A DNA stretch of 64,000 bases, taken from assembly GCA_004558825.1 (NCBI GenBank), contig SFDB01000001.1, positions 137,427 through 201,426 on the forward strand. The letters run 5' to 3'. Below, piece by piece: positions 1 to 64,000 of this stretch. Origin of the DNA: Clostridiales bacterium (GTDB taxonomy: Bacteria > Bacillota > Clostridia > Christensenellales > CAG-138). How positions within the stretch are numbered: position 1 is the first letter of the stretch; each line of letters begins with the position of its first letter. The notes beneath the pieces are model-generated. The model had not been told where the DNA came from, made no database searches, and was given only the letters and a program-made list of their open reading frames with translations. The position numbers and the translations under genes were made by a program.

Positions 1-863
1 CCCGTTCTCGGATGCGTCAGCTCAAGGCGGACGGCGTGAAGCATCTGGCCGTCTGTCTTAAAGCGACAGGTTCGCGCTCCGTATACGTCGTCGCCGGTTA
101 CGGGATGCTTTATATACGCCATGTGTACGCGTATCTGATGAGTGCGGCCCGTTTCGAGCTTCACCTTCAAAAGCGTATAGTCGCCGAATCTATGCAGCAC
201 GCTCCAGTGCGTCACCGCCTCCCTGCCGCTTCCGTCGTCAACTACGGCCATTCGCTTTCTGTCCGTCCTGTGGCGGCCTATCGGCGCATCGATAGTACCG
301 CAGTCCTCCTTCAGGTTGCCGTCGACGAGCGCTACATACGTCCTGTACGCCGAGTGCTCCTTTATCTGCGCGGCAAGCGAATTGTGCGCAAAGTCATTCT
401 TCGCTATCACAATAAGCCCCGACGTAAGCTTGTCTATTCTATGAACTATGCCCGGACGCAGCTCTCCTCCTATACCCGAAAGGTCTTTCACATGATACAT
501 CAGAGCGTTCACGAGCGTCCCCGAGGGATTGCCCGGCGCAGGATGAACAACCATGCTCTTCGGCTTGTCGATGACAGCTATATCGGCATCCTGATACACT
601 ATAGACAGCGGTATGTCTTCGGCGGCAAGCTCCGTCACCGCAGGCGGCGGCAGCACTATCTCGACGCAGTCGCCCTGTCGCAGCTTCGTGTTCGCCTTGC
701 CGACAGACCCGTTCACGAGCACATCGCCCTGCGCTATCCGCTTCTGCATAAACGAGCGCGTGTTTCCGCCTACGCGTGCGCAAAACACATCGAGCCGCTC
801 ACCCGATGTGTCCGCCTCCACCTCTAATCGCTCATAAAGCTCGTTATCCTCTGCCGCTGTCAC
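1..863 (-). CDS. rluD: RluD-family 23S rRNA pseudouridine synthase (3' end runs off the window)
   Basis: Absent from the ORF track because there is no stop inside the window. The reverse-strand frame whose last full codon ends at nt 3 reads ..VEADTSGERLDVF..VIDKPKSMVVHPAPG..GIVHRIDKLTSGLIVIAKN..LETGRTHQIRVHMA..LHAVRLELTHPRTG. Probable GTG start at 861-863, overlapping the lspA 3' end. The + ORF 12..827 is its antisense shadow. Confidence 0.85.
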   Translation of the reverse strand, partial: MTAAEDNELYERLEVEADTSGERLDVFCARVGGNTRSFMQKRIAQGDVLVNGSVGKANTKLRQGDCVEIVLPPPAVTELAAEDIPLSIVYQDADIAVIDKPKSMVVHPAPGNPSGTLVNALMYHVKDLSGIGGELRPGIVHRIDKLTSGLIVIAKNDFAHNSLAAQIKEHSAYRTYVALVDGNLKEDCGTIDAPIGRHRTDRKRMAVVDDGSGREAVTHWSVLHRFGDYTLLKVKLETGRTHQIRVHMAYIKHPVTGDDVYGARTCRFKTDGQMLHAVRLELTHPRT

Positions 864-1413
864 CGTTTCCGCTTTCCCTGTCGGCGGAGTCCTTACCGCC
901 GTTCCTCTTTTTCTTTTCTCGTTCCCCGTCAATCGAGTCAAAATATTCCTTGCCCTTTTTTGTGAAAAGCAGGCTTATTCCCGTAAGCGCCGCGCCTATG
1001 CAGACCGCACTGTCCGCTATGTTGAACACGGCGAAGTTTATGAGCGTAAAGCTAAGCATGTCGCGGACATAGCCGAGCCATATTCTGTCTATCATGTTGC
1101 CCACCGCGCCCGCAAGTATGAGCGCTATGCCCGCCCGCGCGAGCACAGGCATGGCTACGGGTTTGCGCTTACGCTGCGATATGAGCAGCCATATCATGAG
1201 CACAATGGATATAGACGTTATAACCAAAAAAACTATGCGTTTGTTCTGAAGCATTCCAAACGCTGCGCCCCTGTTTTCAACATATGTAAAATGGAACACG
1301 CCCTCCCAAAGCGGGTAGGTGCTGTCCGCAAGCGTAGGAAGTATCTTAGCCGCAATCGCCTTTGTTGCCTGATCTGCCGCGATGACAAGCACGACTATCA
1401 GTATTTCGAGCAT
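844..1413 (-). CDS. lspA: Lipoprotein signal peptidase II
   Basis: MLEILIVVLVIAADQATK..FTYVENRGAAFGML..GNMIDR..NFAVFNIADS are LspA hallmarks. I prefer the internal ATG at 1413 (GGAGA 5 nt upstream) over the track start at 1467. The C-terminal tail is unusual, Lys/Gly/Asp-rich. Confidence 0.9.
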   Translation of the reverse strand: MLEILIVVLVIAADQATKAIAAKILPTLADSTYPLWEGVFHFTYVENRGAAFGMLQNKRIVFLVITSISIVLMIWLLISQRKRKPVAMPVLARAGIALILAGAVGNMIDRIWLGYVRDMLSFTLINFAVFNIADSAVCIGAALTGISLLFTKKGKEYFDSIDGEREKKKRNGGKDSADRESGNGDSGRG

Positions 1414-1592
1414 ATAATGTCTCCTTGCGTTGATTTGCGTAATTATACCATACTTTCGCAGCGTCAAAAACCCTCGTATATGAACAAAGCGTCAAATATG
1501 CATCCGCGCGGCGCTTTAAGTTGTAATTCGAGCATGATTTTGTTATCATAATCTTATAAGACGCTCCGTTCTCGGGGCAAAAAGAGGTAATC

Positions 1593-4166
1593 ATGAAAAA
1601 GCTTATCGCCATAGACGGCAACAGCCTTATGTACCGCGCTTTCTACGCCATAAAGGAGATGAGCACGCGCGACGGAAAAGCCACGAACGCGCTTCACGGC
1701 TTCCTGAGCATGCTCTTAAAGCTCGCCGCAGAAAACCCCGACTACATGGCCGTTGCGTTTGATGTGCGCGGGAAGACCTTCCGCCACGACAGCTTTTCGG
1801 AATACAAGGCGACGCGAAAACCCATGCCCGACGAGCTCGCGGAGCAGATGCAGGCCATAAAGCCGATACTCCGCGCAATGAACATATGTATTTGCGAATG
1901 CCCCGGCTTTGAGGGCGATGATGTTCTCGGCACTCTTTCGCGGATTGCAGAAAAAAACGGAACCGCTACGCTTATAGTAACGGGCGACAGAGATGCGCTT
2001 CAGTTGATAAACGAGCATACGCATGTGCTCATGACGAGAAAGGGCATAACCGACACGACCGAGTTTGACGAGGCAGCGCTCCTCGAGCAATACGGTGTGA
2101 CGCCATCGGGCATAATCGACCTGAAAGGGCTCATGGGCGACAGCTCCGACAATATACCCGGAATACCGGGCGTCGGCGAAAAAACAGCGTTAAAGCTTAT
2201 AAATAAATACGGTTCTCTCGAGTCTGTGCTCGAACACTGCGACGACGAAAAGGGCGCCCTGCGTCAAAAGCTTAACGATAACGCAGAGCTTGCGCGCATA
2301 TCGTACAGGCTTGCAACAATAGATACAAACGCCCCAATAACCGTAACGCTCGACGACTGCGCGTTCGACACGGCAAAAATGCGCGGCGCAATACCGCTCC
2401 TTTCAAAATATGAGCTGAAAAGCATAATCTCGCGTCTCCCGAGCGGCGACAGCCCCGACGGTTCGGCCGCCGAATGCGAACCTGCGGCGGAGCGTATTGT
2501 TATTCGTTCCTCCGACGAGCTTTCAGCTTTCGCCGTCATGCTTTCAAAATCCGAAGCGTTTGCCGTTCATATAAGTGAAGAGCTTACGATTGCGTGCGAT
2601 GACAGCCATGTCTACGCCGTATCCTTCGCCGCAACACTGTTGGAGCAGGGACTTAATGAGGACGAGGTTTTCGCTGCGCTCAAGCCTGCGTTTGAGTCCG
2701 CCACCATCAAAAAGCTCACCTTTGACGCTAAGCGGCTTATGCACATATTGTCGCGATATAGCATAGAGCTTGGAGGCGTAGCTTTCGACGCAATGATTGC
2801 CGACTACCTGCTTCACGCAACGCGCCCCTCTGCGACGCTAAAGGCGCTTTGCGCGGACACATGGGGCGAAGTCTCCCAATGCGACGCCCACTCGATCTTT
2901 GTCCTTTATCCGCTTATGATGAAGCAGCTTGAAGAGAAGGCGCTGATGAATCTTTACACCGATATCGAGCTGCCGCTAATAGGCGTGCTGTACGACATGG
3001 AGCGCACGGGCTTCAAGGTCGACACAGACATGCTCTCAAGTCTGGGCGGCGACATGTCGGCACGCATAGGCGAGCTTGAAGCCCGGATTTACGACCTCGC
3101 GGGAGGCAAGTTTTCCATACTCTCCACAAAGCAGCTCGGCGACGTGCTTTTCGTAAAGCTCGGCCTGCCTCCCGTCAGGAAAACAAAAACCGGCTTCTCT
3201 ACCGATTCCGACACTCTCGAAGCGCTGGCAGACAAGCATCCGATTGTTCCACTTATAATGGAATACCGCTTTCTTACAAAGCTGAAAAGCACTTTCATAG
3301 ATGGGCTAATCGCACTTGTAAAGCGCGACACGCATCGCGTGCATACAAGCTTTAACCAGAACGTAACGGCCACGGGACGCATTTCGAGCACCGAACCGAA
3401 TCTCCAGAACATACCCGTAAGAACGAGCATGGGCCGTGAAATACGCAAGGCTTTCATTGCAAGCGACGGGTGCGTACTCGTAGGCGCAGACTATTCACAG
3501 ATAGAGCTTCGTCTGCTCGCACATATAGCCGACGATGATATCATGATACGCGCTTTCTGTAACAACGAGGATATACACAGGCGCACGGCCGCCGAAGTTT
3601 TCTCCGTACCCCCCGAAGAAGTTACGGGCGAACAGCGCTCCGCCGCCAAAGCCGTCAACTTCGGCATCGTGTACGGAATAAGCGATTTCGGGCTTGCGCG
3701 AAACCTCGGCATTAGCCGTTATCGCGCAAACGAATATATAAACATGTATAAAGAACGATATAAAGGCGTGAGCACATATATGAAGCAAAGCGTTGAAACC
3801 GCAAGGAAAAACGGCTATGCGGTCACGCTTTTCGGGAGGCGGCGCGATTTGCCGGAGCTTAAATCGTCTAACTTCAATACTCGCTCTTTCGGCGAACGCG
3901 TCGCAATGAATATGCCCATTCAGGGCTCCGCAGCAGACATTATAAAGCTTGCGATGGTGCGCGTCGCAAAGGCGCTGCGCGATGAGGGCCTCCATGCAAG
4001 GCTTGTGCTTCAAATACACGACGAGCTTATAATCGACTGTCCCGTTGACGAAGCGGAGCGCGTCGCGTGCATACTGCGCGACTGTATGCAGCACGCCGCC
4101 TCGCTAAAGGTTCCCCTCATAGCAGACGTCGCCAAAGGCAGAAGCTGGTACGACACGAAAGGATAA
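1593..4166 (+). CDS. polA: DNA polymerase I
   Basis: 857 aa. 5'-nuclease N-terminus (IDGNSLMYRAFYA..GDRDALQL), helix-hairpin-helix segment (GIPGVGEKTALKLI) and polymerase motifs (DYSQIELR..QIHDEL). AAGAGG RBS. Confidence 0.97.
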   Translation: MKKLIAIDGNSLMYRAFYAIKEMSTRDGKATNALHGFLSMLLKLAAENPDYMAVAFDVRGKTFRHDSFSEYKATRKPMPDELAEQMQAIKPILRAMNICICECPGFEGDDVLGTLSRIAEKNGTATLIVTGDRDALQLINEHTHVLMTRKGITDTTEFDEAALLEQYGVTPSGIIDLKGLMGDSSDNIPGIPGVGEKTALKLINKYGSLESVLEHCDDEKGALRQKLNDNAELARISYRLATIDTNAPITVTLDDCAFDTAKMRGAIPLLSKYELKSIISRLPSGDSPDGSAAECEPAAERIVIRSSDELSAFAVMLSKSEAFAVHISEELTIACDDSHVYAVSFAATLLEQGLNEDEVFAALKPAFESATIKKLTFDAKRLMHILSRYSIELGGVAFDAMIADYLLHATRPSATLKALCADTWGEVSQCDAHSIFVLYPLMMKQLEEKALMNLYTDIELPLIGVLYDMERTGFKVDTDMLSSLGGDMSARIGELEARIYDLAGGKFSILSTKQLGDVLFVKLGLPPVRKTKTGFSTDSDTLEALADKHPIVPLIMEYRFLTKLKSTFIDGLIALVKRDTHRVHTSFNQNVTATGRISSTEPNLQNIPVRTSMGREIRKAFIASDGCVLVGADYSQIELRLLAHIADDDIMIRAFCNNEDIHRRTAAEVFSVPPEEVTGEQRSAAKAVNFGIVYGISDFGLARNLGISRYRANEYINMYKERYKGVSTYMKQSVETARKNGYAVTLFGRRRDLPELKSSNFNTRSFGERVAMNMPIQGSAADIIKLAMVRVAKALRDEGLHARLVLQIHDELIIDCPVDEAERVACILRDCMQHAASLKVPLIADVAKGRSWYDTKG

Positions 4167-4169
4167 CAT

Positions 4170-4781
4170 ATGGCCGTATACGGATTGACCGGCGGAATTG
4201 CCTCGGGTAAATCATGCGTTTCAAGGCGGCTCGCCGAGCTCGGCGCGATTATTATCGACGCCGACAAGATATCCCATGAAATAATGCGCTTTGACCGCGG
4301 CGCAGTATCGGCGGTACGCAAAGCTTTTGGGAACGGCGTTATCACTCCGCACGGCGATATCGACAGGCGCGCGCTCGGCGCGCTCGTATTCGCAGACAAA
4401 AGCAAGCTGGAGCTGCTCAATTCGATAATGCACCCGCTCATAACGGACGCCGTACTCTCTGAGCTCGCCAAAGCAAAAAAAAGCGGGGCGATCGTGATAG
4501 TTGATGCTCCGCTCCTGATACAAACGGGGCTTGATAAGCACACCGACGGCGTTATAGTCGTGTACGCCGACGTTGAGAACCGAGTAAAGCGCATAATAAA
4601 GCGCGACAATATTTCAGACGCCCGTGCGCGGGAGCGTATCGCATCACAGGAGAGCGATGATTTTCTTTTGAGTCACGCTTCGTTTGCGATCGAAAACAAC
4701 GGCTCGCTCGACGAGCTCATCAAAAAGACTGACGGGCTGTATGCTCTGCTCATGGAAAAGGCGGTAAATAATGATGAATAA
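4170..4781 (+). CDS. coaE: Dephospho-CoA kinase
   Basis: GLTGGIASGKS P-loop at the N-terminus, about 200 aa, in the classic position immediately after polA. Confidence 0.93.
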   Translation: MAVYGLTGGIASGKSCVSRRLAELGAIIIDADKISHEIMRFDRGAVSAVRKAFGNGVITPHGDIDRRALGALVFADKSKLELLNSIMHPLITDAVLSELAKAKKSGAIVIVDAPLLIQTGLDKHTDGVIVVYADVENRVKRIIKRDNISDARARERIASQESDDFLLSHASFAIENNGSLDELIKKTDGLYALLMEKAVNNDE

Positions 4782-6408
4782 AAATACATTTGCAAGGCTT
4801 ATCGCGTCGCTGCTCATTGCATCCGCGCTCATCGGCTGCATTGGATGCGCCGCAGACCGTTCGGGCGCCGAGCCGACGGCAACGCCGCTCCTTATGCCCA
4901 CCCCTACCCCGCAGATACAGCCCGTACCCGGCGGCGAACTCATAATGCCCATACCCGCCAACGCCGAAGCTCACAACCCGCTCACCGTTTCAAACAGGGA
5001 AATGCTTAACATGTATTCGCTCATATTCGAGGGGCTTGTTTATCTTGACGAAAGTGGAATACTTGCGCCGATGCTCGCGGAAAACTGGTCGTGCGACGAA
5101 ACGGGGCGCGTGTGGACTTTTAACATTCGCCGGGGCGTCAAATGGCACAGACTTGCCTCCGAGCTTACAGCCGATGACATAATTTATACCGTCAATATAA
5201 TCAAAAATATGGACGGCGGATCGTACTACAGCTATAACGTATCAAAAATAGAAAGCATCGAAAAAGCAGACGCATACACCGTCCGCATGACGATGACGCA
5301 CGCCGGCATAAGCCCCGTTACGCTTTTAACTTTCCCGATAATATGCGCGCAAAGCAGCATGGACGATATGCCCGTCGGTACCGGCCCCTACGCGATAACC
5401 TCACAAAGCGGAGACACTATAACGCTTGAAGCCAATAAGCTTTGGTGGAAACAGACGCCGTATCTTGAGAGGATAACGCTAAAGGAGCGTGACAACACCG
5501 AGAGCGAGCTTGCTTCCTTTGCGGCGGGACAGCTTAACATGGTTTTCACATCGGTGCTGCACGCAGGACGCTATCGCGACGAAGGCAAAACAAGCGTTAT
5601 CGATATAATGACGCAGACTATGGAAACGCTTCTTATAAACCATTCATCGACCATACTTGCTTCGCAGGATGTCCGCAAGGCGCTCGCCTACGGGATAGAC
5701 AGAAGCGACATAATTTCAAACGTCTACATGAATAAAGCCGTCGCATGCGACGTACCGATAGCGCCCGACTCCTACGCATACGATTCCAAATACAAAAAGT
5801 ACGACTTTAACCGTTCGTATGCACTGTCGCTGCTGTCGCATCTTGGCTGGGAAGACGTAGACGACGACGGCATACTTGAAAACAAAGCCGCGCAGTCTGC
5901 CGAGCTCAAGCTCAAGCTCCTCGTAAGCACGTCGGCCGACAACACGCTCCGTGCCGATGCGGCAAAGAGGATTGCGGCGCAGCTTCTCGAAATGGGCATA
6001 GAGGTTGAGATAAAAGAAGTGCCGTTCGCCACGGAGGCGGCGGACGATGAGGACTTTATATCGCTCCTCGCGGACGGGGACTTCGACCTCGCGCTTGCCG
6101 GGTTCAATCTCGGGCGTGATCTCGACCTGACGCAGTATGTCTCGTCGCTCGGTGCGCTCAATTACGGCAAGTACTACGGCGTCAAGCTCGACGCGCTTGC
6201 AAAGGATCTCGCTCAGGCGGCCGACCAGACGGCGGCGCGCGATGCGGCGGCTCTGTTTCAGGAGGAATTTATCGATTCGCTCCCGTTCATAGTGCTTTAT
6301 TTCAGGCAGAGCAGCGTAATCTATTCTTCTAAAATCAAGGGTGTTTCCTCGCTCCGAGAGCCTGACGTCATGCTCAACGCATATAAATGGTATACAAATT
6401 GGAAGTAA
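4771..6408 (+). CDS. ABC transporter substrate-binding lipoprotein, family 5 (peptide/nickel type), orphan
   Basis: Signal peptide with lipobox (LIASALIGC), Pro/Thr linker, then a family-5 SBP-like body (..MLNMYSLIFEGLVYLDESG..LAENW..). The start overlaps the coaE stop by 11 nt. No permease or ATPase gene is adjacent. Confidence 0.85.
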   Translation: MMNKNTFARLIASLLIASALIGCIGCAADRSGAEPTATPLLMPTPTPQIQPVPGGELIMPIPANAEAHNPLTVSNREMLNMYSLIFEGLVYLDESGILAPMLAENWSCDETGRVWTFNIRRGVKWHRLASELTADDIIYTVNIIKNMDGGSYYSYNVSKIESIEKADAYTVRMTMTHAGISPVTLLTFPIICAQSSMDDMPVGTGPYAITSQSGDTITLEANKLWWKQTPYLERITLKERDNTESELASFAAGQLNMVFTSVLHAGRYRDEGKTSVIDIMTQTMETLLINHSSTILASQDVRKALAYGIDRSDIISNVYMNKAVACDVPIAPDSYAYDSKYKKYDFNRSYALSLLSHLGWEDVDDDGILENKAAQSAELKLKLLVSTSADNTLRADAAKRIAAQLLEMGIEVEIKEVPFATEAADDEDFISLLADGDFDLALAGFNLGRDLDLTQYVSSLGALNYGKYYGVKLDALAKDLAQAADQTAARDAAALFQEEFIDSLPFIVLYFRQSSVIYSSKIKGVSSLREPDVMLNAYKWYTNWK

Positions 6409-6457
6409 CGCCCAATTTCGTATAGAACATCCGCATCGCCCTTTTTCAGTCGAGGCT

Positions 6458-7339
6458 TCACAATATCGATTTGGCTATATGCATAAAATATCCTTCCATG
6501 CCGTCGCTGTCTGCGGCATGGATTTCTTTTGCGCCTATTACACGCATTTCATACGCAAGTATCGCCGCGCCGCATATTATTACGTCGTGGCGCTTTACAA
6601 GCAGCGGATGATGTCTGCGCTTTTCTCCCATCCTGTCAAGCTCTTCAATAAGCCCCTCGAGAGAATCCGGTGTTATCACAGCATCCTTTATACGCTCCGG
6701 GTCATACGATTCCATGCCGAGCGAAAGCGCCGCAAGCGTCGTTATCGTTCCTCCGACGCCTGTCCAACGGTCTTCATCAAGCTTCGGCAGCTTCAGCATA
6801 CATTCGAGGGCGTCTTCTATGTTCGTGCGCAATTCGGAAAGGCTTGCGGCCCCCTTCGTCAAGTCTCGGGCGCGCACGCAGCCCATGGGCGCACTCGTGC
6901 AGAAGCTTTGCGTTGTTATCTGCGTAGAGCCGCCGCCTATGTCTATAAGCCCGCCGCCCGCATCGCCGACGGCTCCGTCGTATGCGTACCTCGCCTCACG
7001 TTCGCCCGAAAGCACATCTACGGACGCACCCGTTGCAGCAGCAAGCGTTTTCACAAATTCTCCGCCGTTTGAAGCGTCGCGTACGGCGCTCGTCGCATAT
7101 GCAAACACGCGTATGCCGCATTCGTCTGCCTCCTTGGCAAACGTCGCCGCCGCGTCGAGCGTGTCGCGCATAGCGCGTTCATTCAGCACTCCGCTCTCTA
7201 TAAGCCCTTCGCCCAGGCGCGTCGTTATAAGCTTCTTTGGCGACGACGAATAGCTCTCGCCGTCAAAAGCATATAGGGCGCATCGAATTGAGTTGCTGCC
7301 GATATCTATCACGGCGGCACGCTTTATGTTGTCCGTCAC
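6458..7339 (-). CDS. Ppx/GppA-family phosphatase (actin-like ATPase fold, short form without HD domain)
   Basis: AAVIDIGSNSIRCALY N-terminal motif, ..GLIDIGGGSTQ.. second phosphate motif, 293 aa. Confidence 0.85.
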   Translation of the reverse strand: MTDNIKRAAVIDIGSNSIRCALYAFDGESYSSSPKKLITTRLGEGLIESGVLNERAMRDTLDAAATFAKEADECGIRVFAYATSAVRDASNGGEFVKTLAAATGASVDVLSGEREARYAYDGAVGDAGGGLIDIGGGSTQITTQSFCTSAPMGCVRARDLTKGAASLSELRTNIEDALECMLKLPKLDEDRWTGVGGTITTLAALSLGMESYDPERIKDAVITPDSLEGLIEELDRMGEKRRHHPLLVKRHDVIICGAAILAYEMRVIGAKEIHAADSDGMEGYFMHIAKSIL

Positions 7340-7341
7340 GA

Positions 7342-7644
7342 TTATTCTCCGGATGTGTCGAAAATTATGTCGTCGGGAAGCACATAGCCAAAACGCTCAC
7401 GCGCCTGCTGCTCAAGATACTCCTTGCTGCCCGAGTATTCTATCATAAATTCAAGGCGCTGTTCATCACGAAGCATTTCGTTATATCTCTGTTCGAGCGC
7501 ATCATACTCGGAGTTTATCTCGCCAAGCTTATTCATTTGCCGCACGGCGTTAACGGCAACGAAACAGGTCGCCGCCGCCAAGACGACGGTGACTGCCAGC
7601 GCAAATATCAAAAACCGTTTTTTTCTCATTCTGATGCTTTGCAC
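7342..7644 (-). CDS. Septum formation initiator (FtsB/DivIC family)
   Basis: 100 aa. Basic N-terminus, one TM (FLIFALAVTVVLAAATCFVAV), a coiled-coil, and a C-terminal ..YLEQQARERFGYVLPDDIIF motif typical of the family. GTG start with GGAGG 6 nt upstream. Confidence 0.75.
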   Translation of the reverse strand: MQSIRMRKKRFLIFALAVTVVLAAATCFVAVNAVRQMNKLGEINSEYDALEQRYNEMLRDEQRLEFMIEYSGSKEYLEQQARERFGYVLPDDIIFDTSGE

Positions 7645-7780
7645 GGATTGCCTCCGGGTATATGTATAGATATATTTAGTTTATTTCACAATTTCTGTTT
7701 TTGCAATATCTTTTGCAAATATTCTTTGCTTTTGCGAAAAATCGCAGTAATTCTCATGAGCCGCTTTCCGTCCTTACGGC

Positions 7781-7816
7781 ATTCAAAATCCACCGAAGAG
7801 AAACTCTGCGGTGGAT
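7781..7816 (-). terminator. Rho-independent terminator after the ABC permease gene
   Basis: Stem ATCCACCG (7788-7795) pairs with CGGTGGAT (7809-7816). On the minus strand it is followed by TTTTGAAT. Confidence 0.6.
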
Positions 7817-7837
7817 TCCGTACAGATTCAGATTCAG

Positions 7838-9139
7838 TTAGTCGTTCCTTATCGCCGTCAACGGTGAAAGGCGCATCGCCCTAAGCGCGGGATAAATGCC
7901 CGACGCAAGAGCCACAAGTATCGAGAACGCAACCGCGCCGAACGCAAGATACGGCGGAATTATACTCTTAAAACCGACATCGCCTATGAACTTATTCAGT
8001 ACGCCCGACAAAAGGTAGCTCAAGCCTATGCCCGCCGCGCCCCCGAAAAGGCCAATGAACGAGGCCTCGGAGAGAAACAGCCCCGCGATGTTCGACATTC
8101 TGCAGCCGAGCACCTTGATTATGCCTATCTCCTTCGTGCGCTCATATATACTCATCATCATCGTATTCATTATGCCTATTGCCGCAACAAGCAGCGATAC
8201 GCCGCCAATCGCGCCAAGCAGATACTGTATCTGCTTCATATTCTTTTCAGCCGCATCGAGCGCATCCTGAAGGCTGTTCGTGCCGTAGCCCATGGCGTCA
8301 ATGGCGTCTTTAACATCCTTAACGGATTTGGCGTCGGCGCATTTTACCGTAACCTGCTGATACTTGCTCGTATCTATAGATATAAACGTGCTGTTTTCCT
8401 TGGCGAGCTTTTTAAGCGCCTCAAGGTCCATCAGACAGTACCAGCTGAAGTCGTTATTGCTTTCATCCAGAATGCCCACCGGGTTTATCCTGTAAAGCTT
8501 GCCTTTCTGCACGGCTTCGCCATCAGTGCCGTAGCCGCCTTCACCATACATATTGTTATAATCAAACGTAAGCTGTATGCGCGTGTCCTTCGTCACCTTT
8601 GGATTCCCGTCTCTGTCGACGGCCGGTTTCCACGTTTTAGGGTCATAAAAGTTGCTGAGCGTCTGGCTGCCGAGCACAAGCTCATACGTCGTGCCTCCCT
8701 TATACTGCGGGTACTCACCCTCGCTGAGCGTTATGCCGAACTTATCGGCAACGTCGGAGTCTATGCCGAGTATCGATATATCCGCATAGTATTTCCCGCA
8801 TTTGAGTATGCCCCATGCCTCGATTCGCGGCATCACTGCGACAACTCCCGGAAGCTGCTTGAACGCCTCAACGCTCTTTTTATCGAGCCTTACCTCTGTC
8901 GATGTGCCGCCCATACCGTCCGGCGACTCCGTCCATTTGTAGGACATGACGGTTATGTTCGTAAGGCTCCCTATGCTCGCATACGAGTCTATGGTAGCCT
9001 GCCTTATGCCTACTCCGAGTGAAACCATTACAACTATCGACGTTGTACCTATAACCATGCCGAGTACGGTCAAGAACGCACGGAGCTTTCTGCGCCATAG
9101 ATTCAGCAGCGCAGTACGCAGCATGTCAAAGAATCTCAT
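7838..9139 (-). CDS. ABC transporter permease, MacB/FtsX type (4 TM with large extracytoplasmic domain)
   Basis: 433 aa. N-terminus MLRTALLNLWRRKLRAFLTVLGMVIGTTSIV, long extracytoplasmic domain, and a C-terminal FtsX-like three-TM bundle (..ERTKEIGIIKVLG..). Confidence 0.9.
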   Translation of the reverse strand: MRFFDMLRTALLNLWRRKLRAFLTVLGMVIGTTSIVVMVSLGVGIRQATIDSYASIGSLTNITVMSYKWTESPDGMGGTSTEVRLDKKSVEAFKQLPGVVAVMPRIEAWGILKCGKYYADISILGIDSDVADKFGITLSEGEYPQYKGGTTYELVLGSQTLSNFYDPKTWKPAVDRDGNPKVTKDTRIQLTFDYNNMYGEGGYGTDGEAVQKGKLYRINPVGILDESNNDFSWYCLMDLEALKKLAKENSTFISIDTSKYQQVTVKCADAKSVKDVKDAIDAMGYGTNSLQDALDAAEKNMKQIQYLLGAIGGVSLLVAAIGIMNTMMMSIYERTKEIGIIKVLGCRMSNIAGLFLSEASFIGLFGGAAGIGLSYLLSGVLNKFIGDVGFKSIIPPYLAFGAVAFSILVALASGIYPALRAMRLSPLTAIRND

Positions 9140-10839
9140 ACATCCTCCAATCGCCTTTCACGACGCTTGCGGAGTACGACAATAAGCACGGACGCCGCGC
9201 CGATAAATGCGGCGCCAATTATAACCCATGCCCACCACGGAAAAGCTCCGCCTGTATCTTCAGGTATATCGGGCACAATCGGGTCAAACGTCGGATCGTA
9301 CGGCTGTTCCTCGTTTACAAACAGGTTGAACGGAAGTTCTTCGGTTATGGTTTCGCCGAAAACATCCTCGTATGTAATTATAACCTTGCCCGCTATATCT
9401 CCGCCGATGCTCGGAATGACGACAAAATCCGCCCGCATCTCGGAGCCGCCCGGTATGTTTCCGCCAAAGTAGTTTTCCTCCATAGCAAGGCCCTCGCCCT
9501 CGACGGTGACCATGCAGTTATATATAGACGACCTTCCAAGATTATAGAGAGCAAATGACATCGACACGCCCTGGCCTACCCATGCATCGTCATATATCGT
9601 AAGAGTATCGAGCTTAGTCCTTATGTGCTGCGATACGGATAGCGTCAGCGTTTCGCTCGGCGTGTATGTATGTTTGCTCGACGAGCCTTCATAGCTGAAC
9701 TCAACGTTCATCGTATACGTCCTGGCTTCCGCATCGGACGGCGTCTGGAGCGTCATTGTGACCGTCTTTGTTTCGCCCTTTGCTATCTTATCGATATATA
9801 TCGTGTTCGAGCCGGAGTTTGCAGGAAGAACGACGTTATTCGGGTCGGTTATCCTAAGCTGGAGATTCTGTATTGCTTCCTCGGAAGACGTATTCTTCAG
9901 GTTAAGCGTTATGTCAAACTCGTCGCCCGCATATATCCTGTCTACACTCGTTGCGAACGATTCGATTATAAGCTTTGGCATCGATACGAGCGCATCGGGA
10001 TCTGTCGCCGTACCCGCCATGCCGTTCTTGACCGTCACAAATACGCTTACGGTGCATTCTTTTATGGCGTTAGTTCCGTCTCTGTATGAAACCTTGAAAT
10101 CGACCTGTTTTACGCCGTTGGTCGCCTCCTTGCTGAGCTTGAGGTTATAAACAAATTCAACAATATAGTTCGGATACAGCGTGCCGTAGCAGCTCTGGGT
10201 GTAGTCGATCTCTTCTATCACAAACGGGAACGATTCAAGGCTTGTCGAGATGACGGGCGTAACTTTTATGTCATAGGCAAGCCCCTTGCGGCACATAAGC
10301 GGAAGGCGTATGTTAATCCGCTTGCCCGCATCTCCCTCGGGAGCGGGAACGGGTTTGCCGGACGTGTCGACCGGGCTTATCATTATCTGCGACTCGGTAT
10401 CGGGGTCAGACGGATCAACGACAGGCTCGCTTGTCTTTTGAATCGATACTTTAACGCTTTTGGGCATCGACGCCTCTTCGAAAAAGAGCTGAAGCGTTTC
10501 GGAATACGTGCCCTGCATTGCGCTGCCGATTACCGAGGCCGTAACAAGTATCCACGAAGTCTTGTTAGGTTCAATGGTCGTGTTGCCGTTCACCGAATCG
10601 ACCTTGGCAAGCACGTTGCAGGTGCTTGCGGGAACTATATGCGCAAGAGTCACGGGCGTATCGCCTTTGTTTGTTATATAAAGCTGCATTTCGACGGAAC
10701 CTCCGACCTCCTTGAATATCCCGTCGGCAGCTACGTCGATCTTATCGACTGTTACGGCCTCGCCCATGGCAGGCAGAAGCAAAAGACACATTGCAAGCGC
10801 AAGCGCCATCGTCGTCATGCGTCTGAAAAAACTTTTCAT
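9136..10839 (-). CDS. Exported Ig-like/CARDB-like repeat protein with C-terminal membrane anchor (function unknown)
   Basis: 567 aa. Signal peptide MTTMALALAMCLLLLPAMGEA. Repeated beta-sandwich hallmarks (VEMQLYITNKGDTPV, FDITLNLKNTSSEEA, VSMSFALYNLGRSSI). C-terminal TM WWAWVIIGAAFIGAASVLIVVL followed by RKRRERR. The ATGA overlap with the permease gene indicates translational coupling. Confidence 0.8.
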   Translation of the reverse strand: MKSFFRRMTTMALALAMCLLLLPAMGEAVTVDKIDVAADGIFKEVGGSVEMQLYITNKGDTPVTLAHIVPASTCNVLAKVDSVNGNTTIEPNKTSWILVTASVIGSAMQGTYSETLQLFFEEASMPKSVKVSIQKTSEPVVDPSDPDTESQIMISPVDTSGKPVPAPEGDAGKRINIRLPLMCRKGLAYDIKVTPVISTSLESFPFVIEEIDYTQSCYGTLYPNYIVEFVYNLKLSKEATNGVKQVDFKVSYRDGTNAIKECTVSVFVTVKNGMAGTATDPDALVSMPKLIIESFATSVDRIYAGDEFDITLNLKNTSSEEAIQNLQLRITDPNNVVLPANSGSNTIYIDKIAKGETKTVTMTLQTPSDAEARTYTMNVEFSYEGSSSKHTYTPSETLTLSVSQHIRTKLDTLTIYDDAWVGQGVSMSFALYNLGRSSIYNCMVTVEGEGLAMEENYFGGNIPGGSEMRADFVVIPSIGGDIAGKVIITYEDVFGETITEELPFNLFVNEEQPYDPTFDPIVPDIPEDTGGAFPWWAWVIIGAAFIGAASVLIVVLRKRRERRLEDV

Positions 10840-10860
10840 ACGTTTATTCCCCCTAAAGCT

Positions 10861-11574
10861 TTACTGTTTGTTTTCGATTTTAACAATCCGTCCGTCAAGC
10901 AAATGTATCACCCTATCGGCATACTCCGCCATATTCGGATCATGCGTTACCATTACGAGTGTCCTGTTATGCTTGCGCAGCGTATCGACTATCATATGCA
11001 TTACCTCATCCGAAGTGCTTGAGTCAAGGTTGCCCGTCGGCTCGTCCGCAAATACAATATCGGGATTCGTCACAAGCGCCCTGGCTATACCCACGCGCTG
11101 CTGCTGTCCTCCGCTCATCTGCGTCGGTTTATGGTTCATGTGCGACTCAAGTCCCACCTCCTTGAGCATTTCGCGCGCAAGCTTATTGCGCTTGTTCGGC
11201 AGAACGCCCCTAAACGACAGTGGAAAAGCCACATTTTCAACGGCAGTATAGTATGGCAGCAGATTGAACGACTGGAATATGAACCCGACGTGCTTCTGCC
11301 GAAACACGATAAGCTCGCTCTGCGTCATACGCTCCATATGTTTGTTGGCAATAACTATTTCGCCGCTCGTTACCGGCTCAAGCCCTGCCATGACATTCAA
11401 AAGCGTCGATTTGCCCGAGCCGGAGCGCCCTACTATGCAGCAAATCTCGCCCTGCTCTATTTTAAGGCTTACGCCGCGCAGGGCGTTCACCTCCACGCTT
11501 CCGACTTTATATACTTTTGTAACATTTCGTATGTCTATAGCAGGTACAGCGTCGCTTTTTCTAATGGCCTCCAT
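10861..11574 (-). CDS. ABC transporter ATP-binding protein (MacB/LolD-like)
   Basis: Walker A GRSGSGKST, Q-loop, signature MSGGQQQRVGIARA, Walker B IVFADEPTGNLD. I prefer the start at MEAIRK (11574), which has a GGGGGTG RBS. The track start 11628 sits right behind an extended -10 (TGTTATAAT). Confidence 0.92.
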   Translation of the reverse strand: MEAIRKSDAVPAIDIRNVTKVYKVGSVEVNALRGVSLKIEQGEICCIVGRSGSGKSTLLNVMAGLEPVTSGEIVIANKHMERMTQSELIVFRQKHVGFIFQSFNLLPYYTAVENVAFPLSFRGVLPNKRNKLAREMLKEVGLESHMNHKPTQMSGGQQQRVGIARALVTNPDIVFADEPTGNLDSSTSDEVMHMIVDTLRKHNRTLVMVTHDPNMAEYADRVIHLLDGRIVKIENKQ

Positions 11575-11845
11575 CGATGCATCACCCCCGATTCTTCCCC
11601 CTCGCGGAGTTATTTTGACAACAGCCATTATTTTTCATTATAACATTTAACGTGTATAAAGCCTATCAGGTTCCATAATGTTTACATATTAGTTACAAGT
11701 AAAGTTGGATATTTTTATATTGCTTGAGCTATTGACTTTTTTGTGTTATCATCAAATAGACGTATTGATTTTGTGTCTGCTTGCATCTACGGTTTCACGG
11801 CCAAAACGCCTTGGAATTAAAATAAAATACGGAGGAAAATAAAAA

Positions 11846-12667
11846 ATGAAACGAACATTATCTATCATCACGGCGCTGCTCATCGCATCTATGCTCATTT
11901 TCGTATACGGTTGCGAAAGCGCGACGCAAAACAACGACGACACTCCGGGCAAAAATATGACGGAGTACGATTCTTCCGCCGAAAACGCCGACGTAGCATT
12001 CGGAAAAGCCGAAACGCTCGCAACGCTTGCGCTCGACGCATCGACATATGAGGCGGTCAAGGCAGAAGTCGACGCAATTGACAAACAGAACGCAAACGGC
12101 TTCATAACCACTAATGCCATCGAGCTTCTTTACGCAAACGGAAATGACAGCATATTCGTCGCCGATGATAAGCTCGCAAAGGCTTTTATCGTATTTGAAA
12201 ACGGCGAAACGCGCAGCCTGCCGTACACCGACGATACGCGGGATTCGGTTCGCGCCGAAATAAGCGATTACACTACGGCAGCCGCATACGACTTTATTGT
12301 CAAAACCACGCAAAGCGACGGCGCATTTCACCTTAACGTTTCCGACAAATCCGGCAGGTCGTGGACGATTGACGACAAGGCAATAATCGCACCAAGCAAT
12401 TACAAGGTTCTTTTCGGCGACGGCAGCGGCAACCTCTACATAATGTATACGGGCGGAAGCGATCCGAACCCCGATTTTTACCGCTACATAGCCCGTTATT
12501 CGTCAGGCGGAGCTCTGCTGACGGGCAAATTCTCGTATAAGCTTCTTGCCGATATGGACGGCGTGGCGGCTTTCTCCGAGTCGCAGATTGTTGACGCCGA
12601 AAACGTATGCATCTACACGCTTGCCGCAGCAAGCGACGGAATACGCATAATCAGAATCGCGCTGTAA
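11846..12667 (+). CDS. Hypothetical lipoprotein
   Basis: Signal peptide with lipobox (LIASMLIFVYGC), GGAGGA RBS, 273 aa. I recognise no family. Confidence 0.7.
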   Translation: MKRTLSIITALLIASMLIFVYGCESATQNNDDTPGKNMTEYDSSAENADVAFGKAETLATLALDASTYEAVKAEVDAIDKQNANGFITTNAIELLYANGNDSIFVADDKLAKAFIVFENGETRSLPYTDDTRDSVRAEISDYTTAAAYDFIVKTTQSDGAFHLNVSDKSGRSWTIDDKAIIAPSNYKVLFGDGSGNLYIMYTGGSDPNPDFYRYIARYSSGGALLTGKFSYKLLADMDGVAAFSESQIVDAENVCIYTLAAASDGIRIIRIAL

Positions 12668-12785
12668 TCCGCAGTATTTTTGAAGCCAAGACCTTAAAGC
12701 GCTGCCTTTAGTGCCTTGGCTTTTTGATGTTCAAAACGCTCCGCTTCTGTTATTGAAACGCATTTCGTTGTGCCTGTTTATTGCA

Positions 12786-12817
12786 CGAAAAACGGCCGAC
12801 GCATTACTGCGCCGGCC
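12786..12817 (-). terminator. Terminator after gdhA
   Basis: GGCCGACGC (12794-12802) pairs with GCGCCGGCC (12809-12817) with one mismatch. On the minus strand it is followed by a TTTTT run. Confidence 0.55.
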
Positions 12818-12852
12818 GCCATGTTATTCTACGCTATTAAGCTTTCCTGTTA

Positions 12853-14199
12853 TCAGACCAAGCCCTGAGCTATCATAGCGTCAGCAACCTTCTTGAAGCC
12901 TGCGATATTGCCGCCTGCTACGAGGTTGTAGCCGAGGCCGTATTCTTCCGCAGCATCGGCGCTCATCTTGTGGATGTTTACCATGATGTTCTTGAGCTTT
13001 GCGTCAACCTCTTCCTCGCTCCAGCTCAGACGCTCTGCGTTCTGGCTCATCTCGAGTGCGGACGTTGCAACGCCGCCGGCGTTAACAGCCTTGGACGGAG
13101 CAACAACGAGACCCTTGCTCATGAGGAACTTGAGGGCATCGTTCGATGTCGGCATGTTGGCAACCTCGATGTAGTACTTGATGCCGTTTGCGACGATCTT
13201 CTCTGCGGACTCCATGAGTACGTCGTTCTGCATTGCGCACGGCATAACGATATCAACCTTGCGGCCAAACGGCTTCTCGCCCGGGAAGAATTCTACGCCG
13301 AACTTGTCCGCATAATCCTGTACACGGTTGCGGCGGCTTGCGTTCATCTCGAGCATATAGTTAATCTTCTCTTCCGTTACAACGCCATCGGGATCATAGA
13401 TGTAGCCGTCAGGGCCGGAGAGGGTGACTACCTTACCGCCGAGCTCGGCAACCTTCTTTGTTACGCCCCAAGCAACATTACCGAAGCCTGATACGGCAAC
13501 GGTCTTGCCCTCAATGGTGTCGTTCTCATGCTTGAGAACTTCGCACAGATAATAAACAGCGCCGTAGCCCGTTGCTTCCGGACGGATAAGGCTGCCGCCG
13601 TAAGAAAGGCCCTTGCCCGTGAGAACGCCGTTCTCATAGGCGCCGCGAATGCGCTTATACTGGCCGAAGAGATAGCCTATCTCTCTTGCGCCTACGCCCA
13701 TGTCGCCTGCCGGAACGTCGATAGACGGACCGATATGACGCTGGAGCTCTGTCATGAAGGCCTGGCAGAAACGCATGATTTCTGCATCGCTCTTGCCCTT
13801 GGGATCAAAGTCCGCGCCGCCCTTGCCGCCGCCGATGGGGAGCGATGTAAGGCTGTTTTTGAATGTCTGCTCGAAGCCGAGGAACTTCATAACGCTGAGG
13901 TTTACGTTAGGCTGGAAGCGGAGACCGCCCTTGTACGGCCCGATAGCGCTGTTGAACTGTACGCGGAAACCACGGTTTACATGCGGCTGACCATTGTCGT
14001 CTACCCATGTTACACGGAACTCGATCGTCCTTTCAGGCTCGACCATGCGCTCCAAAAGGGCCATGTTCTGATACTCGGGATGGCGATCAACAACGACCTC
14101 GAGGGAAGAAAAAACTTCTTCAACCGTCTGAAGGAATTCGGGTTCATTAGCGTCGCGCTTCTTTACCTTTTCCAACACTTCTTGAATATAAGCGTTCAT
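12853..14199 (-). CDS. gdhA: NADP-specific glutamate dehydrogenase
   Basis: 448 aa. ..RVTWVDDNGQPHVNRGFRVQFNSAIGPYKGGLRF.. and the GGGKGG catalytic region. Full-length Glu/Leu/Phe/Val dehydrogenase architecture. Confidence 0.97.
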   Translation of the reverse strand: MNAYIQEVLEKVKKRDANEPEFLQTVEEVFSSLEVVVDRHPEYQNMALLERMVEPERTIEFRVTWVDDNGQPHVNRGFRVQFNSAIGPYKGGLRFQPNVNLSVMKFLGFEQTFKNSLTSLPIGGGKGGADFDPKGKSDAEIMRFCQAFMTELQRHIGPSIDVPAGDMGVGAREIGYLFGQYKRIRGAYENGVLTGKGLSYGGSLIRPEATGYGAVYYLCEVLKHENDTIEGKTVAVSGFGNVAWGVTKKVAELGGKVVTLSGPDGYIYDPDGVVTEEKINYMLEMNASRRNRVQDYADKFGVEFFPGEKPFGRKVDIVMPCAMQNDVLMESAEKIVANGIKYYIEVANMPTSNDALKFLMSKGLVVAPSKAVNAGGVATSALEMSQNAERLSWSEEEVDAKLKNIMVNIHKMSADAAEEYGLGYNLVAGGNIAGFKKVADAMIAQGLV

Positions 14200-14478
14200 G
14201 AGATACCTCCGAAGAAAATAATTTCATTTTTCTCATTTTCATGAGAAATACAACGATTTATCGTTGCTAAGGTTATCTTATTCCCCATATATGGCATTGT
14301 CAATACATAGAAAAGAATATAATCTTCATAATTCAGCATTCCTTGTCACTTCATGGCGCTCGCTCACGGCCATATGCGGCAGGCGTAAATTTATATCGGT
14401 ATATATAAGCAAAGTTGTGGTTAAATACGGGCGATTGTGCTATGCTAACATTAGCTTACACCATTCTTCGGAGGAAAT

Positions 14479-16458
14479 ATGAACACGATAGATAAGCTGT
14501 CGATAGACACTATAAGGATTTTGTCCGCGGAAGCGATACAAAAGGCAAACAGCGGCCATCCGGGTATGCCCATCGGCGCCGCACCCATTGCGTACGCAAT
14601 ATGGAAAAACATGAATCATAATCCTAAGGATCCGTCATGGCGCGGAAGGGACAGGTTCATTCTTTCCGCAGGACATGCCTCTATGCTCGAATACTCGCTT
14701 CTCCACCTCTATGGCTACGACGTATCGATGGACGACATAAAGCAGTTCCGTCAGCTCGGCAGCAAGACGCCCGGCCATCCCGAATTCGGCCATACATGCG
14801 GCGTCGAAGCAACAACAGGCCCGCTCGGTCAAGGCTTCGCAATGGCTGTGGGTATGGCTATTGCCGAATCGCACCTTGCGGCGAAATTCAACCGCGCCGG
14901 CTTTAATGTCGTCGATAATTATACATATGTCCTCACAGGCGACGGCTGCATGGAGGAAGGCGTTTCGGGCGAAGCCGCATCTCTCGCCGGCACGCTCAAG
15001 CTTAATAAGCTTATCGCCGTATACGACCGCAACCGTATAACCATTGAAGGCAGCACCGACCTTGCATTCAGCGAAAACGTAGCGGCACGCTTCGGCGCCT
15101 ACGGCTGGCAGGTCATAACGGTAGACGACGGAAACGACCTCGATTCCATCGAAAACGCTCTGCATCTTGCAAAGCGTCAGGATAAGCCCACGCTCATAAT
15201 TGTTGACACCAAGATAGCATACGGTTCGCCAAAGGAGGGTATGAACAGCGCCCACGGCTCGCCGCTCGGCGAAGAGAATATAAGGCTCATGAAGCAAAAG
15301 CTCGGCTTTGATTACGACGAGCCCTTCACCGTCCCCGCGCAAGTATACGCTAATTTCTCACGTCTCGCCGAAAAATGCGCCGAGCCGCAGTCAGCGCATG
15401 CACAGCTCATGAAGGCCTATAAGACGGCCTTCCCGGCGCTTTACAAGGAATGGGAAGAATACCACGCGCCCGTCGACGTCGAGTCGCTCATAAATGACAG
15501 GGAATTTGCGGAGTTCGATGAAAAAGTCGCTACGCGGGCCGCCTCGGGCAAGATACTCAACCTGCTCGCGAGGCATATCCCCAACATGTTCGGCGGCTCT
15601 GCCGATCTTGCGCCGTCGAACGTGACCGAAATAAAGGGCGAAGGCTATTACAGCCCCGATTCGCCCAAAAACCGCAACATCCATTTCGGCATACGCGAGT
15701 TTGCAATGGCGGCCATATGCAACGGCATCATGCTATACGGCGGACTCCATGCATACTGCGCAACGTTCCTCGTGTTCGCTGACTATCTTAAGCCTGCCCT
15801 GCGTCTGAGCGCCCTGATGAAGCTGCCCGTCATATACGTCCTCACGCACGACAGCATAGGCGTAGGTGAAGACGGCCCGACGCATCAGCCCATAGAGCAG
15901 CTTGCTTCACTTCGCGCAACGCCCAATACGCGCGTATTCAGGCCGGCCGATGGCAAGGAGACCTCCGCCGCATATATGAGCGCGCTCAACGCCGACTGCC
16001 CGACTGTTCTCGCGCTCTCGAGGCAGGGACTTCCGACACTTGAGGCGACAAGCTTTGAGGCAATGCGCGGCGGATATGTTATAAAGGCTGCGGACGGCGC
16101 TCCCGATGTGATACTCATAGCTTCCGGCTCCGAGGTCGAGCTGGCCCTTAAAGCCGCGCCGGTGCTTGAAGAAAAAGGCATCCGCACGCAGGTCGTAAGC
16201 ATGCCCTGCACGGAGCTTTTCGATGCCCAGAGCGATGAATACAAGGAAAGCGTACTGCCCAAGGCGGTCAGAGCGCGCGTTTCGATTGAAGCCGCTTCAA
16301 GCTTCGGCTGGCAAAAGTATACGGGCCTTGACGGCGCAAACGTTTCGCTCGACACGTTCGGCGCTTCGGCTCCGGCAGGCAAGCTGTTCGAGCTTTTCGG
16401 GTTCACCGTTCAAAACGTCGTCGACACGGCAATCCGTACAGTCGATTCGTTAAAATAA
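14479..16458 (+). CDS. tkt: Transketolase
   Basis: 659 aa. ..[14 protein letters not shown].., the thiamine-diphosphate motif [13 protein letters not shown], and ..[16 protein letters not shown].. Confidence 0.97.
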
Positions 16459-16482
16459 TCCGCGGCATAAGCAAATTCACCG

Positions 16483-16518
16483 AAAAGCGCCCGCATATCA
16501 AACACTCGGGCGCTTTTT
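16483..16518. terminator. Bidirectional terminator between convergent tkt and flippase genes
   Basis: AAAAGCGCCCG (16483-16493) pairs with CGGGCGCTTTT (16507-16517). A/T runs lie on both sides. Confidence 0.65.
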
Positions 16519-17832
16519 AAGCGTCCTTCTCATAATTATGGCCGCATTCATGGCAAGCCGCAGCCCATCGCCTATTATCATACCAAGCATGTAACCGTAG
16601 ACGTTGAGCGCCGGCATTGCAGTCAGCGCCCATATCAGCAAGAATTGAATCGCTTCCCCGCAAACGGCATTAAGAAGCACGCGCTTATGCTCATATATGC
16701 CGTTCATAACGCTTACAGTTACGGCAAGAAAATACCCTACTATCGTTTTTATGCCTATCAGTGCCGCAAGCTTCGGCGTCAGTGTTTCTGAAAACAGTAT
16801 CTCGCAAAGCCTCGGCGCGAACGGTATCACCGCCGCCGTCAGCAGCCCGAAGGCCCCGGCAGTCAAAAAAGCTTTGCGGACGCGATTCCTTATGCACCGT
16901 ATATCGCCGTTTTCATGGCTTGCCGATATTTCGGGCATAAGCACCGCGCAAAGCGCACCCACGAACGCCGCGGGCAAACACATAAGCGGCTCGGCCATGC
17001 CCGATATCCTCCCTAACATTCCTACGGCGCTTTCAGCGGAAAATCCCGCTTTTTTAAGCCTTGCCGGAAATACTACCGTTGACGCCGACGACAGAAGCGT
17101 CGCAGAAGCTGACGTTGCCACGGACGGAGCGGCTATCGCCATAAAACGCTTCCTTGAAAAGACCTTTTGCGAACAAAGACGGCTTTTTTCCGTTCTCAGT
17201 GCCTTCATGTACGACACAGTCAAAAACGAAACGCTGAATATTTCACTGAGCGTCATCCCGAGCATTATCAAAAATGCCGACAGCCTATGCTCTCCAATTC
17301 CAAAGCTTAAAAGCAGAAGTATCACGAGCGAGTATCTTATCGTTTGCTCTATAAACTCGGACAGTGACGCGATTTTCACCCTGTTCATGCCGAAAAGCGC
17401 CGATTTCATCACGTTTTCAACACCCGTAAGCAATATGCATATAGGTATCAGCCAAAGAGCGTCGGCCGTTCTCATGTCGCAAAGCACGTCGGCGGCAATC
17501 TGCTCGCGCAGCGCAAGCACCCCAAGCGCAAGCGGCAGCAGCAGCGACATCAGCACGCACAGCGCAAACCTTACCACCGAATCTACGCCCGCTACGCCGC
17601 GCTTCACATACACGCGAGCGCTCATACCTGTCACGGCGACGGATATGCCGGAAACGCAGACCGAATACAGCACCGAATATACCTGCATCGCGAGCGCGCT
17701 CACACCCATGCCTTCCGCCCCTGCAAGCCGGCCGAGCGCTATTCTGTACGCAAAGCCCATCAGCTGCAGCCCCATATTCGATGCCGACAGCATGAGCCAG
17801 CGCTTTGTAAGGGAATTATGCTTGTTGCGCAT
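16498..17832 (-). CDS. MOP-superfamily polysaccharide/lipid-II flippase (SpoVB/MurJ-like)
   Basis: About 12-14 TM polytopic protein with N-terminus ..GLQLMGFAYRIALGRLAGAEGMGV.. typical of SpoVB/Wzx-type flippases. Start at MRNKHNS (GGAG 8 nt upstream). Confidence 0.8.
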   Translation of the reverse strand: MRNKHNSLTKRWLMLSASNMGLQLMGFAYRIALGRLAGAEGMGVSALAMQVYSVLYSVCVSGISVAVTGMSARVYVKRGVAGVDSVVRFALCVLMSLLLPLALGVLALREQIAADVLCDMRTADALWLIPICILLTGVENVMKSALFGMNRVKIASLSEFIEQTIRYSLVILLLLSFGIGEHRLSAFLIMLGMTLSEIFSVSFLTVSYMKALRTEKSRLCSQKVFSRKRFMAIAAPSVATSASATLLSSASTVVFPARLKKAGFSAESAVGMLGRISGMAEPLMCLPAAFVGALCAVLMPEISASHENGDIRCIRNRVRKAFLTAGAFGLLTAAVIPFAPRLCEILFSETLTPKLAALIGIKTIVGYFLAVTVSVMNGIYEHKRVLLNAVCGEAIQFLLIWALTAMPALNVYGYMLGMIIGDGLRLAMNAAIIMRRTLKKRPSV

Positions 17833-17972
17833 ATTAAGACTCCGATTCGTGCAAACCATTTACGTTTATATGTTTATCTATATTTGCTCCGTCACCCTAT
17901 AATGACGGCAAAAATCCGTGCTTTTTCGTCAACGCCTCCGCAGATCCGCAACATCATAAATTGATTTTTCTG

Positions 17973-18001
17973 TTGACCTGAATGAATTTTGACTATATAC
18001 T
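17973..18001 (+). promoter_or_regulatory. Sigma-A-type promoter for the oadB leader
   Basis: TTGACC (17973-17978), 17-nt spacer, TATACT (17996-18001). Confidence 0.55.
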
Positions 18002-18199
18002 CTTTAGCGTGAGAGGGAGTAACAGGCATGCCGCGTGAACGGCGTGCGGCATACAGCGTCATGACGGCGCAAGCCCGCTGTATGCCCAGGAAACGCTTGC
18101 GGTTCTGCGGTAAGACTTTTGCTTTGTTTATGCATCGCAAAAAGTCTTTTTTTGTAATGTATACTTTCTCGCCGCCATCAAAAATACACTGAATAAGAG
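18002..18199 (+). promoter_or_regulatory. Structured 5' leader (candidate riboswitch/attenuator) upstream of oadB
   Basis: Hairpins ATGCCGC/GCGGCAT (18028-34 / 18046-52) and ACAGCG/CGCTGT (18053-58 / 18076-81), followed by an intrinsic terminator before the start codon. Confidence 0.45.
18112..18153 (+). terminator. Leader (attenuator) terminator upstream of oadB
   Basis: AAGACTTTTGC (18112-22) pairs with GCAAAAAGTCTT (18137-48) with one bulge, followed by a run of T to 18153. It lies about 50 nt upstream of the oadB start. Confidence 0.65.
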
Positions 18200-19318
18200 G
18201 TGATTTATTTGCAAGATTTTCTCGGGCTCTTTTCAAATGTCACGAACTTTACATGGCAGCAGGGGCTTATGATACTTGTCGGCGCAACGCTCATTTATCT
18301 TGCCATTAAGAAAGAGATGGAACCCGCTCTGCTTCTCCCCATGGGGTTCGGCGCGATACTCGTGAACCTGCCTTTCGTTAACACTGAAGCCATCGAAACG
18401 CTTTTTAACGCAGGCATAGCAAATGAACTGTTTCCGCTGCTTCTTTTCATAGGGATAGGCGCAATGATTGACTTCGGTCCGCTGCTCTCTAATCCGAAAA
18501 TGCTCCTTTTCGGCGCTGCGGCACAGTTCGGCATATTCTTTACGCTGATAATGGCGCGGCTTATCGGCTTCGAGATTAACGATGCAGCCTCTATCGCCAT
18601 CATAGGCGCCGCCGACGGCCCAACGTCGATATACGCCGCAAATTATCTAAAGTCGAATTACAGCGGCGCAATAATGGTCGCGGCCTATTCGTACATGGCG
18701 CTTGTCCCGATAATACAGCCGCCCGTTATACGCATGCTTACGACTAAAAAAGAGCGGCTTATCCGTATGCCGTATAAGCCGAGCGCCGTCTCGTCAACAA
18801 CGCGCATACTTTTCCCGATAATCGTAACCATACTCGCGGGAGTGGTCGCCCCTAAGTCCGCCGAATTGATAGGCTTCCTCATGTTCGGCAACCTCATAAG
18901 GGAATGCGGCGTTCTGAAATCGCTCAGCGAAAGCGCACAGAACCAGCTTGCGAACCTTGTCACGCTCATGCTCGGAATATCGGTCGCTTTCAAGATGCAG
19001 GCGGAGATGTTTGTGCGCATCGAAACGCTCGCAATAATCGCGCTCGGCCTCGTCGCGTTCGTCTTCGACACGGCGGGCGGCGTGCTTTTCGCCAAGCTTA
19101 TAAATATTTTCGCTAAAACAAAGGTTAATCCCATGATTGGCGCTGCGGGCATATCCGCATTCCCGATGTCGTCGCGCGTAGTGCATAAGATTGGACTTAA
19201 AGAGGATCCGAATAATTTCCTGCTCATGCATGCGGCAGGCGCGAATGTCAGCGGCCAGATCGCTTCCGTCATCGCAGGCGGGTTGCTTATATCGCTCGTG
19301 GAATCCATGATTGGCTGA
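18200..19318 (+). CDS. oadB: Na+-translocating decarboxylase beta subunit (OadB/GcdB/MmdB family)
   Basis: 372 aa polytopic protein; ..LIYLAIKKEMEPALLLPMGFGAILVNLP.. matches the family N-terminus. The true start may be TTG at 18209 (AAGAGG 8 nt upstream). Confidence 0.92.
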   Translation: MIYLQDFLGLFSNVTNFTWQQGLMILVGATLIYLAIKKEMEPALLLPMGFGAILVNLPFVNTEAIETLFNAGIANELFPLLLFIGIGAMIDFGPLLSNPKMLLFGAAAQFGIFFTLIMARLIGFEINDAASIAIIGAADGPTSIYAANYLKSNYSGAIMVAAYSYMALVPIIQPPVIRMLTTKKERLIRMPYKPSAVSSTTRILFPIIVTILAGVVAPKSAELIGFLMFGNLIRECGVLKSLSESAQNQLANLVTLMLGISVAFKMQAEMFVRIETLAIIALGLVAFVFDTAGGVLFAKLINIFAKTKVNPMIGAAGISAFPMSSRVVHKIGLKEDPNNFLLMHAAGANVSGQIASVIAGGLLISLVESMIG

Positions 19319-19329
19319 GGAGGCGGAAC

Positions 19330-19560
19330 ATGAACATTTTAGACAGATTGTCGCTCAATGAAAGCGAAGAGCTCACCGCACCTGCGGATGAGACAAGTGC
19401 GACCGCATCGATAGAACTCGAATGGAAACCTGACACGCTTCAGGATTCGCTCATAATGACGGGTAAAGGCATGATGGGAGTATTCGTAGTCATAGGCGCG
19501 ATATCCCTTATGATATTCATAATGAATAAGCTGTTCAAGGGCAAGCGCGGCAAAGCATAA
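19330..19560 (+). CDS. OadG-family small membrane subunit of the Na+-decarboxylase
   Basis: 76 aa. Acidic N-terminus, then one TM (GKGMMGVFVVIGAISLMIFIMNKLF) resembling the OadG/gamma-subunit helix. Begins 11 nt after oadB. Confidence 0.7.
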   Translation: MNILDRLSLNESEELTAPADETSATASIELEWKPDTLQDSLIMTGKGMMGVFVVIGAISLMIFIMNKLFKGKRGKA

Positions 19561-19578
19561 TGCACCGACACGATGCAC

Positions 19579-19618
19579 GCGCAAAACCCGCCGAGGATAT
19601 CCTCGGCGGGTTTTGCGC
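19579..19618. terminator. Terminator after oadG (perfect 18-bp palindromic stem)
   Basis: GCGCAAAACCCGCCGAGG, loop ATAT, CCTCGGCGGGTTTTGCGC. The GC core is followed by TTTT, and the symmetry could let it act in both directions. Confidence 0.8.
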
Positions 19619-19774
19619 AACAAAAAAACAAAAAGGACCGCTTCTCTCGAAGCAGCCCTTCTTTTTAGCAGTATCGGTTGAAAGGGGGGATAACCACTGC
19701 TTTTCACTTGCAGCTTTAGTATAGCACCCGTTTCACGCCTATATATCACAGAATTGTTACAATATACTTAAACT

Positions 19775-20644
19775 TTAATTATTTTTTGTTTGCGAAACGC
19801 ATTTAAGCTCGACGCAAACGATGTTCGGCCTGTTAAACAGCCTTATTGGGCATACGCTGTTTCCAAGCCCGCGGCTCACAACAAGAGTCGTGCCGTTCAC
19901 CTGATACGCCCCCGCCGTATACTTTGGGAAAAAGCCCTGGTTCGGCGCAAACAATCCGCCTATCCACGGCAGTCTGAATTGTCCGCCATGCGCGTGGCCG
20001 CTGAACACCACATTTATGCCGAACCTCGCATACGAGTCTATCAGCTCGGGACGATGCGCAAGCAGCATCTTAAAATTGCTCGACCCATCGCCTATCGCAC
20101 GTTTTATATGAAATTCGGCCAATCCCGAATGATAGTCAGCCGTCTGAGTCTCGCCTCGCGGATCCGAAATACCTATAAGATCTGTCGTGTCGCCGTTGCG
20201 TTCGATTGTTGTCACTGCATTCTCGAGCATCGTCACGCCAATATCGAGCATTTGCGCGCTCAGCGCTTCGTATTTATCCGGTACGCTCATCTCGTGGTTG
20301 CCGCTGACATAGTACACCGGCGCAAGCTTCACCGCTCCGCGCACGAACTCCATCGCCTTTTCAATATTCGTGTGTCTGGCATCAATAAGGTCGCCCGTGA
20401 TCACGATAATATCCGGCCGCAAGTCGCATACGGCGTCAAGCAGCCTTGACTGCCCCTTGCCGAAGCGCTTGTTGTGCAAATCGGATATATGCACTATCCT
20501 GAAGCCGTCGAAGCCGTCAGGTACGTCTTGACTCGCATATTCAATGGATGTTACCGTCAAATCGTTGGCCTGCCAACAAACGAACACAGCCGATGCTGCA
20601 ATCAACGCGGCGATCGCAGAAATGATCATTGTCCCCTTCCTCAT
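19775..20644 (-). CDS. Membrane-anchored metallophosphoesterase (calcineurin-like, YkuE-like)
   Basis: N-terminal TM, then motifs ..IVHISDLH.., ..ITGDLID.., ..GNHE.., ..SGHAHGG.. Confidence 0.88.
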   Translation of the reverse strand: MRKGTMIISAIAALIAASAVFVCWQANDLTVTSIEYASQDVPDGFDGFRIVHISDLHNKRFGKGQSRLLDAVCDLRPDIIVITGDLIDARHTNIEKAMEFVRGAVKLAPVYYVSGNHEMSVPDKYEALSAQMLDIGVTMLENAVTTIERNGDTTDLIGISDPRGETQTADYHSGLAEFHIKRAIGDGSSNFKMLLAHRPELIDSYARFGINVVFSGHAHGGQFRLPWIGGLFAPNQGFFPKYTAGAYQVNGTTLVVSRGLGNSVCPIRLFNRPNIVCVELKCVSQTKNN

Positions 20645-20662
20645 TTGCTTTATCGCCGTGCG

Positions 20663-22546
20663 TCAGTTTTTCCCTCCCGGGGGTTCGGGCATCTCGCTTG
20701 GATTCGGCATTCCTTCGGGATGCTCGGGCATTCCGCCATGTCCGCCTTGTCTGCCGGGCGTCCCGAATCCGCCTTCGCGCGTCACGTTATCCGAAACAGT
20801 ATTGTCGAGACTAATCTCCGTAACCTGTTCGCCATCGATTTTTATCGAATACGTTTTACCCGTTTCAAGCCCGGCGGCCGATATTGTCATCGAATTAAAC
20901 GCGTCTTTCGCTTCATAAGACAGCACGGCTTTCCCGTCGCTGTCTATTAGCTCAATTTCTGCTCCCGAGCTGAAGCTCTTTCCAAGCGTCAGGCAAATTG
21001 AATGCTGTTTTGACGCATTGGCAGGCGTCTCAAGCATTGAACATCCGCCTATCGCTACCACCCTGCCGCCGTCAATCAGACACGCGCCGTTAGTGTCGAG
21101 CGGCACATCAGGGTCGTTGATTCCGCCGTCAATAACGAGTTCTCCGCCGGTTATCCATATATATCCGTTGGAATCAATACCGTCGCCTTTCGCGTTGATG
21201 TCTATCTTTCCGCCGTCTATATGTACAATGGCGTTGTTCTGTGCGGAAAACTTATCGTCACGTCCCCATGCGTCCGACGCCTCATCATTTTTATCGCTGC
21301 CGCCTGCAACGTTTATTCCGTCGTCATGAGCGGTCAGTTTTATCACGCCGCCGCTTATAAGCGCTCCCGTTCCTTCGATACCCTCATAGCACTTTGCCAC
21401 GCTTATATCGCCGCCCTTTATAATCATCTGCGCGTCTGCGTGAAAGGCGTCGTCGCCCGTGCTTATCTCAAAGCTGCCGCCCGCAACATAGATATTCGAA
21501 TTTGAGTGAATCGAATCATCAGAGGAATCGATTTTTAGCGTGCCGCCGAGTATTATTACATCCGCTTCGGCACTTATTCCCTTGCCGATCTTATCTCCAC
21601 GCGCCTGTCCGCGGCCGCCGAACGTCACCGCACCGCTTCCGCCGCCGCAGCTAAGCGTTATATCGCCATTCTCGATGTAAGCAATCGTCTTGGCCGCTAT
21701 TCCGCCGCCGCCCGACGTTATGCTCACCTCGCCGCCGCATATGTAGACATAGCCCTTTTCAGCGCTCTTGTCATTCGTCGATTTTATGCCCTTGCCCGCA
21801 GCGTCTACGCTTATTCTGCCGCCGCCTATCAGAACCGCGTCGCGTCCTATAATTCCGTCGTCAACGGAGCTGATGATGACAGCGCCGTCAAAGATTTTCA
21901 GCTTATCCTTCGAGACTATGCCGTTGTTGAACTTGCCTGTCACGGTAAGCTTTCCGCTGCCGTTTATCGAAAGGTCGCCTTGGCTGAACACCGCTGCATC
22001 GGGCTCATTCGCATCGCCGGCGTAAAGCTCGTTCCTTTCACCGTCGGATATAAAGTTCTCCGTGCCGTCGGCAAGCGTGATTATGAGCTTTTTACACTCG
22101 CGCGCATATATTGCAGAGCCGTTTCCGCATGAGAGGTTCACGCCGTTGAGCACCAGCCTCACCGTATCGTCGGCCGCGCAATCTATAAGTATGCTCGCAT
22201 TTTCGTTTTTGCCGCTCAGCACATAAACGCCGCCGCTTTTTATCTCGTATATGCCGTCTATTTCAGATACGTCCTTCTTCGTCGCCTCGGCATCGTTCCA
22301 TTCGGACGTCTTATCCTTTGTTTTGAACTCGCCAAGTTTGCGTCCGCTCATTATGCCTTCGAGTGTGATAAATTCATAGCCTTGCACCGTGTCGCGCATC
22401 TTATCTTCGGCTTGTGCATCGTTCTGCGGTGTCTGCGCGCCGGGCGTCGCGTTTACGCCGTCAGGATTGCCGCCGTTTTGCAGTCCGCACGCACATATCA
22501 TCAGCGCTGCCATAATGCAGACGAGCGCGATAAGTTTATTTTTCAT
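20663..22546 (-). CDS. Cthe_2159-family carbohydrate-binding beta-helix lipoprotein
   Basis: Start at MKNKLIAL (AAGGAGG RBS), lipobox LMICAC. Body of repeated beta-helix rungs (..LVLNGVNLSCGNGSAIYA..LTVTGKFNNGIVSKDKLKI..VDDGIIGRD..GDDAFHADAQMIIKGGDISV..). Pro/Gly/Met-rich C-terminal tail. Confidence 0.8.
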   Translation of the reverse strand: MKNKLIALVCIMAALMICACGLQNGGNPDGVNATPGAQTPQNDAQAEDKMRDTVQGYEFITLEGIMSGRKLGEFKTKDKTSEWNDAEATKKDVSEIDGIYEIKSGGVYVLSGKNENASILIDCAADDTVRLVLNGVNLSCGNGSAIYARECKKLIITLADGTENFISDGERNELYAGDANEPDAAVFSQGDLSINGSGKLTVTGKFNNGIVSKDKLKIFDGAVIISSVDDGIIGRDAVLIGGGRISVDAAGKGIKSTNDKSAEKGYVYICGGEVSITSGGGGIAAKTIAYIENGDITLSCGGGSGAVTFGGRGQARGDKIGKGISAEADVIILGGTLKIDSSDDSIHSNSNIYVAGGSFEISTGDDAFHADAQMIIKGGDISVAKCYEGIEGTGALISGGVIKLTAHDDGINVAGGSDKNDEASDAWGRDDKFSAQNNAIVHIDGGKIDINAKGDGIDSNGYIWITGGELVIDGGINDPDVPLDTNGACLIDGGRVVAIGGCSMLETPANASKQHSICLTLGKSFSSGAEIELIDSDGKAVLSYEAKDAFNSMTISAAGLETGKTYSIKIDGEQVTEISLDNTVSDNVTREGGFGTPGRQGGHGGMPEHPEGMPNPSEMPEPPGGKN

Positions 22547-22576
22547 GATATACCTCCTTAGATATAACAAATTTGC

Positions 22577-23416
22577 TCATTTGGTCAACATCTTGTGTTC
22601 GCGGCGTCGCATTATCTCCGATGCTGTTTTGTCGAGCAGCTTTGACGGCTCGCAGCTCATGCCGACCGTCACATTCGGCCTGTTTGCGCCGTGGAAATCG
22701 CTGCCGCATGTCGCTCTCAGCCCGTTTTGCGCAGCAATCGATATAAAAAGCTCTTTCTGGCCCTGCGTTGACGACGGATAGAATGCCTCTACGCCCCATA
22801 GCCCCGCATCCGCGAGCTTTGCTATTGCCGCATGAGGATTGCCGTGCATCTTGCAAGGGTGCGCAATGACCGAGATTCCGCCCGCGCCGTTTATAAGGCG
22901 TATTGCCTCTTCCGAGTCTATCCGTTCGAAATCGGCATACGCGGGTTTCCCTGCGCCGATGAGACGCTTGAACGCATCGCTTCTGTCGGTCGCAAAGCCG
23001 TTTTTTACAAGCAGGTTTGCTATCGTCAGGCGCGTCATCGTTCCCCTGCAGGACAGTTCGCTTTGCGAAACATCGTACCCGAGGGCGCGCAGCTTTTTAA
23101 TTATCGCCGCAGTTCGCTCCGCTCGTTTCTCCATCTGCCGCCGCAGCGCCTCGCAAAGCTCTGCGTTCTCCATATCAAAATCGAGCCCGAGCATGTGAAT
23201 CTCTTCCTCGCCGTTCCATGTGTCTATCTCTATGCCGCTTATCACGGTCACCCCAAGCTTTTTTCCCTCATCCGCCGCTTCGAGGCAGCCCGCGAACGAG
23301 TCATGGTCCGTCAGCGCCAGAAGCTCAACGCCCGCATCGTGCGCCGCTCGAACAACCTCGCGCGGCGAAAGCGTCCCGTCGGACATATAGGAATGTGTAT
23401 GCAGATCGGCTTTCAT
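22577..23416 (-). CDS. PHP-domain phosphoesterase (TrpH/YciV-like)
   Basis: MKADLHTHSYMSDGTLSP..LALTDHDS.. N-terminal PHP motifs, 279 aa. Confidence 0.88.
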   Translation of the reverse strand: MKADLHTHSYMSDGTLSPREVVRAAHDAGVELLALTDHDSFAGCLEAADEGKKLGVTVISGIEIDTWNGEEEIHMLGLDFDMENAELCEALRRQMEKRAERTAAIIKKLRALGYDVSQSELSCRGTMTRLTIANLLVKNGFATDRSDAFKRLIGAGKPAYADFERIDSEEAIRLINGAGGISVIAHPCKMHGNPHAAIAKLADAGLWGVEAFYPSSTQGQKELFISIAAQNGLRATCGSDFHGANRPNVTVGMSCEPSKLLDKTASEIMRRREHKMLTK

Positions 23417-23473
23417 AGTATTCTCCTTTGAAAATGCCGTACACCATCACGGCGTACGGCATTTTGCGTTTTG

Positions 23474-25528
23474 TTATTGGCCGGAGCTTCCGCCGTCCTT
23501 CGGAATGCCGCCGTCGGCTTCCCTCAGACGCACCAGCGCTTCAAGGTCATCCGCATCGCGTCTTTGCTTCGGCTCGTTCTCCTTCTTCGAGCTTTCTTCG
23601 CGCTCCTTGCGCTCCTGCTCGCGTTTTTCCATCTTCTCGCGATACGGAACAAGCTCAAGCTCTTCTCCCTCGTATATCTTTCTGAATTCGTCGCCCGTCA
23701 TGCGCTCATACTCAATGAGCTTGTTCGAAACCCTTTCGAGCGCCTCCATATCGGAAGAAATTATATCCTTTGCCCGATTATACTGCTCTTCGATTATGCG
23801 GTATATCGCCGCATCAATTTTTGCCGACATATTTTCAGAGCAGTTGTTTGTATGTCCGAGCTCCTTGCCTATAAAGACCTCCGTTTGGCCGCCGAGGAAC
23901 ACGGGCCCTATCTCTTCACTCATACCGAATTCCACAACCATACGCCTTGCAAGTGTGCTCGCGCGCTGCAAATCGTTATATGCGCCCGCGCTTATATCGG
24001 GCAGCGCTATCTCCTCCGCCGCCCTTCCGCCAAGCAGCATCGCTATCTCGTCGAGCAGCTTACACTTTGTAAGATGGTTGCTTTCCCTGTCGGGCAGCGT
24101 CATTGTGTAGCCGTTCGCCATGCCGCGAGGTATTATCGTAACCTCATGAACGGGGTCGCAGCCCTTGAGCTTCAACGATACTATTGCGTGTCCCGACTCG
24201 TGATACGCCGTTATGCGCTTATCCTCTTCGGTTATTATACGGCTCTTTTTCTCGGGCCCCATCATGACGCGTGTTATAGCCTCCTCGAGCTCATCCATCG
24301 TTATTTTATCCTTGCTGAAGCGCGCCGCAAGTATAGCGGCCTCATTAAGCACGTTTTCGAGATCGGCGCCGGTGAAACCGGGCGTACGCTTTGCAAGAAC
24401 GCTTAAATCGACATCGTCAGCAAACGGTTTGCCCTTGGCATGCACCTTGAGTATGGCCTCCCTGCCTTCAACGTCGGGATAGTTGACGACTATCTGCCTG
24501 TCAAATCTGCCCGGCCTTAAGAGCGCAGGATCGAGTATGTCCGCCCTGTTCGTCGCGGCTATGACTATTATGCCCTCGTTCGCAACGAATCCGTCCATTT
24601 CAACGAGCAGTTGGTTAAGCGTCTGCTCGCGCTCATCATGGCCGCCGCCAAGACCGGTTCCGCGTTGGCGTCCCACGGCGTCAATTTCGTCTATAAACAC
24701 TATCGCAGGAGCACATTTTTTCGCCGTCGCAAATAAATCTCTCACGCGGCTCGCGCCCACGCCAACAAACATTTCCACAAAATCGGAACCCGATATCGAA
24801 AAGAAAGGCACGTTGGCTTCGCCTGCAGCGGCTTTCGCAAGAAGCGTTTTACCCGTGCCGGGAGGGCCGACGAGCAGCACGCCCTTCGGTATCCTTGCTC
24901 CCATCTTTATGAAGCGCTTTGGGGCTCGGAGAAACTCTACAACCTCCTGCAGCTCCTGCTTCTCCTCCTCGGCGCCCGCAACGTTTGCGAACGTTATCTT
25001 ATCCGGGTTGCCCATCGTCACCTTGGCGCGGCTCTTCGAGAAGTTCGTCATTTGCTTGCCGCCGCCCTGCGCCCTTATCATGACTATGAATAGCACAACG
25101 AGAAGTATCATCGGCAGCGAATATGTCAGTATGGTAAAAAACGACACATCGCTCACGACCATGACGCGATATTCAAACGGATAGTCGGCTGTCGTTACCT
25201 TGTCCGTATCAATCCCCTTAAGCTTTGCGGTCAGCACGGCCATATCGGTCGAAAACTGCTCTACCGACGGCACGACCGTAAAAAAGTCACACTTTCCCTT
25301 TTTGAAAAAGTCCTTATCTGTGCTGTATTCCGAATTTTTATATATTCCGTATACCGTATCCTTTTGAAGCTGAAGCGCCGCGACTTTATCGTCCCGAACA
25401 AGCTCCAGAAACTCCTTGTAGCGTATTTCTTCGGGCTGCTTGGATAATAACCCCAGACTGCTCGAGAATATCAGAATTATAACGGCGAGCATTACTATGA
25501 AAATTATCGTTCCGCCAAATTTTTTCAA
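23474..25528 (-). CDS. ftsH: ATP-dependent zinc metalloprotease FtsH
   Basis: Two N-terminal TMs, AAA+ Walker [14 protein letters not shown], the second region of homology (SRH), and zinc site HESGHAI. 684 aa with a charged C-terminal tail. Confidence 0.97.
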
Positions 25529-25660
25529 AGCACATCCTCCTGCGCATTCTTACTGTGTTTATTATGCTATAGTATCATAAAAAGCTGCGCCGTTCAAACG
25601 CGGCCGCGTTTTTTTTATGTTTACCGCGTGAAAAGTTTGTGAACTTGCGATTTTTGACGC

Positions 25661-26575
25661 TCAGCACGCCGACGCAAGGCTGACTGCTATTTTCGCCGCA
25701 AGCTCGACATTATTTTTCACAAGCCGTATGTTTGTTTCCAAGCTTTCGCCGCCCGTCAGCCGCTGTATCCTGTCAAGCAGGAACGGCGTTATCGCTTTGC
25801 CGTTTATTCCGCTCGCATCTGCTTCGCGCAGCGCTTCGTTTATCGCGCGATCTATCGTCTCGCCGTCCATCTCATATTCTTCGGGAACAGGGTTTCCTAT
25901 AACCATGCCGCCGTCAAGACCTATTCTGCTGCGAGCGGCAATTATGCGGGCGATTTCCTCGGCGCTCGACGACATATAAGGCGCCATGAACCCGCTGCTT
26001 CTTGTGTAAAACGCGGGGAATTCTTCCGTTCCGTACGATATTACCGGAACGCCCTTAGTCTCAAGATACTCAAGTGTTAGGCCTATATCGAGTATACTTT
26101 TTGCGCCGGAGCATACGACGGCCACATTCGTGCGCGCAAGCTCCTCAAGGTCTGCCGATATATCCATTGTTTTTTCGGCTCCGCGATGTACGCCGCCTAT
26201 GCCGCCCGTCGCAAACACGCTTATGCCGGCCGCCGCCGCGATTGTCATGGTGCCCGCTACAGTGGTCGCACCGTCAAGCTTTCGCGCCGCAATTATGGGA
26301 ATATCCCGCCGCGACACCTTAGTGACGCGCGTCCCCGCCTTTCCAAGATACTCTATCTCATCCCGTGTGAGACCTGCGCAGAGCTCGCCGCCTATTATCG
26401 CGCATGTCGCGGGAACTGCCCCGTTATTTCTCGCCGTTTCCTCACATTCAAGCGCCGTGACTACGTTCTTCGGATACGGCATTCCGTGCGAAATTATCGT
26501 GCTCTCGAGCGCAACAACGGGTTTTCCCTCCGAAATCGCCTCGCTGACTTCTTTTGAAAGCTTTACGTTCATCAT
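25661..26575 (-). CDS. psuG: Pseudouridine-5'-phosphate glycosidase
   Basis: ..VVALESTIISHGMPYPKN.. and the overall roughly 300-aa IndA/PsuG pattern. Start at MMNVKL (GGAGGA RBS). ATGA-type overlap with the upstream MATE gene. Confidence 0.9.
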   Translation of the reverse strand: MMNVKLSKEVSEAISEGKPVVALESTIISHGMPYPKNVVTALECEETARNNGAVPATCAIIGGELCAGLTRDEIEYLGKAGTRVTKVSRRDIPIIAARKLDGATTVAGTMTIAAAAGISVFATGGIGGVHRGAEKTMDISADLEELARTNVAVVCSGAKSILDIGLTLEYLETKGVPVISYGTEEFPAFYTRSSGFMAPYMSSSAEEIARIIAARSRIGLDGGMVIGNPVPEEYEMDGETIDRAINEALREADASGINGKAITPFLLDRIQRLTGGESLETNIRLVKNNVELAAKIAVSLASAC

Positions 26576-27963
26576 GATTCCTCCATATTCTCGACAGCCA
26601 CGACGGGCTGTATCCATTTCATGCTTCTAAATCTTTGTATGCACATTATGTTTTTGGGTATATCCTCACAAAGCAGCATCACCGTATAGACTATCAGGAA
26701 GTCTATCTTAAATACCAGCCCTAAAATCGCCGTTACAGGCAGCGCAAAAAGCCAAAGACACATCAGGTCGAATTTCATGCCCGTTTTCGTGTCTCCACCT
26801 GCCCTGAAAATGCCGACAATGCTTATGTAGGGTATGTTTCTCACGCCCATCTCTATGCCGTATATCATAAGAAGCGCGGCGGCTGTCGTTTTGACGTAAG
26901 CGTCACTGTTAAAGAGCGTAAGTATCGGACCGCGCAGCGCTATCACGCCCGCGCCGATTATGACCGCCATCACCGGCACTATTACCATGAAGCGCCCGGC
27001 ATATGTCTTAGCTTTATCGATATCGCCCGCGCCTATGCTTTTCGCAACGATGACGTTACAGGCGTTGCAGACGCCAACGAAAAACACGAACGATATGTTC
27101 TCGACCGTTCTGAATATAGTTAGCGCCGCATAATTATCCGTACCCATATGACCGAACACCGCGTTATAGCACATCACGCCGAGCGCCCAGAGCGACTCGT
27201 TCGCAAGCACGGGAAGCGATTTTTTGAAGAAGCTCTTCGCAAAATCCTTCGATATTCTGAATCCCGCTCGGAAATTGGACGCAACCGCGTTTTTCTTTGC
27301 GCGCGACATTATAAGCAGCAGCACCGGCGCGATAAGCGCCGCTATCGACGTCGCATATGCCGCGCCGTCAACACCGAGCTGTGGGCAGCCGAATTTGCCG
27401 AAGATAAGTGCGTAGTTAAGCACAGTGTTTATGGCTACCGACAGGGCGCTCGTAATAAACGGCAGCTTTACCTCCTCAACCGAACGCAGCACAATGGAGC
27501 ACGTCTGGCTGAGCGCCACGCCGAGATATGATATGCACGCTATCCTTATATAGCTCGCCCCAACCGCTATTACGTCCGCATCGTTTGTGAATAAACCAAT
27601 CAGCGTTCCGGGCATTGCAAACGCCGCCGCAATAAACAAAAGCGCTATCGGTATATTACAAAGAAGCATCATGACATACGCGCGCGAAATGCCGTCCTTA
27701 TCGCCGTTTCCCCAATACTGCGCGACAAACACGGCGCCTCCCGAGGCAATGCCGAACATGACAATATTACAGAAAAAGGATATCTGCGAGCCTATGCCTA
27801 CAGCGGCTATCGCCGTATCGCCGAGCCTTCCGACCATAAGCGTATCAATCAGCGACAGCGACGTTGTCAAAAGGTTTTGAAGCGCTATCGGCAGCGCAAG
27901 CCGCAGCAGCGCCTTCCAAAACACTTTGTCATGAAAAACGTTCTTTTTCATATAAAACCCCAT
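26572..27963 (-). CDS. MATE-family efflux transporter
   Basis: 463 aa, 12 TM. N-terminus ..FWKALLRLALPIALQNLLTTSLSLIDTLMVGRLG.. is a typical MatE signature. Confidence 0.9.
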   Translation of the reverse strand: MGFYMKKNVFHDKVFWKALLRLALPIALQNLLTTSLSLIDTLMVGRLGDTAIAAVGIGSQISFFCNIVMFGIASGGAVFVAQYWGNGDKDGISRAYVMMLLCNIPIALLFIAAAFAMPGTLIGLFTNDADVIAVGASYIRIACISYLGVALSQTCSIVLRSVEEVKLPFITSALSVAINTVLNYALIFGKFGCPQLGVDGAAYATSIAALIAPVLLLIMSRAKKNAVASNFRAGFRISKDFAKSFFKKSLPVLANESLWALGVMCYNAVFGHMGTDNYAALTIFRTVENISFVFFVGVCNACNVIVAKSIGAGDIDKAKTYAGRFMVIVPVMAVIIGAGVIALRGPILTLFNSDAYVKTTAAALLMIYGIEMGVRNIPYISIVGIFRAGGDTKTGMKFDLMCLWLFALPVTAILGLVFKIDFLIVYTVMLLCEDIPKNIMCIQRFRSMKWIQPVVAVENMEES

Positions 27964-28089
27964 TCTTAACTATGCAGCAATCATACCACCGCCGCACTTA
28001 TTTTACAAGCGCATACGACGCCCTTATTGCCATAACATTGTGCGCAGATGTATAATCCATATAATATTTGGATGTAGGAGGATCTATCC

Positions 28090-29793
28090 GTGAAATTTAA
28101 TGATATGCCGTATTCACGGCCAAACGTCGACGATATCTGTGCAAAGCTCGGCGCGCTTTCGGAGCGCATGAAAAATGCCGCGACCTTCGATGAAGCCAAT
28201 GATATTTTCGTTGAGTATGAGCAGCTTAACACAGAAGTCGATACCATGTTCTCGCTCGCGTATGTAAGGCATTCGATTGACACCGAGGATAAATTTTACG
28301 ATGCCGAGGCCGAATTTATGGATGAGGCGTCGCCCGTTATCACCGAGCCTGCGCAGGCATTTAAGCTTGCATTGCTCAGCTCTCCCTTCCGGAAACAATT
28401 TGAAGAGCGCTACGGCGACCTCATGTTCAAAAACATCGAGATATCGCTTAAATCCTTCTCGCCCGAGATTATTCCCGAGCTTCAGGAGGAAAACAAGCTC
28501 GTCACCGAATACGACAAGCTCATCGCTTCAGCGCAGATACCCTACGAAGGCGGCGTATACACTCTCTCGCAGCTCACCCCGTATATGCAGGTCACAGACG
28601 ACGAAAAGCGTCTTGCCGCATGGAAGGCAAACGGCTCATTCTTCACCGAAAACGCACAGAAGCTGGACGAAATATACGACAAGCTCACGCACCTTCGCGA
28701 TACTATGGGTAAAAAGCTCGGCTATGACGGCTATACGCAGCTCGGCTATTACCGCATGAACCGCAACAGCTATACGGCGCAGGATGTGTGCAGATTCCGC
28801 GAGGCCGTTAAGAAGTATATAGTCCCCGTCGCCGACAGGCTCTACAGAGAGCAGGCCGTGCGCATAGGGGCGAAATATCCGATGAACCACTCCGACATGG
28901 CGCTGACATTCAGAAGCGGTAACCCCGTCCCGAAGGGAACGCCCGAGGAGATACTCGCGCACGGAAAGCGGTTTTATCATGAGCTTTCGCCTGAAACCGC
29001 GGGATTCATTGACTTTATGTACGACAACGAGCTTCTCGACGTGCTAAGCCGCAAAGGCAAGCAGGGCGGCGGCTACTGCACAAGTTTTCCCAAATACAAG
29101 GCCCCGTTCATATTCGCCAACTTCAACGGCACTCAGCATGACGTAGAAGTCATAACACATGAAGCCGGCCATGCATTCGCAGGCTACATCGCAAGGGATG
29201 TATTCCCGCTTGAAAACCAGAGTCCGACGCTTGAAAGCTGTGAAATACATTCCATGAGCATGGAATTCTTCGCGTGGCCGTGGGCGGAGGGATGGTTCAG
29301 GGACGATACGACAAAGTTCTATTACAACCATCTTTCTGGCGCAATTACGTTCATACCGTACGGCACAATGGTAGACCATTTCCAGCATATCGTATACGAA
29401 AAGCCCGACATGACGCCCGCGCAGCGCCATGAAGCATGGCAGGCGCTTATGAAGGAATACATGCCTTGGGTACGGTGCGACAGCGGTATACCGTTCTACG
29501 GCGAGGGCAAAAACTGGCAGCGGCAATCGCATATCTATGAGACGCCGTTCTACTACATCGACTACTGCCTTGCGCAGACCGTCGCGCTTCAGTTCTGGGC
29601 TCTCATGCAAAAAGACAGAGACGACGCCTGGAGGCGCTACATGGCGCTCGTAACGAACGCCGGCAAAAAGACTTTCGACGGACTTGTGGCTTCAGCAGGT
29701 CTTGCGACGCCATTCGGCGACACAGCGCTTAAAGAAGTGGCCGACGCCGCAGTCAAGTGGCTCGATAGCGTTGACATGAGCAAAATCAAGTAA
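28090..29793 (+). CDS. M3-family oligoendopeptidase
   Basis: 567 aa. Zinc motif HEAGHAF with a downstream Glu (..CEIHSMSMEF..). GTG start with GGAGGA RBS. Confidence 0.9.
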   Translation: MKFNDMPYSRPNVDDICAKLGALSERMKNAATFDEANDIFVEYEQLNTEVDTMFSLAYVRHSIDTEDKFYDAEAEFMDEASPVITEPAQAFKLALLSSPFRKQFEERYGDLMFKNIEISLKSFSPEIIPELQEENKLVTEYDKLIASAQIPYEGGVYTLSQLTPYMQVTDDEKRLAAWKANGSFFTENAQKLDEIYDKLTHLRDTMGKKLGYDGYTQLGYYRMNRNSYTAQDVCRFREAVKKYIVPVADRLYREQAVRIGAKYPMNHSDMALTFRSGNPVPKGTPEEILAHGKRFYHELSPETAGFIDFMYDNELLDVLSRKGKQGGGYCTSFPKYKAPFIFANFNGTQHDVEVITHEAGHAFAGYIARDVFPLENQSPTLESCEIHSMSMEFFAWPWAEGWFRDDTTKFYYNHLSGAITFIPYGTMVDHFQHIVYEKPDMTPAQRHEAWQALMKEYMPWVRCDSGIPFYGEGKNWQRQSHIYETPFYYIDYCLAQTVALQFWALMQKDRDDAWRRYMALVTNAGKKTFDGLVASAGLATPFGDTALKEVADAAVKWLDSVDMSKIK

Positions 29794-29845
29794 AAGTGCT
29801 ATCTGACGAATCATGCGAAAGGCCGCCGCAATCGGCGGCCTGAGA

Positions 29846-30037
29846 CTGTCGAAAAAGTGGCTAAACGCCACTTTTTCGAGTTTTTACGGGTTTCGCCTCT
29901 CGCATTCGCTCCCGGGCGGCAAAACCCGCAAAGTACGAAAACCTCCGGGTTTTCATCCGTTCTTACGCACATGCCGTCAGAGCCGGATTCAACATAAGGG
30001 GCTGTGGCCCCTTAACAGCCCCGGAGTTTTTCGACAG
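29846..30037. repeat. 192-bp structured intergenic element, copy A (perfect 11-bp terminal inverted repeats; MITE-like)
   Basis: CTGTCGAAAAA (29846-56) and TTTTTCGACAG (30027-37). Left-end 12-bp hairpin CGAAAAAGTGGC/GCCACTTTTTCG. A 39-nt core (29895-29933) is identical to 56771-56809. Further hairpins GAAAACC/GGTTTTC and AAGGGGC/GCCCCTT. Confidence 0.8.
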
Positions 30038-30063
30038 CCCCGTCCGTATTGACGATTATTCGT

Positions 30064-31827
30064 TTACTTGTTGAGTGCAAGACGCTCGAACTCGTCTACG
30101 CGCTCTTCATATGAGCGCAGGCTCATACGCCAAAACTCCTTATCTGTCAGGTCGATTCCCGCTATCTTTGCCGTGTCCTCAACGCTGTTTACAGTAGTTG
30201 CCTTGAGCAGCTCCTTATACTTTGATATAAACGAAGCGCCTTCGTTTACATATTTGGTATAAAGCCCTCTTGCGAACAGGCCGCCAAACGCATATGGGAA
30301 GTTGTAGAAGCTTGTGCCGCTGCTGTAATAGTGCGACTTGCAAAGCCACATGTAAGGATGCCTAAACTCCCTGTCAAGTCCGTCGCCATATGCCTCGTCC
30401 TGCGCCTTGAGCATCATCTCGCACAAAGTATCGGGGAACATGAACGATTCTTCGCGGTTCGCAAACACCTGCGTTTCAAAATAATAGCGAGAATAGATGT
30501 CGCATATTATCTGCGTCGTGTCCATGAGCTGGCCCTCTATAAGCGCAAGCTTTTCCTGCGGGTCGGCAGCGTTTTTTATGGCGGCGTCCATTATCACATG
30601 CTCATTGAATGTCGACGCGGTCTCGGCGACGGGCATTGAGTAGTCACGGTTAAGCGGCCTGTGGCTTTCGATATTGAGATTGTGGAAAGCATGGCCGAGC
30701 TCATGCGCAAGCGTAACGACGTCGCTGAACGAGCCGTCGAAATTTGTCAGCACACGGCTTTGACCATATGATGGCAGGCCTAAGCAGAAGGCCCCTCCTA
30801 CCTTGCCCTCATGCGGGTAAAAATCAATCCAGCTCTCATTGAACGCCCTTTCGACCATATCATGGAGTTCCTTATCGAAATTGCCGAATATATTGAGCAG
30901 ATAGTCGCGCGCCTCTTCGGTCGTATAAGTTTTATCGCACTTACCCATCGGCGCAAAAAGATCGTACCACGGCAAACCGTTTTCGTGTCCGAGCGCTTTT
31001 GCCTTAATCTTTAGATAGCGGCGGAAAAGCGGCATATATTCATGCATCGCCTCCATAAGCGCGTCAAGCGTTTCGCGCTTCATGCGCGCGTCTTGCAGCG
31101 TCTTGTCGAGCGGCGAAGCGTAACCGCGCAGCCTGCTTTCGTTTATAACTTGGAGCTTAATGCTGTTAAGCGACGCGGCAACCGAGTCTTTTATCTTGTC
31201 ATAGCATGCAAGCTCTGCTTCGTATGCTTCGCGTCTCACAGCGGGATCGGGGTCGTACGCCTTATTGCGTATTGACGACAGGTTTAGTTTTTCTCCCCTG
31301 AAATCAGCCGTCACAGACGATGTTAGCGAGCTTTGCAGATCGCTCCACGCACTGCCGCCGCTTATGTCGTAAAGCGCCATTATTTCTTCGGCTTCCTCGC
31401 TCAAGAGATATTTGTTATCCTTGACTATGTTATTAAGCAGATACTCGTAACTCTTTAGCAGCTCATCTCCGGCGATAAGCTCGTCAAGGTTTTCCGTTGA
31501 AGCGATGTACTTACGGAACGATGTCGTTGCCTTTGTCGTAGCGCTCATTTTAGCCATAAGCTGACCCATGTACGACGCCGCCTGCGCGTCGCGCGTGTTC
31601 ACGCTCATATTGAGGTTGCAAAACGCACCAAGGCCAAAGGCAAGCTCGTTAAAGTTCTCGTTGAGTGCAAGATAGTCATGTATCGCTTGAGCGGGGGACA
31701 TCTTCTCCTTTGAATCGGACAGCTCGTTCAGGCGCTTTATCAGGCCGTCGACGGCTTCCATATCAGCTTTGAATTTTGGATCGTCATATCCGTGATACAA
31801 AAAATCAAGAGACCATTCTTTGTTCAT
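30064..31827 (-). CDS. pepF: Oligoendopeptidase F (M3B family)
   Basis: Zinc motif HELGHAFH, about 590 aa. Start at MNKEWSL (GGAGGA RBS); the track start is 18 nt further upstream. Confidence 0.9.
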   Translation of the reverse strand: MNKEWSLDFLYHGYDDPKFKADMEAVDGLIKRLNELSDSKEKMSPAQAIHDYLALNENFNELAFGLGAFCNLNMSVNTRDAQAASYMGQLMAKMSATTKATTSFRKYIASTENLDELIAGDELLKSYEYLLNNIVKDNKYLLSEEAEEIMALYDISGGSAWSDLQSSLTSSVTADFRGEKLNLSSIRNKAYDPDPAVRREAYEAELACYDKIKDSVAASLNSIKLQVINESRLRGYASPLDKTLQDARMKRETLDALMEAMHEYMPLFRRYLKIKAKALGHENGLPWYDLFAPMGKCDKTYTTEEARDYLLNIFGNFDKELHDMVERAFNESWIDFYPHEGKVGGAFCLGLPSYGQSRVLTNFDGSFSDVVTLAHELGHAFHNLNIESHRPLNRDYSMPVAETASTFNEHVIMDAAIKNAADPQEKLALIEGQLMDTTQIICDIYSRYYFETQVFANREESFMFPDTLCEMMLKAQDEAYGDGLDREFRHPYMWLCKSHYYSSGTSFYNFPYAFGGLFARGLYTKYVNEGASFISKYKELLKATTVNSVEDTAKIAGIDLTDKEFWRMSLRSYEERVDEFERLALNK

Positions 31828-32020
31828 TTTATTCCTCCGTTGCAAAAAGCAATTTATTGGCTATATTATATCAAATCACCTTTCCCCTGTCCACACACCC
31901 GAGCACAAGTTTTCGGCAAAATCGGCTGAGCACGCCCGACGCGCAGCACTCTCTGCCGCTTCTTAATCAAAAGCTGCGTGCGCGGGTGCAAAAAGACTTC
32001 GAAAATCATATTCTGTAATC

Positions 32021-32656
32021 ATGACAAAGCTTATTATATACGATAACAAGGCCGATTCGTTTATATGCATCGACGACATGCAGCGTCCGCTGCCTTTTGC
32101 ACCGTTCTGTGCCCCGCCGCTTCATAGCTTTCTGCGCCTTTGCCATGCGGAAACCGTCTGGACGGACAGAAGAGCTATCGAAGCGCTCGACGCTACATCG
32201 AGAACATGGGGGGCGCCGCTCGACGCAAGGCTTGCTTTCAAATGCTTTTCGCCCGATGCCGTGCCGTCCCCGCAAATGCTCGGGCTGACATTGAAGCTGA
32301 ATCTTGCGGGGCTTAATCCGTCCGAACGCTGTGAGCTGAAGCGCCTTATGATAAGCATGAACGATTTTGAAAAAGTGTCTGAATCATATGAATCCGCGGG
32401 CGTTTTGACAGCAACAAAGCGCATCTCATGCTCATGCGGAACTCCTCTTTGCTTTCCCGAAGCGTCCGTAGGCAGCAGGGGTGTTTACGCCCTCCTGCTT
32501 CAATCGGCGCTTGCGGCGCTCGGCGAACCCTGCTGCATTACGGGAACGCTGTCGTGCTCCGATGTGGCGGCATCATTGCGTGCCGCAAAAAAACTCGGCG
32601 TCGAAGGCTGTTCGCGTATCGACTGCCGCGTGCTTAAAAGCATCTTCGGCCGCTAA
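32021..32656 (+). CDS. Hypothetical Cys-rich protein with peptidoglycan-binding-like C-terminus
   Basis: 211 aa with 13 Cys. The C-terminal approximately 60 aa (GSRGVYALLLQSALAALG..ITGTLSCSDVAASLRAAKKLGVEG..IDCRVLKSI) fits the three-helix PG_binding_1 pattern. The N-terminal part is unrecognised. Confidence 0.5.
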   Translation: MTKLIIYDNKADSFICIDDMQRPLPFAPFCAPPLHSFLRLCHAETVWTDRRAIEALDATSRTWGAPLDARLAFKCFSPDAVPSPQMLGLTLKLNLAGLNPSERCELKRLMISMNDFEKVSESYESAGVLTATKRISCSCGTPLCFPEASVGSRGVYALLLQSALAALGEPCCITGTLSCSDVAASLRAAKKLGVEGCSRIDCRVLKSIFGR

Positions 32657-32944
32657 GACATACGCTTAGCAGGCTCCGCTATTTCGCTGAGCGATATTAT
32701 ATCGTGCTCCGTTTTCGTTTCAATGCAGCGCGCAATTTGGAAGGCTGAAAATCAAGCGCACATCCGCTTCGGGCAAAAAGCCTCTCATAAAGCCGCTTCA
32801 TGGCCATTTTGCTCCGATTGTTTCAGATAAGCCGCGCGCCGTTTTGACGGGAGCGTCCGCTGTATGACGCATCAAGGCATTTCTTTTCGCCCGACTCGGT
32901 AATTTGGCCTTGTCTTTACAGGCTGCGGCACATATAATTGAATC

Positions 32945-33427
32945 ATGAGTGACAACATTTCTACTGTCGGCATTATTCCGATACGCGACGCTGTATGCGG
33001 CACGGCATTAAAACCTCCCTTACAGCAAAGCCCGCTTGTTTTAGCATACATCGGCGATACGGTGTATGACCTTTTTGTGCGTGCTTCGCTCGTATGCTCT
33101 ACAGACAATACGGCGCACGCACTGCACATGCTTGCGACAAAATATGTGCGTGCAAGCGCCCAGTCGTATGCCTACCGCGCCATTGAGGACATGCTTACGG
33201 ACGACGAAAAGTATATATTCAGGCGCGGGCGAAACGCACACCCGGCAACCGTACCGAAAAATGCCGACGTAGGCGATTACCGCACCGCAACGGGCTTTGA
33301 GGCACTGCTCGGATATCTTTATCTTTCCGGCGAAAACGAAAGGCTCTGTGAAATAGCGCAGCGCGCAATAAAACGCATTGAAGAATCTATGAAAGACGGA
33401 GAAAAAAATGGCTTACGGAAACAATAA
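32945..33427 (+). CDS. mrnC: Mini-ribonuclease III
   Basis: ..LVLAYIGDTVYDLFVR.. RNase III-like signature and ..TGFEALLGYLYLSG... Sits in the conserved position before rlmB. The start may be internal. Confidence 0.85.
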   Translation: MSDNISTVGIIPIRDAVCGTALKPPLQQSPLVLAYIGDTVYDLFVRASLVCSTDNTAHALHMLATKYVRASAQSYAYRAIEDMLTDDEKYIFRRGRNAHPATVPKNADVGDYRTATGFEALLGYLYLSGENERLCEIAQRAIKRIEESMKDGEKNGLRKQ

Positions 33428-34541
33428 AAGCGGCGACTACGGGCGCGGCAAGGGAAAAAACGACTACAGCGGCTCAAAGGTTCGCTATAACGAAAAGGAA
33501 GGCACGTTCGAATCGGGCTGCCGCTATAACGGCAGCAAGGGCGGCTTCAGCGACGGCAATGCGAAAAAAGGCGCTCGCAGCAGCGGCGGAGGCATGAACC
33601 CCCGCGCAGACCTCCGTAATGGAGGTCATCAGGTATATGAGCGCCATAACAGCGGCAAAAAACCATACAATGAGCGCTGCGGCCGATATGATGAGCGCGG
33701 ACAGAAACGCTTATACGAACGCGGCGGCGACGTTACCGCGCCCTTCGTCCCCGGAATGAGCGCAGCTCAAAACGCGCCTGCAAGCGAAGACGCACTCCCG
33801 AACATACTCATGGGCAGAAACGCCGTCAAGGAAGCCGTAAAATCAGGAACGAGCATAGATAAGCTTCTCGTAAGCCGTGAACAGGACGGTTCGCTCCGCG
33901 AAATAATCAGCCTTGCCCGCGACAGGAACATAATAATACACGAGGTCGCGCGCCAAAAACTCGACGAAATATGTATGCCGTTCGGCCATGGCCAAAAGAC
34001 CGGCAACCATCAGGGTATAGTCGCATATGTCCCCGGCATTGATTATTGCGACATCTCAGATATACTCAATCTCGCTCAAGAGCGCGGCGAAAAGCCGTTC
34101 ATATTGCTGCTCGACGGCATAGAGGATCCGCACAATATGGGTTCGATAATCAGGAGCGCCGTTTGCGCCGGCGTCCACGGCGTTGTCATTCCAAAGCGAC
34201 GCAGCGTTTCAATAACCGCCGCCGTTTCAAAAACCTCGGCCGGCGCCGTGTCGCACATGCTGATATCGCGCGTTTCCAATCTCGGCGGAGTCATTGACAG
34301 GCTCAAGGGCGAGGGACTTTGGATCGCAGGCGCCGATATGGCGGGTACATCGATGTACGAAACCGACCTTCGCGGAGCTATAGCGCTCGTCATCGGCAGC
34401 GAGGGCGAGGGGCTCGGCAGACTCATAAAAGAAAAATGCGATTTTCTCGTGTCTATACCAATGTTCTCTGAGCTTGATTCGCTAAACGCGTCCGTCGCCG
34501 CCGGCATACTCATGTTCGAAAAAAAGCGCCGCGACAGATAA
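33408..34541 (+). CDS. rlmB: 23S rRNA (guanosine-2'-O)-methyltransferase RlmB with an approximately 130-aa Gly/Lys/Arg-rich N-terminal extension
   Basis: The C-terminal approximately 245 aa form a SpoU/TrmH body (..GRNAVKEAVKSG..LLLDGIEDPHNMGSIIRSA..LVIGSEGEGL..SLNASVAAGILMFE). The upstream in-frame 130 codons are low-complexity. GGAG RBS; overlaps mrnC by 20 nt. Confidence 0.85.
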   Translation: MAYGNNKSGDYGRGKGKNDYSGSKVRYNEKEGTFESGCRYNGSKGGFSDGNAKKGARSSGGGMNPRADLRNGGHQVYERHNSGKKPYNERCGRYDERGQKRLYERGGDVTAPFVPGMSAAQNAPASEDALPNILMGRNAVKEAVKSGTSIDKLLVSREQDGSLREIISLARDRNIIIHEVARQKLDEICMPFGHGQKTGNHQGIVAYVPGIDYCDISDILNLAQERGEKPFILLLDGIEDPHNMGSIIRSAVCAGVHGVVIPKRRSVSITAAVSKTSAGAVSHMLISRVSNLGGVIDRLKGEGLWIAGADMAGTSMYETDLRGAIALVIGSEGEGLGRLIKEKCDFLVSIPMFSELDSLNASVAAGILMFEKKRRDR

Positions 34542-34543
34542 AA

Positions 34544-35053
34544 ATGGATGTCATAATCGTTGACGGGTATAACGTCATTAACGCCTCGAAAAAGCTTATG
34601 CGGCTTGATCTCGCTCACGCACGCGACGAGCTTTTCGATATGCTCAGGAATTACTCGGGCTTCACGGCGTCAAAGATAATGCTCGTTTTCGATGCTCACA
34701 AGCAGAACACACCCGAAAACATCGAAGGAACGCTCGATACAGGTATGCTCGTTTACACGGGCGCAGGCGAAACGGCGGACATGTTCATCGAGCGCACGGT
34801 GCGCCTCATATCGCCGCAGATTGACCGCATAAGAGTCGTCACAAGCGATAACCTCGAACAGGTCATGATAATGGGCTACGCCGAAAGAATGAGCTCGCGC
34901 GAGCTGCTCGCCGAGATAGAGCGCGCGGAGCAGGAATACGAAAAAACTTACCTTCAAAAGCATGATACGCTTCACACGCGCAACATGCTCGAAGGCCGTT
35001 TGGGCGAAGCCATGCGCGATTCGCTCGAACGCATGAGACGCGGAGGACGATAA
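34544..35053 (+). CDS. yacP: NYN-domain ribonuclease YacP/Rae1
   Basis: MDVIIVDGYNVINA.. N-terminus, 169 aa. Sits in the conserved position between rlmB and sigH. Confidence 0.88.
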   Translation: MDVIIVDGYNVINASKKLMRLDLAHARDELFDMLRNYSGFTASKIMLVFDAHKQNTPENIEGTLDTGMLVYTGAGETADMFIERTVRLISPQIDRIRVVTSDNLEQVMIMGYAERMSSRELLAEIERAEQEYEKTYLQKHDTLHTRNMLEGRLGEAMRDSLERMRRGGR

Positions 35054-35689
35054 ATGCATTCAAAACGCGGAGAGCTCGATTACAAGTCAATGACCGATGA
35101 GCAGCTCGTGGATATGTTCAAGCGCGGCGACGAAATTGCCGCGGCGGAAATATACACGCGCTACAAAAACACCGTTCGCCTCAAGTCGCGCCCATATTTT
35201 ATACTCGGCGCGGACAGAGACGATATAGTTCAGGAGGGAATGATCGGCCTTTTCAAGGCCATGCGCGACTACTCCCCCGACAAGCAGACCGTTTTTCACA
35301 CGTTCGCAGAGCTATGCATAACGCGCCAAATAATCACAGCAATACAAAACGCGACGCGCCAAAAGCATGCGCCGCTTAATTCCTATATATCTCTCAGCCG
35401 TCCGCTGCAAAACGACGACCCCGACAGGCAGCTCATAGACGTTTTGCCCGCTCACGGCAAAAGCAATCCTGAGGAGCTTGTAATAAGCATGGAGACGTTC
35501 GAGTCGATGATTTCTTTCATAAAAAGTGATCTGACGCCGCTCGAATACGATACTCTCGCGCTCTTCATGGAAGGCAGAAGCTATCAGCAGATAGCCGACA
35601 AGCTCGGCTGCGGCACAAAAAGCGTAGACAATGCGCTCCAGCGCATAAAGCGCAAGGTGCAAAAGCAAATGAACGAACAAGGAGAATAA
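35054..35689 (+). CDS. sigH: RNA polymerase sporulation sigma factor SigH
   Basis: ..YFILGADRDDIVQEGMIGLFKAMRDY..FAELCITRQIITAIQNATRQKHAPLNSY.. closely parallels Bacillus SigH. Confidence 0.93.
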   Translation: MHSKRGELDYKSMTDEQLVDMFKRGDEIAAAEIYTRYKNTVRLKSRPYFILGADRDDIVQEGMIGLFKAMRDYSPDKQTVFHTFAELCITRQIITAIQNATRQKHAPLNSYISLSRPLQNDDPDRQLIDVLPAHGKSNPEELVISMETFESMISFIKSDLTPLEYDTLALFMEGRSYQQIADKLGCGTKSVDNALQRIKRKVQKQMNEQGE

Positions 35690-35690
35690 A

Positions 35691-36521
35691 ATGGCTTACG
35701 CTGACGAAGTATTTATCGCAAACTGTAAGGATATACTCGAAAACGGCGTCCGGGACGACGACCTTGACGTGCGCCCAAGATGGGAAGACGGTACTCCCGC
35801 CCACACGATAAAGCGGTTTTGCATCGTAAACCGCTATGACCTGTCAAAAGAGTTTCCCGCGCTCACTCTGCGCCGCACATACCTCAGGAACGCCGTGGAT
35901 GAGCTTTTATGGATATGGCAAAAGCGCTCGAACAACGTCAACGACCTGAACAGCTCAATATGGGACGCATGGGCCGATGAGGACGGCTCTATCGGCAAGG
36001 CTTACGGATATCAGCTCGCAATCGAGCATGAATACAAGGAGGGTATGTTCAATCAGGTGGACAGGGTTCTTTTCGACCTGAAGCATAACCCGCAAAGCCG
36101 CCGAATACTGACAAACATGTACAATCATGCCGACCTTCACGAAATGAACCTCTATCCTTGCGCGTACGGCATGACATTCAACGTTGCAGGCGACAAGCTT
36201 AACGCAATCTTAAACCAGCGCTCGCAGGACATGCTCGCGGCGAACACATGGAACGTATGCCAATATGCCGTACTCGTCCACATGTTCGCGCAGGTATCGG
36301 GGCTCAAGGTCGGAGAGCTCGTGCATGTAATAGCCGACGCTCATATATACGACAGGCATATCCCGATAATCGAGGAGCTTATAAAACGCGAGCCGCGCGA
36401 AGCTCCGACGTTCATAATCGACACAAGCATAACCGACTTTTACGCTTTCACTCCGCAAAGCGTAAAGCTCACGGATTATCACCCGCACCCGTTTGATGTT
36501 AAGTATCCTATTGCAATCTGA
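35691..36521 (+). CDS. thyA: Thymidylate synthase
   Basis: 276 aa. ..RRILTNMYNHADLHEMNLYPCAY..NQRSQDM.. contains the ThyA active-site Cys region. Confidence 0.93.
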   Translation: MAYADEVFIANCKDILENGVRDDDLDVRPRWEDGTPAHTIKRFCIVNRYDLSKEFPALTLRRTYLRNAVDELLWIWQKRSNNVNDLNSSIWDAWADEDGSIGKAYGYQLAIEHEYKEGMFNQVDRVLFDLKHNPQSRRILTNMYNHADLHEMNLYPCAYGMTFNVAGDKLNAILNQRSQDMLAANTWNVCQYAVLVHMFAQVSGLKVGELVHVIADAHIYDRHIPIIEELIKREPREAPTFIIDTSITDFYAFTPQSVKLTDYHPHPFDVKYPIAI

Positions 36522-36593
36522 TGCACCCCTGTTGAATCGGGCATAGCGAATAAGCGATTAAAATTTTATAAACGAACAACGCTATTATTAAAG

Positions 36594-36625
36594 CGAACCC
36601 GCGACAATTTGCGCGGGTTCGTTTC
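36594..36625. terminator. Bidirectional terminator between convergent thyA and jag
   Basis: CGAACCCGCG (36594-603) pairs with CGCGGGTTCG (36612-21), followed by TTT. An A-rich run lies upstream. Confidence 0.7.
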
Positions 36626-36651
36626 CAAGCTTCGCGTAATAAATTTGCCGC

Positions 36652-37779
36652 TTATCTTTTCCTGTGCTTCGGAGCGACTATGACGCGCCTGTTAGGCTCC
36701 TCGCCCTCGCTGTGCGTCGTAACGTATGGATTGCCCTGGAGCGCCGAATGCATAACCCTGCGCTCATACGGATTCATGGGCTCAAGCGCGCGCTGTCTGC
36801 CTGTCGCCTTGACCTGCGCGGCAACCTTGCGTGCAAGGCGGATTAACGTCTCCTCCCGCTTGCACCTGTAGCCCTCCGTATCAACCATAACTCGCTTATA
36901 GCCGTCCTCTTTACGGTTCTTGTTCACATACAGCGAAGCAAGATACTGTATCGCATCGAGCGTCTCTCCCCTGCGGCCGATAAGCACACCCTGCGTTTTG
37001 CCGTCTATGCGCATCATCACCTCGTCGTCGTTCGAGCAGGCAAGCACGTCTGCTTCTATGCCCATATGTCTGACAAGGTCGAGCACGAACTGTGCTCCGG
37101 GCTCGTTTTGCGCAGCTTCCTTCGTATAGTCGATACTCTCGTTGTTGCGCATCAGCTTAAGCTCCTGCCGCTCCCTGCGCCGCGCTCTTACAGGGCGCTC
37201 ACGCTCTTCACCGCTCATCACCTGCTCTGCATCTCCGCTCGGCTCCGCTGCGTTTATCTCAACAGGCGTCGGCACCTTTTCTGCAACAGCACCGGCGTTT
37301 TCCGCTTTAAGCGCGGTCACATCGTTTTCAGGCTCTTCCGTTTTCTTCGGTGCCTCGGGCGATTCGCATCTGTCGCGTTTGAAGCCGTCCTTTGTTTTCT
37401 CGGCACGCGCGGGCCTTTCTCTGCGTTCCTGTATTTCGGGCCTTTCGCATTTGTCCCCGCGCTCGGGGCGTTCGGGCTTTTCTCGCCTGTCGCGCCTTTC
37501 GCCTCTGTCGCCGCTGCGCTCGCGCCTGTCGCGCTGTCTTCCTGCGTCGCCTCTGTCTCGGCGCGCAAGTTCCTTGAAGTCGGGGACTACGACATCCTCG
37601 GGCTCCTTCTGTGTAAGGCGCACCTTTGCGGGCTTCGCGCCTATGCCGAGTATGCCGCTCGTCTCATGCTGCAATACCTCTATTGTTACCTCGTCTATCG
37701 AAATTTCAAGCTGCTTCAAGCCGTTAAATACAGCAGCATCAACGGACTTGCCTGTTGCCTCTATTGTCTTTAGCGTCAT
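36652..37779 (-). CDS. jag: Jag/KhpB (EloR) RNA-binding protein with expanded Arg/Glu/Asp-rich linker
   Basis: Jag_N (MTLKTIEATGKSVDAAV..), then a C-terminal KH (..GVLIGRRGETLDAIQYL..) and R3H (..LEPMNPYERRVMHSAL..). An approximately 150-aa RDRRE/ERPE repeat linker lies between them. Overlaps the yidC stop. Confidence 0.9.
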   Translation of the reverse strand: MTLKTIEATGKSVDAAVFNGLKQLEISIDEVTIEVLQHETSGILGIGAKPAKVRLTQKEPEDVVVPDFKELARRDRGDAGRQRDRRERSGDRGERRDRREKPERPERGDKCERPEIQERRERPARAEKTKDGFKRDRCESPEAPKKTEEPENDVTALKAENAGAVAEKVPTPVEINAAEPSGDAEQVMSGEERERPVRARRRERQELKLMRNNESIDYTKEAAQNEPGAQFVLDLVRHMGIEADVLACSNDDEVMMRIDGKTQGVLIGRRGETLDAIQYLASLYVNKNRKEDGYKRVMVDTEGYRCKREETLIRLARKVAAQVKATGRQRALEPMNPYERRVMHSALQGNPYVTTHSEGEEPNRRVIVAPKHRKR

Positions 37780-38798
37780 TTTTTCTCCCCCGAAGCACCT
37801 GCGGCGTCAGGCGCTACGCGCGGATACTTCTTATTCAAAATCAAGTTGATAACTATCATGCAAACGTTGCTGATCGACCAATATATTGCGAAAGCCGCAT
37901 TCGAGCTTAAGCACGCGATAAAGCTGACGATCGGGAACATGTACATCATTAGTTTGTTCGTCTGCTCCTGCTGCGACGCCGCGTTGCCGGCGCTTGCCGA
38001 TTTATCCTTCGGCTTTTTGGGCTGCTGAAGCTTAGATGCAAGGAACATGAGTCCGCCTGCGATGAGCGGCCATATGAACCAACCGTTGTTATGGCCTGCA
38101 TACATCTCTTTGAACGGCGCCGTAAGCGTATTATATGTTGCTATCGCGGAATCACTCGTCAGGAACGTCCAAACCGTCTTAACTTCACCGCCGACAACCA
38201 TCTTGCTCTGTATCGCAAGGCCGAGCTGCTCAAACGTCAGCAGTGCGTCCGGATTATGCTTAAAGAAAAGAAGGTGCGAAAGATTTTTCGTCGACAGGAA
38301 TGATACGGCGTCCATAACGACGGGCTTAAAGCCGTTATCCGCCTGCCAGATGTTGTTTACCCAAAGGAACTTGTAGCTAGCGAAAAGCTTCGTCGCTTCG
38401 GCGGCATCCCTGTTCGCCGTCAGAAGAAGCTCTATCATTTGCTCGTTTGCCCAGTATCTGAACGCCTCAAAGAAGCAGATAAACAACGGGAATGTTATAA
38501 GAAGCGGCAGGCAGCTCGACCACATGCTCACGCCGCCCTCTTTCATCAGCTTTTTATGCTCTATCTGAAGTTTTTGCGGATTGTCTTTGTATTTTTTTTG
38601 CAGCCGTTCAAGTTCGGGCTGTATGAGCGCCATCTTCGCGCTTGACTTGCGCGTCTTTATATCGCTGAAAATCGTGACGCATCTTAACAGGACCGTGCAT
38701 ACCACAATGGTAAGCACCGTGTTCTCAAGCGCTATGTTCGAGTAAACCCACTTCATAGCCTCAAGAAACCAATTCGATAGGAAAAACGCTCCCTCCAC
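37776..38798 (-). CDS. yidC: YidC/Oxa1-family membrane protein insertase
   Basis: 340 aa polytopic protein. ..PELERLQKKYKDNPQKLQIEHKKLMKEGGV.. is the conserved YidC amphipathic loop. GTG start with GAGGGG RBS. Confidence 0.9.
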   Translation of the reverse strand: MEGAFFLSNWFLEAMKWVYSNIALENTVLTIVVCTVLLRCVTIFSDIKTRKSSAKMALIQPELERLQKKYKDNPQKLQIEHKKLMKEGGVSMWSSCLPLLITFPLFICFFEAFRYWANEQMIELLLTANRDAAEATKLFASYKFLWVNNIWQADNGFKPVVMDAVSFLSTKNLSHLLFFKHNPDALLTFEQLGLAIQSKMVVGGEVKTVWTFLTSDSAIATYNTLTAPFKEMYAGHNNGWFIWPLIAGGLMFLASKLQQPKKPKDKSASAGNAASQQEQTNKLMMYMFPIVSFIACLSSNAAFAIYWSISNVCMIVINLILNKKYPRVAPDAAGASGEKK

Positions 38799-38807
38799 GG
38801 ATGCCCC

Positions 38808-39059
38808 TCACTTTCGTTCGTAAGTTTTCTTTTTTCGTGTCGGATACTCGTCCGGCACAGGATCATAGCCGCCCTGTGCAAAAGGGTTGCAGCGCAAAAG
38901 CCTTCGCATGGCAAGCAAAAATCCCCTTCGCGCCCCAAAGCGCTTCACGGCTTCGAGCGCATATTGAGAGCAGGTCGGAATGTAGCGGCACGAAGCCGGC
39001 AGAAGCGGCGAAACAAATCGCCTGTAGCCTTCGATCAGTCCAAGAATTATGCCCTTCAT
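38808..39059 (-). CDS. yidD: Membrane protein insertion efficiency factor YidD
   Basis: 83 aa. ..[30 protein letters not shown]...R...C.P is the YidD signature. Confidence 0.92.
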
Positions 39060-39409
39060 CGCTTTGCGCCCGGCTCCGCGATAAGGTTCGCTTTTTCCAA
39101 AAGTCCGCTTACATCGCTCACGAGCAGCTCAAACCGCTCGTCCTTAGCTTTTTCTCGCGCAATAAAAACAAGATTCCAGCCATGCGCGATCCTGTCGAAA
39201 TTGCAGTCTATCGCAGCCCTCAGCCGCCGTTTTATCCTGTTTCGCGCAACGCTGTTTCCAAGCCTTTTGCTCACCGAAATGCCGACCCTCAGCGAATCAT
39301 GACGGCCGCGTGTGTAAAGGAGAACCGCCGAGCGGCACTTTTGCGCCTTGCCCGCCCTGTATACGCGCTTGAACTCCTTATTGCGTTTCAGTGAAAAACA
39401 GCGTTTCAA
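39056..39409 (-). CDS. rnpA: Ribonuclease P protein component
   Basis: 117 aa, basic. ..[23 protein letters not shown].. is the RNR motif. Lies between rpmH and yidD. Confidence 0.92.
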
Positions 39410-39516
39410 ATCTTACCTCATCGCGTTTTTAAGCGCCTCAAGGGGTGAGCTTTCCCCACCCCATAACAGCATCGCTTTATTCAGAGGCATCAAAAACGCC
39501 ATAGCGCACTCAAGGC

Positions 39517-39651
39517 TTACGCCGAGAGCCTTTTTCTGCCCTTAAGCCTTCTGCGGGCCAGCACGTTCCTTCCGTTAGCGGTCTTCATGCGCTGACGGAA
39601 GCCGTGTACCTTTTTCCTCTGCCTTTTCTTAGGCTGGTAGGTCTGTAGCAT
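39517..39651 (-). CDS. rpmH: 50S ribosomal protein L34
   Basis: Not in the ORF track (44 aa). The reverse strand reads [44 protein letters not shown]. Confidence 0.95.
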
Positions 39652-39947
39652 TTCAAGCACCTCACTTCAAGTAATACTAATTATGAAAGAGATCTGCCCT
39701 CGCATTTTGCCCCGGGCGCGTCTCGTTCCAATCGCTGCGCACAATGCGCCATACCAAGCTATTATATCTGCGATATCAAAAACCGTCAAGGGGTGAAACC
39801 CTTCAATTATGTATTCTTTTGCTCGGTTCAAATCGAGTAAAAGCCTCAACGCCTGCTTTATCATATTTTGCCAATCTGCATCTCGGCGGCCGAGTTCAAC
39901 AATCGTGGATTTTTGTATTATCGTCATTAACATTTCTTTGAATGGGC

Positions 39948-39975
39948 TTGCATTTTCTCGCTTTCGTGTTAAAAT
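39948..39975 (+). promoter_or_regulatory. Sigma-A-type promoter (extended -10) for the ferredoxin gene
   Basis: TTGCAT (39948-53), 16 nt, TGtTAAAAT (-10 hexamer at 39970-75). Confidence 0.55.
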
Positions 39976-40006
39976 GATTGTGAAACAATAAACGGAGGTA
40001 ATTATC

Positions 40007-40177
40007 ATGGCATACGTAATCAATGACACCTGCATTTGCTGCGGCGCTTGCGCTGCCGAATGCCCCGTCGGCGCTATCAGCGAAGGCGATGGCCGCTTTG
40101 TCATCGATCCCGACACTTGCATCGAATGCGGCGCTTGCGCAGGCACATGCCCCGTCGGCGCACCGAACGCTCAGTAA
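40007..40177 (+). CDS. fdx: 2x[4Fe-4S] clostridial-type ferredoxin
   Basis: Not in the ORF track (56 aa): MAYVINDTCICCGACAAECPVGAISEGDGRFVIDPDTCIECGACAGTCPVGAPNAQ*. Two CxxCxxCxxxCP motifs. GGAGG RBS. Confidence 0.93.
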   Translation: MAYVINDTCICCGACAAECPVGAISEGDGRFVIDPDTCIECGACAGTCPVGAPNAQ

Positions 40178-40192
40178 TCGTTAAGCACCGTA

Positions 40193-40229
40193 AAGCCCAC
40201 CGAGGAGTTTTCTTTTCGGTGGGTTTTTA
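40193..40229 (+). terminator. Terminator after the ferredoxin gene
   Basis: CCCACCGA (40196-203) pairs with TCGGTGGG (40216-223), followed by TTTTT. Confidence 0.75.
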
Positions 40230-40252
40230 TTCTTCGGAGGTGAAAGGATAAA

Positions 40253-41134
40253 ATGCGAAGCGAGAAAGAAATGTTTGAGCTCATACTCGGCGTTGCGGAA
40301 CGCGACGACAGGATACGCGCGGTTTTTATGAACGGCTCCCGCGCGGACGCAAACTCACGGAAAGATATATTTCAGGACTACGACATTGTATACGTCGTAA
40401 CCGATACCGCTCCGTTCTTGTCCGACCCGTCTTTTACCGATGTATTCGGAGAAAAGCTCATTTCTGAGGAGCCGGACAAGCTTGACCGCTCCGTAGGCAT
40501 GGACATAGACTTTGCCGACGGCTACACATATCTCATGCAGTTTACCGACGGAAACAGGATAGATCTGCATCTTTCGCCGCTGAAAAACGCCGAACGGGAC
40601 TTCCTTAGCGATCCGCCCATGGTAAAGCTGCTCGACAAGGACGGCCTGCTGCCGCCCGTGCCTGAATCGGCGAACGCGAAATACATCGTCGCCCGCCCCA
40701 CCGCCGAGCAGGTAAACGCCTGCTGCGTCGATTTCTGGTGGACCGCCCCGTACTGTGCAAAAGGGCTTTGGCGCGACGAGCTGCTCTATGCAAACAAAAT
40801 CCTTTCCTCATGCGTCCGTGAGCACCTCGTCGAAATGCTCGATTGGCTTGTGGGCGTTAGCTCCGATTTTACCGTAAGCACGGGAAAGGCAAGCAAATAT
40901 CTAAAGCTTCTCCTGAGCGCCGATGATTACGGGGCGCTTTTGAAAACATTTTCGTCATCAAGCGTGCAGGATGCGTGGGAAGCGCTGCTTTGCGCGTGCC
41001 GCCTTTTCGACAGCGCCGCGCGCCGTGTTTGCTCTGCTCTTGGGCTTGCCTATGACGAAAAAAGCGCCGCTTCAAGCATGTCCTTTATAAAGCATATCAA
41101 GGAATTGCCCGGCAGCGCAAAGGAAATATATTGA
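40253..41134 (+). CDS. aadK: Aminoglycoside 6-adenylyltransferase, ANT(6)/AadK family
   Basis: MRSEKEMFELILGVAERDDRIRAVFMNGSRA..FQDYDIVYVVTD..GNRIDLHL..FWWTAPYCAKGLWRDELLYA parallels B. subtilis AadK along its full length. Confidence 0.88.
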   Translation: MRSEKEMFELILGVAERDDRIRAVFMNGSRADANSRKDIFQDYDIVYVVTDTAPFLSDPSFTDVFGEKLISEEPDKLDRSVGMDIDFADGYTYLMQFTDGNRIDLHLSPLKNAERDFLSDPPMVKLLDKDGLLPPVPESANAKYIVARPTAEQVNACCVDFWWTAPYCAKGLWRDELLYANKILSSCVREHLVEMLDWLVGVSSDFTVSTGKASKYLKLLLSADDYGALLKTFSSSSVQDAWEALLCACRLFDSAARRVCSALGLAYDEKSAASSMSFIKHIKELPGSAKEIY

Positions 41135-41150
41135 CAATAAACCGCCGCGG

Positions 41151-42110
41151 CTATGCCTCGTAATCGCCGTAAAACCGCGCGGCGCGTTCATGCACAAGCC
41201 CGCTTCGGAGGCTTTTGTTGACAGCGTCCATGCTTTCGATTGCGAACGATGATGCGGCGCAGGCGAACCGGGCTGCTTTTTTCGCCGAAAACCCGCATGA
41301 ATATGCATACGCAAGCGCGGCCGTCAGGCAATCGCCCGCTCCCGTAAGGCTCTTTATTTCAGCAGGCACGGCTTCGACACAAAACGATTCGACCGAGTCG
41401 GCGAACGCAACCCCGTTCCTGCCGTCGGCAACAAACGCGCTTTTTACGCCCGATTTTACGAGCGCTTTCGCTTCATCAAGCGCCGTCGGAAGCCGCTTTT
41501 TCATCAACGCCTCCGCCTCGATACGGTTCGGACGCAGCACATCTATATGCCCGAGTGCCCGCTCAAGCCTCATCGCTTTTTTCGTTGATACAGGGTCTAC
41601 AAAAAGCTTTGTTCCGCAGTTTTCCGCAAGCCAAAGCATCGATTCCGCGCTTATGTTGGCGTCGGCGACGCATACTCTTGCGCCCTTTATAAGCGAGGCC
41701 GCGATTTCAAGCCGCCGCGGAGTTATAAGAGCGCATATTTCCATGTCCGACACGGCAAGTCGCATGTCTCCGTCGCTGTCGGCAATAAAAAGATAAACAG
41801 ACGTGGGCGTTTCATCCGAGAAAACGCAGTACGATGTATCGATATCGAGTTTTTTGCATATTTCTGCGAGCCTTTCGCCATGAGCATCGTTGCCGATAGC
41901 GGCAATAAAATATGTTTTCAACCCAAGCAGGCTTAGATTTGAAGCAATATTCAGCCCAACGCCGCCCGCAGACAGCGTTACACTTCCCGGATTCGAGTCG
42001 CGCTCAACGAGAGGCCTATGCGATATGCCGCATATATCCATATTCGCGCCGCCTATGACGACGGCATACGGCTCATTTGAGCCGTTCATTGATTGATTCG
42101 GCATTTTCAT
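41151..42110 (-). CDS. psuK: PfkB-family kinase, pseudouridine kinase-like
   Basis: ..VVIGGANMDICGISHRPLVERDSNPGSVTLSAGGVGLNIASNLSLLG..LRPNRIEAEAL..TGAGDCLTAAL.. parallels E. coli YeiC/PsuK. The start is more likely ATG at 42104 (GGAAGG 6 nt upstream). Overlaps the DMT gene end. Confidence 0.8.
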   Translation of the reverse strand: MKMPNQSMNGSNEPYAVVIGGANMDICGISHRPLVERDSNPGSVTLSAGGVGLNIASNLSLLGLKTYFIAAIGNDAHGERLAEICKKLDIDTSYCVFSDETPTSVYLFIADSDGDMRLAVSDMEICALITPRRLEIAASLIKGARVCVADANISAESMLWLAENCGTKLFVDPVSTKKAMRLERALGHIDVLRPNRIEAEALMKKRLPTALDEAKALVKSGVKSAFVADGRNGVAFADSVESFCVEAVPAEIKSLTGAGDCLTAALAYAYSCGFSAKKAARFACAASSFAIESMDAVNKSLRSGLVHERAARFYGDYEA

Positions 42111-43023
42111 CCTTCCCCACGGGAGCGGCTAAGCGTTTTTTTGTTATTCCGCACACAACCACGCCGCCCACTATCAACACGGCGCCTATTACGGCCATCC
42201 AGGATATCTTTTCGTTGAGAAATATGCGCGCCATCACAAGCGTCACGAACGGCCCGACATACACATAATTATTCGTTACCACAACGCCGAGCTTTTTTGT
42301 CGCAACATTCCACGTCGCATAGCATACACCGCTCGCAAGTATACCGAGAAACAATATGCAAAACCACGACCCGGCAGTTCCGAACGCTTCCATACGGAGC
42401 GGCCTATTCTCGATAAGCGCCGCGGGAAGCGTCGTAATCAGGCCGTAGAATACAACCTTTCGAGATAAAACAATGCTGTCGTACCTGTCGACATAGCGCT
42501 TCAATATAACCGCGTATATCGCCCAGCATGCAGCCGCGCACACCGAAAGCACATCTCCCACGGGGTTAAGCTTCAGCATCACCGTTCCGTTAAAAACGAC
42601 GAGCGCCACGCCCGTTATCGCTATAAGCGATCCCCAAACCGTGTTCAGCCGCAGCTTCTCATCCTTCGTGAAAAAGTGCGCAAGCACCGCCGTGAATATG
42701 GGCGCCGAAGCGACAAGTATGCTCACATTCGACGCAAGCGTAAACGTAAGCGCGAAATTTTCGGCCAAAAAATACGCCGTGCACCCGAAAAGCCCCATCA
42801 GAAAGCATCCGAGTTCGTCGCGCCACACCGGCCTGCTCCATTTTGGCCTGATCGCCCACAGCGCCGCATACGCAAGAATGAAACGCATCACCATCATTTG
42901 CGGCGGCGTAAAGAAGCTCAGCATATGCTTGCTGACGACGTATGTGCTTCCCCAGACGGTTATCGTAAAAAGGGCTATTGCGTGGCCGCTCAGCTTATCC
43001 TTATTGATATTTATTTTTTTCAT
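42073..43023 (-). CDS. DMT-superfamily (EamA) transporter
   Basis: 10 TM, two EamA halves. Start at MKKININKD (43023). The track's 43-codon N-terminal extension is unlikely, since it overlaps the upstream DUF2087 gene. Confidence 0.85.
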   Translation of the reverse strand: MKKININKDKLSGHAIALFTITVWGSTYVVSKHMLSFFTPPQMMVMRFILAYAALWAIRPKWSRPVWRDELGCFLMGLFGCTAYFLAENFALTFTLASNVSILVASAPIFTAVLAHFFTKDEKLRLNTVWGSLIAITGVALVVFNGTVMLKLNPVGDVLSVCAAACWAIYAVILKRYVDRYDSIVLSRKVVFYGLITTLPAALIENRPLRMEAFGTAGSWFCILFLGILASGVCYATWNVATKKLGVVVTNNYVYVGPFVTLVMARIFLNEKISWMAVIGAVLIVGGVVVCGITKKRLAAPVGKDENAESINERLK

Positions 43024-43313
43024 TACTGCGCATCCGTCTCGGTGTTTTCGCGTTTTACGCGCATGTACTCGCTCCCGTCGCGTTTGCGGCTCAAAAAGCC
43101 GAAATCGACAAGCGCACGTCGCAATATCACATGGTCGCCCGTAGTGCTCCACCTTTTGAGCAGCTCGTTCACCTCGCGCTCCGCATACACCTTGTCAAAC
43201 TCAAACTTTTCGCTTAAATACTCATATATGTCCATGCGTATCCCGTGCTTTGAGGGAAGCTGCCTAAGCCTGCCCTCCTCGTCAAGAAAACGCATATATC
43301 TCGTGTCGGTCAT
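43023..43313 (-). CDS. DUF2087-domain protein
   Basis: 96 aa. ..LPSKHGIRMDIYEYLSEKFEFDKVYAEREVNELLKRW..DHVILRRALVDFGFLSR fits the DUF2087 pattern. Its stop overlaps the DMT start. Confidence 0.7.
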   Translation of the reverse strand: MTDTRYMRFLDEEGRLRQLPSKHGIRMDIYEYLSEKFEFDKVYAEREVNELLKRWSTTGDHVILRRALVDFGFLSRKRDGSEYMRVKRENTETDAQ

Positions 43314-43396
43314 CGTCTTTCTCCGTCAGGAATATTTTTCGATACATTCATACACCAAATGCGGAGAATAGTCAATCATATGTTAAAACAAATGCC

Positions 43397-44341
43397 CTAA
43401 AATGACCTGAACAACATGGCCGCGCCGACCGCGCCCGCATCGTTGCCCATCTCCGAGACGGTTATTTCGCACGGCGAATCAAAAAAGCACATCTTTTTTA
43501 CTCTTTCTCCGAGCGGCTTGAGCAGGGCGTCGCCCGCGCCGCTTATTCCTCCGCCTATGGCTATCACTTCAGGATCGAACACATTTATTATCGATACCGT
43601 AAATGCGGCAAGCGCATCCATATATTCATCGAAAGCGCTCTTTGCGGGTTCGTCCCCAAGCAGCGCGCAGCCGACAATCTCCTTTGCGTTAATGCTGCCG
43701 TCTTTTTCTATTATTTCCGCCATCATGCCGCCGCAGCCGTTTTGCACGCGCCTTAAGGCGCCTTTAATCAAGGCGGAGGCGCTTATAAGCGTTTCCGCGC
43801 AGCCGAGCGTGCCGCAGGTGCATCTTTCGCCCCGAAAATCAAGCACCGCGTGACCAAGCTCCACTCCGTTGCCGCGTCCTCCGTTAAAAAGCTTGCCGCC
43901 CATTATTATACCGCCGCCTACGCCCGTGCCGAGCGTCACGAGCACGGCGCACGAACGCCCCTTAAACACGCCCTTGTAAAGCTCCGCAAGCGCCGCCGCG
44001 TTCGCATCGTTCACCATGTTCACGGGTATCCCCTTAAAATGCTCCTGAGCATATCGTCTGAGCGGCACATTCCGAAACCCGAGATTATAAGCGTCCTTAA
44101 CGACTTCGCCGTCGCGGCTTATGCTGCCCGGAACGGCAATGCCGGCGCTTCTGACGCCGTTCATGCTTTCGCCGCAGCCGCGCATAAGCTCTGCAGCCAT
44201 ATCGTAAAGCATCTTAGCGACAAATCGGCCGTCCCTTCCCTTCGGAAACGGACACGAAATCTTTCCTGCAATGCCTGAATCTTCGTCGGCGGCAACCGCG
44301 GCTATCTTCGTTCCGCCTATATCAAAGCCAATATCCAACAT
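43397..44341 (-). CDS. ROK-family sugar kinase (glucokinase-like)
   Basis: ..GFDIGGTKIAAV.., ..NDANAAALAE.., and the Zn motif ..GHAVLDFRGERCTCGTLGCAE... The start is ambiguous (44341 or 44386). Confidence 0.88.
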   Translation of the reverse strand: MLDIGFDIGGTKIAAVAADEDSGIAGKISCPFPKGRDGRFVAKMLYDMAAELMRGCGESMNGVRSAGIAVPGSISRDGEVVKDAYNLGFRNVPLRRYAQEHFKGIPVNMVNDANAAALAELYKGVFKGRSCAVLVTLGTGVGGGIIMGGKLFNGGRGNGVELGHAVLDFRGERCTCGTLGCAETLISASALIKGALRRVQNGCGGMMAEIIEKDGSINAKEIVGCALLGDEPAKSAFDEYMDALAAFTVSIINVFDPEVIAIGGGISGAGDALLKPLGERVKKMCFFDSPCEITVSEMGNDAGAVGAAMLFRSF

Positions 44342-44349
44342 ACTTACAT

Positions 44350-44985
44350 TTACGAAAACAGTCTGAATACGTTTTGATTGAACCATTCAAAGCCAAGGTC
44401 AAAGTGCGGCAGCACGTTCATGCTGACAAGCAGACCGAGTATCACCCATACGCCGCAAAGAATTATCACCGACAGAAGCGTTATTGCAAGCGCCGTAAGA
44501 AAGCCGTGCTTTTTCTTCTTGGGCATTTCCTCCTCAAGGTCAATGCCGCAGACAGCCGAAGGCGCCGCCTGCGCCGTGCAGGATGTGCGTTCATCATCGC
44601 ATATCCCCCCCGTCTCGGGCTTTATCACGGTTATGCTTTCGCTGAGACGGCACGTCTCCTTTGTCGAGCACTCGCTCTTCACCTCGCGCACTATGTCGGC
44701 CCACACGGAGGATATGTCGTTGTTCGCGCGAATGACCTGCATGGAATGAGCGTCCGTTATCGCCTCGATAAGAAGGACGGTCATGTCCGCGTCGGGCGCT
44801 TTTTTCATACGCGCGTAAAGATCCGAGAATACCTCTTTGACCACCTCCTGCGCGACTCCCCTGTTATTCGTTCTGTCGAGCACCCTTTTATATACGCTTT
44901 TGCCGTAGCGCTTGAATACCGACTCGAAGGCGCTCATTGCACGCTCGTCATTCAGCGTACGCGCCGCGTAACATGTGTTTTCCAT
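44350..44985 (-). CDS. Membrane-anchored protein with sigma-70 region-2-like N-terminal domain (no region 4)
   Basis: FESVFKRYGKSVYKRVLDRTNNRGVAQEVVKEVFSDLY resembles ECF sigma region 2. It is followed by a Cys/acidic linker, KKKKH, and one TM (FLTALAITLLSVIILCGVWVILGLLV). Confidence 0.6.
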   Translation of the reverse strand: MENTCYAARTLNDERAMSAFESVFKRYGKSVYKRVLDRTNNRGVAQEVVKEVFSDLYARMKKAPDADMTVLLIEAITDAHSMQVIRANNDISSVWADIVREVKSECSTKETCRLSESITVIKPETGGICDDERTSCTAQAAPSAVCGIDLEEEMPKKKKHGFLTALAITLLSVIILCGVWVILGLLVSMNVLPHFDLGFEWFNQNVFRLFS

Positions 44986-45138
44986 GCTGCCTCCTCCGCA
45001 TCTTAGGGATTTTCTATATGATACAGCATCATTCCGCTTTATGCAATTTGCCCGTATGCGCGAACATGCACTTTTTTTGTGTTATTTAAGGCGATTATGC
45101 TATAATGGCTTATTATATCCGAAAAGGAAGTATCGAAT

Positions 45139-46365
45139 ATGGAGAACAAGCTTTACGAATACGCGCGGCTTCTCGTAGAGATAGGCGCAAACGTTCAAAA
45201 GGGTCAGACCCTTATAATCTCTTCACCCATCGAGTGCGCCCCGTTCGCCCGCATGTGCGCAGGCGCGGCTTACGACGTCGACTGCCGTGAGGTCGTCATG
45301 AACTGGACAGACGACTTTTTGACGCGCGAAAAATATATGCGCGCCGATGACGCGGTGTTCGACGAGGTACCCGAATGGAAGGTAAGATTTTTCACGGACT
45401 ATGCAAACCAAAACGCGGCGTTCCTGCATATATACGCGTCAGATCCCGAGAACCTCAAGGGTGTCGACCCGTCAAGACCCGCGCGTGCGAGCATGGCGGG
45501 AGGCAATGCGATGAAGGATTATTACCGTATGCAGTCCGCAAGCGAGTTTGCCTGGTGCATAGGCTCTATACCCATAAAAGCGTGGGCAAAAAACGTTTTC
45601 CCGCACATGAGCTGCGAGAAGGCCGTCGACGCGCTTTGGAACGCGATATTCGACGCTGTGCGCATAACGGGCGACGGAAACGCCGTTAAGCGTTGGCGCG
45701 AGCATCTCGGCAAGCTCTCCGAAAGAAAGCAGAAGCTCAACGAATTCAACTTCAAATACCTCAAATACTCGAACTCGTTAGGCACCGATCTCACAATCGA
45801 GCTCCCAGAAAACCATGTTTGGGAGGCGGGCGCCGACATATCGCGTATAGGCGTCGATTTTGTGGCCAACATGCCTACGGAGGAAGTATTCACCGCTCCC
45901 AGGCGCGACGGCGTAAACGGAATCGTTTTCGCGTCACGTCCGCTTGTACATGACGGCAACATAATCGATAAATTCAGCATGACGTTCAAAGACGGCAGGA
46001 TAACCGAAGTACACGCCGAAAAGGGCGAGGACGTGCTGCGCGCCGCTGTGGCCGTCGACGAGGGCGCCTCTTATCTTGGCGAGGTCGCGCTCGTTCCGTA
46101 CGATTCGCCCATTTCAAACTCAAAGATACTTTTCTATAATACGCTCTTCGACGAGAACGCATCGTGCCACCTTGCTTTCGGCGAGGCGTATCCGTGCATA
46201 AAGGGCGGCGCTCAAATGAGCCGCGAAGAGCTCCTAAGGCACGGGCTTAACGACTCGAATACGCATGTTGACTTCATGGTCGGAACAAGCGACATGAGCA
46301 TAATCGGCGTCACCCACGACGGCAGGGAAATACCCGTTTTCGTAAACGGCAACTTCGCCGTCTGA
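45139..46365 (+). CDS. M29-family aminopeptidase (AmpS/PepS-like)
   Basis: 408 aa. N-terminus ..YARLLVEIGANVQKGQTLIISSP.. and C-terminus ..NTLFDENASCHLAFGEAY..HVDFMVG.. are typical of thermophilic metalloprotease M29. Confidence 0.88.
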   Translation: MENKLYEYARLLVEIGANVQKGQTLIISSPIECAPFARMCAGAAYDVDCREVVMNWTDDFLTREKYMRADDAVFDEVPEWKVRFFTDYANQNAAFLHIYASDPENLKGVDPSRPARASMAGGNAMKDYYRMQSASEFAWCIGSIPIKAWAKNVFPHMSCEKAVDALWNAIFDAVRITGDGNAVKRWREHLGKLSERKQKLNEFNFKYLKYSNSLGTDLTIELPENHVWEAGADISRIGVDFVANMPTEEVFTAPRRDGVNGIVFASRPLVHDGNIIDKFSMTFKDGRITEVHAEKGEDVLRAAVAVDEGASYLGEVALVPYDSPISNSKILFYNTLFDENASCHLAFGEAYPCIKGGAQMSREELLRHGLNDSNTHVDFMVGTSDMSIIGVTHDGREIPVFVNGNFAV

Positions 46366-46389
46366 AAAGCACGACCGGTAAAGATTCGG

Positions 46390-46426
46390 TTTTCGGAAGC
46401 GGTCGACTGCCGCTTCCGAAAATCTT
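46390..46426 (+). terminator. Probable terminator after the aminopeptidase gene
   Basis: TTTTCGGAAGCGG (46390-402) pairs with CCGCTTCCGAAAA (46410-22). The T tract after it is weak. Confidence 0.5.
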
Positions 46427-46646
46427 ATACCCTTTCAAGGCTCCTGAGGCGGGCATTAAAGTGCCAAGCCCATCGCGCTTCACCTGATTTTGCACTTTTC
46501 CGGCGGCGCCTCGGCTTTGTTCTTGCCTGCGCAGGCTGTACATTTGTTAAATTTTTATGGCGATTGGAATATGCCGCGTTAGTGTGTTATACTATTCTAA
46601 GCAGTTGTTCGACTGTGTTTTATGATATATAAAGGATGGTGCGCTG

Positions 46647-49574
46647 GTGAAAAAAATCGGCAAAATTCTTTTGGCTATATTGATGCTGGCTCTCTTCGCG
46701 GTGATGATCGTCATAATCGTGAAGGTCAACGGCAACACAAATACAAGCGTTTCAAACGCCGTGTCGCTCAACGAGGTTATGACCTCCAACAAGGGCGCCG
46801 TTCCCGATGAAAACGGCGAATTCTTCGATTGGGTGGAGCTCCGTAACTCTTCCTCGAGCGCCGTAGACATTTCGGGCTGGGGTCTCAGCGACAGCATACT
46901 GGAGCTTGCAAAATTTGTTTTCCCGTCGGGCACCGTTATCGCTCCCGACGGCTACATGGTCGTCTATTGCTGCGGTGAGACAAAGGGCGGCCTTTATGCG
47001 CCGTTCAAGCTCTCCGCAGACGATGATCTCGTGCTGCTCGACTCGACCGGACGCATCGTCGAAAGTATATCGCTTAAACCCGTATCGAAAAACGCGACGC
47101 TCGGCAAGGATCCTTCGACGGGTCTTTGGAACGAGTTTTCAATGCCCTCACCCGGATATCCGAATACCGACGAGGGCGTTGCCGCGTATCAGGAGAACAA
47201 GCACACGGCAAACACGGTCGAGGGCCTTTATATCAACGAATTTATGGCTTCCAACGCCTCCGTCTGCTACGATGAGAACGGCGTATACTCCGACTGGATA
47301 GAACTCTACAACGCTAACGACACGGCGCTCGACATAAGCGGCTTCTATATTTCGGACGATCTCACAAAACCCATGAAGTACGCATTCCCCGAAGGAACTA
47401 CGATAGAGGCGCACGGATGCCTGCTCGTATTCTGTTCAAAGACGGAAACGGTCGAAGGCAGCAATGAAATACACGCCCCGTTCGGACTGCTTACATATAA
47501 GGAGGACGTCGTGCTTTCAATGCCAACCGGCGCAATAATCGACAGCTACTCCTACAGTGAACAGACGACTGACGTCTCCATGGCGCGTACGCCCGACGGA
47601 ACGGGTGATTTCGTTCCGTGCAACAAGCCTTCCCCCGGATTCCCGAACACAGACGAAGGCTACAATCAGGCGGCCGCGAAATATGCGTTCGCTCCATCCG
47701 ACATCTATATCTCCGAAATGATGGGCGCAAATTACGCCTTTCTAAAGCAGTCCAACGGCGACTTTCCCGACTGGCTGGAAATACATAACACGGGCAGTGA
47801 AGCCGTCAGTCTTGGCGGCTATTCCCTCTCGGACAATCCGAAAAACCCCGCCAAATGGCGTTTTCCCGACATAACGCTCGCCCCCGGACAGTACCTCGTG
47901 GTGCTTGCCACGGGGCGCGACATACGCGAAGGCTCGCAGCTTGAAACGAATTTCAAAATATCCGCGAACGGTGAGACCGTTTTTTTGTTTAACCCCGAAG
48001 CGAAGCCCATAAGCAAGTTGTCCTGCCCCAAATTCCATGCCGATGAAAGTGTAGGCTGCGACGACGCCGGTCATATGCGTGTCTACACGACGCCAACACC
48101 CGGCTCAGCAAACGGCGAGGGTACGTCGGGGTACGCTCAGACGCCCGAATTTTCGCTTATTTCGGGCGCATACAGCGGAAGTCAGCAGGTGTCGATATCC
48201 GTTCCCGAAGGCTGTACGGTACGCTATACGCTCAACGGCTCGGAACCGACTTCATCGAGCGCGCTGTACGACGGCACGCCCATAACCATATCTAAGACGG
48301 GCGTTGTCCGAGCCGCCGCATTCAGAGACGGCTACAGCCGAAGCGATATTGCGACCGCCGCCTACCTTATCGACAGCCCGCATACGCTCAGCGTCATAAT
48401 GATAGCCACCGATAAGGCCGAGTTCGACAACATCTACCAAAACTATAATCAGGAAATCGAGATACCCGCGCATTTCGATCTAATAAACGAAAACGGCGAA
48501 AAGGAATTCGACAGCGACGCTGTCATACGAATATTCGGGGCATATTCACGCCAAAAGGAGCAAAAGGGCATCGCCGTCATTGCGCGCGCAGGCTACGGCA
48601 GCTCTCGCTTTGATAACCCCTTCTTCTCAAGCCGCGACTTTGATTCCTACAAGGCGTTCATACTTCGCGCCTCGGGTCAGGAAAGCACGATTTCACGCAT
48701 GAGGGACGTGCTTATAACGAGCCTTGTCGACGAAGGCACAGACCTTGCCGTACAAGCCTACAGGCAGTGCGTCGTATACATCAACGGCGATTACCGCGGC
48801 GTGTACAACATGCGCGAAAAGGTAAACAAGCACTACCTCGCGCAGCATTACAATATAGATGATCCCGATTCCATCAATCTGCTCGTCGGCAACGGCAACA
48901 AGTCGGGCTACGTCCTCAACGGCACCAACGAGGAGTATATGTCGCTCGTAGATTACGCCGTATCGCACGATATGCGCGTTCAGGAGAATTACGACTATAT
49001 GTGCAGGTATATCGACACGGCAAATCTCGCCGAGTATACCGCCATGCAGATATACGTCGGCAACACCGACACCGGCAACATCAAATATTGGTCTGCGCCC
49101 AACCACAAATGGCAATGGATAGTCTACGACTTCTGCTGGGCGATGAACTCGTCCGTAGGCGGCACAAAGGGCTATGAATGGAACGCAATCGAAAAATATT
49201 TCAGCGAAAAGGGCCATGGCGTCGGCAGCATGTTCTCAAACAAGCTAATAAAATCTCTGCTGAATAACCCCGATTTCAAAGAAATGTTTCTTCAGTCCTG
49301 CGCAAAAATGGCCAACGAAGTATTTGAAGAAAGCAAAGTCATAGCGCGCGTCGACGAGCTTGAGGCCAAAATCGACGACGAAATGAAGCGCGATGTGCTT
49401 CTGTGGAGCGACATGTCGTATGAAGGATGGAAGCGCTCCGTAAACCGTCTGCGCGAATTCGCCACGAACAGAAAAGGCTACTTCGTATACCAGCTCAAGA
49501 CGTATTTCGGCCTTTCGAGCGAAAAATGCATGGAGCTTTTCGGAATAAGCGGCAGCAATCCCAAGGCATCATAA
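46647..49574 (+). CDS. cotH: CotH-family kinase with N-terminal signal anchor, three lamin-tail-like (LTD) repeats and a chitobiase/hexosaminidase-C-like domain
   Basis: GTG start. TM ILLAILMLALFAVMIVIIV. Three LTD-like repeats (..FFDWVELRNSSSSAVDISGWGLSD / YSDWIELYNANDTALDISGFYISDD / FPDWLEIHNTGSEAVSLGGYSLSDN). The C-terminal approximately 400 aa are CotH-like (..YRQCVVYINGDYRGVYNMREKVNKHYL..). Confidence 0.88.
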   Translation: MKKIGKILLAILMLALFAVMIVIIVKVNGNTNTSVSNAVSLNEVMTSNKGAVPDENGEFFDWVELRNSSSSAVDISGWGLSDSILELAKFVFPSGTVIAPDGYMVVYCCGETKGGLYAPFKLSADDDLVLLDSTGRIVESISLKPVSKNATLGKDPSTGLWNEFSMPSPGYPNTDEGVAAYQENKHTANTVEGLYINEFMASNASVCYDENGVYSDWIELYNANDTALDISGFYISDDLTKPMKYAFPEGTTIEAHGCLLVFCSKTETVEGSNEIHAPFGLLTYKEDVVLSMPTGAIIDSYSYSEQTTDVSMARTPDGTGDFVPCNKPSPGFPNTDEGYNQAAAKYAFAPSDIYISEMMGANYAFLKQSNGDFPDWLEIHNTGSEAVSLGGYSLSDNPKNPAKWRFPDITLAPGQYLVVLATGRDIREGSQLETNFKISANGETVFLFNPEAKPISKLSCPKFHADESVGCDDAGHMRVYTTPTPGSANGEGTSGYAQTPEFSLISGAYSGSQQVSISVPEGCTVRYTLNGSEPTSSSALYDGTPITISKTGVVRAAAFRDGYSRSDIATAAYLIDSPHTLSVIMIATDKAEFDNIYQNYNQEIEIPAHFDLINENGEKEFDSDAVIRIFGAYSRQKEQKGIAVIARAGYGSSRFDNPFFSSRDFDSYKAFILRASGQESTISRMRDVLITSLVDEGTDLAVQAYRQCVVYINGDYRGVYNMREKVNKHYLAQHYNIDDPDSINLLVGNGNKSGYVLNGTNEEYMSLVDYAVSHDMRVQENYDYMCRYIDTANLAEYTAMQIYVGNTDTGNIKYWSAPNHKWQWIVYDFCWAMNSSVGGTKGYEWNAIEKYFSEKGHGVGSMFSNKLIKSLLNNPDFKEMFLQSCAKMANEVFEESKVIARVDELEAKIDDEMKRDVLLWSDMSYEGWKRSVNRLREFATNRKGYFVYQLKTYFGLSSEKCMELFGISGSNPKAS

Positions 49575-49586
49575 GGAGGTATATCA

Positions 49587-50288
49587 TTGAAAAGCAAGAA
49601 ATATAAAAAAAGCTATCGCCACGAGCTTAAATACTTCATAAATCAGGGCGACTACATGCTCCTCTCGAACGCTCTGAGGCGCACAATGGATGCCGACGAA
49701 AATGCCGACGGCTATGGCGAATACCATATCCGCAGCCTTTATTTCGACGATCCCTTCAACACTGCGTTTGCCGAAAAATTCTCGGGCGTCGACCATCGCT
49801 TCAAAGTGAGGATACGCATATACGGGCTTAGCGACAGCGTTATAAAGCTCGAACGCAAGGAAAAGGACAACGGCTTCATCTCAAAACAGTCTATAAAGCT
49901 CTCGCGCAATGAATGCGACATGCTCATAGCGGGCGATTACGAATTCCTGCTCAACCGCCCCGAGCCGTTCGCCCATGAGATGTTCCGCGAATTCGCAACA
50001 AACCTTTTGAAGCCGTGCGTCATTGTCGACTATGTGCGCGAAGCATATACGTTTCCCGTCGAGGACGTACGCATAACGTTCGATAAGGATATCCGCACCG
50101 CATTCAGAAGCACCGATATATTTAACAAGCACTTACCGACATACCCCGCGCTGAGCGGCTTCGACATGGTGCTTGAGGTCAAGTATAACCGCTTTCTGCC
50201 TGTACACATACGCTCTCTGATACAAATTGCCTCGCCCATACGAAGCGCGGCAAGCAAATATGTGTATTGCAGAAGATACGAGCTGTAG
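49587..50288 (+). CDS. VTC-domain protein (polyphosphate polymerase / triphosphate-tunnel domain)
   Basis: TTG start with AGGAGG RBS, 12 nt after cotH. ..SYRHELKYFIN..YHIRSLYFDD..FKVRIRIYG..IKLERKEKDNG..LEVKY.. shows the alternating charged beta-strand pattern of the VTC/CYTH tunnel. No TM or signal peptide. Confidence 0.82.
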   Translation: MKSKKYKKSYRHELKYFINQGDYMLLSNALRRTMDADENADGYGEYHIRSLYFDDPFNTAFAEKFSGVDHRFKVRIRIYGLSDSVIKLERKEKDNGFISKQSIKLSRNECDMLIAGDYEFLLNRPEPFAHEMFREFATNLLKPCVIVDYVREAYTFPVEDVRITFDKDIRTAFRSTDIFNKHLPTYPALSGFDMVLEVKYNRFLPVHIRSLIQIASPIRSAASKYVYCRRYEL

Positions 50289-50365
50289 CGCTCGCCGCCA
50301 TACGCTTCACGTTGACGGCACAATATGAAATGATGTAAAATACCGTCTGATAGGAGGATGAATAA

Positions 50366-51055
50366 ATGCTTTTTTTCAATCTGCTGAATGCACCCGAGTC
50401 GTCGGGATTCGACCTTTCCAACATATTCAATGCCACCATGAGTCCGCTTGAGGTAGTCGTTTCGCTTCTCATCGCGCTCGGCGTGGGAATATTTATATTC
50501 TTCATCTATAAGGTTACGTTTGCGGGCGTTATGTACTCAAGAAGCTTCAACGTCGGCCTCATAATGCTGACGCTTGTCACTTCACTGATGCTTATGCTCA
50601 TAAACAACAATCTCTCTCTCAGCCTCGGCATGGTCGGCGCGCTGTCGATAATTCGTTTCAGGACGGCCGTCAAGGACCCCATTGACACAGTGTTCATGTT
50701 CTGGGCAGTGGGCGAAGGCATAGCCATAGGCACCCATTACTATGACATCGCAATAATCTCGGCGATAGCGATAGGCGTTTTCCTTGTAATCATAAGCGCC
50801 GTCAAGATAAAAAGCTCAATGCCTTATCTTCTCGTTATACACTATAACGAATCGGCATCTCCCGTCATAAAGACGTTCATTCAGAAGCTCCCCAAATCGA
50901 AGCTCAAGAGCAAAACCGTCCGGCGCGACGGCATAGAGCTTACGCTGGAGCTTAGGCTCAAGGATAATGAAACGGGCTTCGTAGATAAGCTCGTTAAGGT
51001 CGACGGCGTTTACGACGCCACGCTTATAAGCCATCAGGGCGATCTCGTCTCCTGA
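50366..51055 (+). CDS. DUF4956-domain membrane protein
   Basis: 3-4 TM N-terminal half with ..GALSIIRFRTAVKDPIDTVFMFWAV.. (the conserved family motif) and a soluble C-terminal approximately 80 aa. GGAGGA RBS. Confidence 0.82.
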   Translation: MLFFNLLNAPESSGFDLSNIFNATMSPLEVVVSLLIALGVGIFIFFIYKVTFAGVMYSRSFNVGLIMLTLVTSLMLMLINNNLSLSLGMVGALSIIRFRTAVKDPIDTVFMFWAVGEGIAIGTHYYDIAIISAIAIGVFLVIISAVKIKSSMPYLLVIHYNESASPVIKTFIQKLPKSKLKSKTVRRDGIELTLELRLKDNETGFVDKLVKVDGVYDATLISHQGDLVS

Positions 51056-51072
51056 TGCACCGTTAAAATCTG

Positions 51073-51103
51073 CGGGGGGCGTTTTTTCGCCCCCGATTTA
51101 TAT
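51073..51103 (+). terminator. Terminator closing the cotH-VTC-DUF4956 unit
   Basis: CGGGGGGCG / CGCCCCCG stem with a T-rich loop, followed by ATTTATATTT. Confidence 0.7.
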
Positions 51104-51123
51104 TTATAGCGGAAGGATATCCT

Positions 51124-51711
51124 ATGGACGCCAAACAAAAATCTCCTGCCGAGCCGCGCCGTGAAAAGCTCATTACGCTGTTTGCGACTTTTGCAAAAAT
51201 AGGCGTACTTACGTTCGGAGGCGGCTACGCAATGCTCCCAATGCTCGAACGTGAATGCGTAGAAACACATAAGTGGACTACAAGCGAAGAGCTGCTCGAT
51301 TACTTCGCCATAGGCCAATGCACGCCCGGCGTCATTGCCGTAAACACAGCCACGATAATCGGCGGCAAGCTTCGCGGCTTTCTCGGCTCTGCGGCAGCAA
51401 CGCTTGGCGTCGTCACGCCATCTTTGGTTATCATTACTATCATCGCAGCCGTGCTCTCAAGCTTTGCCGACATTCCGGCCGTTCAATATGCGTTTTGCGG
51501 CATAAGGGTTGCCGTTGCGGCGCTGATAGTCAACACCGTCATAAAGCTCATAAAGCAAAACGTAAAGAACGCCGCGGGCATCGTAATTTGCTCGCTCGCT
51601 TTTGTAATAGTCGCCATATTCGGCGCTTCGCCCATATTCGTGGTAATAGGCGCGGGCATTTATGGGCTTGTCACGGGTCTCGCGTTTAAGAAAAGGACGG
51701 CCGAAAAATGA
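51124..51711 (+). CDS. chrA: Chromate transporter, short-chain ChrA (half 1)
   Basis: 195 aa. ..FAKIGVLTFGGGYAMLPMLERE.. is the CHR family motif. Confidence 0.88.
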   Translation: MDAKQKSPAEPRREKLITLFATFAKIGVLTFGGGYAMLPMLERECVETHKWTTSEELLDYFAIGQCTPGVIAVNTATIIGGKLRGFLGSAAATLGVVTPSLVIITIIAAVLSSFADIPAVQYAFCGIRVAVAALIVNTVIKLIKQNVKNAAGIVICSLAFVIVAIFGASPIFVVIGAGIYGLVTGLAFKKRTAEK

Positions 51712-52292
51712 TCTACCTTACGCTCTTTTACGAATTTTTCAAGGTCGGCCTGTTCTCCGTCGGCGGAGGCGTTGCCACGATACCCTTCTATATGGAGCTG
51801 GCGGATAAATACGACTGGCTCACAACGCAGATGCTGACCGATATGATAGCCGTCTCGGAATCCACCCCCGGCCCTATCGGTATAAATCTCGCCACATACG
51901 CAGGCTTCCGGGCCGCAGGCATACCGGGCGCGCTCGTTGCCACGTTCAGCGAGGTGCTGCCCTCGTTCATCATACTTGTGCTTATTGCGAAGGCGCTCGA
52001 GCGATATAAGGAAAACACACTCGTCTCAAGCGCTTTTTCAGGTATAAGGCCAGCCGTCGCAGGGCTCATCGCAGCAGCAGGCTGGTCTGTCATGCGCGTC
52101 GCGCTCTTTACCGCTCCGAGCGGCTCGTCGCTTTTTACAATGCTCCTTTCGTGCGACATAAAGTGGCTTGTACTGTTTTGCGCACTGCTCGCGCTCATGC
52201 AGATAAAGCCGCTCAAAAAGCTCCACCCCATCGTGTATATTGTTTTTTCCGCCGTCGTCGGCATCGGCGCAGGTTTTCTTGGGTTTATTTAA
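51708..52292 (+). CDS. chrA: Chromate transporter, short-chain ChrA (half 2)
   Basis: 194 aa. ..FFKVGLFSVGGGVATIPFY.. is the CHR motif. A 4-nt overlap with half 1 matches the known paired short-CHR arrangement. Confidence 0.88.
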   Translation: MIYLTLFYEFFKVGLFSVGGGVATIPFYMELADKYDWLTTQMLTDMIAVSESTPGPIGINLATYAGFRAAGIPGALVATFSEVLPSFIILVLIAKALERYKENTLVSSAFSGIRPAVAGLIAAAGWSVMRVALFTAPSGSSLFTMLLSCDIKWLVLFCALLALMQIKPLKKLHPIVYIVFSAVVGIGAGFLGFI

Positions 52293-52311
52293 AAAATATA
52301 TCAGCCGTTAA

Positions 52312-52340
52312 TTGTTAAATTCAGCGTATTGTTATATAAT
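52312..52340 (+). promoter_or_regulatory. Sigma-A-type promoter for the gcv operon
   Basis: TTGTTA (52312-17), 17 nt, TATAAT (52335-40). Confidence 0.6.
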
Positions 52341-52382
52341 AAGCTCGCAAAGATAGGGTTTTGCCCTAATACATGACGGAGG

Positions 52383-53474
52383 TTGTTAAAATTGGATACG
52401 CTGAAAAAAACGCCCCTTTACGATACGCATGTATCGCTTCACGGAAAGATGGTCGATTTCGGCGGCTGGGCGCTCCCCGTCCAGTACACATCGATAATTG
52501 ACGAGCATAGGGCCGTGCGTGAAAACGTGGGTCTGTTCGATGTATCGCACATGGGCGAGGTAATGGTGGAGGGCAAAGATGCTTTCAGCTACATTCAGGG
52601 TCTCGTCACGAACTGCATCAAGAGCATGACGCCCGGCAGGGTACGCTATTCTCCCGTATGCTATGATGACGGCGGCACCGTCGACGACATACTTATCTAT
52701 AAGCTTGCCGACGAAAAATATCTGCTCGTAATAAATGCGGGCAACACCGACAAGGATTATGACTGGTTCTGCGCCCACAAATTCGGCGATGTTAAGCTCG
52801 AAAACCAGTCCAAGGACTGGGCACAGCTTGCGCTCCAGGGTCCGAAATTCAACGACGTGCTTATGGCGGCAGGTGTTGAGGGCGAACTCCCCACAAAGAA
52901 TTATACATTCGCAAACGGCACGCTTGTTGCAGGCATCCCCTGCCTTGTGTCCGTCACAGGCTACACGGGCGAGCTTGGCGTAGAGCTGTACTGCAAGGCG
53001 GAGGACGGCGCAAGGCTGCACGCAAAGCTTATGGAAGCCGGTAAGCCCTTCGGCCTTATGCCCTGCGGACTCGGCGCAAGGGATTCCCTTAGATTCGAAG
53101 CAGGTATGCCTCTCTACGGACACGAGCTTTCAAAGGATATATCGCCTCTCGAAGCGGGGCTCAGCTTCGCCGTCAAGCTCACAAAGGACAGCTTCATAGG
53201 CAAGGAAGCTCTTCTCAAGCCCATCAAGCGCACGCGCATAGGCCTTAAGCTTCTTGACAAGGGAATACTCCGCGACCATTACGACGTATATGTCGGAGAC
53301 AAGCTCGTCGGCTGTACAACGTCGGGTATGCCCGTACCCACGCTCGACGGCAGCTATGCAATGGCGCTTATTAACATCGATGACTCGGATAACGAAAACT
53401 ATACGGTCGAGATAAGGGGCAGGCGCCTCAATGCCGTAAAGGTCGATATCCCGTTTTATAAAAGAGCAAAATAA
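52383..53474 (+). CDS. gcvT: Glycine cleavage system aminomethyltransferase (T protein)
   Basis: ..KKTPLYDTHVSLHGKMVDFGGWALPVQY..VGLFDVSHMGE... The more likely start is TTG at 52392 (GGAGG 9 nt upstream). Confidence 0.95.
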   Translation: MLKLDTLKKTPLYDTHVSLHGKMVDFGGWALPVQYTSIIDEHRAVRENVGLFDVSHMGEVMVEGKDAFSYIQGLVTNCIKSMTPGRVRYSPVCYDDGGTVDDILIYKLADEKYLLVINAGNTDKDYDWFCAHKFGDVKLENQSKDWAQLALQGPKFNDVLMAAGVEGELPTKNYTFANGTLVAGIPCLVSVTGYTGELGVELYCKAEDGARLHAKLMEAGKPFGLMPCGLGARDSLRFEAGMPLYGHELSKDISPLEAGLSFAVKLTKDSFIGKEALLKPIKRTRIGLKLLDKGILRDHYDVYVGDKLVGCTTSGMPVPTLDGSYAMALINIDDSDNENYTVEIRGRRLNAVKVDIPFYKRAK

Positions 53475-53494
53475 ATTTGTTGGAGGAAAACATA

Positions 53495-53872
53495 ATGATA
53501 CCCAATGACCGTAAGTACACAAAAGAGCATGAATGGCTGCTCATAGAAGGCAACGTCGCCAAAATAGGCATAACGGATCACGCGCAGGACGCGCTCGGCG
53601 ACATCGTTTTCGTAGAGCTTCCCGCTGTAGGCGACGAATTTGCCGTAGGCGATTCCTTTGCGGTAGTTGAGAGCGTAAAGGCCGTTTCCCAGATATATAC
53701 GGAGGCCGCAGGCAAGGTTATTGAAATCAACGAGGAGCTCGACGCCTCGCCCGAGCTGCTTAATTCGGACCCCAACGGCTGCTTCATTGCCGCCATAGAA
53801 TTCACAAACCTCAACGAAGACGCGCTCCTCACAGCCGATGAGTACGCCGAATTCCTTAAATCGGAGGAATAA
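53495..53872 (+). CDS. gcvH: Glycine cleavage system H protein
   Basis: ..YTKEHEWL..GITDHAQDALGDIVFVELP..VESVKAVSQIY (lipoyl-Lys motif). ATG at 53495 has a GGAGGA RBS. Confidence 0.95.
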   Translation: MIPNDRKYTKEHEWLLIEGNVAKIGITDHAQDALGDIVFVELPAVGDEFAVGDSFAVVESVKAVSQIYTEAAGKVIEINEELDASPELLNSDPNGCFIAAIEFTNLNEDALLTADEYAEFLKSEE

Positions 53873-53878
53873 TCAAAA

Positions 53879-55219
53879 ATGAGAAGCTATGTTCCCAACA
53901 CCGAGGGGGAACGTAAGGAAATGCTGTCATCCATGGGGCTCAGCTCCATGGATGAGCTGTTCCGCGACATACCCGACGAGCTTAAGCTCTCAAGGCCGCT
54001 CAATTTGCCCGAAGGCAAGAGCGAAACTGAGATTCGCCGCATATTCCGCGCTTACGCGGAGCGTACAAACGGCTCAATGCCTCTTTTCCGCGGCGCGGGC
54101 GCTTACAGGCATTATATTCCTTCGCTTATCCCTCAGCTTTTGATGCGTTCGGAGTTCTACACGGCATATACGCCCTATCAGGCCGAAATGAGTCAGGGTA
54201 TGCTTCAGGCGATATTTGAGTATCAGACGCTCATGTGCCGCCTCACGGGCATGGACGTTTCAAACGCTTCCGTTTACGATGGCGCGACGGCCGCAGCCGA
54301 AGCAATGCTCATGCTCCGCGACGCAAAGCGCAAGCAGAAAATACTCATAAGCGACGGCCTTAATCCCGACGTCATCGCAGTAATACACACATATGCGCGC
54401 TTTGCCCGCCTTGAGTGCGTATCGATACCGCTCAATTCCGACGGAACGACCGACATGGACGCGCTCTCCGCCAATTCGGACGGCGCAGCGGGTTACATAG
54501 TCGCCAACCCGAACTTCTTCGGCTGTCTCGAAAACATGGACGAAATATCCGCCGCCGTTCACGGCTTCGGCGGACTGCTCGTAAGCTATGTCAACCCCAT
54601 ATCGCTCTCGCTCGTAAAGCGTCCCGGCGACTATGGCGCCGATATAGCCGTCGGCGATGCGCAGCCCCTCGGCCTGCCGCTCAGTTTCGGCGGCCCGTAC
54701 TGCGGCTTCATGTGCTCCACGCAGAAGCTCATAAGAAACCTGCCCGGCAGAATCGCGGGACAGACGAGCGACGCGGAGGGTAACCGCGTATTCGTTCTCA
54801 CGCTTCAGGCGCGCGAGCAGCATATACGCCGTGAAAAGGCTTCATCGAACATCTGCTCTAACCAGATGCTCTGCGCGATAACCGCAAGCATGTACCTGAG
54901 CGTCATGGGACCCGAAGGCATGTACGAGGTTGCAATGCAGAACCTTCAGAAGGCGCATTATCTCCGCGATGGCATAAAGAGCATAAACGGCGCGCGTATT
55001 CGCTACGAAAACACGCCGTTCTTCAACGAGTTTGTAGTCGAATTCGACAAAGATTCCGCCGTTATCAACGCACTGCTCAAAAAGAAGGGCATAGTAGGCG
55101 GCGCGCGCCTTGCCAATTATAAAGACGGCGACAACGGCATTCTCATGTGCGTCACCGAAATGAACACGCGCGAAGAGATTGATGCGCTTATCACGGCATT
55201 GGAGGAGATCACAAAATGA
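53879..55219 (+). CDS. gcvPA: Glycine dehydrogenase (decarboxylating) subunit 1
   Basis: 446 aa. ..[30 protein letters not shown].. is the P-protein alpha pattern. Confidence 0.95.
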
Positions 55220-56661
55220 GAAGCGAATACCCTCTTATATTCGAACGTTCAAAACCCGGCCGCAGAGGCTATGACCTCCCCAAGCTTGATGTGCCCGAGC
55301 TCGACGGACTCATACCTGAGCAGATGCTCAACAAGGAGCCGTTGAAGCTTCCCGAGATAGCCGAGGTCGACCTTGTAAGGCATTACACGAATCTTTCAAA
55401 GCGCAATTTCGGCGTCGACAACGGTTTTTACCCGCTCGGCTCATGCACAATGAAGTATAACCCGAAAATCAACGAGGAAATGCCTGCGCTCTTTAACGAC
55501 CTGCATCCGCTGCTCGACCAGGATATGGCGCAGGGCGCTATAGACATGATGCTCGATCTCGACCGCGCGCTCTGCGAAATAACAGGCATGGACAAGTTCA
55601 CGCTCCAGCCCTCAGCAGGCGCTCACGGCGAATACACGGGACTCATGATAATCAAGGCGTATCACGATATGCGGCAGGATTACGGGCGCAACGTAATGAT
55701 AGTCCCCGATGCGGCGCACGGCACCAACCCCGCATCGGCGGCAATGGCGGGTTATAAAATACGCGAAATAAAATCCGCCCCTGATGGCAGCGTAGACCTC
55801 GACGCGCTTAGAGCTGCGGTCGGCAATGACACAGCGGGTCTCATGCTCACGAACCCCTCGACGCTCGGTCTGTTTGAGCGCAATATAAAGGAAATCGCCG
55901 ATATCGTTCACGAAGCCGGCGGCCTCCTCTATTACGACGGCGCAAACCTCAACGCCATAATGGGCATAGTGCGTCCCGGAGACATGGGCTTTGACTGTAT
56001 GCACATCAATCTCCATAAGACGTTCTCAACTCCTCACGGCGGCGGCGGTCCCGGCTCGGGTCCTGTCGGCGTAAAGAAGGAGCTTATACCTTATCTGCCC
56101 TACCCCGTTGTTATGGGCCATTGCGGCGGCGCGGCAACGCTTGATTACGACCGTCCGCTGTCCATAGGCAAGGTCAAGAGCCTTTACGGAAACTTTGGCG
56201 TTCTTGTTAAAGCATATGCGTACATACTCTCGCTCGGCGGCAAAGGGCTTAAGGAAGCAAGCGAAAACGCTGTGCTCAACGCTAATTATGTGTTTAACCG
56301 CCTTAAGGGCGCATACGGCGTGCCGCATGACAGGATTTGTATGCACGAATGCGTCATAGAGCCTGGTGAGCTCCTCGAAAAAGGCGTGCATACTACGGAC
56401 ATAGCAAAGGCGCTCATCGATCGCGGCTACCACCCGATGACCATCTACTTCCCGCTCATCGTTCACGAAGCCATGATGATCGAACCTACAGAGACGGAAA
56501 GCAGGGAGACGCTCGACGCCTTTGTTGACGCAATGCTTGACATAGCCCGCGTAGCTAAGGAAGATCCCGAATCGCTCCATAAAGCGCCCGTGACAACGCC
56601 CGTCGGAAGACCCGACGAGGTTGCTGCGGCAAGAAAGCCCGTCGTAAAATACGAGGACTGA
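55216..56661 (+). CDS. gcvPB: Glycine dehydrogenase (decarboxylating) subunit 2
   Basis: 481 aa. ..[13 protein letters not shown].. and the PLP-Lys region ..[18 protein letters not shown]... 4-nt overlap with gcvPA. Confidence 0.95.
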
Positions 56662-56690
56662 ATCATAGACGCAGAAACCATGTGATGCAA

Positions 56691-56720
56691 AAATACGGCG
56701 CCTCAAGGCGCCGTATTTGA
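56691..56720 (+). terminator. Terminator after gcvPB
   Basis: AAATACGGCGCC, loop TCAA, GGCGCCGTATTT, then TGA. A perfect 12-bp stem. Confidence 0.8.
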
Positions 56721-56912
56721 GTGTCTAAAAAGTGGCATACTGCCACTTTTTCGAGTTTTTCTCGTGCTTTGCCTCTCGCATTCGCTCCCGGGCGGCAAAA
56801 CCCGCAAAGCACGAAAACCTATGGGGTTTCATACGTTTTGACGCACATGTCGTCAAAGCCGGAATTAACTTAATGTGCTGCAGCCCCTTAACAACCCCGT
56901 TTTTTTCGCAAG
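56721..56912. repeat. 192-bp structured intergenic element, copy B (decayed termini)
   Basis: Collinear with 29846-30037. The 39-nt core 56771-56809 is identical to copy A. The left hairpin AAAAAGTGGC/GCCACTTTTT is retained with a different loop, and the termini differ from copy A at 2 positions each. It fills the gap between the gcvPB terminator and the sigF stop. Confidence 0.75.
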
Positions 56913-56918
56913 CGGATG

Positions 56919-57677
56919 CTAACCCGCAGTCTGCGTATCGCTTTGCGCGGTTTCACGCATTTTTTTCAGTATCTTGCTTTCAAGGCGCGATACCTGCACC
57001 TGTGAAACGCCAATTATCTGAGCCGTCTGGCACTGCGTCTTGCCGCCAAAGAACCTCAGCATAATTATCTGCCTCTCTCTCGGCTCAAGCACGCGGAGCA
57101 GCTCCTTTAGCAGAAGCTTGTTGACGACCTCGCATTCCTCATCTTCATCGCTCGCAACCCTGTCGGCCACGCAGGCATCGGCGTCGTCCGCATAGATGGG
57201 TTCATATATCGACGTATGCGGACGCACGGCATCGAGCGCCATGACTATCTCTTCAGGCTCGCGCGAAAGCTCCTTCGCTATCTCCATTATACCGACATCG
57301 CCGCCCGACGCCATGCTGAGCCGCTCCTTTGCCGCCATTGCCTGCGACGCAAGCTCCTTTAATGAACGGCTCACCTTTATCATGCCATCGTCGCGCAAAA
57401 AGCGTTTTACCTCGCCCGCTATCATTGGCACCGCGTACGTCGAAAAGCGTACGCCAAACGATTCATCGTAATTGCGCACGGCTTTTATGAGCCCGACGCA
57501 GCCTATTTGGAAAAGGTCGTCATATTCAGTGCCGCGGTTCAGATATTTTTTGACTATCGATTTTACGAGCGCGATATTGTGCTCTACGAGTATATCCTGC
57601 GCCTGCGAATCGCCAAGCTTTACCCGTTTTAACAGCCGCAGCGCCTCTTCGTGCTCGAGCGGCGCTCTGTCAATCAT
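56919..57677 (-). CDS. sigF: RNA polymerase sporulation sigma factor SigF
   Basis: Third gene of the spoIIA operon. ..NIALVKSIVKKYLNRGTEYDDLFQIGCVGLIKAVRNYD.. and the region 4 HTH ..QTAQIIGVSQVQVSRLE... Start at MIDRAP (57677). Confidence 0.93.
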   Translation of the reverse strand: MIDRAPLEHEEALRLLKRVKLGDSQAQDILVEHNIALVKSIVKKYLNRGTEYDDLFQIGCVGLIKAVRNYDESFGVRFSTYAVPMIAGEVKRFLRDDGMIKVSRSLKELASQAMAAKERLSMASGGDVGIMEIAKELSREPEEIVMALDAVRPHTSIYEPIYADDADACVADRVASDEDEECEVVNKLLLKELLRVLEPRERQIIMLRFFGGKTQCQTAQIIGVSQVQVSRLESKILKKMRETAQSDTQTAG

Positions 57678-58110
57678 TTTCCTCCACCCGCGCAGATATA
57701 TGCTTTCGCATTGTGACACAGGTGCCTTTACCCACCTCGGACTCGACATCTACACGATCCATGAATGCTTCCATCACCGCAAAACCCATCCCGGATCTGT
57801 CCATTCCTGCCGCCGACGTGTAAAACGGCTGACGTGCAAGCTCCACATCCTCTATTCCCCTGCCTTCGTCGCGTATCGATATCGTTATGCCCTCATCGTC
57901 ACTCGAACAATCCATATATATCGTTCCGCCTCTATTTTCATAGCCATGAATTATGCAGTTCGTAACGGCCTCGCTGACCGCCGTACGTATATCCGTGAGC
58001 TCATCTATCGTAGGATTGAGCTGCGCGGCAAACGCTGCCGCTATCATTCGCGCAAGGCTTTCGTTTTGCGATATCGATAGAAAACTCGTATGCAATTCGT
58101 TCTTATACAT
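57670..58110 (-). CDS. spoIIAB: Anti-sigma F factor (serine kinase) SpoIIAB
   Basis: MYKNELHTSFLSISQNESLARM..AVTNCIIHGY..DEGRGI..SGMGFAVM are GHKL kinase motifs. Start at 58110 (GGGGG RBS). Confidence 0.93.
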   Translation of the reverse strand: MYKNELHTSFLSISQNESLARMIAAAFAAQLNPTIDELTDIRTAVSEAVTNCIIHGYENRGGTIYMDCSSDDEGITISIRDEGRGIEDVELARQPFYTSAAGMDRSGMGFAVMEAFMDRVDVESEVGKGTCVTMRKHISARVEEND

Positions 58111-58124
58111 TGTTATCCCCCTCA

Positions 58125-58430
58125 TTATCTGCGCTCGATAAGCGCATAGACGCCTGCCATTCGCATTATTCTGTCGACGCTTTTGCCTGCGCCCGTTATG
58201 GCCATTTTCCCTCCGCGCGCCGAAACGGTCTTGTAGCGCCCAAGGACGACGCCAAGTCCTGAGCTGTCCATAAACGATACGTTTCGCATATCAAGAATCA
58301 TCTCGTTTATGCTTTCGTCTTTCAAAAGCTCATCGAGAGCCGCACGCGTCCTGTCCGCAGCATGATGGTCAAGCTCACCCTTCAGCTCAACCGTCAGCGT
58401 TTTTCCGACCTTGCTGTTACAAATTTCCAT
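58125..58430 (-). CDS. spoIIAA: Anti-sigma F factor antagonist SpoIIAA (STAS)
   Basis: 101 aa. ..LTVELKGELDHHAA..FMDSSGLGVVLG.. contains the phosphorylatable Ser motif DSSGLG. Confidence 0.93.
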   Translation of the reverse strand: MEICNSKVGKTLTVELKGELDHHAADRTRAALDELLKDESINEMILDMRNVSFMDSSGLGVVLGRYKTVSARGGKMAITGAGKSVDRIMRMAGVYALIERR

Positions 58431-58461
58431 ATTTCATCCTCCTGTATTGGACACATGCTTT

Positions 58462-58488
58462 ATTCGCAGCGCAAAATTTTCATCCTGC
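58462..58488 (-). promoter_or_regulatory. Candidate sigma-H-type promoter of the spoIIA operon
   Basis: The minus strand reads GCAGGATGA, 11 nt, TGCGAAT, compared with the sigma-H consensus RNAGGAWWW-(11-12)-RNNGAAT. It lies about 35 nt upstream of the spoIIAA RBS. Confidence 0.45.
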
Positions 58489-58507
58489 GGCGAATTGCTT
58501 CTACATA

Positions 58508-58514
58508 TGTCGAA
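58508..58514. promoter_or_regulatory. Candidate Spo0A box
   Basis: Exact TGTCGAA on the + strand (TTCGACA on the operon strand), about 20 nt upstream of the putative -35 element. Confidence 0.4.
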
Positions 58515-58777
58515 AGCTGTGTAGTTTTATTGAATGTACATATTATTCCCGTTTTATGCCTGTTTTATACATTTCATACGTATTTTGTAAGCGGTACAAA
58601 TGCGTAGAAACCGAATCTGATAATTTGCAAAGCGAGCCGCAGCGGCAGTTATGCTGCGCATTGAAAGAATACCCCTATTTGCATCCGATGAACGCCATGT
58701 TATGATTCATGCGCCTCTCAGCGTGTTTATTTAGCAACGCGATTGTTTTTTGCCCGCCGATGCGTTAAAGTATTCGT

Positions 58778-60736
58778 ATGAAAGAGAATAAACCGCAGAC
58801 AAATAACAAATGGCTCCCAATGTTCAAATACGAGCTTGACGCGCTCGGTGTCGATATGCTCGACTTTGTGCTCGTTACAGGCGACGCTTATATCGACCAT
58901 CCTTCGTTCGGGGCGGCAATAATCGGCAGAACGCTCGAGGCACACGGCTATACCGTGGGCATAATCGCCCAACCGTCCTGGCAAAACACAGACGATTTTA
59001 CTCGCTTGGGACGTCCGCGGCTCGGCTTTCTCGTCACGGCAGGAAACATCGATTCACTCGTCAACCACTATACATCGGCCAAAAAGCGGCGCAGCGAAGA
59101 CCTGTATTCTCCGGGCGCAAAAAGCGGCCTGCGCCCCGACAGGGCAAGCATAGTCTATTGCAACAGGATACGCGAAGCATATAAACGCGTACCCATAATC
59201 ATAGGCGGCATAGAGGCAAGCCTAAGACGTTTCGCACATTATGACTATTGGGATAATGCCGTGCGCCACAGCATATTGGCGGACAGCGGCGCAGACATTC
59301 TCGTATACGGCATGGGCGAACGCGCCATCGTCGAAATCGCGGACGCGCTTGCCGCAGGCATGAGTGTAGATGAAATAACATACGTTGCAGGCACCTGCTA
59401 TATGGCGTCGACACTCGAGCGCGTTTACGATTATAAGCTCATAGGCTCCTACAATGATGTTAAGAGCGACAAAAAGGAATACGCGCAAACATTTAACACA
59501 ATCTATCGAGAGCAGGACGCCATACGCGGCAGACGCCTCGTACAGCCGCATGAAAAGGGTTTTCTCGTTGCAAATCCTCCATCTATGCCGCTCAGCCAAA
59601 GCGAACTTGACAACGTATATGAGCTGCCATACACGCGCAAGCCGCATCCCTCGTATAAGGAGCATATACCTGCGCTCGATGAGGTAGAGTTTTCGCTCAC
59701 ATCGTGCCGCGGCTGCTTCGGCGCATGTTCATTTTGCGCACTGACCATGCACCAGGGGCGCACGATACAGTCCCGAAGCCACGCTTCTCTCATAAGGGAA
59801 GCGCAGCTTTTGACGCATATGCACACATTCAAGGGATATATTCACGACGTCGGCGGCCCGTCGGCAAATTTCAGGCAGCCCTCGTGCAAAAAACAGCTCA
59901 AAAGCGGCGTCTGCGCAGACAGGCAATGCCTTTCTCCGTCACCCTGCCCCAATCTTGAAGTATCGCACAGTGATTACGTCGCGCTGCTAAAAGAGCTTCG
60001 CGGCATTGAGGGCGTCAAGAAGGTGTTCGTACGCTCGGGCATACGTTACGATTACGTCATGTATGACAAGAGCGACGCTTTCATGCGCGAGCTCATCGCC
60101 TACCACATAAGCGGACAGCTCAAGGTCGCTCCGGAGCACATAGACGACCGTACGCTCGATCTCATGGGCAAGCCGCACGCCGAGCTTTTTAACGCATTCT
60201 GCGAAAAGTATAAGCGCATGAACGCCCAAATGAACAAAGAGCAGTATATCGTGCCATACTTCATGTCATCTCACCCGGGCTCCGACCTCAATTCCGCAAT
60301 AGCGCTTGCGCAGTATCTGAAAAAAACCGGCCTGCGCCCCGAGCAAGTGCAGGACTTTTACCCCACGCCATGCACTCTCTCGACTGCGATGTACTATACG
60401 GGGCTTGATCCGCGAACAATGAAGCCCGTTTATGTGCCGCGCTCGCCCGACGAGAAGGCCATGCAGCGCGCGCTGATGCAGTTTTTCATGCCGCAGTACA
60501 GAAGCCTGGCACGAAAGGCATTAAAAAAGGCCTGCAGGGACGACCTCATCGGCTTCGGCAAAGACGCGCTTGTACCTCCCGAAAATGCTGATAAGCGCGG
60601 CGGCTCGCACCGTGCGCAGACTGCGCGCTCAGCCAAGTCCGACAAAGGCGGCCGCGCACGGCAGGGCCTCGCAGGAAGCCGAAAAAACGCAAAAAGCTCC
60701 GCGCACGCTCCAAATCGTTCAAGACACGGCAAGTAA
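58778..60736 (+). CDS. ygiQ: YgiQ-family radical SAM protein (UPF0313)
   Basis: ..LDFVLVTGDAYIDHPSFGAAIIGR.. N-terminal domain, radical-SAM Cys cluster ..CRGCFGACSFCAL.., and a basic C-terminal tail. Confidence 0.9.
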   Translation: MKENKPQTNNKWLPMFKYELDALGVDMLDFVLVTGDAYIDHPSFGAAIIGRTLEAHGYTVGIIAQPSWQNTDDFTRLGRPRLGFLVTAGNIDSLVNHYTSAKKRRSEDLYSPGAKSGLRPDRASIVYCNRIREAYKRVPIIIGGIEASLRRFAHYDYWDNAVRHSILADSGADILVYGMGERAIVEIADALAAGMSVDEITYVAGTCYMASTLERVYDYKLIGSYNDVKSDKKEYAQTFNTIYREQDAIRGRRLVQPHEKGFLVANPPSMPLSQSELDNVYELPYTRKPHPSYKEHIPALDEVEFSLTSCRGCFGACSFCALTMHQGRTIQSRSHASLIREAQLLTHMHTFKGYIHDVGGPSANFRQPSCKKQLKSGVCADRQCLSPSPCPNLEVSHSDYVALLKELRGIEGVKKVFVRSGIRYDYVMYDKSDAFMRELIAYHISGQLKVAPEHIDDRTLDLMGKPHAELFNAFCEKYKRMNAQMNKEQYIVPYFMSSHPGSDLNSAIALAQYLKKTGLRPEQVQDFYPTPCTLSTAMYYTGLDPRTMKPVYVPRSPDEKAMQRALMQFFMPQYRSLARKALKKACRDDLIGFGKDALVPPENADKRGGSHRAQTARSAKSDKGGRARQGLAGSRKNAKSSAHAPNRSRHGK

Positions 60737-60894
60737 AGTATAAAGCAAAAACCCGGCCGCTGTGCAGTCGGGTTAATTGTATATCGTGTTAGAATACGTT
60801 CCATGAACAATCAAGCACAATCCTCGTACAATTCCGTTGCGAGAAGGTACATACGCATCTCTTGCCGTACGCCTTCAAAAGCAACCAAGTATGA

Positions 60895-61062
60895 TTATTT
60901 GCGCTTTCTTGCCGCCTCAGCCTTCTTCTTGCGCTTTACGCTGGGCTTTTCATAGTGCTCACGCCTGCGAACCTCGGCCAACACGCCGGAGCGGGCGCAT
61001 TTGCGCTTAAAACGCTTCAGAGCGCTCTCCAAAGATTCGTTTTCACCTACGCGAATTTCCAT
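60895..61062 (-). CDS. rpsU: 30S ribosomal protein S21
   Basis: [55 protein letters not shown] (55 aa). The track ORF 60895..61188 carries a spurious 42-codon extension. Confidence 0.93.
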
Positions 61063-61141
61063 TTCCTTATCCCTCCCCTCTGATACAACATCGAGCAACG
61101 TGCCGATGCTTGAACATAAGGAACCGCTTAAACACAAAGGT

Positions 61142-61170
61142 ATTATAATGGCTAAGGAATAATAAGTCAA
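61142..61170 (-). promoter_or_regulatory. Sigma-A-type promoter for rpsU
   Basis: The minus strand reads TTGACT (61170-65), 17 nt, TATAAT (61147-42). Confidence 0.65.
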
Positions 61171-61294
61171 TATTGCTTGCAGATTCAATTTTTGAATTTT
61201 TTACGCTCAATGCTTGTGCCGCCGTTTTGCAGGCCGTCCTCCGTGAAACCTCGTTTTGGCCGAAGCGCAAAAAAACACAAAGGCACGTTATAAT

Positions 61295-61324
61295 CAAAAA
61301 GTGGCGGAAAAGCCACTTTTCGAG
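61295..61324. repeat. Solo copy of the element's left-end hairpin; likely terminator of the mtaB-HIT operon
   Basis: CAAAAAGTGGC-GGAAAA-GCCACTTTTCGAG has the same stem and 3' CGAG as the left ends of copies A and B, with a different loop. On the minus strand the stem is followed by TTTTTGAT, 65 nt after the HIT stop. Confidence 0.65.
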
Positions 61325-61388
61325 CGTCATATGACGCAGCGCCTTGATAAGCGATCAGCATCCTTCCGAAAAATCAGCCTTTGCTCAA

Positions 61389-61724
61389 TCAGCCCGGAGG
61401 CCACTGAAGCGACCTTCCGCCAAGAACATGCATATGAATGTGGTTTACACTCTGACCGCCGTTCTCGCCCGTGTTCATGACGCACCTGAAGCCGTCCTTG
61501 TCAATGCCTGTATTGCGAACTGCCGTCCGCATCGCGTCAAACATGGCGCACAGCGTTTCATTATCGCACTCCGTCACGTTGTCAAAGTGCTTTTTCGGTA
61601 TCACAAGCATATGCACGGGCGCTTGAGGCTCGATATCATTGAAAACGAGAATTTTTTCATTCTCATACACCTTGCTGCTCGGTATTTCACCGCGAGCTAT
61701 TTTGCAAAAAATGCAGTCGTTCAT
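61389..61724 (-). CDS. HIT-family (histidine triad) nucleotide hydrolase
   Basis: MNDCIFCKIARGEIP..VNHIHMHVLGG histidine-triad motif, 111 aa. Confidence 0.92.
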   Translation of the reverse strand: MNDCIFCKIARGEIPSSKVYENEKILVFNDIEPQAPVHMLVIPKKHFDNVTECDNETLCAMFDAMRTAVRNTGIDKDGFRCVMNTGENGGQSVNHIHMHVLGGRSLQWPPG

Positions 61725-63034
61725 GTTTCCTCCTGTTTGTTGTCAATATTTCCCATAAGGTTTGCTCCGTCTATTCCGTTTATCCTTACCGAGATTATCT
61801 TGTTTATATACTCATCGCCATCAGGTTCGAGGACGTTCACGCCAAGGTATGTGTCCGTATGACCGTGCAGGACTCCGTTTTCATACGTTTCGAACAGCAC
61901 GCCGTGCGTTTTCCCGATCTGTCGTTCAAGATACTGCCTTTCCAGCTCGTTTTGCAGCTCAATAAGGCGCCTTGCGCGCTCCTGCTTCACGGCGTTGCTA
62001 AGCTGCCCCGCCATGCCGTACGCAACGGTGCCTTCGCGGCGCGAATACGGAAAAACGTGTATGCGTGAAAAGCCTATTTTTTCCGCGAATTCGAGCGTCT
62101 CATTAAATTCCTGCTCCGTCTCGCCGGCAAACCCCGCAATTATATCCGTCGTAATAGCGCACTCGGGCATCGCCTCGCGCAGCATCTCGACGCATCGCTC
62201 ATATTCCTGCGGCGTATAGCGGCGTTTCATGCGTTCAAGCACCGTTTTGCTGCCGCTTTGCAGCGAAAGATGGAACTGCCTGCAAAGCCTTCCGTTCGCC
62301 GCGAGCGCCTCAATCGTCTCCCGTGTCATAAGCTGCGGTTCAAGCGAGCCAAGCCTTATCCGCTCTATGCCGTCGACGCCGCTCACAACGTCTATCGCTT
62401 CCATAAGTCCCGTTCCGTCGCGAAAATCCTTGCCGTACGACATCAGATGTATGCCCGTCAAGACTATCTCCTTAAAACCTCCCTCGGCTATCGCCTCGGT
62501 TTCGCGCCGTATACTCGCGAGCGTTCTGCTTCGCACATTGCCCCGCACATAAGGTATTATGCAGTATGTGCAAAACCTGTCGCAGCCGTCCTGTATCTTC
62601 AAATACGCACGCGTTCTTCCCTCGCGCGTTGCCGATATGTCCTCAAAACGTCTGCCCGCCGCCGGCACGACGTACGCATGCGGCAGTTCCGGTTCGAATA
62701 TCAGCTTTTCCGTCATCTCGACTATCCTGTCGCGCTGAGCCGTCCCTATTACAAGGTCTACTCCGCCGAGCTTCAGTATCTCGTCTGAAGCCCGCTGCGC
62801 ATAGCAGCCCGTGACCACAACCTTACCGTCAGGCGAAAGCTCCTTCGCCCGCGATATCATTTGCCGCGATTTTTTATCGGCAGTTTGCGTAACGGTGCAT
62901 GTGTTTATGACATATACGTCCGCGCGCTCCGAAAAATCAACCGTCTCATAGCCCGCCGCCTCAAAAAGCTCGCGCATTGCCTGCGTTTCGTATTGGTTTA
63001 CCTTGCAGCCGAGCGTGTAAAATGCAGCTTTCAT
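61721..63034 (-). CDS. mtaB: tRNA methylthiotransferase, MtaB-like (radical SAM, UPF0004 + TRAM)
   Basis: N-terminus ..TLGCKVNQYETQAM.., radical-SAM ..IQDGCDRFCTYCIIPYVRG... Position after rsmE and prmA matches Bacillus yqeV. Confidence 0.88.
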   Translation of the reverse strand: MKAAFYTLGCKVNQYETQAMRELFEAAGYETVDFSERADVYVINTCTVTQTADKKSRQMISRAKELSPDGKVVVTGCYAQRASDEILKLGGVDLVIGTAQRDRIVEMTEKLIFEPELPHAYVVPAAGRRFEDISATREGRTRAYLKIQDGCDRFCTYCIIPYVRGNVRSRTLASIRRETEAIAEGGFKEIVLTGIHLMSYGKDFRDGTGLMEAIDVVSGVDGIERIRLGSLEPQLMTRETIEALAANGRLCRQFHLSLQSGSKTVLERMKRRYTPQEYERCVEMLREAMPECAITTDIIAGFAGETEQEFNETLEFAEKIGFSRIHVFPYSRREGTVAYGMAGQLSNAVKQERARRLIELQNELERQYLERQIGKTHGVLFETYENGVLHGHTDTYLGVNVLEPDGDEYINKIISVRINGIDGANLMGNIDNKQEET

Positions 63035-63035
63035 G

Positions 63036-63761
63036 CTATCCCTCCAGCAGGCAAAGCATCATCGCGGTTGCGGCCATGCCCGCCGTCTCTGTCCTCAGAA
63101 TCCTGTTGCCGAGCGTTATGGTGCGCGCGCCCTTTTTCTCAAGCGCGGCTACCTCTTCCGGCTCAAAGCCGCCCTCGGGTCCGATTATAAGCGCGGCAGA
63201 TTTCGGCCGCTTTTCGTCAAGCGCCGTTTTAAGCGTAAGCTCCCGCTCACATTCATATGCAACGAAAACGTCGTCATAGCTTGAAAAATCGCACCCGTCA
63301 AGCGACGCGACCTCCCGTACGCGCGGTATCCTTCCCCGCTTGGACTGCTTTGCCGCCTCGTAAGCTACGCGGTTATAGCGCTCCATTCGTGCGCCCATGT
63401 CCTTGCCGTCGAGCTTCACCACGCACCTTTTCGAGGTCACGGGAGCTATCTCGTATATACCAAGCTCGACGCATTTCTGTATTATAAGCTCAAGCTTTCC
63501 CGACTTGGGCAAGCACTGGAAAAGCGTTATGCGGCATTCAGGCTCCGCCGTCGATTCGCGGCGCGGCGATACGCTCAGTTCCACCTGCTTCCTGTCGGCA
63601 GACTCTATCGCTGCCGAGTATTCACCGCCCTCTCCGTCACAAAGCTCCACCTCGTCGCCGCGCTCAAGGCGCAGCACACGCGCAATATGCGCCGCATCGT
63701 CGCCCGTCACAACGGCTTTCCCATCGCATATTTGTGATTTATCAACAAAAAACCTGTTCAC
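63036..63761 (-). CDS. rsmE: 16S rRNA (uracil1498-N3)-methyltransferase
   Basis: ..NRFFVDK..HIARVLRL..GDEVELCDG.. N-terminus and C-terminal ..LIIGPEGGFEPEEV..LGNRILRTETAG... Likely GTG start at 63761, abutting the prmA stop. Confidence 0.9.
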   Translation of the reverse strand: MNRFFVDKSQICDGKAVVTGDDAAHIARVLRLERGDEVELCDGEGGEYSAAIESADRKQVELSVSPRRESTAEPECRITLFQCLPKSGKLELIIQKCVELGIYEIAPVTSKRCVVKLDGKDMGARMERYNRVAYEAAKQSKRGRIPRVREVASLDGCDFSSYDDVFVAYECERELTLKTALDEKRPKSAALIIGPEGGFEPEEVAALEKKGARTITLGNRILRTETAGMAATAMMLCLLEG

Positions 63762-64000
63762 TCGCGCTCCTTCACAGCTGTCAGCGCCGACCACTCGTCG
63801 AGCTTTTTCACCTCAAGCACTTTAAGTCCGTTATTTGCAAGCGCGTCCTTCACCTCGTCAAGACGTTCGAGTATTATGCCCGACGCGATGAATACGCCGT
63901 CGTCCTTCAGCAGAGCGGGTATCTGCGGCGCAAGCTTTATTATTACCGACGCGACTATGTTCGCCGTCACTATATCGTAGCGTTGCTTGGAGATTTCCCG
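63758..64000 (-). CDS. prmA: Ribosomal protein L11 methyltransferase (C-terminal part; 5' end off the window)
   Basis: The frame stays open to the window edge: ..REISKQRYDIVTANIVASVIIKLAPQIPALLKDDGVFIASGII..LEVKKLDEWSALTAVK, which is the PrmA C-terminus. Confidence 0.88.
   Translation of the reverse strand, partial: REISKQRYDIVTANIVASVIIKLAPQIPALLKDDGVFIASGIILERLDEVKDALANNGLKVLEVKKLDEWSALTAVKERE

What the first reader, a model, noticed from the sequence alone, without database searches (positions are those of the whole stretch)
7838..11628. MacB/FtsX-type ABC transporter whose third component is a 567-aa exported Ig-like-repeat protein with a C-terminal anchor instead of a membrane-fusion adaptor
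Seen in sequence:
- The operon order is ATPase (MacB/LolD-like), then the 567-aa protein, then the FtsX/MacB permease.
- The gaps are 21 nt and an ATGA overlap, with an extended -10 promoter upstream and a terminator at 7781-7816.
- The middle protein has a cleavable signal peptide and at least three beta-sandwich modules carrying the [LV]x[LV]xNxG/S hallmark of CARDB/NEW3-type domains.
- It also has a Pro/Asp linker and a single C-terminal TM followed by RKRRERR. Most of the protein is therefore extracytoplasmic but tethered.

Established knowledge: type VII (MacB-like) ABC systems act by mechanotransmission to an extracytoplasmic partner, such as MacA, LolC/E-LolA, or FtsX-EnvC/PcsB.

Inference: this Ig-repeat protein is the mechanically driven partner or substrate of the pump. 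That would make it an uncharacterised envelope or spore-surface module.
Basis: partly seen in the sequence, partly recalled or inferred. Interest (0 to 1): 0.6.

Follow-up and report, generated by a model that had tools for sequence, protein, structure and literature searches.

The report
ABC motor with tail-anchored Ig stalk
A three-gene unit in this gut Clostridia genome pairs a MacB/FtsX-type ABC motor with a membrane-anchored rod of four Ig-like domains; the trio is always found together in thousands of related bacteria and nobody has described what it does.

Summary
On the minus strand lie an ABC ATPase (10861-11628, true start probably 11574), a 567-aa exported protein (9136-10839) and a MacB_PCD+FtsX permease (7838-9139). 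They are separated by a 21-nt gap and an ATGA overlap, with a TGnTATAAT -10 upstream and a hairpin terminator downstream.

AlphaFold shows four beta-sandwich domains, not three, followed by a Pro/Asp linker, one C-terminal TM helix and a short basic-then-acidic tail. No enzyme or membrane-fusion-protein family matches.

The key test passed. In 96 homologous loci the Ig gene is followed by the permease in 92/92 cases and preceded by the ATPase in 73/74, mostly with overlapping stop and start codons. No fourth gene recurs. The family is large (2,685 clusters at 50% identity) and named only "hypothetical", "CARDB" or "COG1361 S-layer family". I found no paper on it.

The conserved part is the two membrane-proximal Ig domains, the TM helix and the tail. 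In a sister species the distal domain is swapped like a cassette, at about 26% identity, between strains that are otherwise about 99% identical.

The best reading is a dedicated stalk subunit of a type VII ABC mechanotransducer. Physical coupling and output remain inferred. The spore-surface idea is not supported.

The parts
11637..11645 (-). Extended -10 promoter element TGtTATAAT. The predicted transcription start is near 11630.
   Evidence: Read directly from the sequence. There is no matching -35, so the consensus scan did not list it. It is a consensus match only.
10861..11628 (-). ABC ATPase of the MacB/LolD/FtsE-like subfamily. The ORF from the first ATG is 255 aa. The likely real start is ATG 11574 (M19, 237 aa), preceded by the RBS GGGGGTGA.
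   Evidence: Pfam ABC_tran 2.9e-36. NCBIfam LolD 1.6e-70, MacB 1.5e-66 and FtsE 7.6e-61, all below the equivalog cut-offs. The gene is called at 237 aa in a 97%-identical relative.
9136..10839 (-). 567-aa exported, C-terminally anchored Ig-repeat stalk protein. It is the middle gene of the triad.
   Evidence: ORF. AlphaFold model, mean pLDDT 71.5. Marginal Pfam CARDB/NEW3 hits. The family comprises 2,685 clusters at 50% identity.
10759..10839 (-). Signal peptide (about aa 1-27, MKSFFRRMTTMALALAMCLLLLPAMGEA). SPase I type, with no canonical lipobox.
   Evidence: Sequence. Helix 2-26 in the model. The signal peptide is conserved in homologues that lack the Cys.
10435..10740 (-). Ig-like domain D1 (aa 34-135), the membrane-distal tip.
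   Evidence: AlphaFold strands 34-135. The homologous domain is hypervariable in the sister species. 6-7 of the 15 substitutions against each of the two 97%-identical relatives fall in this domain.
10030..10386 (-). Ig-like domain D2 (aa 152-270).
   Evidence: AlphaFold. Conserved within the close family.
9631..9972 (-). Ig-like domain D3 (aa 290-403), CARDB/NEW3-like. Part of the family-wide conserved core.
   Evidence: Pfam NPCBM_assoc 304-383 and CARDB 288-379. AlphaFold. The profile region about 294-592 is what distant homologues match.
9313..9618 (-). Ig-like domain D4 (aa 408-509), membrane-proximal. Part of the conserved core, carrying the YNxGxS and TYEDxxG motifs.
   Evidence: AlphaFold. 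Pfam Transglut_C 414-477. Conserved columns in A1, A2 and A3.
9238..9312 (-). Pro/Asp/Glu-rich flexible linker (aa 510-534).
   Evidence: pLDDT below 50 for residues 518-532. Family linker composition is P, E, G, M and D rich.
9172..9237 (-). Single C-terminal TM helix (aa 535-556, WWAWVIIGAAFIGAASVLIVVL), with interfacial Trp and a Gly/Ala-rich outer half.
   Evidence: Sequence. Helix 535-566 in the model. Family statistics.
9139..9171 (-). Cytoplasmic tail RKRRERRLEDV (aa 557-567), polybasic and then acidic.
   Evidence: Sequence. 198 of 231 family members have a TM helix plus polybasic tail, and 96% of those continue with two or more acidic residues. Median tail length is 14.5 aa.
7838..9139 (-). 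MacB-type permease, 433 aa: TM1, an extracytoplasmic domain of about 230 aa (MacB_PCD), then three TM helices (FtsX domain). Its start overlaps the stalk gene's stop codon (ATGA).
   Evidence: Pfam MacB_PCD 22-282 and FtsX 310-426. Closest PDB sequences are MacB (1.5e-30), B. subtilis YtrF 9o9x (3.6e-24) and S. pneumoniae 5xu1 (2.2e-18).
7781..7817 (-). Intrinsic-terminator-like hairpin (AAUCCACCG...CGGUGGAUU followed by UUGAAU) at the end of the operon.
   Evidence: Sequence. Fold -22.5 kcal/mol, z = -4.09, with 0 of 200 shuffles as stable. Not listed by the pattern scan because the U-run is short.

Best explanation
The three genes encode one self-contained envelope machine. It consists of a type VII (MacB/FtsX-fold) ABC motor, made of ATPase and permease dimers, plus a dedicated single-pass stalk subunit.

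Proposed mechanism:
- The stalk protein is exported by Sec and its signal peptide is cut.
- It stays in the membrane through its C-terminal helix, with about 11-15 residues in the cytoplasm (basic, then acidic).
- Its helix and the two conserved membrane-proximal Ig domains (D3 and D4, together about as tall as a MacB-type extracytoplasmic domain) dock on the permease.
- The variable distal domains (D1 and D2 here; up to about six more in relatives) project through the wall to the cell surface.
- ATP binding and hydrolysis move the permease's extracytoplasmic domain (mechanotransmission), and that movement acts on, or is gated by, the stalk.

The stalk therefore fills the slot that MacA, EnvC/PcsB or LolA fill in other type VII systems, using an unrelated fold and the opposite membrane topology.

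What is shown and what is inferred:
- Shown: gene architecture, domain architecture, strict co-occurrence, co-divergence, and the conservation pattern.
- Inferred: physical docking, force transmission and the output.

My ranking of outputs is:
1. Envelope protection or expulsion of surface-acting compounds, as MacB/SalXY-type pumps do.
2. ATP-controlled presentation or movement of a surface-exposed binding tip.
3. Control of wall remodelling.
For: Family assignment:
- The ATPase and permease are clear type VII components.
- The middle protein has a signal peptide, four Ig-like domains, a linker, a TM helix and a charged tail.

Linkage:
- The ATPase, Ig, permease order is kept on one strand in 96 loci. 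The permease is adjacent in 92/92 and the ATPase in 73/74.
- In 82 of 93 junctions the stalk and permease genes overlap by 4-17 nt, which implies translational coupling.
- Flanking genes differ between loci and no fourth family recurs.

Co-divergence:
- Pairwise identities of the stalk core and the permease correlate at r = 0.94. The known partners, ATPase and permease, correlate at r = 0.91.

Conservation pattern:
- Conservation is concentrated in D3, D4, the TM helix and the tail. The number of N-terminal domains varies, giving lengths of 440-1,050 aa.
- In a sister species the D1-coding stretch of about 430 nt is 29-49% identical between strains whose ATPase, permease and remaining stalk DNA is 93-99% identical. 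So D1 does not co-vary with the permease and behaves like an exposed surface tip.
- The tail signature is family-wide.

Exclusions:
- There is no enzyme, HlyD-type adaptor, defence-system or viral match.
Against: - No direct evidence of a physical complex.
- Co-occurrence and co-divergence would also arise if the stalk were only a co-regulated client.
- Ig-like domains are generic, and the Foldseek hits are uninformative.
- Nothing in the loci points to a substrate: no bacteriocin gene, two-component system or hydrolase gene recurs.
- Promoter and terminator are consensus-level calls only.
Confidence: 0.6

Rival explanations
1. The stalk is the substrate. The ABC system works like LolCDE as an extractor that pulls the tail-anchored Ig protein out of the membrane, or helps release and assemble it as a wall-associated or S-layer-like surface protein.
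For: Type VII systems can extract membrane-anchored proteins (LolCDE; established knowledge, PMC8333309 listed). Relatives are labelled 'COG1361 S-layer family' and there is a weak hit to a putative S-layer family, NF033506 at 40 bits. A TM helix followed by a basic cluster resembles a C-terminal sorting signal, and one homologue was auto-annotated as an LPXTG anchor.
Against: After the basic cluster comes a conserved acidic extension, giving net charge about +6 then -3 over a median 14.5 aa. Sorting signals lack this, and it would have to cross the bilayer during extraction. There is no LPXTG-like motif. The NF033506 score is far below its cut-off of 110. Overlapping stop and start codons suggest roughly equimolar synthesis rather than a highly abundant coat protein. 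No sortase or other processing enzyme recurs nearby.
Confidence: 0.12
2. The module is an antimicrobial-peptide or bacteriocin resistance pump of the SalXY/MacB or Bce type. The Ig stalk acts as the ligand-capturing or immunity component, playing a role like LanI next to LanFEG, and its variable tip sets ligand specificity.
For: The ATPase scores well against MacB, DevA, bacteriocin-export and darobactin-export ATPase models. The permease is closest to MacB and YtrF. The distal domain is diversified between strains, as expected for a domain that meets variable external ligands.
Against: All the ATPase and permease hits are below equivalog cut-offs, so they are family-level only. No two-component system, bacteriocin gene or immunity gene recurs in 96 loci. 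The same tip variation fits phage or immune pressure equally well. This is a sub-case of the best explanation rather than a true alternative.
Confidence: 0.15
3. It is a sporulation or spore-surface module. The system would act during engulfment or coat assembly.
For: In the window the operon sits next to divIC and ppx. In 45%-identical relatives it follows yabP-yabQ-divIC-ppx, which are sporulation-associated genes in Bacillus. One distant locus has SpoIIM nearby.
Against: That linkage is confined to the close lineage. The roughly 80 other loci have unrelated flanks and no recurrent neighbour. Even within the lineage the order relative to divIC-ppx is rearranged. The only promoter-like element is a housekeeping-type extended -10. 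Nothing in the proteins is spore-specific.
Confidence: 0.05
4. The association is only co-transcription. The Ig protein is an independent surface adhesin or wall protein that happens to share an operon with an ordinary MacB-type exporter.
For: Ig-repeat surface proteins are common and generic. There is no direct evidence of interaction.
Against: Adjacency is 92/92 and 73/74 over a family spanning about 30-97% identity with changing flanks. The genes have overlapping reading frames. The stalk co-diverges with the permease as tightly as the ATPase does. The membrane-proximal half, the TM helix and the cytoplasmic tail are selectively conserved.
Confidence: 0.08

Closest known systems
MacAB(-TolC) and Gram-positive MacAB-like pumps (S. 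pneumoniae Spr0693-0694-0695, PDB 5xu1; B. subtilis YknXYZ)
   Same: The ATPase and permease are of the same kind: four TM helices with a large extracytoplasmic domain between TM1 and TM2. MacB is the best PDB sequence match (1.5e-30), and 5xu1 also matches. Both are three-gene units in which the third protein is anchored in the membrane and lies mostly outside the cell.
   Different: The third protein here is not a membrane-fusion protein. It has no HlyD, lipoyl or alpha-hairpin domains. It is all-beta Ig-like and is anchored by a C-terminal helix rather than an N-terminal one. The gene order is ATPase, partner, permease.
FtsEX with EnvC / PcsB / CwlO / RipC
   Same: A type VII ABC motor that transports nothing but moves an extracytoplasmic partner (mechanotransmission). 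This is the functional model for the present system (PMC7668044 and PMC11139282, listed).
   Different: FtsX has a small extracytoplasmic domain of about 100 aa, and its partners are coiled-coil proteins with LytM, CHAP or NlpC domains. Here the domain is MacB-sized (about 230 aa). FtsX models score only 33-41 bits against cut-offs of 225-255. The partner has no coiled coil or hydrolase domain.
B. subtilis YtrEF (PDB 9o9x, YtrF permease)
   Same: It is the closest solved unfused Gram-positive permease, at 3.6e-24 over residues 176-432. It is a type VII system of unknown mechanism linked to cell-wall thickness (PMC8060467, PMC11466899).
   Different: The ytr operon has no Ig-repeat tail-anchored gene. 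It is part of ytrGABCDEF together with a second, ABC-2-type transporter.
LolCDE
   Same: A type VII ABC system acting on membrane-anchored extracytoplasmic proteins. The ATPase's best NCBIfam hit is LolD at 1.6e-70.
   Different: All Lol models fall below their cut-offs. The host is a monoderm Clostridia lineage. The client here is held by a TM helix with a charged cytoplasmic tail, not by acyl chains.
LptB2FG-LptC (working analogy only)
   Same: An ABC transporter with a dedicated single-pass partner whose beta-rich domain extends away from the membrane and whose TM helix packs against the transporter (established knowledge).
   Different: It has a different ABC fold class (type VI), an N-terminal anchor, a beta-jellyroll rather than an Ig fold, and belongs to diderms. 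No homology was detected.
COG1361 / CARDB / NEW3 'S-layer domain' proteins of archaea and bacteria
   Same: The domain type is the same. Pfam CARDB and NPCBM_assoc score just above their cut-offs, and relatives carry the names 'COG1361 S-layer family protein' and 'CARDB domain-containing protein'. In Haloarcula plasmids, weakly similar Ig-repeat proteins sit directly upstream of RND/MMPL transporters.
   Different: These are domain-level labels with no assigned mechanism. The conserved D3-D4-TM-tail module and its obligate link to a MacB-type ABC system are not captured by any curated family I could scan.

Membership tests
Type VII (MacB/FtsX-fold) ABC system | Cytoplasmic ABC ATPase of the MacB/LolD/FtsE subfamily | tested here: met
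   Pfam ABC_tran 2.9e-36. NCBIfam LolD 1.6e-70, MacB 1.5e-66, FtsE 7.6e-61, which are family-level hits below the equivalog cut-offs.
Type VII (MacB/FtsX-fold) ABC system | Permease with an FtsX four-helix domain and a large extracytoplasmic domain between TM1 and TM2 | tested here: met
   Pfam MacB_PCD 22-282 (60 bits, cut-off 27) and FtsX 310-426 (76 bits, cut-off 25.5). The best PDB sequence hit is MacB. Even the poor model places helices at 2-56, 288-335, 343-386 and 395-423.
Type VII (MacB/FtsX-fold) ABC system | Force transmission to an extracytoplasmic partner (mechanotransmission) | not testable with these tools
   This needs a structure of the complex or biochemistry. Only genomic coupling is shown.
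MacAB-type tripartite pump with membrane-fusion (HlyD-family) adaptor | Adaptor with an N-terminal anchor plus alpha-hairpin, lipoyl and beta-barrel domains | tested here: not met
   No HlyD or biotin-lipoyl hit down to E = 0.1. The model is all-beta Ig-like with a C-terminal TM helix. No such gene recurs in the flanks of 96 loci.
FtsEX cell-division/hydrolase-activating system | FtsX equivalog score, a small extracytoplasmic domain, and a coiled-coil hydrolase or activator partner | tested here: not met
   FtsX models score 33-41 bits against cut-offs of 225-255. The extracytoplasmic domain is about 230 aa. The partner has no coiled coil or LytM/CHAP domain.
LolCDE lipoprotein extractor | LolC/E and LolD equivalog scores, in a diderm host with LolA/LolB | tested here: not met
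   LolCE scores 67 bits against a cut-off of 362. LolD scores 237 against 308. Relatives with names are Clostridia/Bacillota.
BceAB-type peptide-antibiotic resistance transporter | Ten-TM permease with one extracellular domain, paired with a BceRS-like two-component system | tested here: not met
   The permease is 433 aa with four TM helices. No kinase or regulator recurs in the 96 loci.
CARDB / NEW3 (COG1361-type) Ig-like domain proteins | At least one domain scoring above the Pfam gathering threshold | tested here: met
   NPCBM_assoc 27.3 bits (cut-off 24.4) and CARDB 24.2 bits (cut-off 22.7), both over residues about 288-383. The margins are small. Homologues score higher, for example 43.5 bits.
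Sortase (LPXTG) or other C-terminal sorting-signal substrates | A signature motif (LPXTG or similar), then a TM helix, then a basic cluster at the extreme C-terminus | tested here: not met
   No [LI]Px[TSA][GAS] motif is present. The basic cluster is followed by a conserved acidic extension in 96% of members. The single 'LPXTG anchor' label on a homologue is an automatic annotation.
PACE-CTERM putative S-layer protein (NF033506) | Score above the curated cut-off | tested here: not met
   40.2 bits against a cut-off of 110.

The most novel reading that the evidence does not exclude
The triad is a previously unrecognised class of wall-spanning machine in monoderm bacteria. A type VII ABC motor would use ATP to move or re-orient a tail-anchored Ig rod. 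The rod's strain-variable tip is the only part exposed at the cell surface. This would be an ATP-controlled surface probe, adhesin or receptor (for example retracting or masking a phage- or host-exposed epitope, or signalling surface contact inward), not an efflux pump. The conserved basic-acidic cytoplasmic tail would couple the rod directly to the ATPase cycle.
Probability: 0.2. Interest if true: 0.85.

Novelty: new variant of a known kind. Interest (0 to 1): 0.62.

Why it matters
Type VII ABC systems are defined by what their extracytoplasmic domain pushes on. So far the known partners are membrane-fusion proteins, LolA, and the hydrolase activators EnvC, PcsB and CwlO. Most Gram-positive members, such as YtrEF, YclHI and YvrON, have no known partner or output.

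This is a large family: 2,685 clusters at 50% identity. It occurs in gut, digester and fermentation Clostridia. Its partner is obvious from the genome, obligate, and structurally unlike any known one. That gives a clean system for asking how mechanotransmission is used in a monoderm envelope.

It also flags a strain-variable surface domain in gut commensals that may matter for phage or host recognition. Finally, it suggests that the vague label 'COG1361 S-layer protein' hides at least one transporter-coupled family.

Tried and rejected
- AlphaFold of the permease. The single-sequence model was unusable (pLDDT 38.7), so no fold comparison of the extracytoplasmic domain and no interface analysis was possible.
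- The afdb50 fold library was unavailable.
- Foldseek against the PDB with the stalk model returned only generic Ig, ASH, transglutaminase-C and macroglobulin-domain hits at TM 0.15-0.27.
- PDB sequence search with the family profile returned nothing.
- Literature searches found no description of the triad: CARDB+FtsX+ABC, COG1361, YtrE/F, type VII + Ig-like, MacB+CARDB, and archaeal dark matter.
- The first metagenome scan with the very diverse alignment A2 had no usable pattern. The narrower A3 worked.
- No relatives were found in viral contigs. The stalk has no PADLOC defence match. The window has no Rfam family.
- Cluster look-ups added almost no organism names.
- Rejected ideas:
  - A diversity-generating retroelement as the cause of D1 variation. 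The variants differ by indels and are unalignable at DNA level, which is not A-to-N substitution.
  - A lipoprotein anchor. The Cys at position 18 has no lipobox and is absent in homologues.
  - Sortase anchoring.

Full report
**1. Observation**

The minus strand of 7838-11628 carries three ORFs as described:
- a 255-aa ABC ATPase at 10861-11628;
- a 567-aa protein at 9136-10839;
- a 433-aa permease at 7838-9139.

The first two are separated by 21 nt. The last two overlap by ATGA.

Pfam and NCBIfam put the ATPase in the MacB/LolD/FtsE-like group. The permease has MacB_PCD (22-282) plus FtsX (310-426). Its closest solved relatives by sequence are MacB, B. subtilis YtrF (9o9x) and the S. pneumoniae MacAB-like permease 5xu1.

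An exact TGnTATAAT lies at 11637-11645. A hairpin at 7781-7817 folds at -22.5 kcal/mol with z = -4.1. Both escaped the simple scanner because the -35 is poor and the U-run is short, so they remain consensus-level calls.

The -10 element puts the transcription start at about the first ATG. A 97%-identical relative is called at 237 aa. The ATPase therefore probably starts at M19 (11574), behind a GGGGGTGA ribosome-binding site.

**2. The middle protein**

The AlphaFold model was built from a 12-sequence alignment and has mean pLDDT 71.5. It shows:
- a signal helix;
- four beta-sandwich domains (34-135, 152-270, 290-403, 408-509);
- a disordered Pro/Asp/Glu linker;
- one C-terminal helix (535-566).

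The hydrophobic span is aa 535-556 and is followed by RKRRERRLEDV.

Pfam gives only marginal CARDB/NEW3 hits on D3 and transglutaminase-C-like hits on D4. NCBIfam gives nothing above any cut-off. The PDB holds no sequence relative, and Foldseek returns only generic Ig-type folds. There is no HlyD-type adaptor domain, no enzyme domain and no LPXTG motif.

**3. Is the association real?**

- A profile search of 1.84 billion representative proteins found 2,685 clusters at E <= 1e-3 and 774 at E <= 1e-30. Lengths run from 440 to 1,050 aa. The shared region is the last two Ig domains, the TM helix and the tail.
- I collected 96 loci from genomes and metagenomes and annotated them with HMMER.
- Wherever the contig reaches, a MacB_PCD/FtsX permease follows the Ig gene on the same strand in 92 of 92 loci.
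- An ABC ATPase precedes it in 73 of 74 loci. The exception, L014, has the ATPase after the permease.
- The Ig and permease genes overlap by 4-17 nt in 82 of 93 junctions.
- All-against-all clustering of flanking ORFs finds no fourth recurrent family. The flanks differ from lineage to lineage.
- Pairwise identities of the stalk core and the permease correlate at r = 0.94. ATPase and permease correlate at r = 0.91.

The three genes are therefore inherited and diverge as one unit.

**4. What is conserved and what is not**

The conserved module is D3, D4, the TM helix and the tail. Of 231 members examined, 198 end in a TM helix followed by a polybasic stretch. In 96% of those an acidic stretch comes next. 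The median tail is 14.5 residues, with net charge about +6 and then -3. The outer half of the helix is rich in Gly and Ala and often begins with Trp. The linker is rich in P, E, G, M and D.

The N-terminal part varies in domain number across the family.

In the sister species (about 45% identical to the window protein) it varies in a striking way:
- 118 sequences are a median 99.5% identical from D2 onward, yet they carry at least 12 D1 types with a median 26% identity. The boundary is sharp and the signal peptide is conserved.
- At DNA level the D1-coding stretch of about 430 nt is 29-49% identical. The ATPase gene, the rest of the stalk gene and the permease gene are 93-99% identical.
- D1 therefore does not co-vary with the permease. 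It behaves like an exposed tip under diversifying selection or cassette exchange.
- In the window's own species only two close variants are on record. 6-7 of their 15 substitutions fall in D1.

**5. Mechanism**

From established knowledge of type VII ABC systems (MacB, LolCDE, FtsEX; PMC5985334, PMC7668044 and PMC8333309, listed), ATP binding zips the long TM1/TM2 helices and moves the extracytoplasmic domain. That movement does work on a partner outside the membrane.

The anatomy here fits a partner that is permanently tethered beside the permease:
- it has type I topology;
- its helix has small-residue faces;
- its two conserved Ig domains together are roughly as tall as a MacB-type extracytoplasmic domain (inference from typical Ig dimensions);
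- its flexible linker and variable distal domains are long enough to cross a Gram-positive wall.

The charged cytoplasmic tail argues against extraction of the protein from the membrane, which is the substrate reading. It suggests instead a contact on the cytoplasmic side. Docking, force transmission and output are all inferred.

I rank envelope protection or expulsion of surface-acting compounds first, ATP-controlled presentation of a surface tip second, and wall remodelling third.

The spore-surface idea rests only on linkage to divIC-ppx (and yabPQ) in the close lineage. That linkage is absent elsewhere.

**6. Comparison and novelty**

The ATPase and permease are ordinary members of the type VII class. 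The system fails the membership tests for four known subfamilies:
- MacAB with a membrane-fusion protein;
- FtsEX;
- LolCDE;
- BceAB.

The stalk belongs to the CARDB/NEW3 ('COG1361 S-layer') domain class only at domain level.

No curated family covers the conserved module. The only names in the databases are 'hypothetical', 'CARDB domain-containing', 'COG1361 S-layer family' and one spurious 'LPXTG anchor'. Seven literature searches and targeted reading found no description of this triad. A description in subscription-only literature or in database neighbourhood resources cannot be excluded.

I therefore class it as a new variant of a known kind: a type VII ABC system with a new, obligate class of accessory subunit.

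**7. Limits**

- There is no structural or experimental evidence of a complex.
- The permease could not be modelled.
- The loci come mostly from metagenomes of Clostridia-rich habitats, and the taxonomic range outside Bacillota was not established.
- The archaeal connection is only a weak similarity to Haloarcula Ig-repeat proteins that sit next to RND/MMPL transporters.

Noticed in passing
L001:8074-8500, L101, L102, L103, L005 (sister-species loci); homologous to window 10435-10740: The distal Ig domain D1 is exchanged like a cassette. Strains whose ATPase, permease and remaining stalk DNA is 93-99% identical have D1-coding DNA only 29-49% identical. There are at least 12 D1 protein types among 118 sequences, with a sharp boundary just after the conserved signal peptide.
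   Followed up: yes
L097:3834-8288 (Haloarcula taiwanensis pNYT2) and L098:2349-8996 (Haloarcula sp. JP-L23 plasmid): Weakly similar Ig-repeat proteins (23-25% identity, E 4e-6 to 4e-7; one is annotated 'sialidase') lie directly upstream of RND/MMPL transporters. This hints that CARDB-type Ig-repeat proteins pair with different envelope transporters that have large external domains.
   Followed up: partly
window 6458-7644 (-) and L001, L101-L103: In the window the triad is followed by divIC (7342-7644) and ppx/gppA (6458-7339). In 45%-identical relatives the order is yabP-yabQ-divIC-ppx and then the triad. The linkage is kept but the order is rearranged, and no yabP/yabQ is adjacent in the window.
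   Followed up: partly
window 11574-11628 (-): The annotated-length ATPase ORF (255 aa) probably over-extends. The -10 element places the transcription start at about the first ATG. A strong RBS precedes M19. Relatives are called at 235-237 aa.
   Followed up: yes
window 11846-12667 (+): A 273-aa ORF is transcribed divergently from the operon. It has a lipoprotein-like N-terminus (…LIFVYGC) and no Pfam hit on record in the close relative. It is conserved next to the operon only in the 97% relative.
   Followed up: no
L014:3846-10974: This locus has a variant architecture: an extra ATPase and a 477-aa protein with no Pfam hit lie upstream of a 998-aa stalk, and the cognate ATPase follows the permease. 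SpoIIM and an ABC-2 system are nearby.
   Followed up: no
L052:90-3361 and L068:1391-4228: In L052 a second ABC system with a long FtsX-type permease ORF (about 860 aa, possibly a duplicated permease) sits immediately upstream of the triad. In L068 the triad's own permease ORF is about 945 aa.
   Followed up: no
window 9238-9312 (-) and family linkers: The linker between D4 and the TM helix is unusually rich in Met in many relatives (11% M, alongside P, E, G and D; for example GMEGMDGMEVYGPGMEE). The window protein has the Pro/Asp version.
   Followed up: no

Follow-up and report, generated by a model that had tools for sequence, protein, structure and literature searches.

A yybP-ykoY-family riboswitch very likely controls a sodium-pumping decarboxylase operon in a Clostridiales bacterium

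We identified, within a 64-kb stretch of Clostridiales DNA (the window), a leader RNA that very likely belongs to the yybP-ykoY family of divalent-metal (Mn2+-type) riboswitches and serves as a transcriptional ON switch for the two-gene operon oadB-oadG. Along the + strand, the promoter (17973-18001) is followed by the structured leader (18009-18122), a terminator (18112-18153), the TTG start of oadB (18209) and a small oadG-like gene (Table 1). The riboswitch class is already known rather than new, and because it is well studied the finding is mostly ordinary. What is unusual is that the target is a sodium pump and that the standard Rfam model is blind to the leader.

Table 1. Parts of the oadB leader and operon, with positions in the window.
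Feature	Position	Strand	Details
Sigma-70-type promoter	17973..18001	+	-35 TTGACC 17973-78, 17-nt spacer, -10 TATACT 17996-18001
P1.1 5' strand (switch helix), GUGAGAG	18009..18015	+	Partner 18116-18122
L1 5' side (metal-site loop), GGAGUA	18016..18021	+	Same in 57/57 distinct relatives
P1.2 5' strand, ACAG	18022..18025	+	Pairs with CGGU 18108-18111, one A.G mismatch
P2 hairpin, CAUGCCG / CGGCGUG, loop CGUGAA	18027..18046	+	Conserved architecture and minimum-free-energy fold
P3 arm	18048..18086	+	P3.1 + L3 + P3.2
P3.1, 11 bp	18048-58/18076-86	+	Part of P3 arm
L3 bulge, UCAUGAC	18059-65	+	Contains C18060-A18061 pair (putative metal contact)
P3.2, GGC/GCC, GCAA loop	18066-68/18073-75	+	Part of P3 arm
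P4-position insert, predicted hairpin, CUUG loop	18087..18107	+	18088-91/18103-06 plus 18094-95/18100-01
P1.2 3' strand, CGGU	18108..18111	+	Covariance-model alignment
L1 3' side, AAGA (invariant AGA)	18112..18115	+	Doubles as base of terminator 5' arm
P1.1 3' strand, CUUUUGC	18116..18122	+	Identical stretch is upper part of terminator 5' arm
Intrinsic terminator	18112..18153	+	Arms 18112-22 and 18137-48, U run 18147-53
RBS of oadB, AAGAGGTG	18195..18202	+	Sequence
oadB, Na+-translocating decarboxylase beta subunit, 369 aa, TTG start	18209..19318	+	Pfam OAD_beta, E 6e-152
oadG-like small membrane protein, probably gamma subunit, 76 aa	19330..19560	+	Weak OAD_gamma match

An earlier reading of this region, made by eye (the sequence-only reading), had proposed TTGACC-17-TATACT as the promoter. 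This was borne out, since the site matches 10 of 12 consensus bases and was the top promoter-like site when positions 16400-20000 were scanned. Transcription would begin at about 18008, immediately 5' of P1.1, and promoter-like hexamers stand immediately 5' of the motif in the relatives too. The fold of the 211-nt leader was better than that of all 200 shuffled sequences (z = -4.2). The terminator proposed at 18112-18153, with its run of T, was likewise confirmed by both sequence and fold: the 5' arm AAGACUUUUGC (18112-18122) and the 3' arm GCAAAAAGUCUU (18137-18148, with one bulged A) form a hairpin of -12.6 kcal/mol on its own. A simple terminator scan did not report this hairpin because its loop exceeds the 3-8 nt limit of the scan. 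Its placement between promoter and ribosome-binding site also held, with a gap to the oadB site of about 41 nt instead of the roughly 50 nt given before.

The features that define the class are found in the leader. L1 lies between P1.1 and P1.2, with GGAGUA (18016-21) opposite AAGA (18112-15), and the P3 arm carries the L3 bulge with C18060-A18061. P1, P2 and P3 meet in a junction of covarying helices, P4 being a predicted hairpin in the window and a UNAAA-like linker in most relatives, and the 3' strand of P1.1 overlaps the terminator (18112-18122). In addition, there is statistical similarity to E. coli mntP through covariance model R2, described below, and from the relatives to the Rfam family SSRC10. 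These features, including a three-way-junction subtype in which UNAAA replaces P4, have been described for yybP-ykoY riboswitches (PMC6649816). The same paper reports the conserved G-G-A of L1, whose counterpart in the window is GGAGUA, gives the AGA of the L1 3' side as invariant, and describes the L. lactis structure in which C40-A41 corresponds to C18060-A18061 and the N7 of adenine A41 touches Mn2+ (PMC6649816). Most relatives are of the three-way-junction subtype, as in Streptococcus mgtA.

The proposal of an ion-responsive riboswitch with a terminator-based platform is supported. The sequence-only reading had found no known class assignable by eye, but the L1 and L3 nucleotides and the R2 matches place the leader in yybP-ykoY. 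Its two stems fared differently. The second (18053-58/18076-81) is real, yet is the inner part of the 11-bp P3.1, whereas the first (18028-34/18046-52) is a possible 7-bp pairing that is not the conserved one and competes with P3.1; in the conserved architecture, and in the minimum-free-energy fold as well, P2 is formed by 18027-33/18040-46.

A comparison of orthologous oadB loci, which the sequence-only reading had suggested, showed that, of the 80 closest OadB loci from different species, 33 have this RNA immediately 5' of oadB, between promoter and terminator. A terminator equivalent was present in 32 of these 33. The hosts of the relatives are gut bacteria of the Oscillospirales and Christensenellales, and the presence of the riboswitch is patchy over the OadB tree and marks no special clade. 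In one locus beyond the 33 (L021), the motif precedes PiT-DUF47-oadB-oadG, and an aptamer of the same type stands ahead of P-type IIA ATPases in three more (L140, L147 and L155), so that the motif recurs 5' of oadB, P-type ATPase, PiT and SPFH genes. These gene associations are not an unbiased census, because the metagenome pattern scan was designed from oadB leaders and 30 of the 80 loci that it returned were true matches.

Covariation among the relatives follows the proposed helices. Across 58 distinct sequences and six helices, in an alignment fitted to the covariance model, 93.8% of pair cells were paired as against 35-50% when the partners were slid, and changes on both sides were seen in 23 of 26 pairs; none of 500 shuffles reached the observed values. 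All four pairs of P1.2 covary (GC/AU, CG/AU/UA and others), as do all five of P2, and in the P1.1 equivalent, AAAAG/CUUUU, 98% of cells are paired and compensatory changes occur. The C-A of L3 is kept in 57 of 57 distinct relatives and the AGA of the L1 3' side in 54-55 of 57. Among strain variants within the species, the pairings are preserved (G.U to A-U, A-U to G.U), and the spacer 3' of the terminator is more variable than the paired parts. At the P4 position, where most relatives have the 5-nt linker UNAAA, the window copy carries 21 inserted nucleotides, and L005, L011, L036 and L070 have comparable inserts. A blastn search of related loci with the leader recovered the 3' arm of the terminator alone, and the motif was seen on direct reading of the upstream regions. 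MAFFT plus RNAalifold recovered P1 and the terminator and missed P2-P4 because of register shifts, so that we turned to covariance models with a seed annotated by hand.

Model R2 was built from the relatives of the oadB leader with the window left out. On the 64-kb window, its sole significant match was at 18009-18122 (37.1 bits, E 4e-7; runner-up 11.9 bits, E 1.3), and the window copy aligns to every helix of the model, with L1, P2, P3, L3 and AAGA in register. The first model, R1, had matched the window at 24.1 bits with the interior mis-aligned because of the P4 insert. Most relatives score 60-94 bits with R2 compared with 37 for the window copy, which is a divergent member: P1.2 contains an A.G mismatch, P1.1 has three G.U pairs, and the P4 is a predicted one. 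R2 also picks up the mntP riboswitch of E. coli, a validated member, at 23.2 bits (E 7.6e-5) and in the same place as Rfam RF00080.

A scan with the full Rfam set, including the ion-responsive classes, had been proposed as a check on the sequence-only reading. None of the 4227 models, among them T-box and other leaders and attenuators, matched the window at the gathering threshold or the leader at E <= 10. The manganese model RF00080 matched neither the window (at its gathering score of 45 or at E <= 10) nor, even with lenient cut-offs, the relatives, but it gives the validated mntP riboswitch 41.6 bits against that same gathering score, and the threshold test is therefore low in power. The sole Rfam matches of the relatives were to SSRC10 (RF02617): in canonical copies they span the whole model at 37.6-42.4 bits (E 7e-6 to 3e-4), under its gathering score of 56. 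The window copy had no match to that model in the scan at E <= 10.

Among the closest known systems is the Streptococcus pneumoniae mgtA riboswitch, which represents the three-way-junction yybP-ykoY subtype (Martin et al. 2019, PMC6649816). SSRC10, a streptococcal RNA 5' of a P-type "calcium transporter", is that subtype filed as an S. pyogenes sRNA (PMC3675131). The relatives share with mgtA an L1 of GGGAGUAG opposite (G/A)AGAC, an L3 of CGUCAAUAC with its invariant C-A, UNAAA in place of P4 in most cases, and a terminator that directly follows the aptamer and uses the P1.1 3' strand as its 5' arm, as in an ON switch; a P-type ATPase of the same kind lies downstream in L140, L147 and L155. 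Unlike the streptococcal RNA, they occur in Oscillospirales and Christensenellales with oadB-oadG instead of an ATPase as the main target, they stay below the SSRC10 gathering score despite matching its full length, and the window copy has its 21-nt insert, probably a P4, in place of UNAAA.

The four-way-junction Mn2+ riboswitches (RF00080) comprise mntP and alx of E. coli, yoaB of L. lactis, and yybP and ykoY of B. subtilis; of these, the E. coli pair works through translation and Rho-dependent termination instead of an intrinsic terminator. The leader resembles them in its putative loop-loop metal site, its P1.1 switch helix and its predicted activation by metal. A helix at the P4 position is predicted in the window copy, as in L005, L036 and L070, and R2 finds the mntP element where RF00080 does. 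RF00080, in contrast, misses the window copy and every clostridial relative, and the known genes downstream of yybP-ykoY riboswitches are Mn2+ exporters, namely MntP, the TerC family and P-type ATPases (PMC8632737), whereas a Na+-pumping decarboxylase subunit lies downstream here. In some Clostridia, oxaloacetate decarboxylase (pycB/oadB-type) genes are under the control of the Na+-I riboswitch, or DUF1646 motif (White et al. 2022, PMC9337991). Like the leader with its presumed ligand, it is a terminator-based ON switch for an elemental ion, but its aptamer is unrelated, with two extended hairpins P1 and P2, its ligand is Na+, and it gave no cmscan match here at E <= 10.

The stretch 18112-18122 is common to the L1 3' side and P1.1 3' strand and to the 5' arm of the terminator, and the two structures are therefore mutually exclusive. 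The terminator (OFF) state has a free energy 10.3 kcal/mol lower than that of the closed-aptamer (ON) secondary structure, and P1.1 plus P1.2 contribute just 2.7 kcal/mol; the default state is therefore OFF. From the published biochemistry of the family, we infer that metal turns expression ON by docking of the aptamer arms. After initiation at about 18008, the RNA would fold into a junction of P1 (P1.1-L1-P1.2), P2, P3 (P3.1-L3-P3.2) and a small P4. Abundant metal would bind between L1 (GGAGUA/AAGA) and L3 (UCAUGAC), the arms would dock, and the weak P1.1 helix (18009-15/18116-22) would be stabilised. The closed aptamer would then block the terminator, because the P1.1 3' strand and the AAGA of L1 make up its 5' arm, and RNA polymerase would read into oadB. 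Without metal, P1.1 would be too weak, the terminator would form, and transcripts would be expected to stop at about 18150-18153.

When the predicted OadB was aligned with Salmonella OadB (6IVA), residues D203, Y229, N373, G377, S382 and R389 were all retained. Gene callers choose an internal ATG for this protein; the start used here is TTG 18209. The OAD_gamma match of the 76-aa protein (16.6 bits) is under the cut-off, and the motif GKGMLGIF occurs directly after oadB in nearly all loci compared. The sequence collection lists 1384 blocks that contain this exact OadG protein. A terminator at about 19588-19620 closes the operon, and tblastn found no further decarboxylase subunits in the 64-kb window. 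We also considered OadB as a neofunctionalised paralogue and found no support for this, since the catalytic and Na+-site residues are retained and the riboswitch is scattered over the OadB tree.

The published biochemistry of the family points to Mn2+ as the ligand, possibly with Ca2+ as well. The sequence-only reading had named Na+, Li+ and dicarboxylates as candidate ligands, for which we found no support: the metal-site nucleotides of the window are those of the Mn2+ class, and models of the Na+-I (DUF1646), Na+-II and Li+ (nhaA-I, nhaA-II) riboswitches matched neither the window leader nor the canonical relative L033 at E <= 10. To our knowledge, OadB has no role in Mn2+ homeostasis, and Na+-I riboswitches stand on such genes elsewhere, so that the logic of Mn2+ control is unexplained. 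Our best guess is that the pump is controlled because a stronger Na+ gradient aids Na+-coupled extrusion of divalent cations, or as part of an alkaline/Mn response.

It is unlikely that the riboswitch chiefly reports Ca2+ or an alkaline cytoplasmic pH instead of Mn2+ excess, with Na+ pumping raised in response. Na+ cycles are tied to pH homeostasis and Na+/Ca2+ exchange, and PiT, which lies within the regulon of one relative (L021), carries metal-phosphate complexes. Moreover, the streptococcal three-way-junction member responds to Ca2+ beside Mn2+ (PMC6649816, PMC11672702), and alkaline pH raises yybP-ykoY transcripts in E. coli and B. subtilis (PMC8632737). However, Ca2+ induces less strongly than Mn2+ in Streptococcus in vivo, the pH response is on record for alx-type members only, and the sequence offers nothing to separate Mn2+ from Ca2+ or pH.

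A shift of specificity to Na+ or another pump-relevant cation in the oadB-linked copies, with the same fold and ON mechanism, seems quite improbable. The gene controlled is a Na+ pump with all its Na+-site and catalytic residues, and yybP-ykoY members are not strictly specific to Mn2+ (PMC6649816). In addition, other Clostridia have oxaloacetate decarboxylase genes under Na+-I riboswitches, and Li+-class variants exist that sense Na+ (PMC9337991), so that ligand shifts within a fold, flagged by odd genes, have precedent. Against this, the metal-site nucleotides in L1 and L3 do not vary and are the same as in the Mn2+ class, those of the oadB-linked copies are indistinguishable from those of P-type ATPase-linked copies in related bacteria, the Na+ and Li+ models gave no match, and the patchy distribution singles out no OadB clade.

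That the leader is no ligand sensor, and instead a leader-peptide or protein-mediated attenuator or the coding region of a 54-aa or 114-aa ORF, is hardly credible: the 54-aa ORF (18028-18192, +) has an ATG at 18028 that sits 8 nt past GAGGGAG and a frame that crosses the terminator, and the long antisense ORF (114 aa, 17892-18236, -) is present, but what looks like a Shine-Dalgarno sequence is the riboswitch's invariant L1, both ORFs lack a Pfam family and show no syntenic protein-level conservation across 200 related loci, and the variation of the relatives tracks base pairing rather than codons. We therefore rejected the leader-peptide and antisense-ORF readings. The antisense ORF is as devoid of a recognisable family as the sequence-only reading had held, and its conservation, which that reading regarded as evidence against a leader, was not found.

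In conclusion, assignment of the oadB leader to the yybP-ykoY family exposes a blind spot in Rfam. The manganese model misses a whole set of clostridial members and the streptococcal subtype is filed as an sRNA; as a consequence, annotation pipelines count too few copies of this riboswitch in gut Firmicutes. Across dozens of species, the riboswitch appears to have oadB-oadG, and occasionally PiT-DUF47 or an SPFH protein, as unexplained regulon members beside the expected P-type ATPases. The literature that we searched contained no link of yybP-ykoY with oadB, gcdB, mmdB or sodium pumps, and control of oadBG, a PiT transporter or an SPFH protein by a yybP-ykoY riboswitch appears to be unreported there. 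The broad proposal that a divalent-metal riboswitch gates the beta/gamma module of the Na+-pumping decarboxylase in many gut Clostridia, or, in its radical form, that the oadB copies sense Na+ or another cation, is in our view rather unlikely. If true, it would link sodium bioenergetics with stress from Mn2+/Ca2+ (or from alkaline conditions), and the radical form would amount to a cryptic new specificity class within the yybP-ykoY fold. Overall, the leader provides a testable lead that may join Mn2+/Ca2+ stress to the sodium cycle in anaerobes, or else point to a shift of ligand.

On one side of the leader at 17973-18208 is a divergent gene of the Polysacc_synt family on the minus strand (16498-17859), and on the other is oadB, whose product matches Pfam OAD_beta at E 6e-152. 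The leader has a promoter, TTGACC-17-TATACT (17973-18001), that ranks first among sigma-70-like sites over 3.6 kb of surrounding sequence, and it folds more stably than 200/200 dinucleotide shuffles (z = -4.2). The terminator is as described in the sequence-only reading: the arms are 18112-22 and 18137-48 with a single bulged A, the U run has seven residues, and the energy is -12.6 kcal/mol. Two stems had also been proposed; the second is a real pairing but only the inner portion of an 11-bp helix, and the first is an alternative pairing that clashes with this helix and differs from the conserved one. Neither the antisense 114-aa ORF nor a sense 54-aa ORF belongs to a Pfam family or is conserved at the corresponding place in relatives.

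The oadB frame opens at a GTG (18200) located within the ribosome-binding site, and TTG 18209, which lies 6 nt past AAGAGGTG and upstream of the N-terminal FTWQQGLM motif common to homologues, is the sensible start. Public gene calls choose an internal ATG, giving 349 aa (window 18209-18269; L202-L205, L202 being a same-species strain variant), and so remove the conserved N-terminus that begins at this TTG after a strong RBS. Aligned to 6IVA, the window OadB retains the Salmonella residues D203, Y229, N373, G377, S382 and R389, so it has the appearance of an ordinary Na+-translocating beta subunit. The next gene, oadG-like, encodes a small membrane protein whose GKGMLGIF-type motif is found just downstream of oadB in almost every related locus, and the operon ends at a strong terminator. 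No other decarboxylase subunits are encoded within the 64-kb window. Between oadG and a minus-strand metallophosphoesterase gene there are two convergent terminators (19588-19663), the plus-strand one being CCGCCGAGGATATCCTCGGCGG and the minus-strand one a 15-bp stem.

The leader is conserved upstream of orthologous oadB genes. We compared the 80 closest OadB loci on one-genome-per-species contigs (67-84% identity to the window protein), mostly from metagenome-assembled genomes of Oscillospiraceae, Christensenellales and other Clostridia, and found an obviously conserved element between promoter and oadB in 33 of them, with the same element placed further upstream in locus L021. Its layout is AAAAG-GGAGUA-(4 bp)-hairpin-(helix)-GCGUCAAUAC-hairpin-CCGC-(helix)-UUAAA-(4 bp)-AAGACUUUU, and the last part, AAGACUUUU, doubles as the terminator 5' arm in 32/33 cases. 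A covariance model, R1, seeded with 11 of these elements and annotated by hand for structure, re-found them all and also 30 of 80 loci from a metagenome DNA-pattern scan. In an alignment pooling 58 distinct sequences, which is fitted to the model, standard pairs occupy 93.8% of pair cells, falling to 35-50% when partners are shifted by 1-3 columns. Changes on both sides occur in 23 of 26 pairs, and 0/500 column shuffles reached the observed values. RNAalifold on a plain MAFFT alignment also recovered P1 and the terminator. Pairing of the outer helix AAAAG/CUUUU holds in 26-29 of 29 sequences, with compensatory changes in L005 (A-U replacing G-C), L061 and L069. P3.1 also has a conserved pyrimidine-pyrimidine mismatch that borders its four innermost pairs beside L3 on the outer side (alignment A2, columns 42/92; U.C in L033, C.U in L015) and may be part of a tertiary contact surface.

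The leader is a further member of the known yybP-ykoY riboswitch class; it is real and was rightly read as a riboswitch, but its class had already been described. Rfam scans of the window gave no match. A canonical relative gave a sub-threshold match to the whole RF02617 (SSRC10) model (37.6 bits, E 7e-6), as did two further relatives (the three being L033:2844-2961, L107:1228-1352 and L118:3218-3342). In S. pyogenes, SSRC10 is transcribed from a promoter of its own, has its own terminator and precedes a 'putative calcium transporter' (PMC3675131). Martin et al. 2019 assigned the riboswitch before the streptococcal P-type ATPase gene mgtA to the yybP-ykoY family (PMC6649816). The mgtA riboswitch has a three-way junction with UNAAA in place of P4, a metal-site loop L1 with a conserved 5' side and an invariant AGA on its 3' side, and a loop L3 with an invariant C-A whose adenine contacts Mn2+ (PMC6649816), and the oadB-leader motif has exactly the same features. 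Among distinct relatives, GGAGUA and C-A occur in 57/57 and AGA in 54-55 of 57, and the linkers are UUAAA or UGAAA. In a cross-test, a second model, R2, built from 34 genome loci excluding the window, found the validated E. coli mntP riboswitch (23.2 bits, E 7.6e-5) at the same place as the call of RF00080, the Rfam yybP-ykoY model.

RF00080 detected none of the clostridial copies; this says little, since the validated mntP Mn2+ riboswitch of E. coli K-12 (L201:962-1058) itself scores 41.6 bits against a gathering score of 45 (Rfam 15). In Rfam SSRC10 is typed 'Gene; sRNA'. Its L1, L3, UGAAA and GAGAC signatures are those of the yybP-ykoY riboswitch with a three-way junction from streptococci (mgtA), and it seems to be a riboswitch that was classed as an sRNA and separated from RF00080. 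The oadB leader exposes a clear gap in what Rfam covers.

R2 matched the window at 18009-18122 (37.1 bits, E 4e-7), its sole significant match in 64 kb, with all elements in register. The 21-nt insert occupies the P4 position of four-way-junction members, as do inserts in L005, L011, L036 and L070. All four same-species strain variants, from human-gut metagenomes, keep the element, three of them with zero substitutions in the riboswitch; L202 has pairing-preserving changes (G.U to A-U in P1.1, A-U to G.U in P3.1) and otherwise only loop changes. The 41-nt spacer past the terminator is variable in all four.

Elements of the window riboswitch and the gene following oadB
Feature	Position	Description
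P1.1	18009-15 / 18116-22	GUGAGAG/CUUUUGC, three G.U pairs
L1, 5' side	18016-21	GGAGUA
P1.2	18022-25 / 18108-11	one A.G mismatch
P2	18027-33 / 18040-46	
P3.1	18048-58 / 18076-86	11 bp
L3	18059-65	UCAUGAC
P3.2	18066-68 / 18073-75	GCAA loop
P4-position insert	18087-18107	21 nt, small hairpin predicted
L1, 3' side	18112-15	AAGA
76-aa membrane protein	19330-19560	next after oadB; weak OAD_gamma match, 16.6 bits

Nucleotides 18112-22 form both the L1 3' side with the P1.1 3' strand and the terminator 5' arm, an overlap showing directly that the closed aptamer and the terminator are mutually exclusive. By nearest-neighbour energies P1.1 and P1.2 add just 2.7 kcal/mol to the folded core whereas the terminator adds 13.0 (secondary-structure scores ON -38.0, OFF -48.3 kcal/mol), so the modelled default state is termination, and read-through would need extra stabilisation of P1.1. 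In the yybP-ykoY family this is provided by metal-dependent L1-L3 docking (PMC6649816, PMC11672702), and by analogy docking of L1 on L3 would stabilise P1.1 here. The RNA would be expected to act as an ON switch, raising oadB-oadG transcription at high cytoplasmic metal. One oadB-linked copy (L010:2877-3011) has no terminator; the CUUUU of its P1.1 could pair with an AAAAG beside the RBS, pointing to an expression platform that acts on translation instead.

Most copies found lie upstream of oadB, but the pattern scan itself favoured oadB leaders. The same aptamer precedes P-type IIA ATPases, a known yybP-ykoY target class, in L140, L147 and L155. L1 and L3 do not differ between oadB-linked and ATPase-linked copies, which argues for a single ligand. 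In L021 (1113-4300) the riboswitch heads a longer operon of a PiT (PHO4) phosphate transporter, DUF47 (PhoU_div) and then oadB-oadG, and in L115 (497-1860) a copy with its own terminator stands about 120 nt before an SPFH/Band 7 (HflK-like) membrane protein gene. Across the OadB tree its presence is patchy, and it is missing from the clade in which oadB lies inside a decarboxylase operon, behind a biotin-carrier gene. Two Faecousia loci without the riboswitch, L072 (~4650-5870) and L080 (~4839-6140), have oadB behind a biotin-carrier gene and a second oadB paralogue shortly downstream, ~45% identical to the window OadB.

The known regulon comprises Mn2+ exporters, namely MntP, the TerC family and P-type ATPases (PMC8632737), and the unrelated Na+-I riboswitch is known to control oxaloacetate decarboxylase genes (PMC9337991). 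In the literature searched, no paper tied yybP-ykoY/Mn2+ riboswitches to oadB, gcdB, mmdB or sodium pumps, and yybP-ykoY control of oadB is apparently an undescribed gene association. The ligand preference of oadB-linked copies could be shifted, or control of the sodium pump could be connected with the response to alkaline conditions that some yybP-ykoY members reportedly show. A further possibility is that an increased Na+ gradient powers Na+-coupled export of Mn2+ or Ca2+.

Follow-up and report, generated by a model that had tools for sequence, protein, structure and literature searches.

A mobile non-coding element of gut Clostridia that inserts at terminator hairpins

We consider it likely that copies A and B, two related sequences in the window (the whole 64-kb stretch of DNA that was analysed), derive from a ~200-bp non-coding MITE that targets terminator hairpins and is active now, or was so recently, in gut Clostridia of the Christensenellales/Eubacteriales type. 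Both copies are relics whose left junction is kept at the 3' foot of a host hairpin. In the family as a whole, the target is the terminator hairpin itself, chosen by its shape and not by its sequence. By every feature tested the family is a MITE: its members are small and non-coding, they have terminal inverted repeats and a duplication, and their copies are dispersed and polymorphic.

Copies A and B and their family

The preliminary description of this DNA had recognised copy A by perfect 11-bp terminal repeats (CTGTCGAAAAA, 29846-29856; TTTTTCGACAG, 30027-30037), by a 12-bp hairpin at the left end (CGAAAAAGTGGC / TAAAC / GCCACTTTTTCG, 29850-29878) and by the further hairpins GAAAACC/GGTTTTC at 29937-29954 and AAGGGGC/GCCCCTT at 29996-30013, all of which were recovered at these positions. 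Copy B was likewise found at 56721-56912, with 84% identity to A over the aligned stretch, together with the identical 39-nt core that the two share (29895-29933 in A, 56771-56809 in B). A 29-nt piece of this core occurs twice in the window versus 0 occurrences expected by chance, and an nhmmer profile built from the whole family detects exactly two copies in the 64 kb, A with E = 1e-67 and B with E = 5e-58. The core is real, but it is specific to one subfamily and is not a family-wide feature. Copy A had also been placed 5 nt past a gene-end hairpin (29821-29840); this spacing is confirmed, and copy B likewise starts 5 nt past a hairpin of this kind (56693-56716), both hairpins being G+C-rich. 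The five nucleotides in question, GAGAC in A and TTGAG in B, are element sequence: in the 20-bp terminal repeat of the family they make up the outer pentamer. The termini are sharp and formed by inverted repeats, but the true ends lie 4-5 nt further out: intact copies end CAGAGTGTCRAAAAAGTGGC ... TTTTTYGACAGACTG, that is CAGAG-TGTC...GACA-GACTG. The terminal inverted repeats of the family measure about 20 bp, with CAGAGTGTCRAAAAAGTGGC on the left and a shorter version on the right. In copy B the complementarity of the terminal repeats has fallen to about 7/11, and both A and B are without the right-hand pentamer and without the hairpin duplication of intact family members. The two regions are composed as follows, in coordinates of the window.

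28090..29793, + strand: M3-family oligoendopeptidase gene, upstream of copy A
29821..29840, + strand: host terminator hairpin of the M3 peptidase gene, GGCCGCCG caat CGGCGGCC, the target of copy A
29842..30036, + strand: copy A by the family definition, with pentamer GAGAC at 29842-29846 and core TGTC...GACA at 29847-30036
29849..29885, + strand: left-end hairpin (helix 1), consisting of terminal repeat, GTGGC, loop, GCCAC and inverted repeat copy, then GTTTTT
29887..29928, + strand: helix 2, CGGGTTTCGCC / GGCAAAACCCG around the 20-nt loop TCTCGCATTCGCTCCCGGGC, holding most of the 39-nt core
29937..29954, + strand: helix 3, GAAAACC / GGTTTTC
29957..29987, + strand: helix 4 region, CCGTTCTTACGCACATGCCGTCAGAGCCGG, with the central palindrome RCATGY, which is kept across all subfamilies
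29996..30013, + strand: helix 5, AAGGGGC tgtg GCCCCTT
30027..30036, + strand: right terminal repeat of copy A, TTTTTCGACA
30064..31845, - strand: oligoendopeptidase F-like gene, convergent on copy A
55216..56661, + strand: gene for glycine dehydrogenase subunit 2 (glycine-cleavage P-protein subunit), upstream of copy B
56693..56716, + strand: host terminator hairpin, ATACGGCGCC tcaa GGCGCCGTAT, after the glycine-cleavage P-protein subunit gene, the target of copy B
56717..56912, + strand: copy B, with pentamer TTGAG, core from 56722 and a degenerate right end (TTTTTTTCGCAAG)
56919..57749, - strand: sigma-70-family factor gene, convergent on copy B

Each copy sits between convergent genes. The hairpin targeted by copy A is now without a T-tract, which it lost to the element; in strains L001 and L002, which carry no element, the same hairpin is followed by TTTCGTT. 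On the other side of copy A the terminator hairpin of the gene at 30064..31845 is half deleted, its left arm being present in L001 and absent from the window. Copy A is polymorphic among strains of the window's species in which the flanking peptidase gene is 100% identical. At two of the six places among the matches listed, the intact terminator (hairpin and TTTCGTT) is followed by an unrelated insert of ~480 bp, and copy A is absent. All eight strains sampled carry copy B, with the same intergenic length throughout. Next to it, the genes upstream in the sigma-factor operon have matches to HATPase_c and STAS domains, an arrangement known from spoIIA-type operons. The organism of the window, an uncultured 'Eubacteriales bacterium', recurs in many metagenome assemblies. 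At present A and B are probably only the 3'-end terminator region of the genes upstream of them.

The ORFs drawn across the two copies, which the preliminary description had noted to be in different frames, matched no Pfam family. A short - strand ORF (MREAK...), read by eye, is frame-shifted between A and B and was dropped for this reason. A search of the whole window against Rfam 15 at gathering score returned no match, and at E <= 10 the matches were of chance level only, all of them below 20 bits. Copy A folds far better than shuffled sequence (z = -6.1 for the + strand, z = -8.0 for the - strand), and folding of copy B was weaker, with z about -3.

How widespread is the element? A BLASTN and genome scan, as the preliminary description had proposed, brings out many dispersed copies in several genomes. 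When one genome per species was scanned with the 20-nt loop TCTCGCATTCGCTCCCGGGC as probe, 72 loci were obtained, of which 66 are true copies in 8 Clostridia MAGs. Three Clostridiales MAGs (W2P7.006, W0P13.014 and W0P31.004) account for ~25, 20 and 11 loci, respectively, and the remaining true copies come from MAG152, a Hadza gut MAG, Christensenella sp. UBA1685 and two others. The other six matches, on Planctomycetota, Anaeromyxobacteraceae and Promineifilum contigs, were discarded for want of BLAST similarity to the element. BLAST with copy A as query identified 56 full-length copies at 85-99% identity, nearly all spanning query positions 1-4 to 186-192, which again points to sharp ends. A metagenome scan with the terminal repeat added at least 120 loci, the named records among them being mostly human-gut assemblies. 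Public genomes and gut metagenomes together hold well over a hundred copies, and the element is common in gut Clostridia. Plasmids gave no BLAST match to the element. The corresponding search of phages found one related element, on a gut phage contig, and a scan of viral contigs returned one real copy and three chance matches.

For each duplication-bearing site, the predicted empty site was built and then searched for among the loci. Five independent occupied/empty pairs were recovered (L098/L127, L110/L021, L127/L091 and L060, L159/L193, L193/L160). In each pair the empty site, which belongs to another strain and is 97.5-99% identical, is uninterrupted and has a single hairpin, and the occupied sites have the arrangement hairpin-[CAGAG..GACTG]-hairpin. 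The element family is mobile. Dispersed copies, inverted-repeat ends, target-site duplications and the five empty-site pairs uphold the MITE-like reading of the preliminary description, and its REP-like reading does not fit, given that target-site duplications are present. Nor did any of the outcomes that it had named as counting against a mobile element occur: there are many copies elsewhere, the stems are supported, and insertions are seen as presence or absence at a site. In keeping with a MITE, the ends read CAGAGTGTCRAAAAA... and ...TTTTTYGACAGACTG, and the non-coding core has a modal size of 189-193 bp, which is under ~300 bp. The duplication is also that of a MITE, although an atypical one, as it comprises a whole hairpin and varies in length.

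Insertion sites, variants and the search for a partner

A preference for sites just downstream of terminators had been suspected from the two window copies, and the larger sample defines it more closely. Insertion takes place at terminator hairpins. Over all fetched loci 122 distinct sites were assembled, and at 68 of them the hairpin is present as a direct duplication abutting the element, with a length of 17-30 bp, mostly 21-26 bp. Every one of the 68 duplications folds as a hairpin; the stem has at least 5 bp, and dG averages -15 kcal/mol. The distance between the stem base and the end of the duplication is 0-1 nt on the 5' side in 62 cases and on the 3' side in 64, so that duplication length follows hairpin size. 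In intrinsic terminators, insertion separates the stem from the T-tract, and the whole stem-loop is found on both sides of the element. At L077, for instance, AGACGGCATAAACTGCCGTCT precedes CAGAG and recurs after GACTG, with a T-tract only past the second copy. The orientation bias is mild: 23 of the duplication-bearing sites have a downstream T-tract only, 12 an upstream A-tract only, 13 have both and 20 have neither. A tracking of terminator direction by swapped outer pentamers was rejected after the T-tracts of the copies concerned had been checked by eye; the swap belongs to a single subfamily of one MAG.

The other 54 of the 122 sites are without a clean duplication, and 25 of these have different hairpins on the two sides. 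At sites of the latter kind, the flanks are shuffled between metagenome contigs, and they could have arisen from recombination between copies or from assembly chimeras across the 190-bp repeat. Several duplications have hairpin copies that diverge chiefly in the loop, and in one case the difference is an exact inversion of the loop. Simple gap repair does not predict such differences, and they count, like the 54 sites, against the reading preferred here.

The family also includes shorter and divergent forms. Internal-deletion derivatives of 100-150 bp retain both ends and the hairpin duplication. There are also 45-bp units, which are made of two 20-bp terminal repeats around a loop; in the three units examined, no hairpin duplication was seen. 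Type-2 copies and the phage copy have another module in place of helix 2. The element on the phage contig keeps CGCACATGTCG and has hairpin copies on both sides, with loops that differ. Deletion derivatives, 45-bp units and sister subfamilies all fit a cut-down transposon that needs only its ends. Moreover, changes in the left repeat are matched in its inner arm and in the right repeat, as seen in a G/A alternation at repeat position 10 and in a GGAAAA/TTTTCC variant. Such a joint change of left repeat, inner partner and right repeat is expected if both ends must fit one transposase.

In the ~1.5 Mb of fetched loci neither an autonomous copy nor a cognate transposase was found. No autonomous element emerged from orphan terminal repeats and repeat pairs 0.3-6 kb apart across all loci; each of the long repeat 'pairs' proved to be one MITE whose right end is a variant and behind which host genes follow. 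The sequence following each terminal repeat at the metagenome loci (at least 120) disclosed no autonomous partner, and multi-copy ORF clustering around the copies disclosed no partner gene. ORFs near the mini-elements, as judged from N-terminal sequences only, are UvrB/UvrC-like genes and others that are not transposase-like. Several candidates were set aside on inspection. Contig L065 is bounded by two inverted copies, and its cargo reads as a PEP carboxykinase gene, not as a transposase. An rve-domain remnant beside the left end at L155, L119 and L171 was assigned to an IS481-family IS with its own repeats, TTGTAGG...TTGGACAG; judging from these repeats, it is an unrelated IS that is nested in or next to a copy. 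A tblastn search with the IS1272 transposase yielded no match in the fetched loci, which sample the host genomes in part. The 45-nt terminal-repeat palindrome, searched against plasmids, gave 21-nt matches in a Klebsiella ISNCY transposase gene at E = 8, which is chance level.

Conserved helices and rival readings

A structure alignment of 82 distinct copies comprises five helices with 47 pairs, and 97.3% of the cells across these helices are paired. Compensatory changes occur in 15 pairs versus 5.8 +/- 1.3 in column shuffles, none of the 500 shuffles reaching the observed value, and slid-partner controls gave 3-8 such pairs. The check on covariation that had been recommended for the stems thus came out in their favour. 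Helix 1 and helix 2 have 11 pairs each, 3 of them with compensatory changes in the former and 5 in the latter. The closing pair of the left hairpin alternates between A-U (43 copies) and G-C (34), column pair 128-146 in helix 4 is C-G in 70 and U-A in 11, and column pair 161-183 is A-U in 58 and U-A in 21. When the + strand is read, G.U/U.G wobbles far outnumber A.C/C.A cells, which are the wobbles of the - strand. The left hairpin with GTTTTT scores as a + strand intrinsic terminator in both window copies, and on the - strand of an intact copy the GGGGC hairpin of helix 5 with ATGTTTAAT is also scored as a terminator. In intact copies helix 5 sits in the spacer of a promoter-like sequence on the - strand, TTGATA-16-TATGTT, with 9/12 matches; a promoter scan of copies A and B did not report this site in either. 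Conservation of the internal helices goes beyond what a transposon substrate defined by its terminal repeats would need, and may reflect a function as RNA or single-stranded DNA. The signals for a defined transcript are not coherent, with the wobbles favouring the + strand and the promoter-like site lying on the - strand.

Could the element be mainly an sRNA gene, or the carrier of one? A promoter at the right end would then drive a ~150-nt RNA from the - strand, ending at the left hairpin and U-tract, and the internal helices would be conserved for RNA function and not for transposition. Such a gene would account for the compensatory changes in five helices, for the inward-pointing promoter-like site on the - strand of intact copies, for the T5-6 that follows the left hairpin on that strand and for the folding z of -8.0 of copy A on it. 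We regard it as unlikely. The wobble pattern favours folding of the strand opposite the promoter-like site, which is a 9/12 match only and was not reported by the scan in the window copies; there is no Rfam match even at E <= 10; and sister subfamilies in which transposition continues have another central module or none. An sRNA function would, in any case, be compatible with the mobility that is shown for the family. Far harder to sustain is the view that the window copies are conserved 3'-UTR or terminator modules which were duplicated within the genome and are not mobile. The absence of a target-site duplication from both A and B, the presence of copy B in 8/8 strains sampled and the terminator score of the left hairpin speak for this view, but we find it scarcely credible. 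Copies 85-93% identical lie at unrelated loci in at least eight other MAGs, with sharp ends, duplications and empty sites, and some strains of the window's species have no copy A at the corresponding site. At the level of the family, the empty-site pairs refute the 3'-UTR module.

Two further alternatives accept mobility and assign it to another type of enzyme. A structure-specific integrase outside the DDE group might act on folded hairpins, either a Cas1-like protein (casposase) or a tyrosine recombinase, as in the case of integron integrases. Cas1-Cas2 duplicates the CRISPR repeat around an inserted spacer, and here a whole palindromic unit is duplicated around the insert in formally the same manner; the target is also recognised by shape instead of sequence, and no DDE partner was found. 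Against this, casposon target duplications are of a fixed length, 14-15 bp, and those observed here range from 17 to 30 bp, and tyrosine recombinases make no long duplication. In addition, multi-copy-ORF clustering, with ORF inspection at a few loci, found no cas1 or integrase gene beside the copies, and 20-bp terminal inverted repeats and 45-bp two-repeat units are typical of DDE transposons. We judge an integrase of this kind to be quite improbable. Still less probable is a REP/REPIN-like or IS200/IS605-derived palindromic element that is moved as single-stranded DNA by an HUH (Y1) transposase. The left end does form a REP-like palindrome of ~35 nt, the element is hairpin-rich and intergenic, and very short palindrome-only versions exist. 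HUH/Y1 elements, however, have neither target-site duplications nor terminal inverted repeats, and the presence of such repeats together with duplications proven by empty sites contradicts this origin; ORF clustering and inspection of a few loci found no tnpA, RAYT or tnpB near the copies. REP and REPIN sequences are defined by the lack of a duplication and by a RAYT gene flanked by palindromes; the present family has duplications, and the ORFs beside its mini-palindromes are not transposase-like by their N-terminal sequences. PATEs derived from IS200/IS605, which have subterminal hairpins and insert 3' of a short conserved motif, do not describe it either, as it has terminal inverted repeats and duplications and its target is a structure, not a short motif.

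A model of hairpin capture and its relation to known systems

How might a ~200-bp element duplicate hairpins of different sizes? As a serious but tentative proposal, we suggest a mode of transposition that gauges its target by shape instead of by distance, the duplication being the stem-loop itself (17-30 bp). A predicted trans-acting transposase, probably of the DDE type, would bind the 20-bp terminal repeats. The target would be captured as an extruded hairpin or cruciform, in which the feet of the stem are adjacent whatever the stem length. Capture in this form is favoured because a stagger that varies between 17 and 30 bp would put the strand-transfer sites at changing distances and on changing faces of B-form DNA; a rigid transpososome on such DNA would hardly produce a duplication that tracks the hairpin, which argues for hairpin or cruciform capture. 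On each strand, a 3' end of the element would be joined to the 5' foot of the stem-loop, and the filling of the gaps by repair synthesis would then duplicate the stem-loop. The first hairpin copy loses its T-tract, and the element's own two-way terminator-like hairpins probably restore termination in either orientation. Because the interrupted terminator would be functionally replaced by the hairpins of the element, terminators may constitute a low-cost, nearly neutral landing site. The transposase responsible could come from a group not yet linked to hairpin targeting. A duplicating branch of this sort has been drawn in the model for IS1272 (Wan et al. 2017, Fig. 13 path b; PMC5678879). The shape-measured mode would be the duplicating counterpart of stem-loop replacement by IS1272 and, as far as we have found, is elsewhere drawn only as this hypothetical branch.

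The nearest published relative in behaviour is IS1272, with the opposite outcome. IS1272/TnSha1, an IS1182-family element of staphylococci, targets terminator hairpins by structure and not by sequence (PMC4923244, PMC5678879). It shares with the element described here a structural hairpin target without sequence consensus, insertion at the stem base and both orientations, but it attacks the other feet and thereby deletes or replaces the hairpin, with no duplication, whereas our element keeps and duplicates it (PMC4923244, PMC5678879). IS1272 is, moreover, autonomous and ~1.9 kb long, in contrast to an element of ~200 bp that is non-coding. The left end of IS1272 in pAMT2, the sole member of the IS1182 family that was compared, has by eye no similarity to the terminal repeats of the element. 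Insertion into palindromic or hairpin targets, a trait of the IS1182 family, is nevertheless common to both. ISfinder gives direct repeats of 0-60 bp for this family. For IS1182-family members that target palindromes, the relevant passages of the IS1272 papers cite Siguier et al. 2015 and give no details there (PMC4923244, PMC5678879). Related cases of hairpin duplication may be known to specialists.

Duplications of comparable length occur in the IS1202 subgroup, whose members make 16-28 bp duplications with no known target and no consensus and have ends of the form TGT...ACA (PMC10132070). The element resembles them in its long duplications (17-30 bp), in a target without recognised sequence consensus and in TGTC...GACA near its ends. 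Its TGT/ACA, however, lies 5 nt inside the junction, and its outermost ends are CAG...CTG, unlike those of the subgroup. A transposase of the IS1202 type (TnsB-like) was not found near its copies, and the hairpin content of IS1202-group duplications has not been reported. Classical MITEs have short duplications of fixed length, TA in the case of Correia, unlike the variable whole hairpin seen here. In other respects the element is like Correia/NEMIS, ERIC, RUP, BOX and Chunjie: it is small, non-coding, intergenic and multicopy, with terminal inverted repeats, strong secondary structure, internal-deletion variants and possible promoter or terminator signals (PMC10969869). Neither a 2024 review of prokaryotic MITEs (PMC10969869) nor the literature that we searched describes a MITE or IS that duplicates terminator hairpins with a structure-matched length.

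SPRITE is also a dispersed small repeat with terminator-like hairpins, but it itself resembles a terminator, and its descriptions mention no insertion into host terminators with duplication of these. Class C group II introns of bacteria recognise the structure of intrinsic-terminator stem-loops and home to sites just 3' of them, but they are ~2-kb retroelements with a reverse transcriptase and have no terminal inverted repeats and no hairpin duplication. Integration of CRISPR spacers and of casposons (PMC5137440) by Cas1 also proceeds by staggered attack on both borders of a unit, often a palindromic one, which is duplicated on either side of the insert; there, the duplication has a fixed length and depends on the leader or target sequence, whereas in the present case the length varies with the hairpin and no cas1 is evident.

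What are the implications of an element that finds its target by shape? The 68 natural events, together with the empty sites, provide a data set for testing the IS1272 model, and hairpin capture possibly explains the long duplications of the IS1202 and IS1182 groups as well. For those who work with these genomes, the copies break metagenome assemblies, and they can be mistaken for sRNA genes or ORFs in annotation. In the host they create tandem terminators and may seed rearrangements between copies. Intrinsic terminators follow most operons and are defined by structure; for an element that recognises them by shape, and mends the damage through the duplicated hairpin and terminators of its own, they would be a nearly neutral landing site throughout the genome. 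Safe landing at terminators may explain the success of the element in gut Clostridia.

The site of copy A and other repeats of the window

An exact 20-mer that occurs in both window copies of the MITE-like element (within 29901–29929 and 56777–56805) returned no loci from the window's own species when one genome per species was scanned; either the collection does not include the species, or these stretches are absent from the genome that represents it. In strains without copy A, its site is occupied by an insert of ~480 bp, which is G+C-rich, unrelated to the element and located at 4755–5235 in one such strain (L001), the site equivalent to window 29842–30040. In L001, two direct repeats of ~130 bp flank an A+T-rich centre, and a 30-nt probe matches 4794–4823 and 5093–5122. 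The insert turned up nowhere else, neither in the window nor among the other loci. Further repeats were observed elsewhere in the window.

Direct repeats in the window
37427–37555: 36-nt C/T/G-rich unit (TCGCGCC-TGTCGC-like) in five imperfect, overlapping direct copies, 67–75% identical to the reference copy, some with a start-to-start spacing of 9 nt
40025–40161: pair of 50-nt direct repeats, 82% identical, 87 nt apart

Variant ends, loops and flanks

A subfamily of the element carries its outer pentamers exchanged, with CAGTC...CTCTG rather than CAGAG...GACTG, and the arrangement resembles an inversion of the core between the terminal repeats. The duplicated hairpins also vary: within some pairs the stems are identical and the loops different, one example being AAA versus TTT, an exact inversion of the loop, and another CGAACG versus CATCAG.

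Fetched loci with exchanged pentamers (all in the Clostridiales MAG W0P13.014)
L059, 5604–5804
L037, 5831–6031
L069, L053, L064 and L048

Fetched loci with hairpin copies of the same stem and different loop
L079, 2975–3235
L037, at the 5831–6031 copy
L075 and L148

Some elements are flanked by two unlike hairpins (metagenome contigs L109, L202, L125, L149 and L148), and their flanks recur, differently combined from contig to contig. This could mean that dispersed copies have recombined, or that the assembler made mis-joins over a 190-bp repeat.

Nested, adjoining and tandem insertions

At two independent loci, the element's GACGCACATGTCGTC hairpin holds an extra insert of ~45 nt (CCTCCAGGGGGCCTTCTCT.GCCCCTGCGGGGCAA.TCACCT) in its loop; this insert may be a second small element that nests in hairpins of the first. 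An IS481-family insertion sequence, with rve and rve_3 domains and terminal repeats TTGTAGG...TTGGACAG, directly adjoins element copies or sits inside them. At L205, sequence resembling the element's right end (GTTTCGACAGCC) lies 6 nt beyond the right end of this insertion sequence.

Fetched loci with nested or adjoining inserts
L009, 74–198 and downstream: ~45-nt insert
L128, from 3895, - strand: ~45-nt insert, 285-bp variant
L155, 2377 onward, - strand: IS481-family IS
L205, 100–1170: IS481-family IS
L119, L171 and L204: IS481-family IS

At locus L021 (3131–3395), two elements stand in tandem with one common hairpin between them, and this element-hairpin-element arrangement suggests that a duplicated hairpin is itself open to renewed targeting.
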